DNA of 60,136 nt, the filler included, from Circinaria calcarea (lineage: Eukaryota), in the NCBI GenBank assembly GCA_051942165.1. It is 5 parts of 5 records of this genome, joined end to end, with 100 filler letters (N's around TTAATTAATTAA, not from the genome) between each part and the next. Parts side by side here need not be neighbours in the genome. Positions count along the whole stretch, not along the records: positions 24,131 to 36,082 come from JAVECS010000624.1; 4 more parts are not named here. The stretch is one strand, 5' to 3'. The notes beneath the pieces are model-generated. The model was not told where the DNA came from and did no database searches. It was given only the letters and a program-made list of their open reading frames with translations. Both the position numbers and the translations under genes were made by a program. Below, piece by piece: positions 1 to 60,136 of the stretch; within the stretch, counting starts at the first letter, position 1, and each line of letters begins with the position of its first letter.

Positions 1-1256
1 TCTAATACTTCACGCACTCCCCCAACCATGCCAGGCAAACTCGGCTTTCTCATCGAGCGCAAGCTACTATCCAATCCCCTCCCACTACCAATATCCCCAA
101 GCCTCAGAGAATATTAACATCTCTCCTCCTTCTCAGCGAAAACTCGCTCCCTCAGAAGAGTAAGAAGAAGGAGGAGGAGAAGAAGAACCAGAAAGCTCCG
201 AATCCACCTCCTCCATCCCCGCCCCAACCCAAAAAAAAAGAAAAAAAGCAAAACCTGCTCCCAAAGCCAAGAAGGCCGTCACCAAAACCAAAGCAGGAAC
301 ATGCTCGCTCTCCAAGAAAGAATTCGGAGACAAGATCAAGGCCGCGCTACGGCTGGAAAAGTACGCTGTCCAGCGCATGCGGGTCGATGTACGTTCCCAA
401 AAAAAATCCCCCCACCCTCTACGACGAAACCACACCCGTCATCGTCGCAGGCCTGAACCATAAGCAAGCGGGCAAACTGTTCGGCGTGAGCAAAGTCGTA
501 AACGGGAATCGCTTCTCGCGCGTGCATCTGGCGCCCATGTGTGTAGTGTATTATCCCGCGCGGGGGAAGGCGAGTGCGTAGTTGACCGTGTAAAAAACGG
601 ACGAAAAAGAAAAGAGCGGTGCACATAAGCTGAGGAGGGGGAGAGAGTAAGAAGGCTGGTGATAGGTTGCTGTCAGGTCCCTTTTGGGAGAGAAAGGACT
701 ATTATTGCTATATATTACGAGAGGCTTTATGTCAGCTTATAGACACCCCATGTCAGCATAGCATAGCATATTGCAGCGTCTGCTTTTAGCTTAGATATCC
801 CCAAATCGCCCACTTCCGCATATTCGGAGTAGATAGGGCTTGCAAAAATAAAGAGTCCAGAGATGTCATTTTTTCAGAGGGCCAAAAAAAAAGAACATAA
901 AGCAGCTGGTATTCGCTGGCCGTTACCCAGCCCAAGCCCCCGGGGACATCTTACCAACCGATCTTTAAGTAGGGTATATGGCAGAGTGGAAGGGGATGGC
1001 CAGTGTTCTGGAGTTTATAGTCGCATGTGGTGACTAAAAACCTCCAAACTTTACATCTCTCGCGGAAATCGGGAAGGCTACGAATGAGGAGTTTGAAGCG
1101 AGGTCACCAGGTCATTCAACCTTTGGGTGGCAGATCACTCTTAAAACAAAGGAGCTCAGTTGAGTCTGTGAACTATTGGACAGTGCAAAAGTTGGGTAAA
1201 ACTGATATTGACTGTGAATCGGAATGTTTGTACGATTGAAGGTGCCTATTATACAA

Positions 1257-3099
1257 TCAAGTATGGTCGCCAACAACCACCTTGAACTGGTCCTCCGTCA
1301 CCCCCTTCCCCATGGCACTGGTACTCGAAACTCCTCCCGTCACCATCTTCAACAAATTATCCACGTAATTCGCTCCAGACCATTTCTGATGCGTGACGAC
1401 GTCAATCTTGTTGTTCATCTCGGGTTCCTGGATGAGTTCACCGTAGGCGCGCATTCCCTGTTTGGCGTAGGCTTTGGAGAACTGGTCTGAGATGAGGGCC
1501 GTAGTATGCAAACCCGCGAGAGTGATGAATTGCCAGCAGTAACCGAGTTTCCCAAGGCGCGTGATGTAGGTTTCTTGCTCTTCCCGGGACATAGCGGCCT
1601 TCCAGTTGAATGAGGGTGAAAGATTGTAAGCCAGTCTAAGTAAATATGTCAGTACTGCATCTGAGGATGTGAACATAATACATACTTTTGCTCCGGCCAT
1701 ACGGAGTGCACACCGTTGGCAAATTCCTCTGCCTGTTTGTAATCGGGCAACTTGCTTTCCATCCATATCATGTCAGTATACGGTGCGAACGCAATAGCTC
1801 GATTAATGGCACAGCCGCAGCCGCCCTGGTAACGGTAAAACCCTTCTCTCGTCCTCGGTGAGTCCCAATCCCAATGTATGTCTACACCTGTGAGACCCTT
1901 GGATATTGCCCGTAATTCGGAATTACTCTTTCCACGGCTCAAAGATCGGTATTCTTGAATTAGACCCTGTTTGTTGACATGAACTCCTGCGTTAATAGTG
2001 TCAATAACTGCTTGATCATATAACTTGAGCCCCGCTTGTGCGTTCCATTGGTCTTCGATTGCCTGTAGCTGGTCACCAGATTTGCCAACCTGCTCGGCGG
2101 CTATCATCAAATCACTCAAGGGCTGCAAAGCTGCATTGGTGGCTCCGAGAATGAACCCGTGATCCCGAGGATCGATTGTAGAAGTAATCAAAGTGGCAGC
2201 TTCCGAGTCTGTTCTAGCAACAGCCAGTAAGTCCGAGCCTAATATGTATTAGCATACCTGATGTAATAAACCGTGGCTTAATTACCCATGATGTCTGCTT
2301 GAGCCCGGATGGCGACCAATCGATTGATATGCTCGCTAATTGGAACCAGAACTTTTCCCGCCATGTGCCCGCACTTCTTCGTACCCGGTGCTTGATCTTC
2401 AATATGGATACCAGCAGCGCCTTTCTCAATGAAGAGCTTTGTCAGCTTCATAACAGCGGTCAGCCCGCCATGACCTGTGTCGGCATCCGCGATGATGGGT
2501 CTGAGAAAGTCGGTGTTGGCGATACCGCCACGCTTTGCCTTGGGGGTAGTAATACGTTCTTCTCGCTGTTTACGGTCATGAAAGAGCTGAGCCATAAAGA
2601 GATGCTGGACTTTGTTAGGTACAGTATTCTATGTTCATCAGTCTATCAATCTCAATCACTCCAATATTGCAGAGCAATCAATACCATTGGGTAATCTGCA
2701 AGATCCGGAGATGGCTCATCCGTCGATGAAGCGGTAGAAGAGCATTGCCAACCGGAAACATACACCGTATCAAGATATTTGGCCATTTGCGTGAGCATTG
2801 TTGGATCCAGACAGCCGTACGTAAAGCTGACATCTCCGTTCTGTACGGAGTTTAGTCAGGCACTGTTCGCTCGTCTGGAAGCGTTCTTCTCTTACCTGAT
2901 ATCTCCCTTCCAAAATCTGCCAGAGCTTCTTACTTTGGACATTGCTTGGATATTCCACCTTCAGGTTCCCCCTCTTGGCCACTATCTGCTCTGCCGTAAA
3001 AGGTCTCTTGGTGTATCTCCACCGGGAGTCGGTCCACCACCGCTTCACAGCCTCGACATCATCCTGATATTTCTGGTCTTCTTCGTCCAGAAGAGACAT
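1257..3099 (-). CDS. ICL1: Isocitrate lyase (glyoxylate cycle), 5 exons: ~3099-2896, 2840-2685, 2628-2286, 2238-1686, 1635-1257
   Basis: Spliced ORFs give [43 protein letters not shown], the catalytic motif KKCGHM (ICL; methylisocitrate lyase has KKCGHL), [19 protein letters not shown] and HQKWSGA. All four introns are GT-AG. The C-terminal tail after EDQFK is uncertain (a further intron is possible). Confidence 0.96.
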
Positions 3100-3914
3100 T
3101 TCGGCTACCGGCACGTAGACGAAGGAGGTAGGATCTGCCAGGTTGGTCGGCAAGCTGCTGATTGAGAATTCTGTGTGTCCTCAAGTGCTCGAGGGAAACA
3201 GCAGAGTACACAACAGCCTCTTGCGGGGGAGTTAGTCGGGCTTAAGGTGCGGATCATAAGCTTTGGCTCCGGGCCAAGGGCGATTGACGGCCGGCATGGC
3301 CCGAGGTAAGAATTCGGTAGTACGGTGCTCCATTGTTTATCAAGATCTGCCATGTGAAAGAGTACTCTACTCGGTCAAAGGGATGTAACGCTCACACTTA
3401 TCCTTCTACGGCGTGCGCTTTACGCTAGAGCCCGTGCTGGTAGGGCTGGTTCGGCAGATGGAAAATCGTGGGGAAAGGAACACCCGAACAATACGACACC
3501 TTAATCGTCTCGAAGCGCGCTCTCGTGTCTAATAGCTGATGATATAACCTGAAAGCAATTTGCAAACTATCTGTGTCTACGCGAACGCTGTTACTGCCCT
3601 TGTCACAGTTGTCCGTGGCCTTTTTTCCAGGACCGTGGATACGTCATCCTCAGGCTGACATGAGCCCCGGTTCCTTCAGACTCAACAGCATCCATCGAAC
3701 TACTTCCGGCCTGGAGGGTTAGCAACAAGTTTTGAAGGAGGCCTTGAAACTAAAATATTATTACTCCCAATTTCCTGGCTCACTGCTTACTCGTCGGGAG
3801 GCTACTACTAGCACCCTCTCCTTCAGTGTGACGTGAACTTGTACTCATTGACCGTGGAACCCCTAACTTCATCTGGTTTCTTCTCATATCTCACTTGTAG
3901 TTGCTTTGTTTGAA

Positions 3915-4805
3915 ATGGAGGAGGTTCAGAAAAAGCATCGACTGGAGCAGAAGGATTTACAAAACAAAATTACGCAAAAGAAGAAGTCTGCCACGAAGAA
4001 AACACGTAAAAGTGTCAACAACGAGTGTGCTGAACTTGAGAGGCAGATGAAGGAAAGGCAGGATCGTGAGCTGCTGGAGTTGAACGGCGAACTACCAGTA
4101 GAAGGAAAGGATATAGAGGACTTGTCACCAGTCGAATCGGACGGCAAAGATACCAAAGATGCAGATACCCACTTCGAGGAATGTAATGTCGACCCGTCTT
4201 CCAAGGACACCACACCTCAGAATAACGCCAGAAAGCCAAATCGACAGAAGGCGCGTCTCGCTCGGCGTGCAGCCGAGCAGGAAGCTACAGCAACACAAGC
4301 TGCAAAGGAAGCTGCTAACCTCCCCAACCTACGTGAACAAGAACGTGTTCTGATGTCGAATGAGCTCAAAGCACGAGGCCTTGTGGAGCAGACAATACGA
4401 TCGGATGGGCACTGTCTTTATTCCGCATTTGCAGATCAGCTTGCTCAGTGTGATATGGACATCACGCAAGGTGATGACACAGTAACTCAACCAGCATATA
4501 GAATCGCTCGTCACGTTGCAGCTAAGTATATTGCCAATCACTCTGACGACTTTTCTCCATTTCTAGAAGAGCCATTAGAGGAATATATTGTGAAGGTTAG
4601 GGATACAGGTGAATGGGGAGGCCAATTAGAACTCTCAGCATTGGCGCGTGCATACGAAGTTAAGATCAATGTGTTACAGGCAGATGGGAGGATCGAGAAA
4701 ATCGAACCAGACTCTGCACGTACCGGGAAAGCAATCTGGATTACCTACTATCGACATTCCTTTGGACTTGGCGAGCATTACAACTCGACGCGAAGAGTTC
4801 CATGA
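3915..4805 (+). CDS. OTU2: OTU-domain deubiquitinase (OTU2/OTUD6-like)
   Basis: Single ORF with a basic coiled-coil N-terminus (KKHRLEQKDLQNKITQKKK), Cys box SDGHCLYSAFADQL, WGGQLELSALA and His box GLGEHYNS. Confidence 0.9.
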   Translation: MEEVQKKHRLEQKDLQNKITQKKKSATKKTRKSVNNECAELERQMKERQDRELLELNGELPVEGKDIEDLSPVESDGKDTKDADTHFEECNVDPSSKDTTPQNNARKPNRQKARLARRAAEQEATATQAAKEAANLPNLREQERVLMSNELKARGLVEQTIRSDGHCLYSAFADQLAQCDMDITQGDDTVTQPAYRIARHVAAKYIANHSDDFSPFLEEPLEEYIVKVRDTGEWGGQLELSALARAYEVKINVLQADGRIEKIEPDSARTGKAIWITYYRHSFGLGEHYNSTRRVP

Positions 4806-4891
4806 CTTGGGAAAGATGAGAGGTCTACCAACCTAGATATTTAGAGTACCGAAACCACAGTTGGACTTTTCTACCAAACCAGCGCGGCGGA

Positions 4892-5795
4892 CTACCGATG
4901 GCGCCAGATACTCACCCAATCCGTGCCCTTCCCAATCTCATGAGTCCGCTCCGGCTGCCAGTGAGCCACTCTCTCGAGGCCGATTGGGCTCGTTCGTTGC
5001 AGACTGTCTTCTTGAATGTGGCCGGCATCGTCATACGGTATCTCTTCGCCAGGGTGACTGAGGTGTGCAAGGTAAACTTTTGGGGGTAGGCTCCAAGGGG
5101 GCCCTCCGGTGGATGGATCTTTATAGGTAGGAAACTCGATACAAATAAGATTGCTTGATGAAGCTGGCCCTAGAAGACTAGCCATGCGGCACGACCATGC
5201 CGGACGCATGCTCGGGGGTAGTGCTGATAGGAACTTGGAGACTCACCATTAGCCATGGAATCATCTATACATTGCATCCTTGACAATGGCGATGACTGCA
5301 TTGCCGTACCGTATAGTCATAAATTAGCTCGAAGCTCTCAAATCGCCCAGATGCACCTATCCACTCCTGGTTCTCACTAAAGAAGTCTCCCTTTAGGAAA
5401 TGCACGCTCCCTGCACCGATAACCTCATCTCTAACGGGGTACTTGTAACCGTTTTTCTCCTGCTCTTCTTTGCATCTTTGGACTGCTGTATCACTGATCT
5501 CGAGACCGTATGCATCGTAACCAAAGCTCGCTAGTAGCAACACGTCGTATCCGCGCCCGCATCCAGGCACCAGCGCCTTCTTTCTGATTCGCTGTCCACT
5601 ATGCTCCAGATGCACAAAACAGTCACCGATCAAATCGCGACGATCCGTGAGCACATCAACCAGCGCTGGGTTCGGTTGCCCTCTGTCAAACGGCAGAAAA
5701 TCGCCAGCGTCCCACAGTTTCGACCAACGGTCCGGAACCTCAACAGCGGGACCTGAGAAGTACTCACGCAAGCGTTCGCGGTCTGGATTGCTCAT
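4892..5795 (-). CDS. SAM-dependent thiol/halide methyltransferase (TPMT-like), 2 exons (5795-5310, 5233-4892)
   Basis: WSKLWDAGDFLPFDRGQPNPAL, motif I ALVPGCGRGYDV, GDFF, LIYDYT|FLSALPPSMRPAW and LICIEFP..GGPPW, joined by a GT-AG intron. Confidence 0.9.
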
Positions 5796-6579
5796 CTTAT
5801 CAGAGAACGACGAAATGAACGAGGAGTGGGATTCAGACTTTGTTGTTGGCAATGTCAACCAGTGAGTTACTGCTTATTACCTGAAATGGATAAATCCCTG
5901 GCAAACAGGACAAACAACCTGTTCCTGCGCTCGGGCTCACTTCCTTCTGCCGAGAAACCCTAGTGAACGTTACCGGTTCAGGTGGCTTAACCCAGGACAT
6001 AACATTGATCAGATTTGAGTGCAGCATTCTAAGATATGCTATAATACAGCTACCAAGCAAGTTACTGGGATGGAGATGTCAGAAAGCTCGCATATAATAT
6101 GGTGAATGACCCGAGAGCTATTCAGAGAGGTCAAGGCCGCGCACAGACGGTCCCGCTGTTCGAAGTATAAGCGGAGATATACTTGCGGCCAAATAAGGTA
6201 AATCAGGTCAGAGGTGCACCCACGTTTTTCTTTCGCGAATTAGATCTTCGGGACAGGGTGTAAGTACGCATGGCCAGGGGATCATATCTGGATCTGCTAG
6301 TTTCACGCTTCTGGCCCACCATATGTAAAGCCTCCTTTTTCCTTTTCTCGCGTGAGAATAGTTCTCTTTGTATTTACCCAACATTCTACTACTACGCATT
6401 TCAGACTGTTTATTTATACTCGTTCAAGTGAATTTATTCATCGAGACGATACGAAGTCAAAGTCAGGGAGACACGGCAATCTGTCCTAAGAATAGCAAGC
6501 AGAGAATCCATTATCAGAGGCCGTTGCGTGTATTTACACCTAGGTCGACAGGACTCGATTGCCTTGCAAGCTTTCAGAG

Positions 6580-8442
6580 ATGCGGCGCTATTCGGAAAGA
6601 AGTAATCTGCCTCAGGAAGGAACTAATATCGGAGAACTCTATTCTCCAAGCTATACATTCAAGGAGTTTGATAAAAGCCGCCTTGAATTTGATCCAATCG
6701 AGTTGTCAGATTGGGCCAGTATCACTACAGTCCAAGACGCAACTGATGTGGAATTGCAAGAGTCAAATCCTAGGACCGAGCCACCTACTCCACCGGCTGT
6801 CAAGGTCCCCAAATCCCAACGCAGGGGCTTGCTCAGCCGATTTGCAATATTAGCGGAAATTGAGGAGCCAAAGCATTACTCAAGACGCTCGAAATGGTTC
6901 ATCACCTTTGTAGTTGCTTCTGCAGCCGCTACAGCACCGATGGGAACCGCCATCATCTATCGTAAGGAGGGGACCACCGTGATTGGCTATCATTTGCTGA
7001 CAAGGCCTTCCTTAGCATCTCTTCTTGAGATCTCTAATGACCTCCACACAACGCCCACGATCACCAATCTGTCTGTCGCAATGTATTTGCTCTCCATGGC
7101 CATATTTCCTCTTTGGTGGTCGTCATTCTCGGAGACAGTAGGTCGCCGAACGATTTACATTTTATCGTTCTCCCTGTTTCTGATTTGGAACATATTGTCA
7201 GCGCTTTCAACCAATATAGCCATGCTGGTAATTATGCGGATTCTCGGCGGTGGAGCCGCGGCGAGCGTGCAGGCTGTCGGTGCCGGAACCATGGCAGACA
7301 TTTGGGAACCCAAAGAGAGGGGCAAAGCTATGGGAATTTTCTTTCTAGGTCCATTGATGGGACCCTTGATTGCTCCTATCGTAGGGGGTGCGCTCGCCAC
7401 GAAATGGGGTTGGAGAAGTACGCAATGGTTTCTTGCAATTTATGGCCTTGTTATCCTCGTCTTCCTTATTTTCGCCCTTCCCGAGACCCTGAAGCAACAG
7501 AGCCTTATAACGGATAATCCCGAGACGGAAGCTGCCGCCAAGTCGGGTCAACCAGCCCACTTAATTCGACTTGGTTCACGCCAGACTGTTCATGACCATT
7601 CAAAGAAAGTGGTCAAGTGCCTGAAGCATGGTTTCCTTGACCCGCTCCGAATTGTCCTATTACTACGTTTCCCGGTAGTGTTGATCACAGTTTACTACGC
7701 GAGTATAGCCTTTGGCTCCTTGTATGTACTTAGCATAAGTTTGGAATCCACATTCGCCAAATCTCCATATAACTTTTCTACGATTGAAGTTGGGCTGACA
7801 TATATCCCCAACTCAATCGGCTACCTGCTGGCGAGTGTGTTTGGTGGTAAATGGACGGATAGCATCATGGCTCGAGAGGCGAAGAGGGCTGGAAGGTATG
7901 ATGCAAAGGGAAAGCTTGTGTACCGTCCAGAAGACAGGATGAGAGAGAATGCATGGATTGCTGCTTTCGTCTATCCTGCTGCGCTCGTTTGGTACGGATG
8001 GACCGCAGAGAAGGGTGTGTGCTGGGCTGTGCCTGTAAGCTATACTATCCTGCCACTCTGCTACCAATCATCTACTGAGAAGCTCATCAAAGCTAATCGC
8101 CAATTTCTTCTTCGGTGTCGGGAGCATGTTGATCTTTTCCATGTCCACAACCATGCTTACCGAATTCATGCCCAAGAAGTCTTCGTCCTGCGTGGCGGTC
8201 AACAACTTTGTGGTGAATCTCACTCCACATGCCTATTCCTACGATGGCTTACTGACCAGTGATAGCGCAACATCTTCTCATGTTTCGGCGGCGTAGTTGC
8301 CCAACCCCTGATCAGCGCCATCGGTAACGGATGGCTCTTTACAGGACTGGGGGTAATTGCAGCGAGTAGTAGTGTGGTCGTCTGGGCCATGCGGCGTTAT
8401 GGACCACAGTGGAGAGAGGTTATGGATGCGAACATGGAATAA
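6580..8442 (+). CDS. MFS drug:H+ antiporter (DHA1, QDR/DTR1-like), 4 exons
   Basis: Many hydrophobic segments, motif A FSETVGRRTIY, GAGTMADIWEPKERGKAMG and LPETL. Introns at ~6962-7015, ~8035-8092 and ~8213-8266; stop TAA at 8440-8442. Confidence 0.9.
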
Positions 8443-9544
8443 AGGGCATTCGTTGTTCCAGCGGATACCTGCCCACCACTTGGCGACTCGTACATTGTGG
8501 AAGAACCAAGAATACCAATAGACTTGTCATATTTCTCCGCAAGAAGTAAGACTTACCACCATGAAACCTAGTACCCTTGCAGTGTATTCCTCCGTACTCT
8601 CTGTTCGGTGTCGTTAATCGCAACCGGACTCTAAAAACAGCGACTTGATCCGACATCGGGCTAAGGTAGGATAAGCCGGGATCGAACCCTTGTGCCGCGT
8701 CGTAGTCTATCAAGCTCGCCCAAGATCGAACGACTGCTTGCAAACAAGGAACTGATTGAAGGCCTCAAAGGATGCCCCATTCGCCGCTGACTCTGCATTG
8801 CTAGCTCTGTGCACAAGGACTCATGCGCCGACCGAGAGGAGGGGAGCCAGAATGGGGACCGATCGTGGCTCTACTCCCTACTCCCTACCCCCTACTCCCT
8901 ACTGCGGCTGTCGTTGGGCAGCCATATTCACTCTAATGCAACGAGGGCATAAGGCCTCTGTCCAGAAGTCAGGCACCACTCGGGTGACTTCATGTCATGC
9001 ATCCAGCCAATCCTGAGGCTAGCCCCAAGAGGACAATCGCCCATTTTCCACTCGGCAAGCCCATCGCAGCATATCGAGATGTCGGTTGCATACATTGTCT
9101 GAGATTGCCTCATCAATTGATTCGACGTGGCTCCAGTCGTCGGGACAGCGGGGAACCATTCATCAGTCGCTGCTTCGATTTGGCTGACCAGAGCAGCAGC
9201 ATTGCTTCGGTGCAAGTACTGCCATTTCTTTTACCTCTCTGTCACTCCATTCCCGTGCGTGCGTGATTTGGTCAGCGCTTCTCGCATTGGACGCCTCTAC
9301 TCCCAATCGAGTCTCTGTGTGCATCCACTTTCTAGCCCTGTGTGAGCTCTCCTCATAATCATTTGTTACCTTTCCTCTCCGGTAGCCCTTCCTAACGGTC
9401 GCTCTGGCCTTTTACCCTCTTCGCTCACGTGTCCAATTGCGCTCGGACATCAATAGCATGGGCGAAAAGAATAAGAAGAAGAAGCAGCAGTTCTTACCCT
9501 TTGACAATAACCCGCTCGGGTCTAGATAGCCGTTACGACTAACA

Positions 9545-11969
9545 ATGCCTCCATTTTCGTACGCGAAAGTCCAACCCTGGGCTTATCAATCCATTCAAAC
9601 AATGCCTTTGATGTACACAAATATCCCTGTTCAGCCTGATTTCTTACCGCCCTCCGAGGACAACACCACCAAGCCAGCTGATAATGTTGGCACTGAAACA
9701 AAGGAGGCAGATGCTACCGAGGGAGGCTCTACGACCGAAACTGGTAGGTTAATATGTGTTGAACCTCCATGAGCGGGATTGCTCAAGGTCAAATTAATAG
9801 TACCACCTGCCGTACCTGCCGGCGATACGAGTGCCGAACCTGCCGCCGATAAGAGTATTGACGAAGCCCCAGGTGACACTATCACTACTGTTGACGACTC
9901 ACCGCCTCCAGTAGAGGCCGCTACAGATCCTAGCCCACCAAAAGAGGAAACCTCTGAAGCCAGTAACCCCATTAAGGAGCCGGTCGAACATCCTGGCGCC
10001 CACACTGAGCAGAAGCAAGCAGAATTTCCGCCAATTGACCCTGCTGCAGGGAGTGAGCTCAATGCGGCAGAGAAAGAAGCCGATGCTGCCAATGAAGATG
10101 TATGTTTAATGATCCTACCCATTGTCTTGACCATGCACATTTGTTAAGAAAGTTAGCGACCGTCACCTACGGATACCGTGCCTATAGTTACAGCGGACGA
10201 GACCCCTGTAGAGTCTGTGGAGGCGGTGAACAAACAGGTCACGTTTGCAGATGGTATTGCACCAGATGGATCTTCTGCCCCCGTCCTAAAAGAGACCAAA
10301 TCGACTTCGGCTTCATCATCTAAGAAAGGTAGCTCCTCCAAGGAAAAGGAAAAACAAAAGGCGAACAAAACCAATAAGACACAACCCATAAAAGAGAAGA
10401 AGGTTCAAGCAAAAGAGAAAATCCAACCTTTTAAGGAAAAGACTCAAGCAACGAAAGAAAAAGCCAAGTCAGTCAAGGGTAAACTAGGAAAGAAGAAACA
10501 GGATAAGCCTAAGAAAGGGAATTCTGTCGCTACCCCACCTCCTGCACCGGATCCACCAGAGCAAACAGAAGTCACTGAGCCACCGGACCAGGGAGCCTCT
10601 CCCGGAACTCCGCCAAGTTCAGAGCCGGCTAGCGAAGAGCTGCCTGATCAAGATCCGCCCAGTCCTGAAGCAACAAGTGAAGGAGCACCCAATCCTGAAG
10701 CAGCCAGTCCTGAAGCAGCCAGTCCTGAAGCAGCCAGCCCTGAAGCAGCCAGCCCTGAAGCAGCCAGCCCTGAAGCAGCCAGTCCTGAAGCAGCAAACCC
10801 TGAGGCAACAAGTACTGAAGCAACAAGTCCAGAGACAGCAAGTCCTGAAGCAGCCAATACTGAAGCAGCAAGTCCAGAGACGGCAAGTCCTGAAGCAGCA
10901 AATCCTGAGGCAACAAGTACTGAAGCAACAAGTCCAGAGACAGCAGGTCCTGAAGCAGCAAGTCCTGAAGCAGCAAGTCCAGAAGCAGCAAACCCTGAGG
11001 CAACAAGTACTGAAGCAGCAAGTCCTGAAGCAGCCAATACTGAAGCAGCAAGTCCAGAGACGGCAAGTCCTGAAGCAGCCAATACTGAAGCAGCAAGTCC
11101 AGAGACGGCAAGTCCTGAAACAGCAAGTCCAGAAGCAGCAAATCCTGAGGCAACAAGTACTGAAGCAACAAGTCCTGAAGCAGCAAGTCCAGAGACAGCA
11201 AGTCCTGAAGCAGCAAGTCCAGAAGCAGCAAATCCTGAGGCAACAAGTCCTGAAGCAGCAAGTCCAGAGGTAGCAAGTCCTGAAGCAGCCAATACTGAAG
11301 CAGCAAGTCCAAAGACAGCAAGTCCTGAAGCAGCCAATACTGAAGCAGCAAGTCCAAAGACAGCAAGTCCTGAAGCGGCAAGTCCAGAGGTGGCAAGTCC
11401 TGAAGCAGCCAATACTGAAGCAGCCAGTACTGAAGCAGCAAGTCCAAAGGCAGCAAGTCCAGAGGCAGCAGGCCAAGAGGCAGCAGGTCAAGATTCACCT
11501 GCTCAAGATTCACCTGCTCAAGATTCACCTACTCAAAATTCACTTACTCAAGGTTCACCTACTCAAGATTCACCTACTCAAGAACAATCTGATCAAAAAT
11601 TTCCAAATCAGGATACACCCAGTGAAGAATCGCGCGGTCCAGAAACACCTTCCCAAGAACCACCCGCTCCAGAACCAACCGCTCCAGAACCACCCGCTCC
11701 AGAACCACCTACTCAGGAACTACCAAGTCAAGAATCACTTAATCAAGACACAACTAATCAAGAACCAACAAGTACTCAAGAAGAGCTAGCCCGGCAAGAA
11801 GCAACTAGTCAACAGCCAACAAATCAAAGTCCACCGAGTGACAATTCACCGAGTAACAATTCACCGAGTGAAAATTCACCGAGCCCAGATCCACAGAGCC
11901 AAGATCTACAGAACCAGCAAACATCTGCTCAAGCATCGCCTAGCCAGGAGCCACCTAGCGAGCAATCGC
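9545..11969 (+). CDS. Low-complexity Glu/Ala/Ser/Pro-rich repeat protein, multi-exon, 3'-truncated by the contig end
   Basis: Consecutive acidic/Pro-rich ORFs linked by GT-AG introns (~9744-9800, ~10100-10150) lead into a ~600-codon ORF that stays open until the N-gap. It has a Lys-rich segment followed by pentapeptide repeats. The start codon is uncertain. Confidence 0.7.
10661..11580 (+). repeat. Coding minisatellite: 15-bp units (AGTCCTGAAGCAGCA-like, EAASP and variants) followed by CAAGATTCACCTGCT/ACT (QDSPA/T) units
   Basis: Directly visible tandem 15-nt periodicity over roughly 55 EAASP-type units plus about 6 QDSP units. Confidence 0.95.
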
Positions 11970-12069
11970 NNNNNNNNNNNNNNNNNNNNNNNNNNNNNNN
12001 NNNNNNNNNNNNNTTAATTAATTAANNNNNNNNNNNNNNNNNNNNNNNNNNNNNNNNNNNNNNNNNNNN
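11970..12069. other. Artificial contig linker (N44-TTAATTAATTAA-N44)
   Basis: 100-nt spacer whose core has stop codons in all six frames. Confidence 0.99.
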
Positions 12070-12086
12070 AAGAGTGGCGCGCGGAC

Positions 12087-12371
12087 CTTGAGGTTGATGA
12101 TTTCCTTATCTTTAGCTTCTACCTCTTTCTTATGCGGGTCCTCCGCTTCCGGTTCTCCCGGCTGATTGGTCTCCGCCGATGAAGCTTCGCCGTCTATATC
12201 TGACTTGGGCGTTTGCTCTGTGGAGTAACATCTTGAAGCTAGGGTTCGGGAGGTTGAGACTATAGGTATCCGTAAAGGCGGAGAGTAGAGTTGGGAAGGG
12301 GAAGGTCTGAAGGAACGGGATACGTTGGTGGCCAGCACCCGAGATTGTCGGAGTAGAGTCCTTTGAATCAT
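12087..12371 (-). CDS. MGE1: Mitochondrial GrpE nucleotide-exchange factor, first exon only (the rest is cut off by the contig end)
   Basis: Arg/Ser-rich presequence MIQRTLLRQSR..RCYST followed by EDPHKKEVEAKDKEIINLK, then a GT donor at 12086. This matches the N-terminus of fungal GrpE just before DKYLRSVAD. Confidence 0.75.
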
Positions 12372-12591
12372 GTTGTGGTGGTTGATGGGGATCGGGAAAG
12401 TCCAAAAAATTGTTTTGGCGTCATTCGCCAAAAATGATGTACGAGCGTTGATCGGAAAAACTCCTGACTGGCTGGATTACACATTGATCTCGAAAAGCCC
12501 GAGTACTCTGTTTAGCGTACATACGATTGTGGTTTTACTTCTCAATCCACACGACTTTCATTACCCTCGTGTGATCGAAGACTATACCATA

Positions 12592-13086
12592 ATGATCAAC
12601 GTGACTGGAGAAGACGTGCCTCCTCCGCCATTGTCATCCCCGAAAAGTCCACCCTCTGCTACTTCGAATTCCTCCAAACGTGATATATCTCCCTCCTCTT
12701 TCCGCAAACCTTGCTACCTATGTCATGCCCCAAAGGACGTGCTCGTTCGCTGTCGAATAGATGATACGCAAGAATGGCGCTTTGTTTGCACCGGCAAATG
12801 CTGGAGGCAGGTGTCCGGCGGTGTAATCGATGGTCCAGATAAGCCATATTACCAGTATGGTGGGATGTGGAAGAATAAACACGTTGGCGTTAGTGCTAAG
12901 AAGCCCAAAAAGAAGAAATCGGCCATCGAGGCACCACCGGCGAAGCAATGGAATCCGGGCGAGGTACACTACACTACAAATGACAAGGTAATTGAAGACG
13001 GAAAGCACTGGATCTGCAGGCGGAGTCACTTGAGCGGGGGAATTAGAAGGCCGGGTTTGGGCTACACCTATTGGAAGGAAGGATAA
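12592..13086 (+). CDS. Small Cys-rich hypothetical protein with C-terminal CBM5/12 (ChtBD3)-like domain
   Basis: RKPCYLC..VLVRCRID..W.FVC..KCW..VSGG..YQYGGMWKN core, a Lys-rich linker, then WNPGEVHYTTNDKVIEDGKHWICRRSHLS..P....YW. Confidence 0.75.
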   Translation: MINVTGEDVPPPPLSSPKSPPSATSNSSKRDISPSSFRKPCYLCHAPKDVLVRCRIDDTQEWRFVCTGKCWRQVSGGVIDGPDKPYYQYGGMWKNKHVGVSAKKPKKKKSAIEAPPAKQWNPGEVHYTTNDKVIEDGKHWICRRSHLSGGIRRPGLGYTYWKEG

Positions 13087-14983
13087 AGCTGTATCGATCC
13101 AAGTCCTCTACCAAGTTCACAGATTTCTTTAAAGTAACCAGAAACTGCTATCCCCATCACTGCTCGAATTTTAAAGGCTCTCTCTAGCGTCTGGAACCCT
13201 CGCTCTGGCCACTGGTTCCACTCCAAGCGGGCAAGCTGATTGCTGGAGAATCGCATTGAGGCGGCCTGAGATCATTTGGTCTTGGCTAAAGACGATAATG
13301 GACGCCGCCTAGCTTCGTCGATGGCCCCGATATTCCTACTGCCCTGCATCTTGAGTCATTCTAAAGAAAAACGTCAGCAGTTTCCAACCGTGCCTCTCAT
13401 TTGGATTGGGCGTTGTGCTATATGATGTGGAAATTTTTATCCGCAACGATACTATTTAAGTCGAATGTTAATACATCGTCTTGGCATGGTACTGCCTCCC
13501 TCACCATAATTTCTGGAAGCAGGCAGCGAATTTTACAAAGGTTTGAGGTGGATTCGGGCGACATGATAGAAGGCTATCGATCTGAGAACCAGACTTACCT
13601 TATGTAGCGCGGTACTCATTCAACTGGTACACATCCACGAACCAGCTGCAAAACCGTCTAGGGTAGCAAGTTCAGCCCGGTTTATGAACTTAAACAGGTT
13701 CATCCCTTCAGCCCGATATCGAAAGCTGATTTGGGACTCAAAGAGGTCCCGAAGTCGGGGTCCCAGCGTTCGTTTGGCGCGTGAAGCTTTACGTGCTTGC
13801 TCTCCCGAATCCAGTCTTGAGAACGGTATTAATCAACCGAGGACCATTCTCGACAAGTACCTAGATGAACTCTGCCACATTTTCCTACAAAGCCCACGTA
13901 CAAGTCGGCAAGCACCTGGCGAGCCTGCCGCTCACTGACGCCGTATGCTTCAAAGGATTGGAATAGCCTTCATTACACGTGTGTCCTTGGCTCCTCTACA
14001 ATATGGGTGGAGTTCTGCCAGCAACGGGCCACACTTCGGTCTTCATGCCGCGCTGTTGCTCGTGACTGAGTTTGAACATGTGCACACTATTCGACGATTG
14101 GCATGGAGAGCGGCAGCGTAAGACTTTGTGCCATAGCAGAAGAGCATCAGGTGCCTCACCTCGAGGAGATGCAGGAGTAAAATGAACGGAAGATTCGGGT
14201 GTATACAGAGAGTTTCACGGGGTCTGGCACAATTCCAACCAAATCCACACTACATGACAGACGATCTTCGAAGGGCTGATACCGGCATCAGTCTACTCTC
14301 TTTGGCGCAGGTGTGTTAGCAGCACGATTGGTGTGATAATTAGGGTTGTGACAGGACGTTCCCGGGATGACGGGACGTTTCGAGGATCACCGCTTGCTAG
14401 GAATGCTGTACTCAATGAGAAAGGTGGCTTCGACGCTCACCGAGAGACTGTAAAAAGGAGAAGGAGGCCTGTCAGCGGTAAGTATGCTTGAGGGTGAGAG
14501 GCGCTCCGTACTTTAATCTCCATATGCGCCTCTTTCAGCCAATACTGCTGCAACCATGGAGAGCCACTGTCGACTGTGATCTGCATGACTTGTATTTTAC
14601 GAGCCCTCGTACATCGTTGAACATGTATTATCATAGGACTAAGTCGTCAAAAAATATCGCACTCCCTGATTTAAAGAGATGTTCAAGTCTAGGGTTATGT
14701 TATGGGAGTCACCACCTCGCCCAACCAGGAGCTCTTGACGATTTTAAGCACAGTCCGGTAATGCAGGGCGAATTAACATCATTCTTAAATAAGACTCGAC
14801 TTAACTCGCATACAGGCTAACCAAAGGTCATGCACCAAGAAAACAAGCATTAGCCCATCCTCTGGATACAACCCATAAATCACGCAAGCATCCAGCATGG
14901 CCATTAATTTAAAAAACAACAACAGACACAGTCATACCTCCTATTCCAGATGTCTTTGGGTAATGCGACAACCATCCTGTCGC

Positions 14984-15856
14984 CTAATAATCATCACCAT
15001 AACTGATGAAATCGTCCAGCGACCTACCTCTCCCTCCTCCTCGTCTTGGAGGTTCATGTCCTCTCCCTGGTCTTGCATCGTAATGGCCTCCTCCGCTGCC
15101 CCCTGCATGTCTCCGATGATGCCCACCTTCGCCTCCGTGATATCTTCCATTTCTACCTCCTTCGGGTCTCCTAGTCGGCCTACCCATCTCTTCGTCCGAG
15201 AAACCCCAAATATCGTCACCAGATAGACCTCCGAGCTCTTCCATGCCCCCGCCCCCGGCTCCGCCCGGTCTCCTACCGGAATCCCCGACATGATGGCCTC
15301 CATGACGGGCTCGCTGACGAGGGCCTATTGGTGCATCTCTCCGATGCTCTTCCCTCGGACGAGGGCCTCTTGCATCATCTGGCCACCGGTCGTTTCTCTC
15401 TCCAGGCCCGGGTCCCCTGCGCCTCGGCCCTTCGTGTTCGGGTTCGGAACAGAATCCGTCATCGGGAAATTCACCCCAGATATCCACGTCGTGCCTCCCA
15501 CCGTGACCGGCAGCATCATGACCCTGTCTTCCGTCGTTTCTCAACCGCCGAGTACGATATCTCGGCTGCCGGGGCGGAAAGATTGGCCCGTGCATATCAT
15601 AGCCTCGCTGAGCCCTCTGAGTCGGCTCGGGGAACGCCTCGCAGGATAGAGGACAGCTTCCTTCGGGTCCGTCCATACCACTGCAGTATCCATCGCTCAG
15701 GTAGTCGTCGCAGTCAGAGTAAAGGCAGTCGTCGCAGTCGGAGCAGACGTAGTCATCAAATCCATCATCCATGTAGCCGTTGCGTCGGCCACCATGGCTT
15801 CTTCGTCCACGGTCGTAACCGGCGTGACCGTCGTGCAGTTCACAGTAAAATTCCAT
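14984..15856 (-). CDS. Gly/Arg/Asp/His-rich hypothetical protein with a CSDCDD repeat
   Basis: 290-codon ORF from the ATG at 15856, GC-rich relative to its flanks. It is low-complexity and has no recognisable domain. Confidence 0.55.
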   Translation of the reverse strand: MEFYCELHDGHAGYDRGRRSHGGRRNGYMDDGFDDYVCSDCDDCLYSDCDDYLSDGYCSGMDGPEGSCPLSCEAFPEPTQRAQRGYDMHGPIFPPRQPRYRTRRLRNDGRQGHDAAGHGGRHDVDIWGEFPDDGFCSEPEHEGPRRRGPGPGERNDRWPDDARGPRPREEHRRDAPIGPRQRARHGGHHVGDSGRRPGGAGGGGMEELGGLSGDDIWGFSDEEMGRPTRRPEGGRNGRYHGGEGGHHRRHAGGSGGGHYDARPGRGHEPPRRGGGRGRSLDDFISYGDDY

Positions 15857-17713
15857 TTTCGATGTGTTTTGTACTTGAAGGTGATAGGAAGGGTCGGGAC
15901 TTTTAGGAAATTGACGAAAGCCTTTTGTTTTGGGTTTCTCGGTGGTATCTGGGGAGCAAAAGTAGCTGAGTGGGTAAAAGTAAAAGTCGGTGTTCGACTC
16001 AAGAGTCAAAACGATCTGATTTTCACGAGTGAAGATCTACTGAGTCATCAGGATGAATGTATTTTGATGATAGTTCTAGATAAGTCAACGGATGGATGGA
16101 CAATCAGTACCTTAATCAATATTCCGCCTCCCCCCCCCCTTTTAGTCCTCTTCCGTTTGTCTCTCCCACCTTCCACTAACTGCTCCTTACCTGCTCTTCC
16201 TTATTCTGCACGCACGCACGCACCAACCCTGTCGCGCTTTTCGTGCCGGGAAGCGAAGAAGCAAGTAGCCGTCCCCACATGTCCGTACCCAAGTCGCTTG
16301 GAAAAATTTTCTCAAAAGTTTCCCAAAAAAAAACTAAAAACTCCCTTCTCTCTTCCAACTTGGCAAATACACGCCCGTATCTTATGCTATTCTAGTCCAG
16401 TTTTATTTTTTTAAAAAAAATCCTGTTCCCGAAGTGAAAGACAAGAATGGAGACGGAGCTGTTTGGAAGAGAGAAAGAAAAAAAAGTTCTCGAGGTTAGA
16501 AGGGGTTTGGAAGAGGGCGGAGGTTTCTTCGGGTGTGAAAATAAAGGAAAAAAGGGGGGGGGGGTACAGGCGTTATAAAGCCGACAGGGAGTCATTAATC
16601 TCCCCGTCTCCTCCTCCCATTTATCTTTTCCTGACTCTTCGAGTCCCCTTCTTCCCCCTCCCTCCTACCCTTTTCCTCTCTCTACCCCTCCAGAACCACA
16701 AGAAACATCCCGGGGGAGAAAAAACAGCATCGTGAATTCGAAGCGAGGAGAAAAACCGTCGATCAAAGGGTGGAGCGTGAGTTTTCTGGTTCCGGCGCTC
16801 GAGGAGTGAGTCCCTTCGGCCGAGTGGGTGAGTGGGGATCGGGAGACAGCGAAGAGGTTCGGAAGGGGGTATGCGTGAAGTGGGCTGCTGGGTGCGATGG
16901 ATAGGTGGTTGGGTTTATGCGTGGGATTGCTGTTTGGTTTTGGTTTTTTCGCTCGGATAAGTAGCGTAAAGGTTATACCCGTGCTAGAAACGAAGAATAA
17001 GATTTCGCCCGTTACTCACTGCCGATAACCTCTTTTTTTCCCTTCTCCCCTTCTCCCCGGGGGGGGGGCCGCTTCCTGTCTCTCTGTCCCTGTTCATCAA
17101 AATCTCCCCTTCCAGCCCTAGCCCCAGTCCTAACCCCCAAACGTCAGCCGCTTCCTCCTTCCTCCTTCCACACCCGAAGCCATATAACCCTCCGAAAAGA
17201 ACCCCGAAAAGAACCCCGAAAACTCCCGAGAACTTCCGTAAGGAAAAACCAGAACGCCCCATGTCTTTTTAGGGGCCCTTTGTTAAGGAGTTGGATACTG
17301 CAAAGGGAAAATAAGGGAATGAAAGACGAAGCGGAGAGGGGATGCGGCGATAGTGAATTTTAAATAAATACTAGCGACAAAGTGAGGAAGAATGAGCGGG
17401 GAACCTAAGATCTGGATCGGGAACGGGAACAGGGCTGAGGGGGTGGGAAGTTGCGTGAAAGGAAGAGTGATGAGGTTGGATAGGTTTTGGGGGGTGGGAA
17501 AAGAGGGGAAGATGATAGGCGGGTCGGTAGGGATAAAAATGGGACGGTGGTCAAGGAGTTGGAGATTAGTGGTCAACATGGAGGTTTGAAGGCGAAATGG
17601 AGAGAAGACGGTTCTCGGGGGTCTGGTATGTGTATGAAGCTTTCGAGGCTAGTATCAAGACTGGATACAATTCCCCAAACCTTTCCCTTCCTGATCCCCG
17701 TTTCTTCATACCA

Positions 17714-20191
17714 CTACCTTCCAAACACAATCACACTCCCTCTAATGACATCAACACCCACACAAGCCGCCAGCTCAGCCGCAACACCTTTTAACGAGTA
17801 GGCGTCTGTAATTTGGGTTGTTGCGAAATCGGAGAGGTCCTATTGGTAGGGGGATTAGTAAATCTATAAGAAGAGAGAAGGAGAAGATAAGGAGGAAGGA
17901 GGAAAGAAGGAGGAAAGAAGGAGAGAAGAAGGAGGAAAGGAGGAGAGAAGGAGGAACAAGGGACGCTTACGCCCAGCTTGACTTCCACAGCCCCGGATTT
18001 AATCTTCCAGTTCTCAATCTCCGGTAATATTTCCGTCACCTGTTCTTTGCTCATCACACCGGGCATGCCAATATCAAATAAACTCCCTTCGCTTGCCGCC
18101 TCCTTGACCTTTGCACCTCTTTCTTCCTGTGCGATATAATCGAGATCGTCCAGGAACTTTTCTTTTCCCAAGCCGAGCTCGGTTTGAAAGTTGGAGGTGT
18201 ATGGTCTGTTGGCTTGAAGGTATTCCAAGGGGGACGGTGAGGCGGTGGGATTGGGCCGCAGACGGAGTTCGCGGGAAAGGGAGATGTAAGGGCGTTGAGA
18301 GAGGAGGGAGAGGAGGTGAGGAGTTATGGGGGAGAAAGTGAGGGTTTCGGGGTCTGTGACGTGGTTAGGAGTCGTGTGCATGGGAATAGAGGGGTTGGAT
18401 GCGTCAAGAGATAGGAATAGAGGAGAAGGAATTACCGAGGATCGAGGTAGGATGAAAGGTGGCCTTGTATCGCATCTTGATGCATGAGTGTATATAGTAG
18501 CCTGGCTGGTTTTAGCTAGGTGTAGGCTTCAAAGGGAGAGGCATACGTACCCATATAGTAGTATTGGTAACCACCGGAGAGGGCCAGATTAATCTCTTGG
18601 AGGGCGCTGACTTTCCCAAAGTCGAAGTCGCTAACCGAGGAATGATAGCTGGGTAGGCTGTTAGCGTGATGTGCTTAGGTTATGGTGCACAGCCCTTTGT
18701 CGGATTATGGAGTTAAGAGACGTTTAGGATCATCATCCGGACTTCTTAGTACAGCCAATTATTCTTCCAGATACCGGTTCCGTGGATGAATGAGGCCCAA
18801 AGGTGTAGAGTATGAGACAAGGGATCACACTTCAAAAATGTGCAGTGGGTTGGGAAACGTCTTGAGGATAAATACAGGAGAAGTCCTCCAATCACACACC
18901 ACGGTGTCTGATCGAGCATTTCACTTACATCAAATATACAGAGCTCACTCCGTGAGGCATAAGATCAAGTACACCCATCGCCACTAGACGTCCATCCATC
19001 CGATAGCACTGGTGATAAGAGCCTATCCTCAGCTGGCGGCCCTCACGCTCGACCGACCGTTGACCTAGTCCCGAACATAGGAATGATTTGAAGCCGCTTC
19101 TAGACACCTTTGATGGAGGCTCCTTATGAATGGTCTTTTGATAATGGGCGAAAAGTGCATATCTGAACAACGGTTAGACTTGCTCTACACCTATGGCGTA
19201 TTGGGCGTCCACTTTTCTTCTGTAAACTTGTCAGGCTCCAAGGTCACCTGAAATTTGTGGGTTGGCTCTATGGGCGCTTTTGTCGCAGGATCAACGGGTC
19301 GTTTGACAGTTCGATACTCGAACTCGTCAAGGACCTGGCCAAGGTCAAAATGGTTTCTGCGCCATTTCTTTTCTCTATACGAGATCTGTTGTCAGCCCAG
19401 TAATTGGGGGAGCAGGTAGCGTCATTGGTACGGTCTACCAACTGGCTCAAGATAGCATACTGGCGTGACTTTGGGCACAGCCTTGCGGCCTTGCGAAGAT
19501 ATTCTTGGCCCAGAACATGTTTGCTCAATCGGTTAAGGACCTGTCTCTGATCCTTGGACGGTTTGAAGGCAGCCGCGTCCAGTCTAGCAATCAACTGTCA
19601 ACACGATCCGAGTCGTGGTTCTCTTGAAGAAGAGATCATATACCTGATAGTATAATGTGGGCAACATGAGTGGCGCACATCGGGCTTGTAGTATACAGTA
19701 CCGGATCTAAATATCCTTAATCGAGCGTGACCGGAGGGAGGTGACGGTGGCTGATAGATCTTCGTGCATACCTTCTCCAGCCTCGGTCGACCAACAATTG
19801 ATAGTGCTCAGGTTGAACTCCTCTGGCAGACCTCGCCCAATAACAGGCGCCTGCAATGGAACAGCATAGCGGTTAGCAAATGTCCCCGAGGACTCTCTGC
19901 CAACCCAGACAGCAAGCTACTGGGTTATGTGATGGAGAGCTGCGGTCATTCATGCGTTAAATACCTACTCGTAGCTTTTGGATGAGATTTGCAGTAGCCG
20001 CAAGGACTGGATTGATAACCTGAGTCGCCTTAGTCAGCAAACCCTAACGGCCAGCGGATGACTTGGCACCATCTGCAGCATCTGCAGCATCTGCATCATC
20101 TGCAGCATCTGGTCCAGTCGATGGGGCACGAGGGGCGAGGGGCGATGCCGAGTGGCTTACCCAGAGGGGAGAGATAGGAGGTGCAGTCCAT
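17714..20191 (-). CDS. ATE1: Arginyl-tRNA--protein transferase (N-end rule), ~11 exons
   Basis: Exons read MDCTSYLSPL|GYQSSPCGYCK, LVDRGWRR|SGTVYYKPD..CCPHYTIR|LDAAAFKPSKDQRQ, YQKTIHKE, GSYHQCYRMDGRLVAMGVLDLMPHGVSSVY, FGKVSALQEI, YYYMG|YYIHSCIKMRYK and SLFDIGMPGV, ending AELAACVG..FGR*. Confidence 0.93.
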
Positions 20192-21477
20192 ACTTGCAGG
20201 GGCCGCTTGCCGCTGCTGCATGATCAACGGAGCCTTCGCGCTTCTCGCTCCAACGTCGATGCGGAAACGGAAACGGAAACGGAACCAGTGGACTTAGCAG
20301 GTGAGGTTTGCCGTTGATATAGGGACAAAGGGTGGGGGAGAGCACAGGAGGGGTCTTCCCACAATCTTCCCCAAAAACGACTTCGGATATCTATACTCTG
20401 ACGTCGTGGGGATCTCAATGGAGGGCTGGTTGGATGCCGACCCCCCGGTAAAAAAATCGATATCAACAACCATCATGCAGCCCAGCGGAGCTGTTGCACC
20501 TTTTGTTCGTATCCGTACATGGAAATGCTGCAGCACTCCCCACCACCCTTTGCTCCCACATTCCTGCCGCATTCCTGCACATGGGCTATTTCCCGACGGC
20601 ATCGTTGCTGTCCATTCACGCACTCGGAGTATCCCGTGACCGGAGAATGGTGGGGCATTCACTTCCAATGATCAAATAGAACCACCAATTGCAGTCGAGT
20701 CGGCCAAACCCCCCCGACTGATTAAGAGCAACCTGCACGGTCTGCTTCGGGGTTTCTATAAGACTCGGGGAAATGACATAGGCAAGACCGGATCGAGGCA
20801 ACTCCACGATGAACATATCGGATGAAATCCAGTGAATTCCGTACTGTAGAGAAGGGGAGGGGATCAACCATGGCTTTCATCGCGAGGACTGCATCCCACT
20901 GCATCGGATTCCCCCAAGTTTCCTGGACATGCACTCGCCCAGTCCAGGTCCAGGTCCAGATCCACAGGCGAATCCCCACTACGCTTCCGGCTTCCAAGGC
21001 GTTTTCTCTCGTGCAAACTAAAATTCCCCCAGGAACCCACTGAAAGCCCCATTCCCCCAATTTTACCACTACCACCACTACTACTACCTACTGCTTACCC
21101 TCAAAGCTAGCCAGCTGTCTTCCGCATCCGACTGGCATCGATTATCATCCGCCGCCTTAAAATGCCTGTCTTTTCATCCTCGACTCCGAACAGGACAATC
21201 CTCCTCCCTCAGCCCCGTCCACCGCGGGACTGAAGGAAGTCCGCCATTGCAGCCCCTTTCTGAGCTTCTCGTCACCCCTACCCATGGACTGACTCATTCG
21301 GAAGCTCTGTCCGACTTCTTCTGCCTGATTCCACCCATCGGACAACTCTTTCCCCCGACTCTCCGAACACCTTGCCTGACACAGGAAAAGCGCGACGTTG
21401 TCGGCTGCTAGTAAATCCTAGACCTAGAAATCCATTAGATATCCACAAAGACGCGGTCGCTCACGCGATCGAGTACC

Positions 21478-22070
21478 ATGGCGCAGAGCCTGCCAATGGC
21501 AGCGCGTACAGGGCGAGATAATCAGCGTAAGTGATGAAAGAGGCAACCCCCACAAATTTCCATTCCAGACCTCTGGTGTTGTAATCACACTTCTGTACGA
21601 CCTAGCCAACGCTCTATACTCACTTGCTAACTCTACTTTCAGGCTATGGCGAGCAAGGCGAACGTCTTGTCGCCGGCGTGGTTGCCCTTTCTAGTGACAA
21701 GATGAAGGTCCTCCTGATCCAATCGACCCGGCGTGGCGGCTGGGTGCTGCCCAAGGGCGGCTGGGAAACCGACGAGGGTACCCAACAAGAAGCGGCCATG
21801 CGCGAAGCATGGGAGGAAGCCGGAATCATCTGCTCCATACAGTGTGACCTGGGCAAAATACCCGACGTGCGTCCGGCATCACAGCTTTCGGACAGTGCCC
21901 CCAAGGCGATATATCAGTTTTACGAAGTGAGCGTGGACAAAGAGGAGAGTCAATGGCCGGAAATGCACAAAAGGGGAAGACGTTGGATGGGGTTTCAGGA
22001 GGCGAAGCAGGCTTTGGCTGCCAGGCCGGAATTAACGGAGGCGTTGAACCGAAGCTCGATCAAGCGGTAG
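21478..22070 (+). CDS. DDP1: Nudix hydrolase, diphosphoinositol-polyphosphate/Ap6A diphosphatase (Ddp1/Aps1), 2 exons
   Basis: MAQSLPMAARTGRDNQR|YGEQGERLVAGVV, Nudix box WVLPKGGWETDE..AAMREAWEEAG and WPEMHKRGRRW; intron ~21527-21642. Confidence 0.9.
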
Positions 22071-24030
22071 CCTTGAGGAAATCCAGTGTTGAGGCTTGCT
22101 CGAGCGGACATTGGTCATCCTGGAGCAACCCTGATGTGCTTAGATGGATATGGCTCATGGCGCGACTCGGAAACCTGGGATACTGGATGAGGAGGTACAT
22201 AGATGGGGAAAGCGTCTCAGACGAATAGAATGATCAGTGATACAGGATCAGTGTTTTGCTAAAGATGGTAAAGCTGAAGATTCACACCATAACCGCACAT
22301 TCCTCTCATTTGCTTCAGACAGATGTCGACTGTCAAGTGTCAACTAGGAAGCTATTGAACGACTTTATATCCCTTCGTTCAGCCTCTCTTACATACTCTT
22401 GATACTGGCAAAAGCTAAAAGCTCAAAAGCCAGATCTTTATCTGTTAGGCATGGCCCAGGCAAACAAACAAATACTAACTTCGATGTCGCCATGTTACCT
22501 CCTATGGGTTTTGGGTAACCCGCCTTCTCTGAACCTCTACTTGAGATCTAACATATATTTCATACTCTGATTCGGCCAACCCTTCGCTGAACTTTATTGG
22601 CAATACCGACTTTTCTCATCGGTAAGTGTTGTCCCTGACTTGAGAAAGGACAAAATCTGCTAGGCGATTCTCCCTTAACTAGGTGAGCCCTATCGTATGA
22701 ACGCCCCTGAAAGGTCTCTTTTTACGACCATCGATATATGGCGGCTCAGGTAATGATACAAATCCTCTTTCCGTCTTCATGTATGATGCGGCGGCGTTGC
22801 TCCAACGCAGGTGGAACGGGAGACAAGTTCCATGATATTGCCTGGCCGATGGGAAATGATGTATCACTTCACGTCAAGGCACCTGCTTCGCTCTATCTGC
22901 GTGATTTCCATGCATTGTGGATCTTTACGGTTGTTCATGCTTAGATCGAAGAGGAAAGCGTGATGCCCGCCCAGCAAATCGAGCGTTCTCCGTCAGGTGC
23001 TAATTCTATTGGAGCGTCGTTGCGGCTCATTTGACGCGGCTGGTGCGGCGTGGCTCCAATACGTACAGACCCTACCTTGTATAGGCTGCTTTACTTGTAC
23101 GCATCGGACTCTTTTGATAACGCTATGCGATTGAGTTACATGTGTGACAAAAACGAACAGCTTTCTGATAACCAACATGTCTTACCCAGAAGTCGAGCTA
23201 GTGAGTACTGAGCTGATTTCAAGTCTACAGCTCCTCTGAGGGTCTTCAAATACGAGAAATTAATTGTAGGTCCTCGCATCTCGCTCTCCTATGGACCCAC
23301 TGCTTCTGAGAGCTATTTCGGGCATCGTAAATAGGGTACAATCTTCTAGACATCCCTGGACGAGCTTCCCTTCGAGATCACGCAACATGGTGTGTACTTC
23401 TCTGACTGCTCACCGGGTCTTCCTTTTTCCCGCCTCGTTTCCAAGAAATGGACCGCAGTTGGGCGGCGGAAGGTATACTAGTGGTCTACTGTCCGTCGCC
23501 TCCCCCACATGCTTACATCGTCTCGAGCCTTTGGCCAAAAACACTCTGTTCCGGCAACACGTTCGTCACCTCGTATACAAAAGGGAACTAATTTCCATCG
23601 TACGGAGACATGAATGCTTCGGCAAAGGACGCTCGAGTCCTCCAATCTCCGATTAAATGGCCTAGCTTTCACCATGGCTCCGAGCTGCACGAAGAATGTG
23701 TTTTCGGCAAGCATGGGCTCGCGAGATCCAACCTTAGCAATTTCCGTAGGTATCGGAACTAACCAAAAAAAAAAAACCTCAACGGTACAGCACAAATCTC
23801 CTATGTTCGGGGTGGCATGTTCGGGATATCTTTTTTATCAGGAGAGAATTCTGGAAAGGTCCCGTCGTCCTGGGAGAGACGAAATGGTGGATAATAGGTG
23901 GATGAATTGGATAGCTGGGGGAAATGGACGAGAGGAACGCTTTCAATCCCTAGCCGTACAAGAACCCCCGTTCCCTTCCCCTCCCCCCCCCTTTCTCCCT
24001 TCAAAAACATAAACACGCACCATACAAATT

Positions 24031-24130
24031 NNNNNNNNNNNNNNNNNNNNNNNNNNNNNNNNNNNNNNNNNNNNTTAATTAATTAANNNNNNNNNNNNNN
24101 NNNNNNNNNNNNNNNNNNNNNNNNNNNNNN
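24031..24130. other. Artificial contig linker
   Basis: N44-TTAATTAATTAA-N44. Confidence 0.99.
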
Positions 24131-24536
24131 GTTTAGGTGGGGGAAGGGTGTTTTTGGGGGGATGATTAGGAAAAGAGCAACGACAAGGTTCCTTTCCGGT
24201 TGAGGGACACGGCTGTCTTAGGAAACATTTGTTCTAGTTCTGGTTCTAGTTCTCGTCTTGCCATTTCCCGAGATGAGATGGTAGCTTTGTGTATGATTGC
24301 AACTGCTGAGGTGGGGGTATATAAACATTTAAAATACTAAAACTTGAGGGGGTTTCGATTCGAGCTGAAAAAGCTCAATCCCAAATCCCGATCCCCGTTT
24401 CCGAAGCCTGGTCTTGTCTTAACTCCTTACGCCAAAACCTTTTCCCACTGGGTTTCATCCATGGAGTACCGAATTCCCCCAAACCTGCGCTTCACAGATA
24501 CAGAGAGCTCTCCCAGGCAATGATAGCAGGGTTTTC

Positions 24537-25055
24537 TCAAGCCGCAGCTCGAAACCGACTCCGCATACGCGGTGAATGAAACGTCAAAGGCTGCAGGGAG
24601 GAGAAATCACCGGTACTCAGGCCAAAGGGTAGATCCACTGGCGCGAGACGTCGTCGTTTCGGCGTTGCGAACTTGGATCGTGGGTGGACGTTTTCTTGGT
24701 CTTCCGTTTCACTTTGTGGACTTTTCTCGTCAATATCTCTCCTTCGTTTGCGCGTTTGCTTTGTTTGTATTATCTCGGCCTGAGGAGTTTGGGTCTTGGT
24801 GACGTTGGTGTATTGCGTCTTCGGGAGCTTCTTGGGGGACACTGGTATGGGTGATGAGGCTGATGTTGTGGTAGTTTGGGGGAGTGTAGGTTGGAGGTTA
24901 AGCAGCGAGTGTAGGGCGCGGCAGGTGCTGAGGACACTTGAAGCTAGAGTCGACGGATGATTTGGGGATTGTGAGGTATGGATGGGAGGGATGTAGATTG
25001 GATTCCGAACCAGCGGAGGTTGAGCCTCGCAAGGGAGGGCAGAGGGAAGGAGCAT
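24537..25055 (-). CDS. Hypothetical protein (Pro/Ser-rich, basic NLS-like clusters); probably continues through an intron toward the contig end
   Basis: ATG-initiated ORF MLLPSALPCE..RKRRR..FATPKRRRLAPVDLPFGL with a GTATGC donor near 24568. The downstream exons could not be resolved. Confidence 0.5.
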   Translation of the reverse strand: MLLPSALPCEAQPPLVRNPIYIPPIHTSQSPNHPSTLASSVLSTCRALHSLLNLQPTLPQTTTTSASSPIPVSPKKLPKTQYTNVTKTQTPQAEIIQTKQTRKRRRDIDEKSPQSETEDQENVHPRSKFATPKRRRLAPVDLPFGLSTGDFSSLQPLTFHSPRMRSRFRAAA

Positions 25056-25769
25056 TTGGAAAGAGGATATGGATAGTGTTGGTTTGAGGAGGATTAGATG
25101 GTGAGCCCTGCGCCGAAGAGCCTTGCGCCGGACAGCTTCTGCGCCGGAGAATGCTGCTGTGAAGAAATCGAGTTTTGCGATGAGAGGTGGATGATGGCGA
25201 GAGATGCGATTTGTAACGTTGCGCGACGCGTTTCAGGAGGAAGAGAGAGGAGGAGAGTAGGTAGTCAGCCTGATGCGCTCCCTCAATATGCGTCGTAGCT
25301 CTAGGTTGGAGTCCACAGGTTTGCGCCGGAGGATAGGAAGGTCTGAATAGCGAGTCTTTGGCGTTCACAGTAGCACTGACTGATTGTTCGTCCCGTCAAG
25401 GGGTCGTTGAGCTGCTGACGAGGTGATTCAACAATGTTGTGGGCAACCAAAGAGTGAATTCGTTCCTGAGGGAGCTGGTCGCATTTGGGCCTCTGGAACG
25501 GAAAGAGGGAAAACAACGGGAGGCTGCATTCAGGTCCCAGGAACGTGGCACTTAGCGCTTGCGGGATATCTACGACGCCTTAGCGTCAAACCGAGTCATC
25601 TGACGGTCAAAAGGGTCCACACCCCCATTGAGCCGGGATGCACTGAATTACGGACAAAAAGAGTTCCCCTCCCCCACGGGAAAACTACAAACCTCCACCC
25701 CTGTAAAATTCCGTAAAAGACTCCAGGCACCATACTTCTTAAAAAAGGGGTGAGAATCAATCGCAAAAC

Positions 25770-25790
25770 AATAAAATCAAAAATCAAAAA
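25770..25790 (-). terminator. RNA polymerase III terminator (oligo-T runs) of the tRNA gene
   Basis: TTTTTGATTTTTGATTTT on the minus strand a few nt after the discriminator base. Confidence 0.7.
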
Positions 25791-25796
25791 TAACAA

Positions 25797-25935
25797 TGAT
25801 CTAACCAGGGGTCGAACCCTATCGAGGCTCGTTAATAAATGCGTGCAACATTTCCCAGATATTTATCATTTGGAGTCTCGCTTACTGGAATCTCTTGATT
25901 CGTAGTCAAGCGCCTTGCCATTGGGCCATTAGACC
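25797..25935 (-). tRNA. trnR-ACG: tRNA-Arg (anticodon ACG), interrupted in the T-stem by a 67-nt insert (25819-25885)
   Basis: Joined exons give GGTCTAATGGCCCAATGGCAAGGCGCTTGACTACGAATCAAGAGATTCCA|GGTTCGACCCCTGGTTAGATCA (72 nt): acceptor stem GGTCTAA/TTAGATC, anticodon arm CTTGA-CTACGAA-TCAAG and T arm CCAGG-TTCGACC-CCTGG. A and B boxes are intact and T-runs lie just downstream. Confidence 0.93.
25819..25885 (-). other. Putative spliceosomal (GT-AG) intron inside the tRNA gene
   Basis: 5' GTAAGC, branch-like TATTAAC with its branch A ~13 nt from the 3' end, and 3' TAG. Removal at GT..AG exactly restores the T-stem. Confidence 0.8.
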
Positions 25936-27009
25936 AATGAATGAGCTGAATTTTTCCAATAAACAATATATAAATCACTTAAACTTTTTAATCCTGCCGA
26001 CAGAAGCAATCCTTTTAGCTTGCATTCACTACTAACAAGATGAACTTTTTCCACGAACCTCTTCGCCTATTCAAAACTCCGAAGACGCTTCACTCGGAAT
26101 ACTACGAGCAACACGCCCCCTTTTGCACGCCTATCTAGTATACGCAACAATTTACCAGTCACTACAATGCCAACTGTAGCGCTTCAAACGATGGGGGAAT
26201 CTATAGCACTCATTCGATCAAGAGGACCAAATGTAAAACCCTCCTTCTTAAGCTAAAATCCCCCCGAGACACTCATCCGACATCCACTACGGGGCTCTTG
26301 CCCTCCAGTCTCTAGGATACTTCCACAACAGCCACCCCCCTCCCCCCCACATGAATTGAAACTCCATCGGTAGGGAACGGGAAACTCCCCCCGATGTCGA
26401 CCACCAACAACTCCCTCGGTTTCAAAGGCGAGTACACAGGCAATGTTTCCTCACCTAGTAGTAGTAGTAGCAGCAACCCAGAAGGACCTAGGGTATATTC
26501 GTGAAACCCTGATCGTTCTAGATATGGGCGTCAACAGGGAACTATAGCCCCTCCCCGACCAGCTCCGTCTCAGAGCAGGCTGTTAGCCTATCAAACAGCG
26601 AAGTTTTTGGTGCAGTTTCGATATTTGCATGTTCGTTGGGACGGATGCCCACTGTTAAAGATAATTCCATCTTCCCCTTGAAAATCAAAAAGACTTATAC
26701 CATTCTTGAACGGCGAGGATTAGAAAACAAGAAGACTAAGCCCTATAGAAACAACAATGACTAAACCTAGTACGGCCTTTCAGCAACGAGAGCCCAGCAA
26801 GGCACAAGGGTCATTCCAAGGACCGATGGTGATTGGTCACAATTCATAAATTCGTATATTAATCGTGTTGGTGCTCAGCATCTACCAATCTCCATGCGCA
26901 CCGTATCGATGAAGTTATACGATCCAACCAAGTCCAACCAGACTTACTCGAGCATTCTACGATAGTGAAACGAAAAGAATCCTCCTGCCCTAAAAATCCA
27001 AAAAGTCCT

Positions 27010-28382
27010 TCAACCATGACACGTCGACACCGGGGACCCCTTAGACACCGCCACCCAGGTACAAGACTTCAGCTCCCTCTCCGTATCCATCCAAGCCTCC
27101 TTCTGCTGAAAGAGGGTGATGTTTGCCTTCGGGGGCAGGGCGTTCAGTCCGGTGAGAGCATCCTCTCTCTTTCTCGGGCGACCGCTGAGTCGGAAAGGGG
27201 CTTGGTGCCCGTAATAAGCTCGACCGCCTTTGGCGGTCCATTTAACTGGGTTCCGGACGCAAACGTTGACGAGGGTGGAGAGAGCGGTGGTGATCTGAGC
27301 CCAGGTGAGGACCATGTTCGTCGTGGCGGTGATAGCGAGGTAGCAGGTATCTGTGGGGCTGGAGTTAGTCTGCGATGGGTAAGCTGATACGTGCAGTACG
27401 TACTCGAATGGAGGAACGTGGGGTTCCCCGGTCCGACGGTCAAGCTATCCGATGCGGGTTTGACCTGGTGCCATTCAATCTGCGAGCAATCGACTTCTGC
27501 CGGGCTTCCCAGGCCTGCATCGCACTCGTAGATCATGTTGTCAGATGCTGACCGTCTCGTTGGTTGCCACCATGGCCTGTCACCTCCTCGGACTGTGCCC
27601 ACGGCATACTGCGTGAACTTCTGAGTGTTGTAGTTAAATAGCCTCTCCTTCGCAACCTGTCCCGGGTAGAATTCGTGCTCTATGATATTGATCCTGGCAA
27701 TCTCGACTGGGATTATAGGGTCGGTGTCGCCTGGTTTGGTACCCTTTCCAGGGCTGTGGACGGTAACCGTAAGGAACGAAGTGGACTCTGCTGTGATGGT
27801 GTTAGCTACGCATGATTGTTTTTAAAACCAACCGTGTTTGTGCAAGATAGGATGCGTGGATGAATACATGGGAACTTACGATAACGTGCGAAATCGATCT
27901 CGGTGGCCAGGGAAGAAGTATCATGGGCGGCTTGAGGATTTACGGTGTAACGCACTAGATCCCGGAAACCCATGGTGATAAACCCACCGATTCCAATGTT
28001 CAGGAGCACGCATCGTGCCGTAACCCACCCAGCCATTGAGCGGAGGTGTTCTGGATGTAATACGACTTCTCGATACGGTCGAGGACCAGCAATCTCCACT
28101 GTAATGTAACACCCACCTAAGACACCCTCAGCTTTGATGAACTTAGTCGGATGAGCTGGCCAACGAACCGTGAGATGTAGTGAATGGGATATGGCGGCTA
28201 TCTTCCCTAGCTGTATTTCTGTCATAGTAGTTAGTAGGCCCATCACCCTGAAAGAGGGGACTGTTGGCTATTGCTGCTAGACAGTCGGTGTGTAAAATTG
28301 ATGTTCCGTAGTCTTCATGGCAAGCGCAGATATCAGGGTAGACAGGAGGTGTGGGATGGACCAGACCCGGGGCAGAAGACAT
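27010..28382 (-). CDS. Hypothetical protein with two Cys-patterned domains, 4 exons
   Basis: Exons joined by GT-AG introns: CHEDYGTSILHTDCLAAI..|GGCYITVE..MAGWVTARC..GIGGF, then YECDAGLGSPAEVDCSQIE..|TCYLAI..LTWAQITTALSTLVNVC..GGRAYY. Confidence 0.7.
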
Positions 28383-29084
28383 TGCGACTGATGAAGAGTA
28401 CAAAGAAGGTTGGTGATCACGCCTACTTCTCTCTACACGATTATCTACTCTCCCACCTTTTGTCCTCCTGATGGAAGAATGGTCTCTAGTACCTCCTACT
28501 AAAGCAGCGAAACACTTCGGAGGTTGCGATTATGGAAGAGCATCCGATGAAACAGGTAGATCAAACCATTCGCGACATGCGATTAGGATAGTTGAATAGG
28601 AAACAAGGATTGTAAGGCCAATCCGCCATTTCAAAACATGATAATAGAACTGCGCACAGAGCCTCGGATTCCTTCCTAAACTCCCACATCATGGAGACTT
28701 ATTACGACTCGTTGTTCATGATAGACAAAGGATGGAGTTGCAAACCGTAAATCTTCCAGAACAGCGGGTATCAAATCGACCTAAAACAGAAGTTGAGGAA
28801 TCCTATGCATTGACATCTCACCATGACCGGGACGCACATAAAGATAGAAAACAAGCATGTATTATTAATGACCGGGCATTCATACTCGGAACTCATGCGG
28901 CTGGAATGTGTCACAGTTTGTAAGAACCTCTACTCGCTAGCCACACTCCCTGTTGACACATCTGAGATATTGCTGAGTAATTAGCACTGTGGCTGTTAGT
29001 ACAAAGTGGTTAGTCTATGCTAGATATTAGCATGATAGCAAAAGTGGTATAGCAGTTGTCCATGATCTATGCTCCGCCAATGTC

Positions 29085-32000
29085 TCAGTGCGTTGTGCTC
29101 GTGCAGTCAGTTGGATCCCCAACCAATTCCGATCGCTGGCCTTGAATGACCTTTCCTGCTTTCTTTCTAGACACAGCTTCATCGTAGGAGCGTGCGGTCC
29201 TAAAATGACGACTCTCCATTCCAGCCTCTGCATATATCGATGCTTCTTCATAGTCATAGAGGCTGCTATTCATACGCTCCTTAGTTCGTCCACCAGCACT
29301 GTGGCTATGCCGAATACCCGGCTGGGGTAATGTTAGCTCATCCTTGCTTCCAAGTCCATCTGCTGGATGGACACTCCCGAGGAGCGCAACACCGTGTGGC
29401 CCAAACCTACTGGCCCTTTTGCTAATTAAAGGGCCATCGTGGCCAAATCCGGGGTTTGTACTTCTCTGGGAATAGCTCAATCGAGGAGCCATTTCCTCGC
29501 TCTGCCCGTCGTCTAACTTCATTGATTTTCTTCTGTTAATTGGCGTGAACGACGTGCTAAAAGTGTCATTCTGTGTTTGACTTGACACAGTATAATTCTC
29601 TGGTTCCAGGTTCTCGTCAAGGTCGATATCGTACATGCGTAGACGCTTACGCGTTTGGGGTACTCTCTTCTCGTCAAAGTCATACGTTGTTCGGCATGTG
29701 TCCAGATTCACAGGCAAGAGCCATTCTGAAAGTCCCATGGACATGAGGTTCGAGGCTTGGCTGGGCTCGTCTTGGGAGTCAAAGTTGTTTGATTGTAAGC
29801 TATAATTACATTTCGACATGTTTTCACGTAAAACCAAAGCGTTGGTAGATTCAATGCCTCTGGGTTCAGAGCATATTCCATCCTCGTGGATCGCATCCAG
29901 TACCGATTGAGTAGTCCAACTCGTTTTCTCTGCGAGCAGGTCTTCGCGCGAGGCGCGCCCAAGGAAGGATTCATGAGCAATTGGTCCCAATTCTCGACCC
30001 TCTTCGGTAAGGCTCAGGGTTTCTAGGGCAGGCAGTTCGAAATTATTTGGTGGAGACAAGTTTCTCCTCGTATCCCTAGATTGAAATCCCGTAGCCGTGC
30101 TCACCAGAGCTTGCGCATCCTCGGTAACCTCCCGAATGGCGGGCAATGCATTCCGTGATCGAAGTGGTGAAATCAAAAGGTCGACATTTTTATGACGCGG
30201 TTGGTAATGTGGCTCGATGGGTCTCAGTGCCTTTAATCTCGGTTTTCGAGGTAGACACGGCTTCTTGAAGTTAATAACAACATAATAATCCTTGGGAACA
30301 AGTGCCTCACATTATTGAGTCGTGCCTTAAGTTCAATAGAAGGAAAGATCTTCTCAACAATATCCACGGGTGGCTTCTGTGGCTTCCAGCCCCTAATAGC
30401 TTTTTGGTAAGCAAGACCAAAAGACCGCTTGTCGTATTTGTCAGTAAACATTTCATGGTCCAAAGCTTCTTGAGCTGTCATTCTAGTCTGTTCGTCTAAT
30501 ACCAGTAGACGTTTGACAAAATCTTTTGCCTTGTCATTCAGTGATATCCAGTCAGGACTGCTGTACAAGCCATCTAGGCTGTAACTAGGTAGAGCGCTAT
30601 GTAGAGTATCACTTGCACTCTTTGGCCCTTTAGTGTTGCAAAGTATGTCGAATGGTGCGGATCCTATCAGCATGGCTACTGCAATACAGCCCAGTGACCA
30701 CATATCCACCGCTTTGGTGTAACCCTTGACCTTTACCAACCGGTTGTGACCTTGTACTTCTCTGATGCAAGCTGTCAAGAAACGAACGTGAAAATCATCA
30801 CATCTAGACAACCTACGGTGCGATGTACTCCCGAGTGCCAACCACTGTTTCCATCCTTTGCCGCTTACCTCCATGTCGTGAGGTAATTCTCGTCGAACAT
30901 CCGAAATCTGTGAGTATTACCCGTGCCGCATCGTCCAGAGAAGCCATGAGAATGTTTTCAGGCTTAAGGTCCCTGTGAACGATATCAAGAGAGTGAAGAT
31001 GTTCGAGGGCTTCTAAGATCTGACGGAGAATTACTGCTGTCTCTGCTTCGTTGAGGCGACCGCCCTTGTGTTCGATGTACGAGAATAAATCACCCCCGGT
31101 GATCAACTCCTCAAAAACATACCTAGGCACAAAGTCAGCCGGAGGGTTTCACTAGCAAAACCTAACCCACAGAGTGTTCACTGTCTGGAAGACTTTCTCC
31201 AGATGCACAACATTCGGCTGAATCTCGGTCAGGCACGAATCCAAGGTAAGATTCGTTGACATACGTACGTGGCTGAGATCTTTCATGATCTCAACTTCGC
31301 GGAGGACACAGGCGGTAAGCTCCTCGATACGGCGCTCAAAAGCTTCCTTTGACGTTTTAGCTGGCAACGTCCCAATACGAACTCTCTCCATCTCCTTTTC
31401 GCGGACGCTTCGGAGATTGATCACTTTGCAAGCGAGCTGACGCCCCGTTCGAATGTCAATCGCCATATAGACATGACCATGAGCTCCGATTCCAAGCTTT
31501 CGAGGTGTCACTTCATATCTATGCCGGAAGTACTGCTGCATTTGAGTACCGCGCGCGGGAATGAACGGAGTAATACCTACTTTCACCTCAAGTTGCTGAA
31601 CAAGGTCCATGTCACTTGTCTCGTACTGCAAGTTAGTTTGAAAATACAGGGTGATTCGCGGGCTGATGCGTAGCTCGTCAGCATGACTGAGTAGCATTCC
31701 GCCATTCCCTTTGCCAATGAGCGCCCCATTCCAGTAAGTCCCATTACTAGATCGATCCTCAGCGTAAACCAGAGGGTTTACCCCCGACGGATCGTCCAGA
31801 TCGTAGATGACCGAGTATATTAAGAGATGCCAATTTGAGACAACAGGATCATTGAACACAAGTTGACTAAAGCTGTCAATCACGACTTCCTAAGGGAACC
31901 GTGCATTTCGCATACCAGTCTCGAGAGTCTCTTCCAATGAGAATCTTTTCCCCTTGGTGAATATCATAAAAACCTGAAAAGAGTGAGATGGTCCTCGGTA

Positions 32001-32177
32001 GAATCTGTCAAAGTACTCTACCACACTTGGCCGCCGTTTCTGACCTGATTTCAAGACGTCCTATTACTAGCGGGCGTCTGTAATCATGCACTGACGAAGA
32101 GTGAGGGGGGTCCATGATAGCCATATCGGGGGAGAAGGAGACGTTTCGAATGCCGACGAAATCTGAGTCTCAGCCAT
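29085..32177 (-). CDS. MEK1: FHA-domain Ser/Thr kinase, Mek1/Chk2 family (most like meiotic Mek1), multi-exon with a long low-complexity C-terminal tail
   Basis: FHA: IGRD..NDPVVSNWHL..VYAEDRSSNGTYWNG. Kinase: LGIGAHGHV, LACKVI, TGGDLFSYIE, IVHRDLKPENIL, DFG, VGTREYIAP, GYTKAVDMWSLG. The ends and the exact ortholog are less certain. Confidence 0.82.
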
Positions 32178-32417
32178 TAGCCGAACCCTTAGCTTGCTGA
32201 CTAAACCACACACACACAAATCCCCTCTCCGCTTGCCGTTACACTTCCTACCTCGTACACCAGCAACCACTCATCGTCAATAACGAGTAAGTCGGCCCAA
32301 CACTTGAACAATGTCATAGATCCCTTTGAATGGATAGCATTGATGGCATCGTCATCAGTTTGACAGACCAATTGCTGACTTCCGATGGTGTTCATGCAGC
32401 TCACCTAGTTATCGAAG

Positions 32418-32585
32418 ATGAGAGCGAAGTGGAGGAAAAAGCGTGTTCGACGCCTCAAGCGTAAGAGGAGAAAGACGAGAGCCAGAAGGTAAGCTGTGTC
32501 CAGCTATCCACGATCTTCCAGACACGCCTCTGGTGGATAAGCATTTGGACCCGTGCTAACCAACATGGCCTTCTTTAGCAAGTAA
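32418..32585 (+). CDS. RPL41: 60S ribosomal protein eL41 (25 aa), 2 coding exons (32418-32488, 32579-32585); probable 5'UTR intron 32287-32399
   Basis: Spliced translation MRAKWRKKRVRRLKRKRRKTRARSK*; intron GTAAGC..GCTAAC..TTTAG. Too short to appear in the ORF track. Confidence 0.97.
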
Positions 32586-33908
32586 ACGTCTCGCAACATC
32601 TCGATCTCCACCCTAGTCCATCTCTCGTATCGACCAGCACTCAAGCCACCGTACCCAGGACTAGATCATCACGCCCACAATTGATCCGGAGCAATTGAGT
32701 AAAAGTGTCGGGCACGACAGAGCGAGGGACTGGATGGTTCAATCCAACGTGTCGAGTGTTTGTGAGGAGATTCTTGCATACGGAAGCGTTTGATCTGAAA
32801 GCCATCACTTTGGCTCGCCGATACCCGATCTCAGCTTCGTCAGCGTAGCTTAGGATACTACCAAAACAATAGTCCTCTGCTGCAATCAGTACTTTGCCTA
32901 GATTACCTGTGATCTGCCTGTAGATGTCATCCCCGTTTTAGAACCTATGCTACCCTCCCTCCCCACGTACTCTAAACGCAAAGCCAGAGCCAAACTACAT
33001 CGCTCCATCAATCTTTCAAGAGTCCTACTTCCACAGCGCTACCAGTCCACTCCACCACCTTCCAACTCATAACCTCCCTTCTCCCTTCTCCCAACCCTAG
33101 CTACGAAAATACAAAGTACGGAAACGAACCATTACCCAAATAACCCAGACACCTCAAGCGCAGACGAAGCTACCTAGAACACAACTGCGCAAAATTGCCC
33201 CAAAACTCTCTTTCATTACAAGGAAGTTGATACTTGGAGATACTTTTGGGAATTGGGGGGCCGACCGTAGAGGAAGTAGAGGAGAGAGGGAGGCGCCGGA
33301 TGTGTGGATTTCGCGCCTTGGAATAAGATGAAGATGTGCATAAGAGGGAGATTTACTAGTGAATACTTGTTTGATTTTTTGGCTTGATTTGGTTCGGGGC
33401 TGACCGGCTCAGAGTAACCAACCTGCACACTCTATACAGGGGAGTAAGTAAGGGGGGTTTGATGCTACCGAGCGCGGAGTCATTTGGGTGTTAGACACAG
33501 CTCACTTCGAACAGTTCTCCAGCAAACATCGACGGCAATATTGTCCCGAGGTTCATGTTTAATATCGTGCTGCCACGGACTAAAATACAAAGAAGGCATA
33601 TGTTCCCCAGCACGCTGAAGAGGAGTCACCACATTCCCCGGACGTGATGGGCTCCCAGGCGGTAAGTCGAAGATAAGCTAGTAGCCTCGACAATAGGGCT
33701 TATGGACAAAACCTCACTGACGGAGGATATGTCATGAGCGGCATTGTGTGCGTAGATACAGGCTTATCCTATGAGAAGAAACTGGTGCCCAAATGTAGAG
33801 AGTCAGCATCACAGATAGCATGTCGACCGGACGAAACCATGATACCAAACCGTTTCCCACGGGATCAATGGCTTACACGACGTAATTTGTCGCGAAAATA
33901 CCTGGTAC

Positions 33909-35645
33909 TTAGAGTGGGTTCTTCGTTGCTTTCAACCATGGATAATCATCCGCCGTTACCTCTGTGCAAGTAAGGTACTCTATCCCCACAGATACCGGAT
34001 CCAGCGTCAGATTGTTCTTGACCAACGGGGCCACAGCCTTTATTGCAAATTCCTTCAAGATATTGAGGTCTATTGCCACCTCATCCCAAACCTCCATTCC
34101 AGGTCCAGAAATCCCACAAAGCTTAGCGGCCTGCTTCTCGGCGGGAAGATACGCATCGCCGCCCTTGCTCAAGGTACGATAGTATGTCCCAAAGTGCCCA
34201 TCGCCACTGTTGCGGCAAAATTGCAAACTCCGAGCTAGCCAATCACGCCAGATACTGACGATCATCCACTGTTCTGCCGACTTTTTCAACGTGACAGGCC
34301 GCCCATCATGGTCGCCTAGGCTATTGATAAGCAGCTCCTGGTTAATTTCGGAGCGAAGGGCTAACAGCTCTTTTCCTTTCGTGAGTACAGCGCTGAGAGT
34401 TTCCGCCTGTAATGCTGTCGAAGGAGTGGTCCACGGCCAGTGTGGCCAGCAGCCCACACAATGGACCAATGCCTCCGAGTATATGAAGGCTGATTCAAGA
34501 GCCACGGCGAGAATTGACCAGCGGGGAGGATCTTTCGCGATGGCTTTGTATAGATCATGTCGAAATTGAGAAAGACTGTTACCTAGATGCGGTCTGATGA
34601 TGTGGAGGCTCCCGTAATGTCGTGCAATCGTGACAAGTCTCTCACATTGTTCAAGAGCCTGGTCGATATCGTTGGAAGAAATTAACGGTACCTCGCCATA
34701 AAACATACGAAGCAGGTTGTCATGGGCCAAGACATAACCACGATGTTTCTTCTCTTGACTTGGGTATTCTTCCGTAGCAATTTTCAGTGGACGATCACTA
34801 TCAGCCGTGGAGAAAGACCCCGTGCTTGATTGCTGCGTCTCACGCACTTCAGGTACACCAAGATGCTGGGAAGATTTTGCTTCAGAGGAGGTACCTTGAC
34901 TCGAATCTGGGGGCGCCATATCCGGTTCAGAAGTTGAGGCGGGCAGCTCGTTGATACCGGGTTCCCTTTTTACACTTACTGAGATATCTGGTTCTGGGAC
35001 CGCCGATGGAATATTTAGTTCGCTCATCACAGTTCCAGAGCTGCCTCCCTGACTGGAGCCAGATGACGACGCTAATGAATCTTTAGCAATCTCAGCTACT
35101 TGTAGTATTTCGCAACATGAATTTCTTGCGTTAGGCAAAGCCTATTTACTATTAATAACGTTTGAGACAGAAGGCATGACTTGGCTTACTCCACACCTAA
35201 GAAGCGGAACAGCTTCCAGAAGATCTTGCTCGAGATGGAACCGATACTTGACAGTGTTGTCAGTCGCAGGATCTAGCATAACGACAGGTGCCTTCATTTT
35301 TTCTGCAAACCATGACGAGCAACGCTTCAGTGTTGGCTTGTGTAGTTGGTAGACTGATCCGGGATCTGAAGATAATTGGATAAGCACCGAGCCATTGCAG
35401 TAAAGCGGGAATTTGTCTTGGACAGAAGCTTGCATGCCACCTCGATTACTGCTACCCAAATCGACTGAAGCCAGACGGAATTCACTGTCATCAGTTTCTG
35501 CTTGCTTCCGCTTTCGTCCACTGACGGGTTTTGAGGTAGTGTAATTTGCGGTCAATAGAGCCCTAGAGCCTTTCACTTTAAGACCCCATTTTAACTTATC
35601 CTTACCATTAGAAGTCATAAATCCTGTCATCTTAGAAAATCTCAT
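33909..35645 (-). CDS. Conserved fungal hypothetical protein, BTB/POZ-like, 2 exons
   Basis: FPLYCNGSVLIQL..YQLHKPTLKRCSSWF, then an intron near 35190-35100, then HDNLLRMFYG..ARHYGSL..LYKAIAKDPPRW..IYSEALVHCVG. Confidence 0.7.
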
Positions 35646-36082
35646 CTCCCGAGTTTAAGCAGAGAGTTATGTAATATGGGGGAAATGTGATAGCAAAGTG
35701 AGTGCCACGTCTACAGAACAATCTATGTAAGCCTCCGATTTTGGAAGTCATGAGATGTGGATTGACTTACATGAAATTGAGTCTCGGCGTTGGAATGATT
35801 AACTAGTTCCGGGTAGATGGGACAAGCAACAGAGGTAAACCTTGATCAGAGAGACCTAAAGGTGACTTTGAGGTAAATGCTCGTGTAAGCAGGTTCAACT
35901 ACCTTCAAGAAGCAATGTCAAGCGGAAGAAAATGAGTATAGGTTAGGTCATTAAAATCTAATTTATGTCAGTAGATATACATGGCCGCCTTAGGCAAGAC
36001 TCGTCGACAGATATCTTACCTAATCTCATAACTACCAGCCCTCGTCATATACCTCACCCATTTGACACTAGCATAATTATTC

Positions 36083-36182
36083 NNNNNNNNNNNNNNNNNN
36101 NNNNNNNNNNNNNNNNNNNNNNNNNNTTAATTAATTAANNNNNNNNNNNNNNNNNNNNNNNNNNNNNNNNNNNNNNNNNNNN
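36083..36182. other. Artificial contig linker
   Basis: N44-TTAATTAATTAA-N44. Confidence 0.99.
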
Positions 36183-36799
36183 GATTTTCCCAGGACCCGG
36201 TGCAACGACGGGAAAAGAAAAAAAAAAAAGAAAAAAAAGGGAATAAAGAGATGATGGATTCATACTTAGAGTGGGAAAATGACCGCGGGGAGGGGGAAAA
36301 GGTTTCTACGATGGGATTAAGAAGTTCTCACCTTCTCGTAAGTTTTCCGAGAGATGATAGGAAACAGGAGACAGGGGACTCCTCTGCTGTTTTTGTAAAA
36401 ACGAGATAGAATGGGAATGGGAATGGTACTACCTTGGATAAAAGGATAAGATATACGAAGATGACTGGAGGAGAAAGAGCAGAGGATAGATACCAGATGA
36501 GATATGAGGTTCCAAAAAAAAAAGGGGACCAAAAAGCCCCATATGATAACCATACGAATTTCTTCCATTACGTGTCTGTAATACACAATCTAAACGAACC
36601 CTGGCGCCCAAAGACTACCGGTATCGACTTCTTCTTCTCAAGGAACCCCCCGATCCCAAGTAAGACAATGCAAGTGGGGTATACGCAAGACGACCACCGC
36701 CATGCCATGCCATGCCTAATCAATACTCCAAAAACAAGCCGAAACCCCGTAGACAATCTCACCTTTCCCCCTCCTTCTCCCAATCACACCCTCCAATCC

Positions 36800-39700
36800 C
36801 TAACGATTTGCTCTCCCAATCAACGGTGACCTCATGGGTGAATCCGCCTTCCGATCAGTAACCTTGGACAACATATTCACCATCCTGCTTTATCGATCAG
36901 CGAACCGCTGCCTAAACACCACACTTCGATAGGACCGTACGGACCTCTTCTGATCGTCCAGCATATCCTCATGCACACCTTCAATCTGTCGGATTTGTTC
37001 TTGCAAGCCCGCCATCTGCAAAGAACCAAACTGTCAGCATATCCTACCCTGTTGAATGGCGTAAAGTACAAAACGGGTACAACGACGACAAACGGATAAG
37101 GAAGGGGTCATCCCACAGTTCCCTCGATATGAGGTCCCAAACCCACTCCTGACCAATCCGACTCCGTCGCATGATTTTCCTGACTGCTTTGACTGATCCA
37201 TCGGCTGGTACGTAATCTTCCCTTTGGCGCAGGACTGTTCGTGAAGTCCTGACCATTGGCACGTCTAGTCCGCATCTCTGTGAGTTCGGCTGTGGTGACT
37301 TTCAGAGCAGCTTCGACCTCACGGACTCGGGTAGCGTGTCGGTCTGCCGCTACAGTTGCCTCATCCAGTTGCTTCTTCAACTTGTCCGTGTACTCTCGTT
37401 CTTTGTCAGCCATGATCTGTAAAGCTTCAAGCTCGTGGCTGTGACTGGAAAGCTGTTTGGAATGGCCTTTGGACCCTGCTGGTTTGGCTTTCAAATCCGC
37501 GAGCTCGGCGCGAAGCTTATCCACTTCTACCGACAGGTCACGATGACTCGCTTCGTGATCTTGTGAGGCAGCCAGAGCTTGTTGGAGCCTATTGTCCACT
37601 TCATGCATCTCCAATCTCGCAAGCTCGGCCGACATCCGATATCGCTCAGCTTCTTCTCTCACTGGCGGCAGCTCCTTTCGGACGCTTTCCAACTCTCGTA
37701 CCTCACTAGCTAAACGGTCCCGTACCTCAGCGCCTTGCTTTCTCTCCATATTCCGCTTTTCGTTCTCTGTCCTCAGAGTCTCCTGAATCTTCAAAATCTC
37801 GATTGCATGCTGCTTCGTCAGTTCGGTTATCTCCTTCCTGAGACAATCGGACTCCGAAGAATCAGATGAAGTTTTCTTGACTCCCTCCGCAGCGGCAGCT
37901 AATGACATGGAATCTTCAAACTCTAGCTTATCCATGGTCTCCTTATTACAAGCCGCATCTGATCTGCCAGTTTCTTGCTCATAATGGGCTATCAACTCTG
38001 CAACCCTTTCATCCGCTTCGGCTTGGGACCTCTTCAATCCTAGCTCATGTTCGGCCTGTAGCTTCTGGAGTGCATTCTGGTGCTCCCGAAACATTTGAGC
38101 CTTGGCGGTGTCGAGTTCTTGTTCCTTATGCTGCTGGATACCCTGCACTTGCTCTTGTAAGCTCTCGATAACCTGACCTAAGCTCAGTATCTCATGCTCC
38201 TTGGCTTGTAGGATGCTACCATGCTCAGTCATTGTAACATCAACTGCATCCTGCAATTCAAGGATACGGCAATCGGAGGCGACCAATTTATCCTCAAGCT
38301 CGTTAACACGCAACTCGTATCCCAACTTAGTCTCTTTCAGCTCACGAATATGTGAGATACGCTCTTGTGCTAGCTTATCCTCAATGATAGAAATCTCCCT
38401 CTTCATAGAATTTATACAGTCATCCTTTTCCTCTATCATGACTCTGAAACGCTTATTTACTCCCTGCAATTGATCTTCTGATCTTTCCCGTTCTTCTTCT
38501 AGCTGAGTTTGCAGGGCCAAGACCTCGGATACGTAATGCTGGAGCCTTGAAGCAATATCAACTCCATTGCTCTTTTCCGAATCGAGCTCTTCCTCCAACG
38601 CTTTCAGCGCATCCTTGTGTGATTGCTTCTGAGCCTCCAACAGCGACGCTGTTTCTTTAGAGCCCCGGTCCATGGAAACACGTTTGGCTTCCTCTATATC
38701 CTGAAAGCACCGCTCAGATATCCGCTTCTCCTGGGCCACTGCTTCAGCAAGTCTTGAATGGACGGCTTCCAATTCACCCATGTGGTTGGCAGAGATTCTT
38801 TCCAACTCTGCTCCATGTTCTTGACGAAGCTTCTCGGTTGTTTGCTGTACTTTCTGAGATACATTCTCTGAGGCTGCGCTGAAGCTGAGTAATTGTGTCT
38901 TCATAACGTCAATGTCCGCTTCGAGATTGGAGATCTATATCGCTAGATTAGTATCGAGATTAGAGGAACTTGAATCACAGACCGACCTTTGTCTGACTAG
39001 CAACGAGCTCAGAGCGAAGTGATTCCGAAGCTTCGTAGGCTGAAACACCAGAAACAGACTCCACCTTCACTGCCGTTGGTAACCCATCAGGAATCCCAGA
39101 CGCACAATCAGGCTCCACTTTCACTGCCGTCGGCAGTCCATCTGGAGCACCGGTATCCGGATCGAGCTTCACTTTCACCGCCGTTGACATTCTATCTGAG
39201 ATACCGGAGTCCGGATGGCTATCCGAGGCACTCCCATAGTCTTTGCCCTCGTTTCGCCTCGCTTCTTCTAGCTTCACCCTCAAAGTCGCCAGTGTTTCGT
39301 CCATCCTTTTTCCATACTCCTCCTTGGCCTCGTCATCTTCGTCTCCGTCTTCGGCCATTGCAGCTTGTAACATGTCGCTAACGAGCTGCATTTCTCGGAG
39401 GCGTTGCTCAATCGTAACAGACATTGTCGACGTGCGGGTAACAAGACCAGGTCTGACTGGTTTCACTGGCGTTCTATGACCGGCTGCGACCGAGTCAGAC
39501 AGACCTAGCTGTGCTTTAGCTACAGCAGGCGCAGCTGGTATTGTGTTGAACCTCTTCGTGGCAGTTTCGGATGTCATAGCTCTAGGCGGTAATCTCGATG
39601 AGCCAAGTAGCGGTCGTGTGGTTCGGGGAGCACTGGAGAGAGTCGTTGTTCTTGGGGCAATCGCTGCTTTTGAGGCAACCTTTGTCGGGCTAGTTGTATC

Positions 39701-39997
39701 ACTACGAGTTGCCAAAGTCTTCCTCTCCGTAACTTTAGAGCTCTCCAACGTAGACCGTCGGTTTGTACTGGACATTGTGTTCCTGGGACCGGTAGCCTTG
39801 TTCAATGATGGTGATACACCTACCACTCGTTTCGCAGGGCTGGAGGCTGTAGGTTTCTTCTTGTCTCCATCAGACTCGACCGCGGGTTTCTTAGCATCTT
39901 CAACTAAACCTGTAGACGTCCTTGACCTGTGGCCAATGCTTGCGGCAGTAGCAGCAGTAACACTGCTGGGAGGATGCCGCCCAGAGGAACCGGCCAT
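36800..39997 (-). CDS. Long coiled-coil protein with a basic Ser/Thr/Pro-rich N-terminal region, ~4 exons
   Basis: ORFs 38975-40039 and 37108-38904 are joined by an intron (~38986-38935). The body is heptad-rich in Glu/Leu/Lys. Terminal exons read MAGLQEQIRQIEGVHEDMLDDQK|RMVNMLSKV..*. The start is uncertain. Confidence 0.75.
39050..39225 (-). repeat. Imperfect 54-bp coding tandem repeat (x3; PDGLPTAVKVE-type)
   Basis: C(C/T)TTCAC(T/C)GCCGT recurs at 54-nt spacing; the peptide TAVKV appears three times. Confidence 0.75.
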
Positions 39998-40025
39998 GAT
40001 ACGAGTCGGTGGCTTGCTGCACACT

Positions 40026-40331
40026 CTAATGGGAGGCACGATCTGGTGAGGATGTTCTTTGCGTCTCGGCAGCGATCTTTGCTATGGCCAACTCCGTTTC
40101 TTTTACGCTCTTCTGGATTGATGTGGCTTGAGCGTACGATAGGTACTTCCAGGCGATGATGCAGACGCTAACGAACACGAGTACGCCGGCTAATTGATTG
40201 TTGCTCAAGGGTGTAACGGGTGAGGCAACTTCTTTAAGAGTATTGGCACCTTCTATAATAACATATTTGATGCATTGTAGAAAATACAGATGGTCCTGTG
40301 AGAAGGAGAGGGTTTCCCAGGTTGGTGCCAT
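40026..40331 (-). CDS. Small putative single-pass membrane protein (101 aa), paralog A
   Basis: MAPTW..DHLYFLQCIKYVIIEGA..LSNNQLAGVLVFVSVCIIAWKYLS..IQKSVKETELAIAKIAA. Clear protein-level similarity to 43408-43740 supports coding status. Confidence 0.6.
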   Translation of the reverse strand: MAPTWETLSFSQDHLYFLQCIKYVIIEGANTLKEVASPVTPLSNNQLAGVLVFVSVCIIAWKYLSYAQATSIQKSVKETELAIAKIAAETQRTSSPDRASH

Positions 40332-40980
40332 TGCACTCTTGCGGGAGGTAGGCACGAGGGAAGGTGAAGTTTACAGTACGTAGTGAAATTAAATGCCAAG
40401 GCGCCTGCCTTCAGCCTATATCATATACTGTGGCACTGTGGTCGTAGGCATAACGACCAACTCCTGTACACTCGGCATAAATTCGAGGAGGAAAGTGGTT
40501 GTAATACTGAGGGTATCCTCCGGTGTCTACTTCAGTTCTGTATTAATTTAAAATGTGGTTCGGGCCTTGTATGATTACTGTGTATAAACCCCGCCAACAT
40601 CTATCATGCCTTGCGGCCACAATAAAGCTTAACAAGCCTATTGGAAGTCTTCAAAAGGAGGTAGTTGGAATCACTAAATGATGTAGGCTCCTTCCAGCTA
40701 ATCATCTATTTACAATGGCGCGAGGCCAAGCCACTCTTATCACCTTCCTCGCACCCCTTATTTGTCCTATTCTGTTCCATATAGCTGCTCTTCATCCAGC
40801 GATCGTCCAGGGTTACGAGATAAGTCCACAATTATCCAATCGTAAATGTGCTAGATCAAGCTATGTACCCTAAGGGCTAGGGCTATCAATACCAATAAGT
40901 GCAAGGAGTGCATCACATCCAGATAGAAACGTAGAGTTCACGGCGAAGAGAAGATTCCAGGAGATGTGTGCGCGCAAAGG

Positions 40981-43320
40981 CTACTCCAAACTAGACACCC
41001 AATCCGGAACCTCTTTCCCGACTTCAGTGTATGTCATCTCCATGTACGGCTTGTAATAGAGTGTCCGTTGACGGATATGCTCCGGCAGCTTGTTTTGAAG
41101 TAAAGGCGTGTTGAGGACTCTCATGTATCGCTGTTCCACTGGGATATAAATCAGCCTAAGAGAATTGGATGACAGTAAGATTACATAAGATATTTACCTG
41201 GCAGGTATCGAAGAATTCGGAGCTGGTGCACAAGTTCCCGGTCCTGTTCCTTCGTCCACGAGTCCGCGGTTGCGAATGTTCGTCTATGAGATGGAGATAC
41301 AGTTAACCTTGATCGTGGCCAAGACCCTAGAAGTATCTTCATATCCATCTTGTTCCTTAATATATCTTCATACGTCTTACGACGCTTTTCCTCTATTATC
41401 TCGTTCTGCTCCTGGCGACTTCGTTGGGTCTCTTCAATGACGTTTAATCTCCTCCTCTCCCGAGCTTCGATCTGTCTCAGCTGTCGTATCTCGTCATGAT
41501 GAGTATCAAGCTCGTTCTGGAAAGTCAATCGGACGTCGCGAAGATAGGGGAGTATCTGTCGTTCGATCTCCTTAACGAAGGGTACACCTCCGAGCTTGGG
41601 AGTTGTTCTCCAGTGCTTTACGGTTTGACATAGTGCTATCGTGATATCTTGTATTCTTATAATCTCCTTCAATACGTCGAGATCATCAAGGGCCGAGTAA
41701 AACTTGCTCTGTACCGCCATAGCGCCCTCTAGAAGTGTGACCATACCGGGTATTCCATATGAGTAAAGGTCGTCTAACAGTACCTTGACCTTCTTCCCAG
41801 GCCGGGCATTGGACTTTCGAAAGCCGCTAATCTCGAGATCAAGCCTGTCTAATATTTTATTCAGCCGCGTTAGGTTGTGCTTGTCAGTGTTGGTATTCGC
41901 TTCACAATCTCTGTAAATCTTCGTAGCTTCTCCAAGCCGGTTACAGAAATGTCTGACAGTCTTACTGCTGGGTTTGATGCCGACCCTAGACTTGCATACT
42001 TTTCTTGCGGCCTTTGTAACCGTTTCCCACGCATCCTCCTGCCCGAATAGTTCAAGTCTTGCTAGTGGGGTTTCCCTCGCACCGTCGCTGTGCTGAGTAT
42101 TCTCTTCCAGATCATCGTTTCTGTCATTCACATCACCAGCTGTATTGTCAACCCCATCTTCACTTTCAGCACTTAACCTCGGCCCGGAGCTTGGGGCTGT
42201 GTCTTTGAGCTGTTGAGACTCGGGTTCGCTGGGTTGTTGCTCCTGCAAATCAACATTTCTACCATCCTCGTCTTGTCCTACGTTTCGTGCAATCTCCTTC
42301 GCCTGGATACCATGGGCTTGTATCGACTGAACCTTCGGAAGCTTCGTAGGTTTATGTCCTGGCTTCTGCGACCGATCTGGTGACTCGAGAGTGGTATTAC
42401 TACTTCGAAGTTGATGCTCAGCAGAGAAGCTCTCTTTTGGTCTCGATTTAATAGGTTCTGCCGTTGATGAATTTTTTATCGCTTTAGGTCTACCACGTTT
42501 GCGACGTACAACTTGATCCGGAGGAGGGATATCTGCTCCATTTTCACTTGCAGTAATCAATTGGTCCTTCGTGATACCACTTGCTAAGGACTGTTTCTGT
42601 TTCATGCTCCTAGTGGTTCTAGCTTTAGGGGGGACCGGCTGTCTATCCTTGGAGGTTGCAAACTGAATTTCTTTGGCAGGGGAGTCGTCGGGGGAAAGGT
42701 GGATTTTGTCCCTATGCTGCTCTGTTGTGTCTATGCTCTTGCGGCTCGTTGATTCTCGACGACGCAACTTGGCGGCTTTCACGTCATCCGCTACTCTACC
42801 ATGCGGTTGTTTCATCCCTTTGTTAGATGCTTCTGCTGAACTTGGTTCTCGTCCTCTCTTTTTGCTCTGTAATTTATCCAGTGATAGTTGGGCAGGTGGT
42901 TGTGTGGTTGCATTCTGACCATCTCCGTGTATCTTATGAAAGTCATTCAGAATGTCCGTAGATTTTTGGAAACCTCTTTGGTCTCCCACAGTGGGATTCG
43001 CAATGTATGAAGACTCCGATAAATATAGCGCTGCTTCGGTGGTCTCGGCAGGGGTGAATTCTTTTGATGCTCCTGCCTCCATTTGATCCTCCCGCAAGAG
43101 TTGTTGCGCCGCAAGACTGTCGTAAGCCGACGGGTAATCGTCTAAACATACTGTCAGGGACATGGATATGCGCAGTGTGAGTTGGCCAACCTTCGAGAAG
43201 AACTTCCTCTTCGTCCTCATTGTCTTCGACGACTTCCCCATCATCACCAGCATCGTCCGAACTCAGATCATGCCGGACTTTCTTCTGATCAGGCCTAACC
43301 CTAATGACTTTAGTGGCCAT
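40981..43320 (-). CDS. Putative chromatin/DNA-binding protein with an AT-hook and a C-terminal Myb/SANT-like segment, 3 exons
   Basis: Acidic N-terminus, AT-hook RRKRGRPK, and C-terminal WTKEQDRELVHQL..|..LQNKLPEHIRQR..PDWV. Introns at ~43190-43142 and ~41197-41140. Confidence 0.7.
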
Positions 43321-43407
43321 GATTGCTAGCACCACTAACACGCATACAGTGTTTATGTGTAGTATGTGGCTGCCTTATCGAGTAGGTTCATGTCACCGCA
43401 CGCCTCT

Positions 43408-43740
43408 TTATGCGGAACCTGGGGAAGCTACTGTAGGTTCTCCTCGGGCCCCGGCAGCAATCTGTGCTATGGCCAACTTCGTTTGAAACTTGGCCAACTC
43501 CGTTTCTTTTTGGCTCTTCTGGATTGCTATGATTTCAAGGTGCGATATGTACATCCAGGCGAGGAAGCAGACGCCAGAGAACACGAGTATGCCGCCTAAC
43601 TGAGCATTGCTTAGGAATTGAATTGACGAGGCAGCCTTCTTAACAGCATCAGCACCTTCCAGAATAACATATGTGATGCATTGTAGAAGAGACAAATGAT
43701 CCCGCGAGGTGAAAAGGCTTTTATCCCAGGTTGGTGCCAT
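43408..43740 (-). CDS. Small putative single-pass membrane protein (110 aa), paralog B
   Basis: MAPTW..DHLSLLQCITYVILEGA..LSNAQLGGILVFSGVCFLAWMYIS..IQKSQKETELA; paralog of 40026-40331. Confidence 0.6.
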   Translation of the reverse strand: MAPTWDKSLFTSRDHLSLLQCITYVILEGADAVKKAASSIQFLSNAQLGGILVFSGVCFLAWMYISHLEIIAIQKSQKETELAKFQTKLAIAQIAAGARGEPTVASPGSA

Positions 43741-44045
43741 TGCATTCTTGGCTGAGAAAGGTACGAGGATTTCAACAGACCGTACCCAGATAGAAAGCCA
43801 AGGCGCTAGTTTTCAGTCTTACAGCATCTCCTATACCATAAGCGGAACATCTAAAAAGGTTGAGGGCGAGAGGGCATTGTGGGCGGAAGACACGGGCGGG
43901 CGACAGCGTCCACTGCTGAGTAAAAGCTTGCTCTGTACGTCAGAGCGCCTTCTCAAAGTGTGGTCACTACAATACAGAGCACCCTAATGTAGACATAACC
44001 TACACATGTCGAAATTTGGTCATTGAATCTTGTTCTGGATACCGA

Positions 44046-45638
44046 ATGGCTACTGGGACACAACATCCTCTTCCTGTGTTGGAGCTGCTTGACGAGTCAA
44101 AACCACATGTTTTCATTAGCCCAGTCAAGAGAATCAATGAAGGTCAAGATGTATCTTTATTTCTCACCTCTGAGGCTTACAGAGACATCATGACTTTCTT
44201 GATGCAATTGAATCGTGCCATGTTTCCACGCTTGAACCACGATGCCAGTTCAGGGCAAGAGAATCTCCTAACGTGGGAGGTAGATGCTCCTAATATTGTT
44301 TTCTCCGAATCCGTGGTCCGACTACGGAACATGCTGCAAGCACTTGACAAGATCATCGACGATGTACCTCCAGACGCCGGTCCAAGACGATTTGGAAATG
44401 TTAGTTTCAGAAAATGGAGTGAACTCCTCGAAAGCCGCGCACCCCGACTGTTGGAACAGTTTCTTCCAAAGAGAGTTGTATCATTCCCACACGAGTCGAA
44501 ATGTGATGCAATCAGTGAACTCAAAGCTTATTTCATTGGGGCATTTGGAAGCTCGCAAAGGCTCGATTACGGGACAGGGCATGAGTTAAGCTTTCTTGCG
44601 TTTCTCGCGTGCATATGGAAACTTGGTGGGTTTCAACCGTCCACGTCCGGAGTGGAAGAAAGAGGCATTGTCATTGGTGTATTCGTGCCGTATGTACTGC
44701 TCTCTCAAAGCTATTTCAGGTCTTGCAAAAGTGCGGCAGTCTGATGCCCGGCGAGTACTCAGATATTTAGCCCTAGTGCGGCGCTTAATCCTAACATATA
44801 CCCTCGAACCAGCCGGGTCACATGGCGTATGGGGCTTGGATGACCATTCCTTTCTACCTTATATTTTCGGCAGCGCACAATATGCTCCACCCATCACTCA
44901 AGATGGTCAGATACCAGTTGAAGGCTCTCGCAAAGGCGCTCCAGATCCGGGCAGCGTTGCCAAATCGAATCTGGTAGCGAAAGAGAGGGAAAAGAACATG
45001 TATATGGGGGCTATTGGATTCATCTACGACGTAAAGACGGGTCCATTTTGGGAACATTCGCCAACGCTGTACGACATTTCGGGAGTACGGGCAGGGTGGG
45101 CCAAAATCAACAAGGTAAGCTCGAAGGCACTTTTATAACCAGTGCTAAGCGGTTCCAGGGCATGATCAAAATGTACAACGCGGAGGTTTTGTCCAAGTTT
45201 CCTGTTGTACAGCATTTTCCCTTTGGGTCGCTTTTCAGTTGGAACCAGGATTCAAACGCCAGTCCGCCGCCAGTATCCACGCATACATCGAGTCAGCCTA
45301 CGAAAATTGATGCCGAATCTAGACCTACAAGTAGAGTTCCGGCGCAAAGTACTGCGCAGGTCGGGACGAAGGCACCTTGGATGGCTGCCAAAGGACATGT
45401 TCCGGGTGCAGTCGTTGGCACTCAAGCTCCGTGGGCGAAGAGAAGTCCATCATTATCGACAGCCACCCAACCGGAGCTTCTCCCTCCTTCAGACGCAGAA
45501 ATAGGGGTGAAGCGAAGCACAAGGCTGGCACAAGAGACGAGAGGAATGGTTACCCAACAGATTTTAGATAACAGTAGGGAGGGTCAGCTTGACACATCTT
45601 CGATGCCTCCGCCGACTACGGCGCCTTGGGCTCGCTGA
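44046..45638 (+). CDS. RRD1: PP2A phosphatase activator (PTPA/Ypa1), 3 exons
   Basis: [63 protein letters not shown] and [19 protein letters not shown], with an RRD1-type Pro-rich tail. Confidence 0.92.
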
Positions 45639-46491
45639 ATGACAGCCGTCAGGCCTGGGGAGGGTCACTCGGACCTCAGTTCAGACCAATCCGCCGGCAT
45701 GCCGACCTTCCGGAGAGAGCCAGTCTTGATGCATTCTTGAGGCGTTGTGCTGGAAAGGATGGGTGCGCCGGCCTTAGTTTTATCAGCGGTGCTGTATGTT
45801 TGAGCGCATTGAGGTGGTTGTACCCGTCATGAATATGTATCCATCCTCGGGTAGCCTACCAAAAGGCCTCAAGGGAGTCAGGGACAGCATCGAGGGGCTG
45901 CATGTGGGGTGGCTCAGTCGACTTTAGCCTGAGCCTTCGATCTAATTTTGGCACACCGCAATTTAGACCTTATAGCGTGTTTCAACTTTTGTAGTATGGG
46001 GTACTGCCTCATCTCCATCGGCAACAAATGAGATCGGATCAGAGATGAAACGCTTATGGCAAGCTCGAAGGGAGCAGACGTTGTTTACTTTACGACCTGG
46101 ACCCATGATGCTTGCTTGCCGCCGTTTACGGGCAAGCTGCACTCCCGAAGGGTCGGATATCAAATGATGTGGTGAATAGGTATTCAACCTTTCATGCACG
46201 CAACACAGACCTCATTGCACTGCCTCCATGGATGAATCAGACTGCTTCACGCCTATGGGCCGTCTACTTTAGCCCCGACGCTTCCTACATTTTTAACCAG
46301 AAGCTCGACGGAGTGTCTAGCAGCTTGAGTTGACAGTTGGAAGCTCAACTGACAAGATGCCGGGTGTCCGTGAGTTTGCCCATCCACTTCTTCCATCAAT
46401 CCGATATAGCTATCCAAGCTAGCTGGAGCCATCCTGTCTCATTATGGAACTCTATACTGATCACCCCCTTTCTCTGACAGCTCCAGATGCA

Positions 46492-47212
46492 ATGGCCCAG
46501 GTAAAGAAGGGACTCAAAAGTCTCTTCTCCCGCAAAAAGAAAGACAAGCACCAGTCCACTCAACCAGCCAGTGTGCCATCGTCTGCTCCTGCTGCAGCAT
46601 CGCAAGCAGCACCTCAGTTGGCACCGATCAGTCAAGATCCACCTATCGCAGCAGGCAGTCAACACCCTCCAGAGACCCATGTACCCGGCGCCGATCCAGT
46701 CAAGCAAACTATGCCAGGTGAGGCTTGTTGTTTGTTTCTTTCACTAAACCCCTTTATCCAAATATCCTATCCGAGTACTAATCTGCCCCTCTTCATTAGA
46801 GGAACAAGCTATTCCGGCCCTGCAAGCCTCCGAATCCTCTGCCAACCCTTCGGCTCCCCATACCTCAATCCCCCAAATCTCCGAACCAAACACCGTCTCA
46901 GAGTCCAAGAACATCGACCTCAACCCTGTTTCCAGTACCCCCAAGGCTGCCGAAACTAGTGCCAATATAGTCACAGACGCTCCTCAGGATACTGCCAAAG
47001 AAATATCAAAGCTGGACACCAAGCTGGACACCAAGCTCCCGGCTGAAGGCATGTCCGCTACCTCTGGCCCGCTGAGAGATGATCTTGTAACTGGATTCGG
47101 GGGATCGCCTGTCGAGGGTCATATGAGGGCTGCACACGCCGAAAAGAGAGCGCAGATGGCGGAAAGCGGAAATGGAGGAGCCATGTCTACTGGGGAGGGG
47201 AGCAAGGTCTAG
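46492..47212 (+). CDS. Low-complexity hypothetical protein, 2 exons
   Basis: MAQVKKGLKSLFSRKKK..; GT-AG intron ~46718-46799; second exon includes EGMSATSGPL and ends with TAG at 47210-47212. Confidence 0.6.
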
Positions 47213-48125
47213 GCTATTCAGCTCAGGGAATGATTCAGGGGTTGCGCAATACGGGATAATGTTTTCCTGAAGATCGAAAGCAGGAGAGGGAAGCCAAATT
47301 GATATTTTTCATTCTTCTACGATGGAAGGGAGGGGCCAAGTCTGACCAAGTCAGGTTTTTCTGAAAGTCTTGATATCGAGCGGAACTCGTCTCCCTCGTA
47401 CATCTTTCCGGCTCCTACCGACTACGAATTTTCCTTAATACCCTTGAGCAGTCTCTCATCTTCTAGTCACTTAAGTTTCGTTTATCTGAGAGTCCTCCCG
47501 CTCAAACCATTCGCTGAAATCAAGCTATCCAAGCAGACGAATTCTTATTTAACATGGCGCTACCCTCTGGCTGACTAGAATCGCTCCCACGTCCTTTTTT
47601 TTTTGATAAAGAGGGAGATGATGCCAGCAACCCCCAAGATGATTTGTCGACATCTCCGAACTGATGACATGTCCAGAAGACCTCGTGCTCCCTCTCATTC
47701 CTGCTATCCCACACAATTTACCTAGGTTTACCATTCTTCCCTTTACCTTTCCCTTCCCCTTCCGCATACTTTCACCGCATTCCTCCCAACCACCAATATC
47801 CAATTCCCAAAAAACCCTTCGACTCATCTAACCTAGCCTTAGCCCTAGCCCTAGCTCCCGACGCGGTCTTCTACGCAAATCCCCATGCCCATGCCAATAT
47901 GCCAATGCCAGAGAAGGAGGACAAGGAAGAGGGAAAGCCAATAATTTTCCTAATATCTCTACCCTTTATTTCAGAAAAGGGGGGATGTTCTATATATGGT
48001 CGGAAACCGGAGGGGGGGGAGCTATGGCTTATCCTGCGGCAAAAAAAAGGAGGACAAGGCTAAGACTAGGCGTATTCAAGGTAAGATTAGATTACCGTTA
48101 CAGGGGGGGGGATGGCGTGATGGTG

Positions 48126-48225
48126 NNNNNNNNNNNNNNNNNNNNNNNNNNNNNNNNNNNNNNNNNNNNTTAATTAATTAANNNNNNNNNNNNNNNNNNN
48201 NNNNNNNNNNNNNNNNNNNNNNNNN
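48126..48225. other. Artificial contig linker
   Basis: N44-TTAATTAATTAA-N44. Confidence 0.99.
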
Positions 48226-48321
48226 GGTACTGACTGCTATAACATAGCACAATTACATGCATGACCGTGAGGTAGTACACGGTCATGCATGTAATTGTGC
48301 TATGTTATAGCAGTCAGTACC
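48226..48321. repeat. Perfect 44-bp inverted repeat with an 8-nt spacer at the contig start
   Basis: 48226-48269 is the exact reverse complement of 48278-48321; the spacer is AGGTAGTA. Confidence 0.95.
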
Positions 48322-49206
48322 GGTCATATTCGCCTTGTATTCTTCGGATAGTGCAGCGCTCTACCCGCTAAGCTCGACAGCGTCCTTGCCCACCATTAGG
48401 GAGACAACATCGCGGAGCACCCCTATTTCCTTTACCTCTGTATATAGGGAGCGATAACGATTCTGGATGAAGCAGCTGCGCGTTGAAGATTCATGCCGTG
48501 GCTTGCAATGTAACCACTTCGATGGCATCATTTCGAGGCGGTAGGGTGGGGCGTGATGGGATGAGAAGTGGATTGGTTGCGACGCTGTGGGCTTGACGCC
48601 ACCGATGCCTGGTTATTCTATGCGATCCACTGGACAGGTTGTTTTGAAACGAAGATGCACTGCGCCTCCCTCGTGTTGATCTACTGCTTGGTGTCGCTGT
48701 GGCGCCACCTTCATGCATCGTATTCATGCACGGCAATATTGACGGCGATAGTCCTGACCATGCTGATTGGCACACGGTTACGGTACGGGTAATAGATGCT
48801 GCATCTCATAAAGGGCCATCAAATCTGCAATTCGATGATCGTGCCATCTGTGTCTGTCTGCCTCGAGCAGCATACAAGATCCTCGACCCCTATCACCCTT
48901 TTCCTTACATGAGCCTGCATGCAGACATCTGCAACTGCCATGCTCTGGATCTCTCCCACATCCTGGACTGCTGGACTAGAGTCAGGTACCACCGGTAGGG
49001 TCGTGTTTAAATCCTGATCATCTACCTTGTGGTACTGTAACGATCGTACAAGAACGTCTATCTTGTACTGCCAGCGTTGTATATTCTCAATGTCAACTCT
49101 GCTCCTTTCGTTGATATGTAAATGGGCATAGCCGCCTCTCTACTGCCATCATATTTTTTCATCAGCTTCATTTAGCACAATTGTCGAGTTTGGTCAACCT
49201 CCCATC

Positions 49207-50551
49207 ATGTCTTACGATGCTCACGCAAATGTCGGGCCTATAATGCTGATAGGGCAGATCATCATGATCATACTAGCAATAGCATCCGTGGCATTACGTT
49301 TCTTAGCGAGGAAGCTGTCACGAGCAGGACTTTGGTGGGACGATTGGATGATTCTAGCTGCTCTGGTGTGATTCCGACAGCTTTAGCATATTTATACGTG
49401 GAAATCCTAATTTCTCCTACGATAGCTTCCGATTTTAGGCCAGCATATATGCAACTTTGTCGGTAAGAGCAGCTTCTACCAGGCCAAAGAGCGGCACTGA
49501 TCAGCTACTTGACTAGGCATACATCTCGGCCTTGGACAGCACGCCGTCGCTCTACCACCAAATGCGACACCCAAGTTACTACGCATCGGCTATTCCGAAG
49601 AGTTCCTTTACCATATCGACCAAGGACTTGTGAAATACTCAATTCTTCTTTTTTATAAGCGGATCTTCCCGCAGAGGGAGCTAAAATATGTACTGTGGGC
49701 CGTTGCAACGGTTGTGTTGTGCTGGCAAATCTCCATTACCGCGACCTTTCTCTTCCAATGCACTCCGATTCACAGAGCGTGGAATGTCTTCTCACACGGT
49801 ACTTGTATTCATATCAACAAAGCCTTTCTCGGAGCGGCCATCCCAAATATGATTACCGACCTTATCATCATAATCATCCCCTTACCCCTGATCTGGAAAC
49901 TGCACGTTTCGAGATCGCAGAAAATCGAATTGTGCGGTGTATTCTTGGCTGGTGGCTTGTCAGTATCCATCGTCGCTCGAGTTTAACGGTCACATCACTG
50001 AGGCTTTGCAGTGTCTGTGCGGTCAGTATCATCCGACTGATCATCATCGTTGATGTCCCCTACTCGGACTTTTCATGTAAGATCATTAGTCTATGGCTCC
50101 TTTCAAGTCCCATCATCTAATGCCATTCTACCTAGGGAACTGGGTCGGGCTTGCAATATGGTCCATTGTCGAGCCCAACGTCGGTCTGATCTGCGCCTGT
50201 CTCCCCAGCCTCCGCTTCTTCCTCAAAAGCTTTACCACCCGCCTCTCCAAATTCTCTTCCCATTCATCGACAGCCCCCACACCGCCCGCCCGCTCCCGCT
50301 CCCACAAGCAGGCTGCGTCGCATAGCGAAATCGAGGACTTTACGAGGTTGAATGGGGGAGATGGGGATATGGAAGGGTTTACGAATACCATCCGGAAGGG
50401 AAGCGCGAGTGAGGCGGAGTTGGAGATGGGGATCCCGATGAACGCTATCCATGTGCGGAACGAGGTTGCCTGGACGGATAGCGAGCGAGAGTTGGGTTCG
50501 TACGTGGATAGTGCGCGGGGTTACAACGGGGGGGAACACCCTTCGGTTTAG
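49207..50551 (+). CDS. PTH11-like / fungal rhodopsin-domain integral membrane protein (no CFEM), multi-exon
   Basis: VALRFLARKL..LWWDDWMILAAL, GLGQH, KYSILLFYKRIF, FQCTPIHRAW, TDLIIIIIPLPLIWKL and WSIVEPNVGLICACLPSLR. Confidence 0.88.
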
Positions 50552-51275
50552 GAATTCAAACCAAGGGCCTGCAGTACATTAATCGGCTTTAAATTTAACA
50601 AGAACCGTGTGCTCCGTTTTACTCATTCGGTTCCGTGTCCCCGTCGTTTTACCTGTAGTAGCTAAACACCCGCCGTACCCCTTTCTCTCTCCATATATAA
50701 TAAGCTTGTTGGGGAGCCCCGACGCGCTTTTTTTCTCTCGACATCCGCGGGCTCGCCAAAGTCAATGTCGTGTGTGTGTGTCATGGGCCTCATTTCCGTT
50801 GGGGCGGTCGCCACCAGGAAAAAGGGAAATATATATTCCCAAACTTGCGTTCATAAACTACCGTTTTCGTTCGGGAAAGGGAGCATGGCCGCTTTGAAGG
50901 GAGCAGCAAGAGAGAGCATGCAGGGATAGGCCAGTCCTGGTGCCCTCTCTACCTAGGCGGGGCGCAGTAAATAGGAGTCTGAACTGGCTGCTTTAAGCCC
51001 GGCTTCAGCTGCCTATTTTAATTTTACATCGTGTCGAGGCTGAAGGCTGTCAGCAAAAAAGCCTGAACTTGGCTGCTTACTACCTTATAAATAGTGGACA
51101 GCTCGGGCTAGAATACACCAAGGTTATATTTTATTGCACGGAACCGTTTTTGAGTGGGAAAACCGGGATCCGGGTTAGTAATACGGCCCCATCTGTATGC
51201 TTAGGTCATCTGCCCACTTGAAATATCAGCTCGGTCCTAAAATTACGAGACTTTGTTCATTTTCAAGCATTCCAA

Positions 51276-53306
51276 ATGTACAAGTACCAGTCTCTCAACC
51301 GCAACGAGGAAACAAGAGTCCTCACAATTGAGCCAGGAAAGTTTGGTGATGATATTTGCTGCAGCCTGTCTCACATTTCGCTTCAGGATCCGCCAGCATA
51401 CGAAGCTCTTTCCTATGTGTGGAAATCTTCCAGTCCTCTGATAGCGCCGGCCCCTGATACAAAAGTAAGCGTGGCCCTGGTAGCGGAACATGGAAGCCAG
51501 GTCGAGAAAGTTCCGTTTGGCAGTCTTCTGCATTCACCACTTCACGATTTTCATCCGGACGCTCGAACGACTATCCTAAGCAATTACTACGCTGTGGGGG
51601 GGCTACGTGAACCAGGTAATGTCATGTGTGACAGTGTCGTCGTCACAATCGGAGGTGAGCTGCACTGGGCGCTTCGGCATCTCCGTTTCGAGGATAAACG
51701 GCGGGTGCTTTGGGTAGATGCTCTGTGCATCAATCAAGACGACTTTGACGAGCGCCGGAAGCATGTACAATCAATGGGGGAGATTTACGCTCGTGCCAAC
51801 AAAGTTCTAGTATGGCTCGATGGCACCAGTGGAGTTGACTCCCGGGCATTCGAAGCCTTGGAGGCTATTGGAGAGAAGTTCGTAGAGTTGAGGAACGAGT
51901 TGACGAACGAGAAGACCGAAAGGGTGCAGTTCATTGCTTCTTTTCTGCTCGATAAGAAGATCCGTGGTCTTCACTGGAATGCTCTGAGCGGTCTTCTGAA
52001 TCGTGCTTGGTTTGGTCGTGTGTGGGTTATCCAAGAGATTGCTAATGCGGGTACGGCGGAGATCCATATCGGTAGCCTGGTCTATGATTGGGATCACTTT
52101 GCTATGTTAATTGATGTGCTCCGGATAAAAGAAGTCGACTTCCTTCTTTATGCACGCGGTGAAGTTCCGGCAGTCGCCTCGATCGGTTTGATGTTGGACT
52201 TACGCCGTAATAGAGATGATCCAAAGGCTCGCTCGCCTTTGCTTGGTCTTCTGATAAGCTCACGGCATTTCAAATGTACGCTTCCCCACGATAAGATCTA
52301 CGGTGTTCTTGGACTCGCATCAGATATAGCTGAAAATCATATGGAGGTGGATTATAGCATCGATGCTTCTAAGGTTTACACTGATTTCGCTGTGTCTCAT
52401 CTCATAAAACATAAAGCACTTGACGTGCTCTATGTCTGTACTAAAACAAATGGAGAATCAAAGTTGGACCTGCCATCCTGGGTCCCGGACTGGACTCAAC
52501 CATGCCACCACAAACCATTCCTCCTTGGCGGATTAGACTCACACGCAGCTGGAGATTCTGAAATCCAGCTCAGATTCGAAAGTAACAATAGGAGCCTCTT
52601 TATACACGGAAAGGTAATAGATACAATTGCGGCCGTTGAACAACTTCGTATTATTCCCAGGCCAGGGTACATCCCGGATCCAATTAACACAATATCAGAT
52701 ATTTGGGGAAGCAGGCACAAGGAATGGTCCAATCAGTATCTAGACCTCAGTCGGAAGTGGTACAGCAATGCAATAGATATCGCCTTCCCGGACAAGACTT
52801 GCACACCTGAGAGTTTTGAGGCTCTGTGGCGTACTTTCGTTTGTAATCAGACGCTTGACGGGGCGACACCACCATCCTCATGGGGCGAGTACTTCTCGGA
52901 ATTTGTGTATACAATAGTCAAATCAGCCACAGAAGGAAGATCGTATCTGAACAATAAGTGGATTAAAGAAACTCAGGACCCATATGACTTAAGGGAAAGG
53001 TCCGGCGATGAAGACCGCTTTAAGCGTAGATATGAAATGTCAGGAGGAATCTTCAGCAGGACTGTCGGACAGTGGAACTGGAATCGCCGGTTCTATCGGT
53101 CAGTGACAGGCAGGTTCGGCTGGGCTCCAGACCAAACTCAGCAGGGTGACGAGATTTGCGTTCTCTATGGCGGACCCGTTCCTTTCGTACTTCGGCCAGA
53201 TGGCACTGGTCGCCACGAGATCATAGGTGACTGCTATTTACATGGTATCATGGACGGTGAGGCGATGACGACTAGTCTTATGGAACAGGAGTTTCATCTC
53301 TTCTAA
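51276..53306 (+). CDS. HET-domain protein (het-6-like heterokaryon incompatibility protein)
   Basis: YEALSYVW, LWVDALCINQDDFDERRKHVQSMGEIY..VLVWL, WFGRVWVIQE, HDKIYGVLGL, LPSWVPDW and GDEICVLYGG..IGDCYLHGIMDGE. Confidence 0.93.
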   Translation: MYKYQSLNRNEETRVLTIEPGKFGDDICCSLSHISLQDPPAYEALSYVWKSSSPLIAPAPDTKVSVALVAEHGSQVEKVPFGSLLHSPLHDFHPDARTTILSNYYAVGGLREPGNVMCDSVVVTIGGELHWALRHLRFEDKRRVLWVDALCINQDDFDERRKHVQSMGEIYARANKVLVWLDGTSGVDSRAFEALEAIGEKFVELRNELTNEKTERVQFIASFLLDKKIRGLHWNALSGLLNRAWFGRVWVIQEIANAGTAEIHIGSLVYDWDHFAMLIDVLRIKEVDFLLYARGEVPAVASIGLMLDLRRNRDDPKARSPLLGLLISSRHFKCTLPHDKIYGVLGLASDIAENHMEVDYSIDASKVYTDFAVSHLIKHKALDVLYVCTKTNGESKLDLPSWVPDWTQPCHHKPFLLGGLDSHAAGDSEIQLRFESNNRSLFIHGKVIDTIAAVEQLRIIPRPGYIPDPINTISDIWGSRHKEWSNQYLDLSRKWYSNAIDIAFPDKTCTPESFEALWRTFVCNQTLDGATPPSSWGEYFSEFVYTIVKSATEGRSYLNNKWIKETQDPYDLRERSGDEDRFKRRYEMSGGIFSRTVGQWNWNRRFYRSVTGRFGWAPDQTQQGDEICVLYGGPVPFVLRPDGTGRHEIIGDCYLHGIMDGEAMTTSLMEQEFHLF

Positions 53307-53336
53307 TCCAGCCACGATTCTACTATGTCTCCTTCC

Positions 53337-55494
53337 TTAAACTTGCGGCCTCACCCTCTCGATCGCCAGTACCGTTTCGACCAACTCTCTCCTAAGAATT
53401 CCACCTCTCTTTGTTGCCAACAGCTGTGCTGTTTTCAACACGTTCTTGATTTGCCTTCCATTGAGTTTGACCTCCGCCAACTCCTTCAAATCCCCCTCCT
53501 CCATCTCATGCCGCAGGCCAGGTGACTCTAGAAGATTGCTCCAGATTGCTCTTCTTGACTCCGCTGTCAGGTTCGAATATGCAATAGAGACATGAATACG
53601 TGACTGGAATGCAGGGTCAATATTGCCGACCCGATTAGTCGTTAAAAAGAGAATGCCCTCATAGTACTCAAGAACACGGAGAAAGATAGACACAAGCTTA
53701 TTCCGCTCGAGGTCGTGCGTGGAACGTGCCTCAAGAAAGACATCGCATTCGTCGAGGAGAAGGATAGCCCTCCACTTTTCGACCATCTCTAGAATATTTG
53801 TGAGATTTTTTTCAACATTCTCGGGTCTCAGGCCTAAATCTCCCGCGCTCATCATATAAAGAGGAACATGCATGTTCTCGGCAACCGATTCAGCTGTCAG
53901 GGTCTTACCAACTCCGGGAGGTCCAGAAAGAAGCATTACGATGCCTTTGCCTTTGCCTTGAATCACATCATCAAATGTTTGATGATTCTGGATCTGAGAT
54001 TCGGCAAAAGACATTACAAGGTCTTTTTGATCTGGGGGGAGTACAAGACTGTTGAAAGCCTTATCATTCCAGGAAATAGGGCAGACGAGGTCGACGAAGA
54101 AGTCTACTGTAAGCTTTGTTAGTATTGGAACGGGCGGATGGGAGCGGCCGGGGAAATGGAGGCATACGCCATTTCTTGGACTTTAGAGCGTAGCCACTGA
54201 GTTTTGGGCTGCAAATCAGGTGTTGACTATCGCTGAGTCGGACTCTTGGCTTTGGTCTGTTGACAAGAAAATCATAATCTTGATTACCCCTTTCGCCATT
54301 GACGTGTGTGTCTATGACGGTCACATGGTCAGAGTCCTTCAAATCCCCAACCCATCGTTGTCGCTGCCTGCTGAACCTATTGAAGGAGTAGGTATCTATA
54401 ATAACTCGACCAGAAACCTAGCAGGATGATCAGATTTGGTGACACACTCCGCATAATAGAAAGATAGCCTACTATGACATGCATCGAGTTGCCCTCGCTG
54501 TCCCATCCCACCGCAGGACCCGTGTATCTGTCCCATCCATCAGCATAAATACTTGCAAGTACCCATGCCATCTCTCTATAAAGACGTACGATTTGTAACA
54601 ATACCCAGCTAACTCCTCAAACTTCTTTCCCCTTTCAACCAATCTGTGTCTCAGCGCCACCTTGTCCGGATGAAAGGCGAACGGTAGCCCATGCAGATCC
54701 TTAATCGGCTTAGTCCCCTTGAACTCGTACAGATGAATCGACTCGCGCCTTCTTCCAAATCTCTCTCCATCCCAATCGATGCACTGACACTCGAGTTGAT
54801 ATGCCTTTCCACACCTTGTCTGAACATAGCTTGCGCTTTGAAATTCATATGCAGACAGTGGACCATCATGCGTACTCACCACAGTGCTCCCCGGCTGAAA
54901 TATAATCCACAAATGTTCATATGTAATCACGCCATTCGCCATATAATCCTCAAAGGCGCGGATTGTGTCCTTCAACTCCACACTCAGGATGCCATGCAAC
55001 AGCTGGACATGCTCCGTGGTTTTCTCGTCATGCCTGGCCTTCATAAATTTCAGCAAGTCCCCCCAACGATGCATGAACGGCTCGAACGGCGCCTTGAACA
55101 CTAGCCTCTCAAGTTCACACGTGACTCCGGGGTAGTCCTTCAAGATCTCGGCGAGGGCCTTCTTCAACCAGGGGGATTGAACGATGAGGGAGTGGATCTC
55201 CAGTTGCTTCCGACTGTCAAAGCACTGCTGGTTGCGGACCACCAGGGCGTGGCCCGCTGTTTCTTCGTTCTCGGCTGCCTCCACGATGTGCTCGGGAAAC
55301 TTGTCCACCCATGTGTATCGGCCTTGGTCGTCGGCCGGGCCGGCGTAAATGTTTTTGATAGTGCTGAGGGAACCAATCGGCACGGGGCCGTCCGGTACTG
55401 AAGTGGTGTTAGCATCACCGTTCGGGGTGATCACGGCTAGGCCAAACGTTTGTGCAAGGGAGTCGAGCCCGGGGTTGGTACTGTTTGCGGGCAT
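53337..55494 (-). CDS. Fungal AAA+ ATPase (N-terminal DUF7025-like region + AAA + lid), 4 exons
   Basis: FDDVIQGKGKGIVMLLSGPPGVGKTLTAE (Walker A), ILLLDECD (Walker B), FLRVLEYYEGILFLTTNR, AFQSRIH and LNGRQIKN. Upstream exons carry ITYEHLWIIFQPG and GRVIID. Confidence 0.9.
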
Positions 55495-56046
55495 AATGGG
55501 AGAGGTAGGAGATAGAAGACCAGTGCGCGCGCCTTAAAACGAGGCCAAAAAATGCGACAGAGCAATCTTTTCAAATAAAAGCAGTGAAAGGTAGTTGTGA
55601 AGGAATGGAGGTGGAATAGGCTTGTATTTGCTATAGGTAGCTACCAGTCTATGTGTGTAGACTTTACCATGGAATAATATAGCAAAAGGTTCTGCTATGT
55701 ATATGCACCTCACAAATATTGCGATTAGCTGCAGTAGAAAAAAACGGGGAAAACACGCTAATTCGGCGCGCTTCTCGCTGCATATTTCAGCGATTCCCAC
55801 TTCTTTTCTCCACAACGCTTTCCACTCGTTACACATACGGAGTAGCACATACTCAGCAAAGGCTGCATTATTCCGTAGTATTTCGATAGCATTCATATAG
55901 CTATTCGCTGTGGCTATTCCACGCATGCCTTTTTGAAAACAGTAGTGCCCTCTCTGTAATGCTCCTCCTTTCTCTGGCCTGAAGTATCCTGGGCGAAGAT
56001 CGCTGGCCTTAAGATCAGTGGATTATGTAAGTTCACTACTGTAAAA

Positions 56047-56170
56047 CCACTGTCGTAGAGGTCACCGTCGCGGAGGTCACTGTCGCAAAAAGCTTATTAT
56101 CGCAGAGCTTATTGCCGCCAACAGCACTGTGATACAATGGCATTGCGATAATAACCTCTGCGACAATAAA
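56047..56170. repeat. Degenerate ~15-bp tandem repeats (CACTGTCGCGGAGGT-like) with an inverted copy
   Basis: cactgtcgtagaggt/caccgtcgcggaggt/cactgtcgcaaaaag/ttattatcgcagagc, plus acctctgcgacaataa in reverse orientation. Confidence 0.5.
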
Positions 56171-56371
56171 CTTAGCTAGAGTAATTTCAAGCCAGTGCCC
56201 TTCAGGCAGTAATATATTCCTCACTGAAATAAAAAAGTTAAGATATAAAATTATATATTTTTAATATATATATTAATATATGTATGCCCCGAACTTGGGG
56301 CAACACGTGATATTGGGCTGATTAACCCACTGCCGCTTTGCTCTCGCGCTATCGACTATTTCGTACATATG

Positions 56372-56470
56372 CTCTCCCCCTGCTCCCTCTTGCTCTCCCT
56401 CTACTCCCTCGCGCTCTCCCTCTGCTCCCTCGTGCTCCTCCCCTGCTCCCCCATGCTCCCTCGGTGCTCG
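56372..56470. repeat. ~21-bp pyrimidine-rich tandem repeat (x4-5)
   Basis: Units such as TCCCTCTGCTCCCTCGTGCTC. Confidence 0.7.
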
Positions 56471-56754
56471 CTCATCTTCCATGCAGCTGATATCTTCAAG
56501 CAATTTTAAACGATGGCTGACGGGGAGCCGATATGGGATGCTAATTATAAAAGGAGCCGACTCTGGCTCCCCCTTCTCATTCCCTTCCCTTCCCCTCTAA
56601 TCATTGCCGTTCACTTCCTATTCTCTGATCTCCTTCGTCCTCATTCTCTTCACCATCTTGCGAGCTTCTAGCTTGCTCAGTGCGTCCTTCGTCCTTCTTC
56701 TTTTACCCCGCACAACTCTTCTCGACCTATACTTGTCATATTTCGCTCGTCCCG

Positions 56755-57233
56755 ATAACAAAGAAGAAAAGAACCGTCTCGCAGTTCTTTGATGATGCCG
56801 AGACGAACGGATTGGAACCTTTAGACGAAGCAAATGTCAACAGCGACAAGGTCTCGAAGGGCCTTGAGCCTGGTACAGAAATAAACTATGACCGGATGTT
56901 ACATCTCTGAGATAAGTGAGTTTTCGTGCCCTTTTTCGGTAGTTTGGTAAGTCTTGGAAGCGTTCGCTGAGAATACATTTCGATAGATATGAGAGAAGAA
57001 ACGTTGGCGCTAGCCCTTATGATTTGAGAACAGCAAAGCATTTCATTAAAAGCATCGTACGTGGCTGTTCCGCTGGACGGAAGGGAGCGTCGATGTACAC
57101 TATGCTTCAGAAATGGACGGATTTCGGTGCTGGTTGGAAGCGACGGCCTGACAACGACAAGATCCCTTCTAAAGCAAACTACCGAGTTGGACGTTTCGGC
57201 AAGGAGAAAAGGGCGATAGGCCAGAAGTTATAG
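56755..57233 (+). pseudogene. Truncated N-terminal fragment of a probable DUF3435 tyrosine recombinase (Starship captain-like)
   Basis: Spliced across intron 56916-56986: VSKGLEPGTEINYDRMLHL*DK|YERRNVGASPYDLRTAKHFIKSIVRG..TMLQKWTDFGAGWKR..IP, resembling DUF3435 N-termini as I recall them. In-frame TGA at 56908 (likely from TGG), possible ATG>ATA at 56755, and no catalytic domain follows. Confidence 0.55.
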
Positions 57234-57649
57234 GAGAAGTAACCGAAACAATACTGAATAAACATACAATCGAAGAACATACAAACAAAATCAAAGCATA
57301 CCATCACTCCAGCTCTGGTAAAAATCATGATCCGCGATCACTTGCGACACACTCCAGAAATTCAAAAGAATAAGACAGCCGTTCGTTAAGAAATAGGTGT
57401 GTGTTTTCCCCACGGGGTGTTTTTGGAGGGACAAGGCCATCTGCTACCTATTTCCACTGGCCAAAAGACAATTCGGGCGCTGTGATATACGGTGTCGAAT
57501 ACCCCAGTGCGGATTGGGTGAAGTACTACTCATAATGTATTTGGCATATGCACGTAGCAATCACATTGCCCATCGGTGGTTCTGATGCATCATTCTGAGA
57601 TTGAAGACATCCGTGACATAGCAACACCTGCTCGAGTAGCCGCAATTCC

Positions 57650-58597
57650 CTATCGCCAAATTAAGCGCTCTATATCGATGTCCTGTTCAATACCATCGTC
57701 TCCAGTTTCCAACTTTTCATTGCCTTCTCGGTGTCTCCACTTCTTGCCCATTACCTCTTTAAACCAACGCACGTCGAAGAGCCCTTCATTCACTGCATCG
57801 GAAAATGCCTCAACCCTTTCCGCCGGCGCCATTTTAACATCCAGATCCGGCGCTACGAACAAGACTGCTGATAATCTTCGCACCCCAGGCACGCGTCTAA
57901 CGCGGTGACGCACAGCTGCCACTTTCGAGCCGCTTAGCACAACCGCACACCACCCACACAGCAGCACAGTCGCGTCGCCTGGCACGGGTAACCATGTGCC
58001 GGGCTCTTCGGGTGCTTCCACCTCGAGCCCCGCCGTACCATCTTGAAAGATTATGCTAAAGGTACCGTAGTCGGTATGGGCGCCGCATCCGTTATGGCTC
58101 GCTGGGGACGCCGTCGCAGGAGTATAATCAATGATGCGGAAGTTGAAGTTGTGCGTCGTATGCAACGGCGCCAGGTCGCGACCGGTAACTGCACTAAGCG
58201 CGGCCATGATCAACGGAACATGGTAGGCCACAATAGTATGGAAAAAGTTCAAGGTATCAGCGAGGCCGTGTGGTTCAAGCTCGGCCTGAAGGGCAGATGT
58301 AATGCGTGCAATTCGGGTGGGTGATAGGTCAATAGTGAGCTTTTGGTCGCACGCAGGATCTTTGGTGGCAGCGGTCTTGAAGATGCCGCGTAGAGCGTAG
58401 GTATCGTTGAGTGCCTCTGCCGCAGCAGGGTTCTGTGCCAAACAATCAAAGAGAGCCTTTATGGCGATGAATGGAGTCGCAGCAATTGGGTTAATAAATG
58501 TGATAGCCGGGCTGAGAAGCTCCGCTACAGTGGGACTTGAACGGACCAGCGTCAACTTGTCAGCTGGGAGTTGATGGTTGGAAATTTGAGTCAGCAT
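57650..58597 (-). CDS. 2-oxoglutarate/Fe(II)-dependent dioxygenase (IPNS-like fold), intronless
   Basis: FRIIDY, GCGAHTDYGTFSIIFQDGTAGLEV and distal His/Arg motif AVRHRV..RLSAVLF. Confidence 0.88.
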   Translation of the reverse strand: MLTQISNHQLPADKLTLVRSSPTVAELLSPAITFINPIAATPFIAIKALFDCLAQNPAAAEALNDTYALRGIFKTAATKDPACDQKLTIDLSPTRIARITSALQAELEPHGLADTLNFFHTIVAYHVPLIMAALSAVTGRDLAPLHTTHNFNFRIIDYTPATASPASHNGCGAHTDYGTFSIIFQDGTAGLEVEAPEEPGTWLPVPGDATVLLCGWCAVVLSGSKVAAVRHRVRRVPGVRRLSAVLFVAPDLDVKMAPAERVEAFSDAVNEGLFDVRWFKEVMGKKWRHREGNEKLETGDDGIEQDIDIERLIWR

Positions 58598-59373
58598 GGT
58601 GAACGTAGAGTTGAGAACGTGGAAGTAGAACTGTTGTTTTCAGTTGAGTTGAGGTCCAGCTTTATGATTTTGATTGTATTGCTATGGGAAACAGGATATG
58701 TGCAAGAAGTATTGGCAGAAGACATACTGCCTACTGGCAGGGCTAAGCCTGTTCAGGCTTAGCCTGATTAACAGATTAATTTATCCTACTCGGTTGTGGC
58801 CACTTGATCGCGCAAGGATAAAACAAAAAAACCCTTTTCCCGCGCGGTGCCGCCCCCGATGCTGAAGACTGTTGCCGGAAGGGTTCGGACAAATATGCTT
58901 GGATAGAAACCTGGTGGAAGTAGATGAAGATGCGCTCGACTAGTGATTCCATCCACGCTATGCCGTGATGCTCGTCGGCCCCAACGGCGCACAGATCCCT
59001 GCTTTGCAGGAAGGCCATCTCCCTCCGCACGATGCGGCCTCGCAACGTTGATCTTCTACAGTAGTAACTGCGCGCTTGTCAGTTTCACAAGTGACAGCCA
59101 GCTTCTGCGAATAGAAGGTGCAGAGCTAGGATGAGAAGGTGGGGGTGTGAACAATTGCGACCATTGGGCAATTTTGTGCTGTAGGCTTGCATCAACCTTG
59201 GTCAGCTGGTGTCAGCTGGTATCCTAACATTATGTGTGTAAGGCTCCTACAGAATGTTTGATATATTGCTATTATTTCGAACTCTGTCCGTGGCACTATG
59301 TTAGCTCTAAACAGCAGTCCTTGCTTTCTGGATCTTCTCATTGCAACGCGCAAAGCGAGCTGTGACCGTCACG

Positions 59374-59996
59374 ATGAGCTTTGGTGTAAGTGTAGATGAT
59401 GTTATTGCCGTGTTCAAGCTCGTGAACAAGGTCCGCAAGCAATTTGTCAACTCACCGGACCAGTTCAAGAGAATTTCAGAGGAGTACATCAATATACCTT
59501 CGAAGAGTCTTCCAAGGCTAATCTCTTTATAAGGATAAAGAGTTTATCAAGTGTCCTTAGGGATCTTGAAGACATTATACCTGAATAAGATCTTATCAAT
59601 CATTAAACGGCACATCTCCACGATATCACTCAAGGATGTCGTAGCGTATTAGTTGATTTAAACAAGATAGTCGAGAAATATTATAGTTTAGATACTAATC
59701 ACAAGAGTCGCAGCGGCAAGTCGCAGCGATTATGGAAAAGAATGAAATAAAAACTCGAAAATATTATAGAACTTTATTCTTGTATAAGCTTGAATATTAA
59801 TCTGCTAAATGCTTTTAACGGAAATATTATTATATATAAATATATTTCATCAGCTCGTGCAGTCTGGTCTTATTAATATTTATCAGCAATTTATTTTAAG
59901 TAATAAAAAATAGTGTGGATTGCTTATACAGATATCATGATGATTAAAAATGTTGTTTTATTAAGAATTGATTTTTATTCACTAATTTTACGGCGC
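59374..59996 (+). pseudogene. RIP-mutated pseudogene: N-terminal helical domain of a fungal NACHT/STAND (NLR-like) protein
   Basis: MSFGVSVDDVIAVFKLVNKVRKQFVNSPDQFKRISEE|IKSLSSVLRD..QGCRSVLVDLNKIVEKY..SQRLWKRMK*..INLLNAF. Premature stops at 59586, 59604, 59747 and beyond, and the second splice donor appears mutated GT>AT. Confidence 0.8.
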
Positions 59997-60136
59997 TGTT
60001 AGGGTGAAGCCAATTCACAAAGATAGCAGGCCTAGAACCAAAGCAATTTGTGGGCTCTATAAACCTAGAATAACATAAGGATTGAAGGTGTCTGGGACAC
60101 GCGAATATAAGCAACCCGCCAAGGCTCGCTAACGCT

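Follow-up and report, generated by a model that had tools for sequence, protein, structure and literature searches.

Can a nuclear tRNA gene be interrupted by an intron of the kind that the spliceosome removes from mRNAs, and still be a working gene? The introns of eukaryotic nuclear tRNAs are taught as a single class that sits at 37/38 and is excised by a protein endonuclease and a ligase. The question is raised by a tRNA-Arg(ACG) gene of Circinaria calcarea (assembly GCA_051942165.1), whose T stem is split by 67 nucleotides reading like a short fungal intron. The gene lies in a stretch of 60,136 nucleotides, analysed here as a whole and called the window hereafter.

The tRNA-Arg(ACG) gene occupies positions 25797-25935 on the minus strand, as do all its parts. 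Exon 1 (25886..25935, 50 nt, tRNA positions 1-51) carries the 5′ acceptor strand, the D arm, the anticodon arm, the variable loop and the first three bases of the T stem, with the anticodon ACG assigned by ARAGORN at 25901..25903. Exon 2 (25797..25818, 22 nt, tRNA positions 52-73) carries the remainder of the T stem, the T loop, the 3′ acceptor strand and the discriminator A. Both exons were delimited by the Rfam alignment and by ARAGORN, which draws the cloverleaf once the insert is removed. The insert itself, 67 nt long (25819..25885), separates tRNA positions 51 and 52. Numbering is standard, with position 17 absent from this gene. The junction can be slid by one G, but GT..AG ends are obtained only with the 51/52 reading. 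The insert is thus not at 37/38, the canonical position of SEN-dependent tRNA introns.

The Rfam model RF00005 matches 25797-25935 on the minus strand over model positions 1-71, with 36.1 bits against a gathering score of 29, and aligns the 67 nt as one long insertion. This tRNA is the sole RNA family above the Rfam threshold in the 60-kb window. After removal of the 67 nt by script, ARAGORN returns a tRNA-Arg(acg) of 72 nt, whose acceptor stem has 7 bp and whose T stem, CCAGG/CCTGG, has 5 bp. In this rebuilt molecule, 20 of the 21 base pairs are standard, the exception, C13.A22, being common to all five genes compared below. The earlier note on this DNA had described a tRNA-Arg(ACG) split at 51/52 by 67 nt, with a T stem that excision rebuilds, and both programs bear this out. 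It had also expected standard tRNA finders to miss the gene. This holds for ARAGORN, which makes no tRNA call on the intact window and, when its intron option is used, miscalls the split gene as tRNA-Asn(att), but not for the Rfam covariance model, which finds it above threshold. Finally, 2,652 GTNNG..AG candidates from the window and five metagenome loci were removed one by one; in the window, no hidden single-intron tRNA gene other than the tRNA-Arg(ACG) gene appeared.

Judged by its sequence, the insert is a spliceosomal-type intron. All the signals of a U2-type GT-AG intron can be read on the minus strand: a GURAGU-like 5′ splice site, GTAAGC (25880..25885), a branch-site-like TATTAAC (25831..25837) with its branch A at 25832, 13 nt before the insert end, and a YAG-type 3′ splice site, TAG (25819..25821), within a length like that of host introns. 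The fungal branch-site consensus is of the YURAY type. The earlier note had reported the same signals, and their combination is rare in the window and goes far beyond what chance would give. Indeed, among all window 67-mers on both strands (n = 118,810), two, the insert included, start with GTAAG, carry a branch-like motif 6-35 nt from their end and terminate in YAG. Relaxing the start to GTRNG raises the count to five, the insert again included.

The likeness to mRNA introns of the same DNA, also proposed beforehand, can be followed in size and style. Introns were predicted as GT..AG segments that join neighbouring ORFs in frame without a stop, and they are predictions, not transcript-verified; for the isocitrate lyase gene, the predicted intron 1685-1636 agrees with the Pfam profile coordinates. 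The short, well-signalled candidates measure 48-92 nt, start with GTAAGT, GTATGT, GTAAGC, GTACGT and similar hexamers, and have CTAAC, CTGAC or TTAAT 10-18 nt before YAG. The hexamer of the insert, GTAAGC, recurs in an ORF-bridging candidate at 35189-35142 (minus strand). With its 67 nt, the insert therefore resembles the local predicted mRNA introns. A further argument of the earlier note was that the insert has no T-run longer than three and that RNA polymerase III (Pol III) could read through it. The observation is correct (the longest run is 3 in the window insert and at most 3 in all eight tRNA inserts considered below). The argument has no power, because the mRNA intron candidates of the window are equally short in T-runs, with longest runs of 2-4 in the 11 short candidates.

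The window, nuclear DNA of a filamentous ascomycete, has ORFs that match HET, fungal rhodopsin, an intron-split isocitrate lyase, PTPA and other families (Pfam). Two further features of the window may be recorded. At 10488-11786 (plus strand), in a stretch whose AT skew is 0.43, the matches of long low-complexity ORFs are weak, Extensin-like and HC2-like, and do not reach the Pfam cut-off; this is probably the gene of a repetitive Lys/Pro-rich protein. Eight 44-nt runs of N, in four pairs about 12 kb apart (11970-12069, 24031-24130, 36083-36182 and 48126-48225), look like masking, not biology.

Is this gene alone? The earlier note had suggested looking for other tRNA halves parted by GT..AG inserts, and the search gave six loci in metagenome contigs and none further in the window. 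The contigs were scanned for a piece of the anticodon arm followed, after 55-85 nt, by a B box, a pattern which fixes tRNA positions 29-41 and 52-62, leaves the acceptor stem and pair 49:65 free, and covers T-side inserts of about 45-75 nt. It matched 101 loci. Most numerous are uninterrupted tRNA-Arg(acg) genes (86 of the 101 according to ARAGORN), mostly in tandem tRNA arrays of prokaryote or phage type. In six loci, a tRNA-Arg(ACG) of the same type as the window gene is split by GT..AG inserts. L067 has a single insert at 50/51, and L064 has two, at 24/25 and 50/51. L046 (2474-2649, plus strand) and its near-duplicate L086 carry inserts at 52/53 and 62/63, which leave a 10-nt middle exon consisting essentially of the T loop and B box. 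L075 is interrupted at 19/20 and 46/47. The sixth locus, L021, lies on the minus strand at about 2425-2600 of the oriented sequence; it is split at 19/20 and 45/46 and is decayed: read by eye, 5 of 7 acceptor pairs and 3 of 5 T-stem pairs remain, and one donor is a poor GTTCGT. It looks like a pseudogene of the interrupted type.

Removal of the inserts restores a 72-nt tRNA-Arg(acg) in L046, L086, L064, L067 and L075, as in the window gene (ARAGORN). Left in their interrupted state, the two-insert genes are missed by the Rfam model, which detects the single-insert L067 (33.2 bits). No split relative found in the metagenome scan has its insert at exactly 51/52. The same strand of the T stem is nevertheless hit at 50/51 (L064, L067) and 52/53 (L046), besides 51/52 in the window gene; the strand that holds the window insert is therefore a repeated target. 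Positions one step apart are thus seen in the T stem (50/51, 51/52, 52/53) and also in the variable loop (45/46, 46/47), which suggests insertion hot spots or one-base intron sliding. Synteny between the window and the metagenome loci was not apparent: there were no tblastx hits, and blastn matches were confined to the tRNA locus. Of 29 ORFs flanking the genes of five loci, only two had Pfam matches, to DUF3632 and ACT-type domains. We take these contigs to be fungal from the style of the tRNA and of its introns alone.

The nine remaining loci are anticodon-arm look-alikes beside other tRNAs, plus L016 and L035. On L016 (plus strand, around 2470-2640), a GC-rich contig of bacterial appearance, a gene resembling tRNA-Arg(ACG) is interrupted by roughly 70 nt behind its anticodon arm and is followed by a hairpin terminator. 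It was rejected as a split gene, its insert being not intron-like: seven alternative deletions all give a tRNA call, with long-arm calls. L035 was also rejected, the "tRNA-Arg" called after an arbitrary GT..AG deletion being a chimera with the neighbouring tRNA. In L012, L015, L038, L019, L020 and L084, on prokaryote-type contigs, copies of the tRNA-Arg anticodon arm lie just upstream of an intact tRNA-Arg(ACG) gene and may be attachment-site scars of integrating elements. Lastly, about 20 nt downstream of the tRNA gene of L067, a T-arm-like piece (CCAGG, loop, CCTGG; 2611-2640, plus strand) may be the remnant of another tRNA.

Do these interrupted genes behave as genes? The window gene was compared with L046, L064, L067 and L075, a set with four distinct mature sequences, 21 base pairs and 30 unpaired positions. 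Eight of the 21 pairs vary, and all eight change on both sides and stay paired, with variation at one unpaired position out of 30. No pair is broken apart from C13.A22, found in all five genes. Six of the eight compensatory pairs are in the acceptor stem or at 49:65, outside the positions fixed by the scan pattern, and the two strands of each of these six lie in different exons. The comparison of L064 with L067 adds a second line of evidence. Their exon bases are identical (72/72), and their 50/51 inserts are no more alike than shuffled sequence (z 0.4); the exons are therefore under selection with the insert in place. Together with the compensatory changes, this pair argues that interrupted genes persist under selection, and the data fit a real tRNA gene family whose spliceosomal-type introns have persisted in this way.

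The transcription signals of the window gene, stated to be intact by the earlier note, are so. On the minus strand, the A box (TGGCCCAATGG, 25918..25928) is uninterrupted, and the B box (GGTTCGACCCC, 25808..25818), wholly in exon 2, begins at its first base, 99 nt from the A box. Upstream, a TATA-like TATATAT is found at -37..-31 (25966..25972); downstream, two T5 runs at +7..+11 and +14..+18 (25779..25790) resemble a Pol III terminator. Inside the gene, no T-run reaches four. This layout is general: in all five genes (window, L046, L064, L067, L075), the A box and the B box are each unbroken, T4 runs are lacking internally, and at least four T in a row occur 2-8 nt downstream. None of the eight inserts of these genes breaks an A or B box in the DNA, and four of them (19/20, 51/52, 52/53 and 62/63) abut the edge of a box; at 52/53, the B box is made complete in the DNA by the last G of the insert. 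These few cases suggest that inserts abut promoter boxes without breaking them. The A-to-B box spacing of 99 nt in the window gene is slightly larger than the 31-93 bp quoted for yeast tRNA genes (PMC11724288).

From these data we favour, with moderate confidence, the reading that this nuclear tRNA-Arg(ACG) gene of a filamentous ascomycete is in working order and that its T stem is split at 51/52 by a genuine U2-type GT-AG spliceosomal intron. Such a tRNA probably needs the mRNA splicing machinery to mature. For the window gene, we infer the splicing, the polymerase and the order of steps as follows. Pol III would read the gene from its intact A and B boxes and stop at the T5 run. The spliceosome would recognise GUAAGC, the UAUUAAC branch site and UAG, so that the 67 nt would leave as a lariat and the exons would be joined. 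The T arm and the acceptor/T minihelix would form only after exon joining; hence RNase P and RNase Z cleavage, CCA addition and A34-to-I editing would have to come after splicing. The window gene would then be one of a wider set of fungal-type tRNA-Arg(ACG) genes with such introns at several positions. A Pol III tRNA matured by the spliceosome was what the earlier note had proposed. The spliceosomal type of the insert, the Pol III signals and the split relatives all speak for that proposal; the splicing of the window copy itself is what we infer.

Several points go against a working gene. Before splicing, the transcript is predicted to fold better without a cloverleaf (-37.3 kcal/mol) than with the cloverleaf enforced (-23.4 kcal/mol). 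Alu RNAs made by Pol III are stated not to be spliced by the spliceosome in human cells (bioRxiv 10.64898/2026.09.26.754642). The 99-nt box spacing, the lack of a 51/52 insert among the split relatives of the metagenome loci and the decayed L021 are to be counted on the same side.

Most of these points would equally suit a dead or dying copy. On that view, reverse splicing, an introner-like event or repair would recently have placed an intron-type sequence in one of several gene copies; the transcript of that copy would not be productively spliced, and other copies would do the work. The predicted misfolding, the absence of a 51/52 insert in the relatives and the existence of a decayed interrupted gene are consistent with this. 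Moreover, tRNA-Arg(ACG) is usually a multi-copy gene, so that an inactivated copy would be tolerable. Against such decay stand the exons, both promoter boxes, the terminator and the three splice signals of the window gene, all intact. Perfect exons are not decisive, because a recent insertion would also leave them perfect. The sister genes also speak against decay, with like inserts and eight compensatory stem changes out of eight, and with identical exons in L064 and L067 around inserts without detectable similarity. We regard a dead copy as unlikely, though still to be reckoned with.

A route through RNA polymerase II (Pol II) would preserve both the gene and the spliceosome. The tRNA would sit inside a longer Pol II transcript, be spliced co-transcriptionally and then be released by RNase P and RNase Z. 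In favour of this route, it is generally known that splicing is as a rule coupled to transcription by Pol II and that longer transcripts can yield tRNAs by cleavage. In the window, a possible minus-strand ORF in the same orientation has its first ATG about 740 nt downstream of the tRNA gene. However, for a 5′ UTR in a fungus 740 nt would be long, a Met is missing from two of the three minus-strand ORFs that follow immediately downstream, and the neighbouring ORFs have no Pfam match. The contiguous boxes and the T-runs shortly past the 3′ end in five genes out of five correspond to an autonomous Pol III layout, and we find a Pol II origin distinctly improbable.

Could the insert be a DNA-level mobile element, such as a MITE, a SINE or an introner-like repeat, that resembles an intron by accident? 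Transposon-derived introns and introner-like elements do exist in fungi. A dispersed repeat with a target-site duplication, which the earlier note had named as a possible refutation, was not seen in the window or the metagenome loci. There is no second copy of the insert in the 60-kb window, where the best other matches are of 10-11 nt, or in the 101 metagenome loci. Terminal inverted repeats are absent from the insert, and at the junctions nothing is duplicated except the one G that can be assigned to either side. Compared two by two, the eight tRNA inserts give 28 pairs, none of them significantly similar (all z below 3), and the window insert folds no more stably than shuffled sequence (z -1.0; as good a fold is reached by 37 of 200 shuffles). 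From the window and these loci, such an accident seems very improbable. Least credible of all is removal by a non-spliceosomal machinery, either the tRNA-splicing endonuclease at a non-canonical site or self-splicing: D- and T-arm tRNA introns are known in nucleomorphs and Cyanidioschyzon (PMC4090602), but a bulge-helix-bulge (a 4-bp helix at the junctions, flanked on either side by a 3-nt bulge), also looked for at the suggestion of the earlier note, is rejected here since the best arrangement forms only 2 of 4 central base pairs, a group I or group II intron is likewise rejected since 67 nt are too short and Rfam at E up to 1 over 25700-26040 gives the tRNA only, and the GT, branch and YAG signals would be left as an unexplained coincidence.

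A spliceosomal intron in a working Pol III gene has a known counterpart. In Schizosaccharomyces pombe, the spliceosome excises an intron from the transcript of the single U6 gene, which is made by Pol III (PMC5855946), and mRNA-type introns occur in the U6 genes of S. pombe and of other fungi (Tani and Ohshima, 1989, 1991; Canzler et al., 2016; via PMC5855946). Like the U6 introns described there, the tRNA inserts are short, of GT-AG type and equipped with canonical splice sites at both ends and a canonical branch site, and their host is a small, structured gene of Pol III type. They are also unrelated in sequence between species, vary in position and are sometimes several per gene. In contrast with U6, the tRNA host is not a part of the spliceosome, and the "reverse splicing at the active site" of that account cannot be transferred to it directly. 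A tRNA intron of this kind also breaks the T arm needed by tRNA end-processing enzymes, which is a second difference. Spliceosomal introns are further reported in U1, U2 and U5 snRNA genes and in ascomycete rDNA (Takahashi, 1993, 1996; Bhattacharya, 2000; via PMC5855946). These are again non-coding RNA genes of fungi, but their hosts are transcribed by Pol II or Pol I.

Among tRNA introns, those of archaea, nucleomorphs and Cyanidioschyzon merolae are comparable in position, since they also lie outside 37/38, T arm included, and may be several per gene (PMC4090602). As described in the same review, they depend on a bulge-helix-bulge and the tRNA-splicing endonuclease, and many measure 3-24 nt, whereas the window insert has no such motif and shows full spliceosomal signals. 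Canonical eukaryotic nuclear tRNA introns, at 37/38, are processed by the SEN endonuclease plus ligase (PMC10275265). The window gene shares with them, as that review presents them, the interruption of a nuclear tRNA gene and the need of removal for function. It differs from that description by its 51/52 position, its GT, branch and AG signals, and a likely lariat instead of the endonuclease plus ligase chemistry.

No description of a spliceosomal intron in a tRNA gene was found in the full-text literature, subscription journals and supplements being outside the scope of the search, which agrees with the earlier note, whose author knew of none. A term search of two tRNA reviews (PMC10275265, PMC4090602) found none either, and the list of host genes given in PMC5855946 names U6, U2, U5, U1 and rDNA, without a tRNA. 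The insert would belong to a known kind, spliceosomal introns in small non-coding RNA genes, and the novelty would be the tRNA as a host. Extending this to the relatives, we tentatively suggest, as a possibility that falls a little short of even, that spliceosomal introns have colonised Pol III tRNA genes at many positions in some ascomycete lineages. The 5′ strand of the tRNA-Arg(ACG) T stem would be a recurrent target (50/51, 51/52, 52/53), and the promoter boxes would be hugged but never broken.

If a spliceosome-dependent tRNA does exist, it would link two RNA-processing systems thought to be separate and would mean that Pol III transcripts besides U6 can be spliceosome substrates. If the colonisation of tRNA genes is true, uncapped Pol III transcripts would be routine substrates of the spliceosome. 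Splicing would become the obligatory first step of tRNA maturation, an unusual order of events, since a precursor that lacks a T arm is not recognised by RNase P or RNase Z, and such introns would form a third, undescribed class of nuclear tRNA intron. In practice, the tRNA genes of such fungi may be undercounted, as ARAGORN misses the window gene and the Rfam model misses its two-intron relatives. Finally, these genes would offer a natural system for studying the gain of new spliceosomal introns in non-coding genes.
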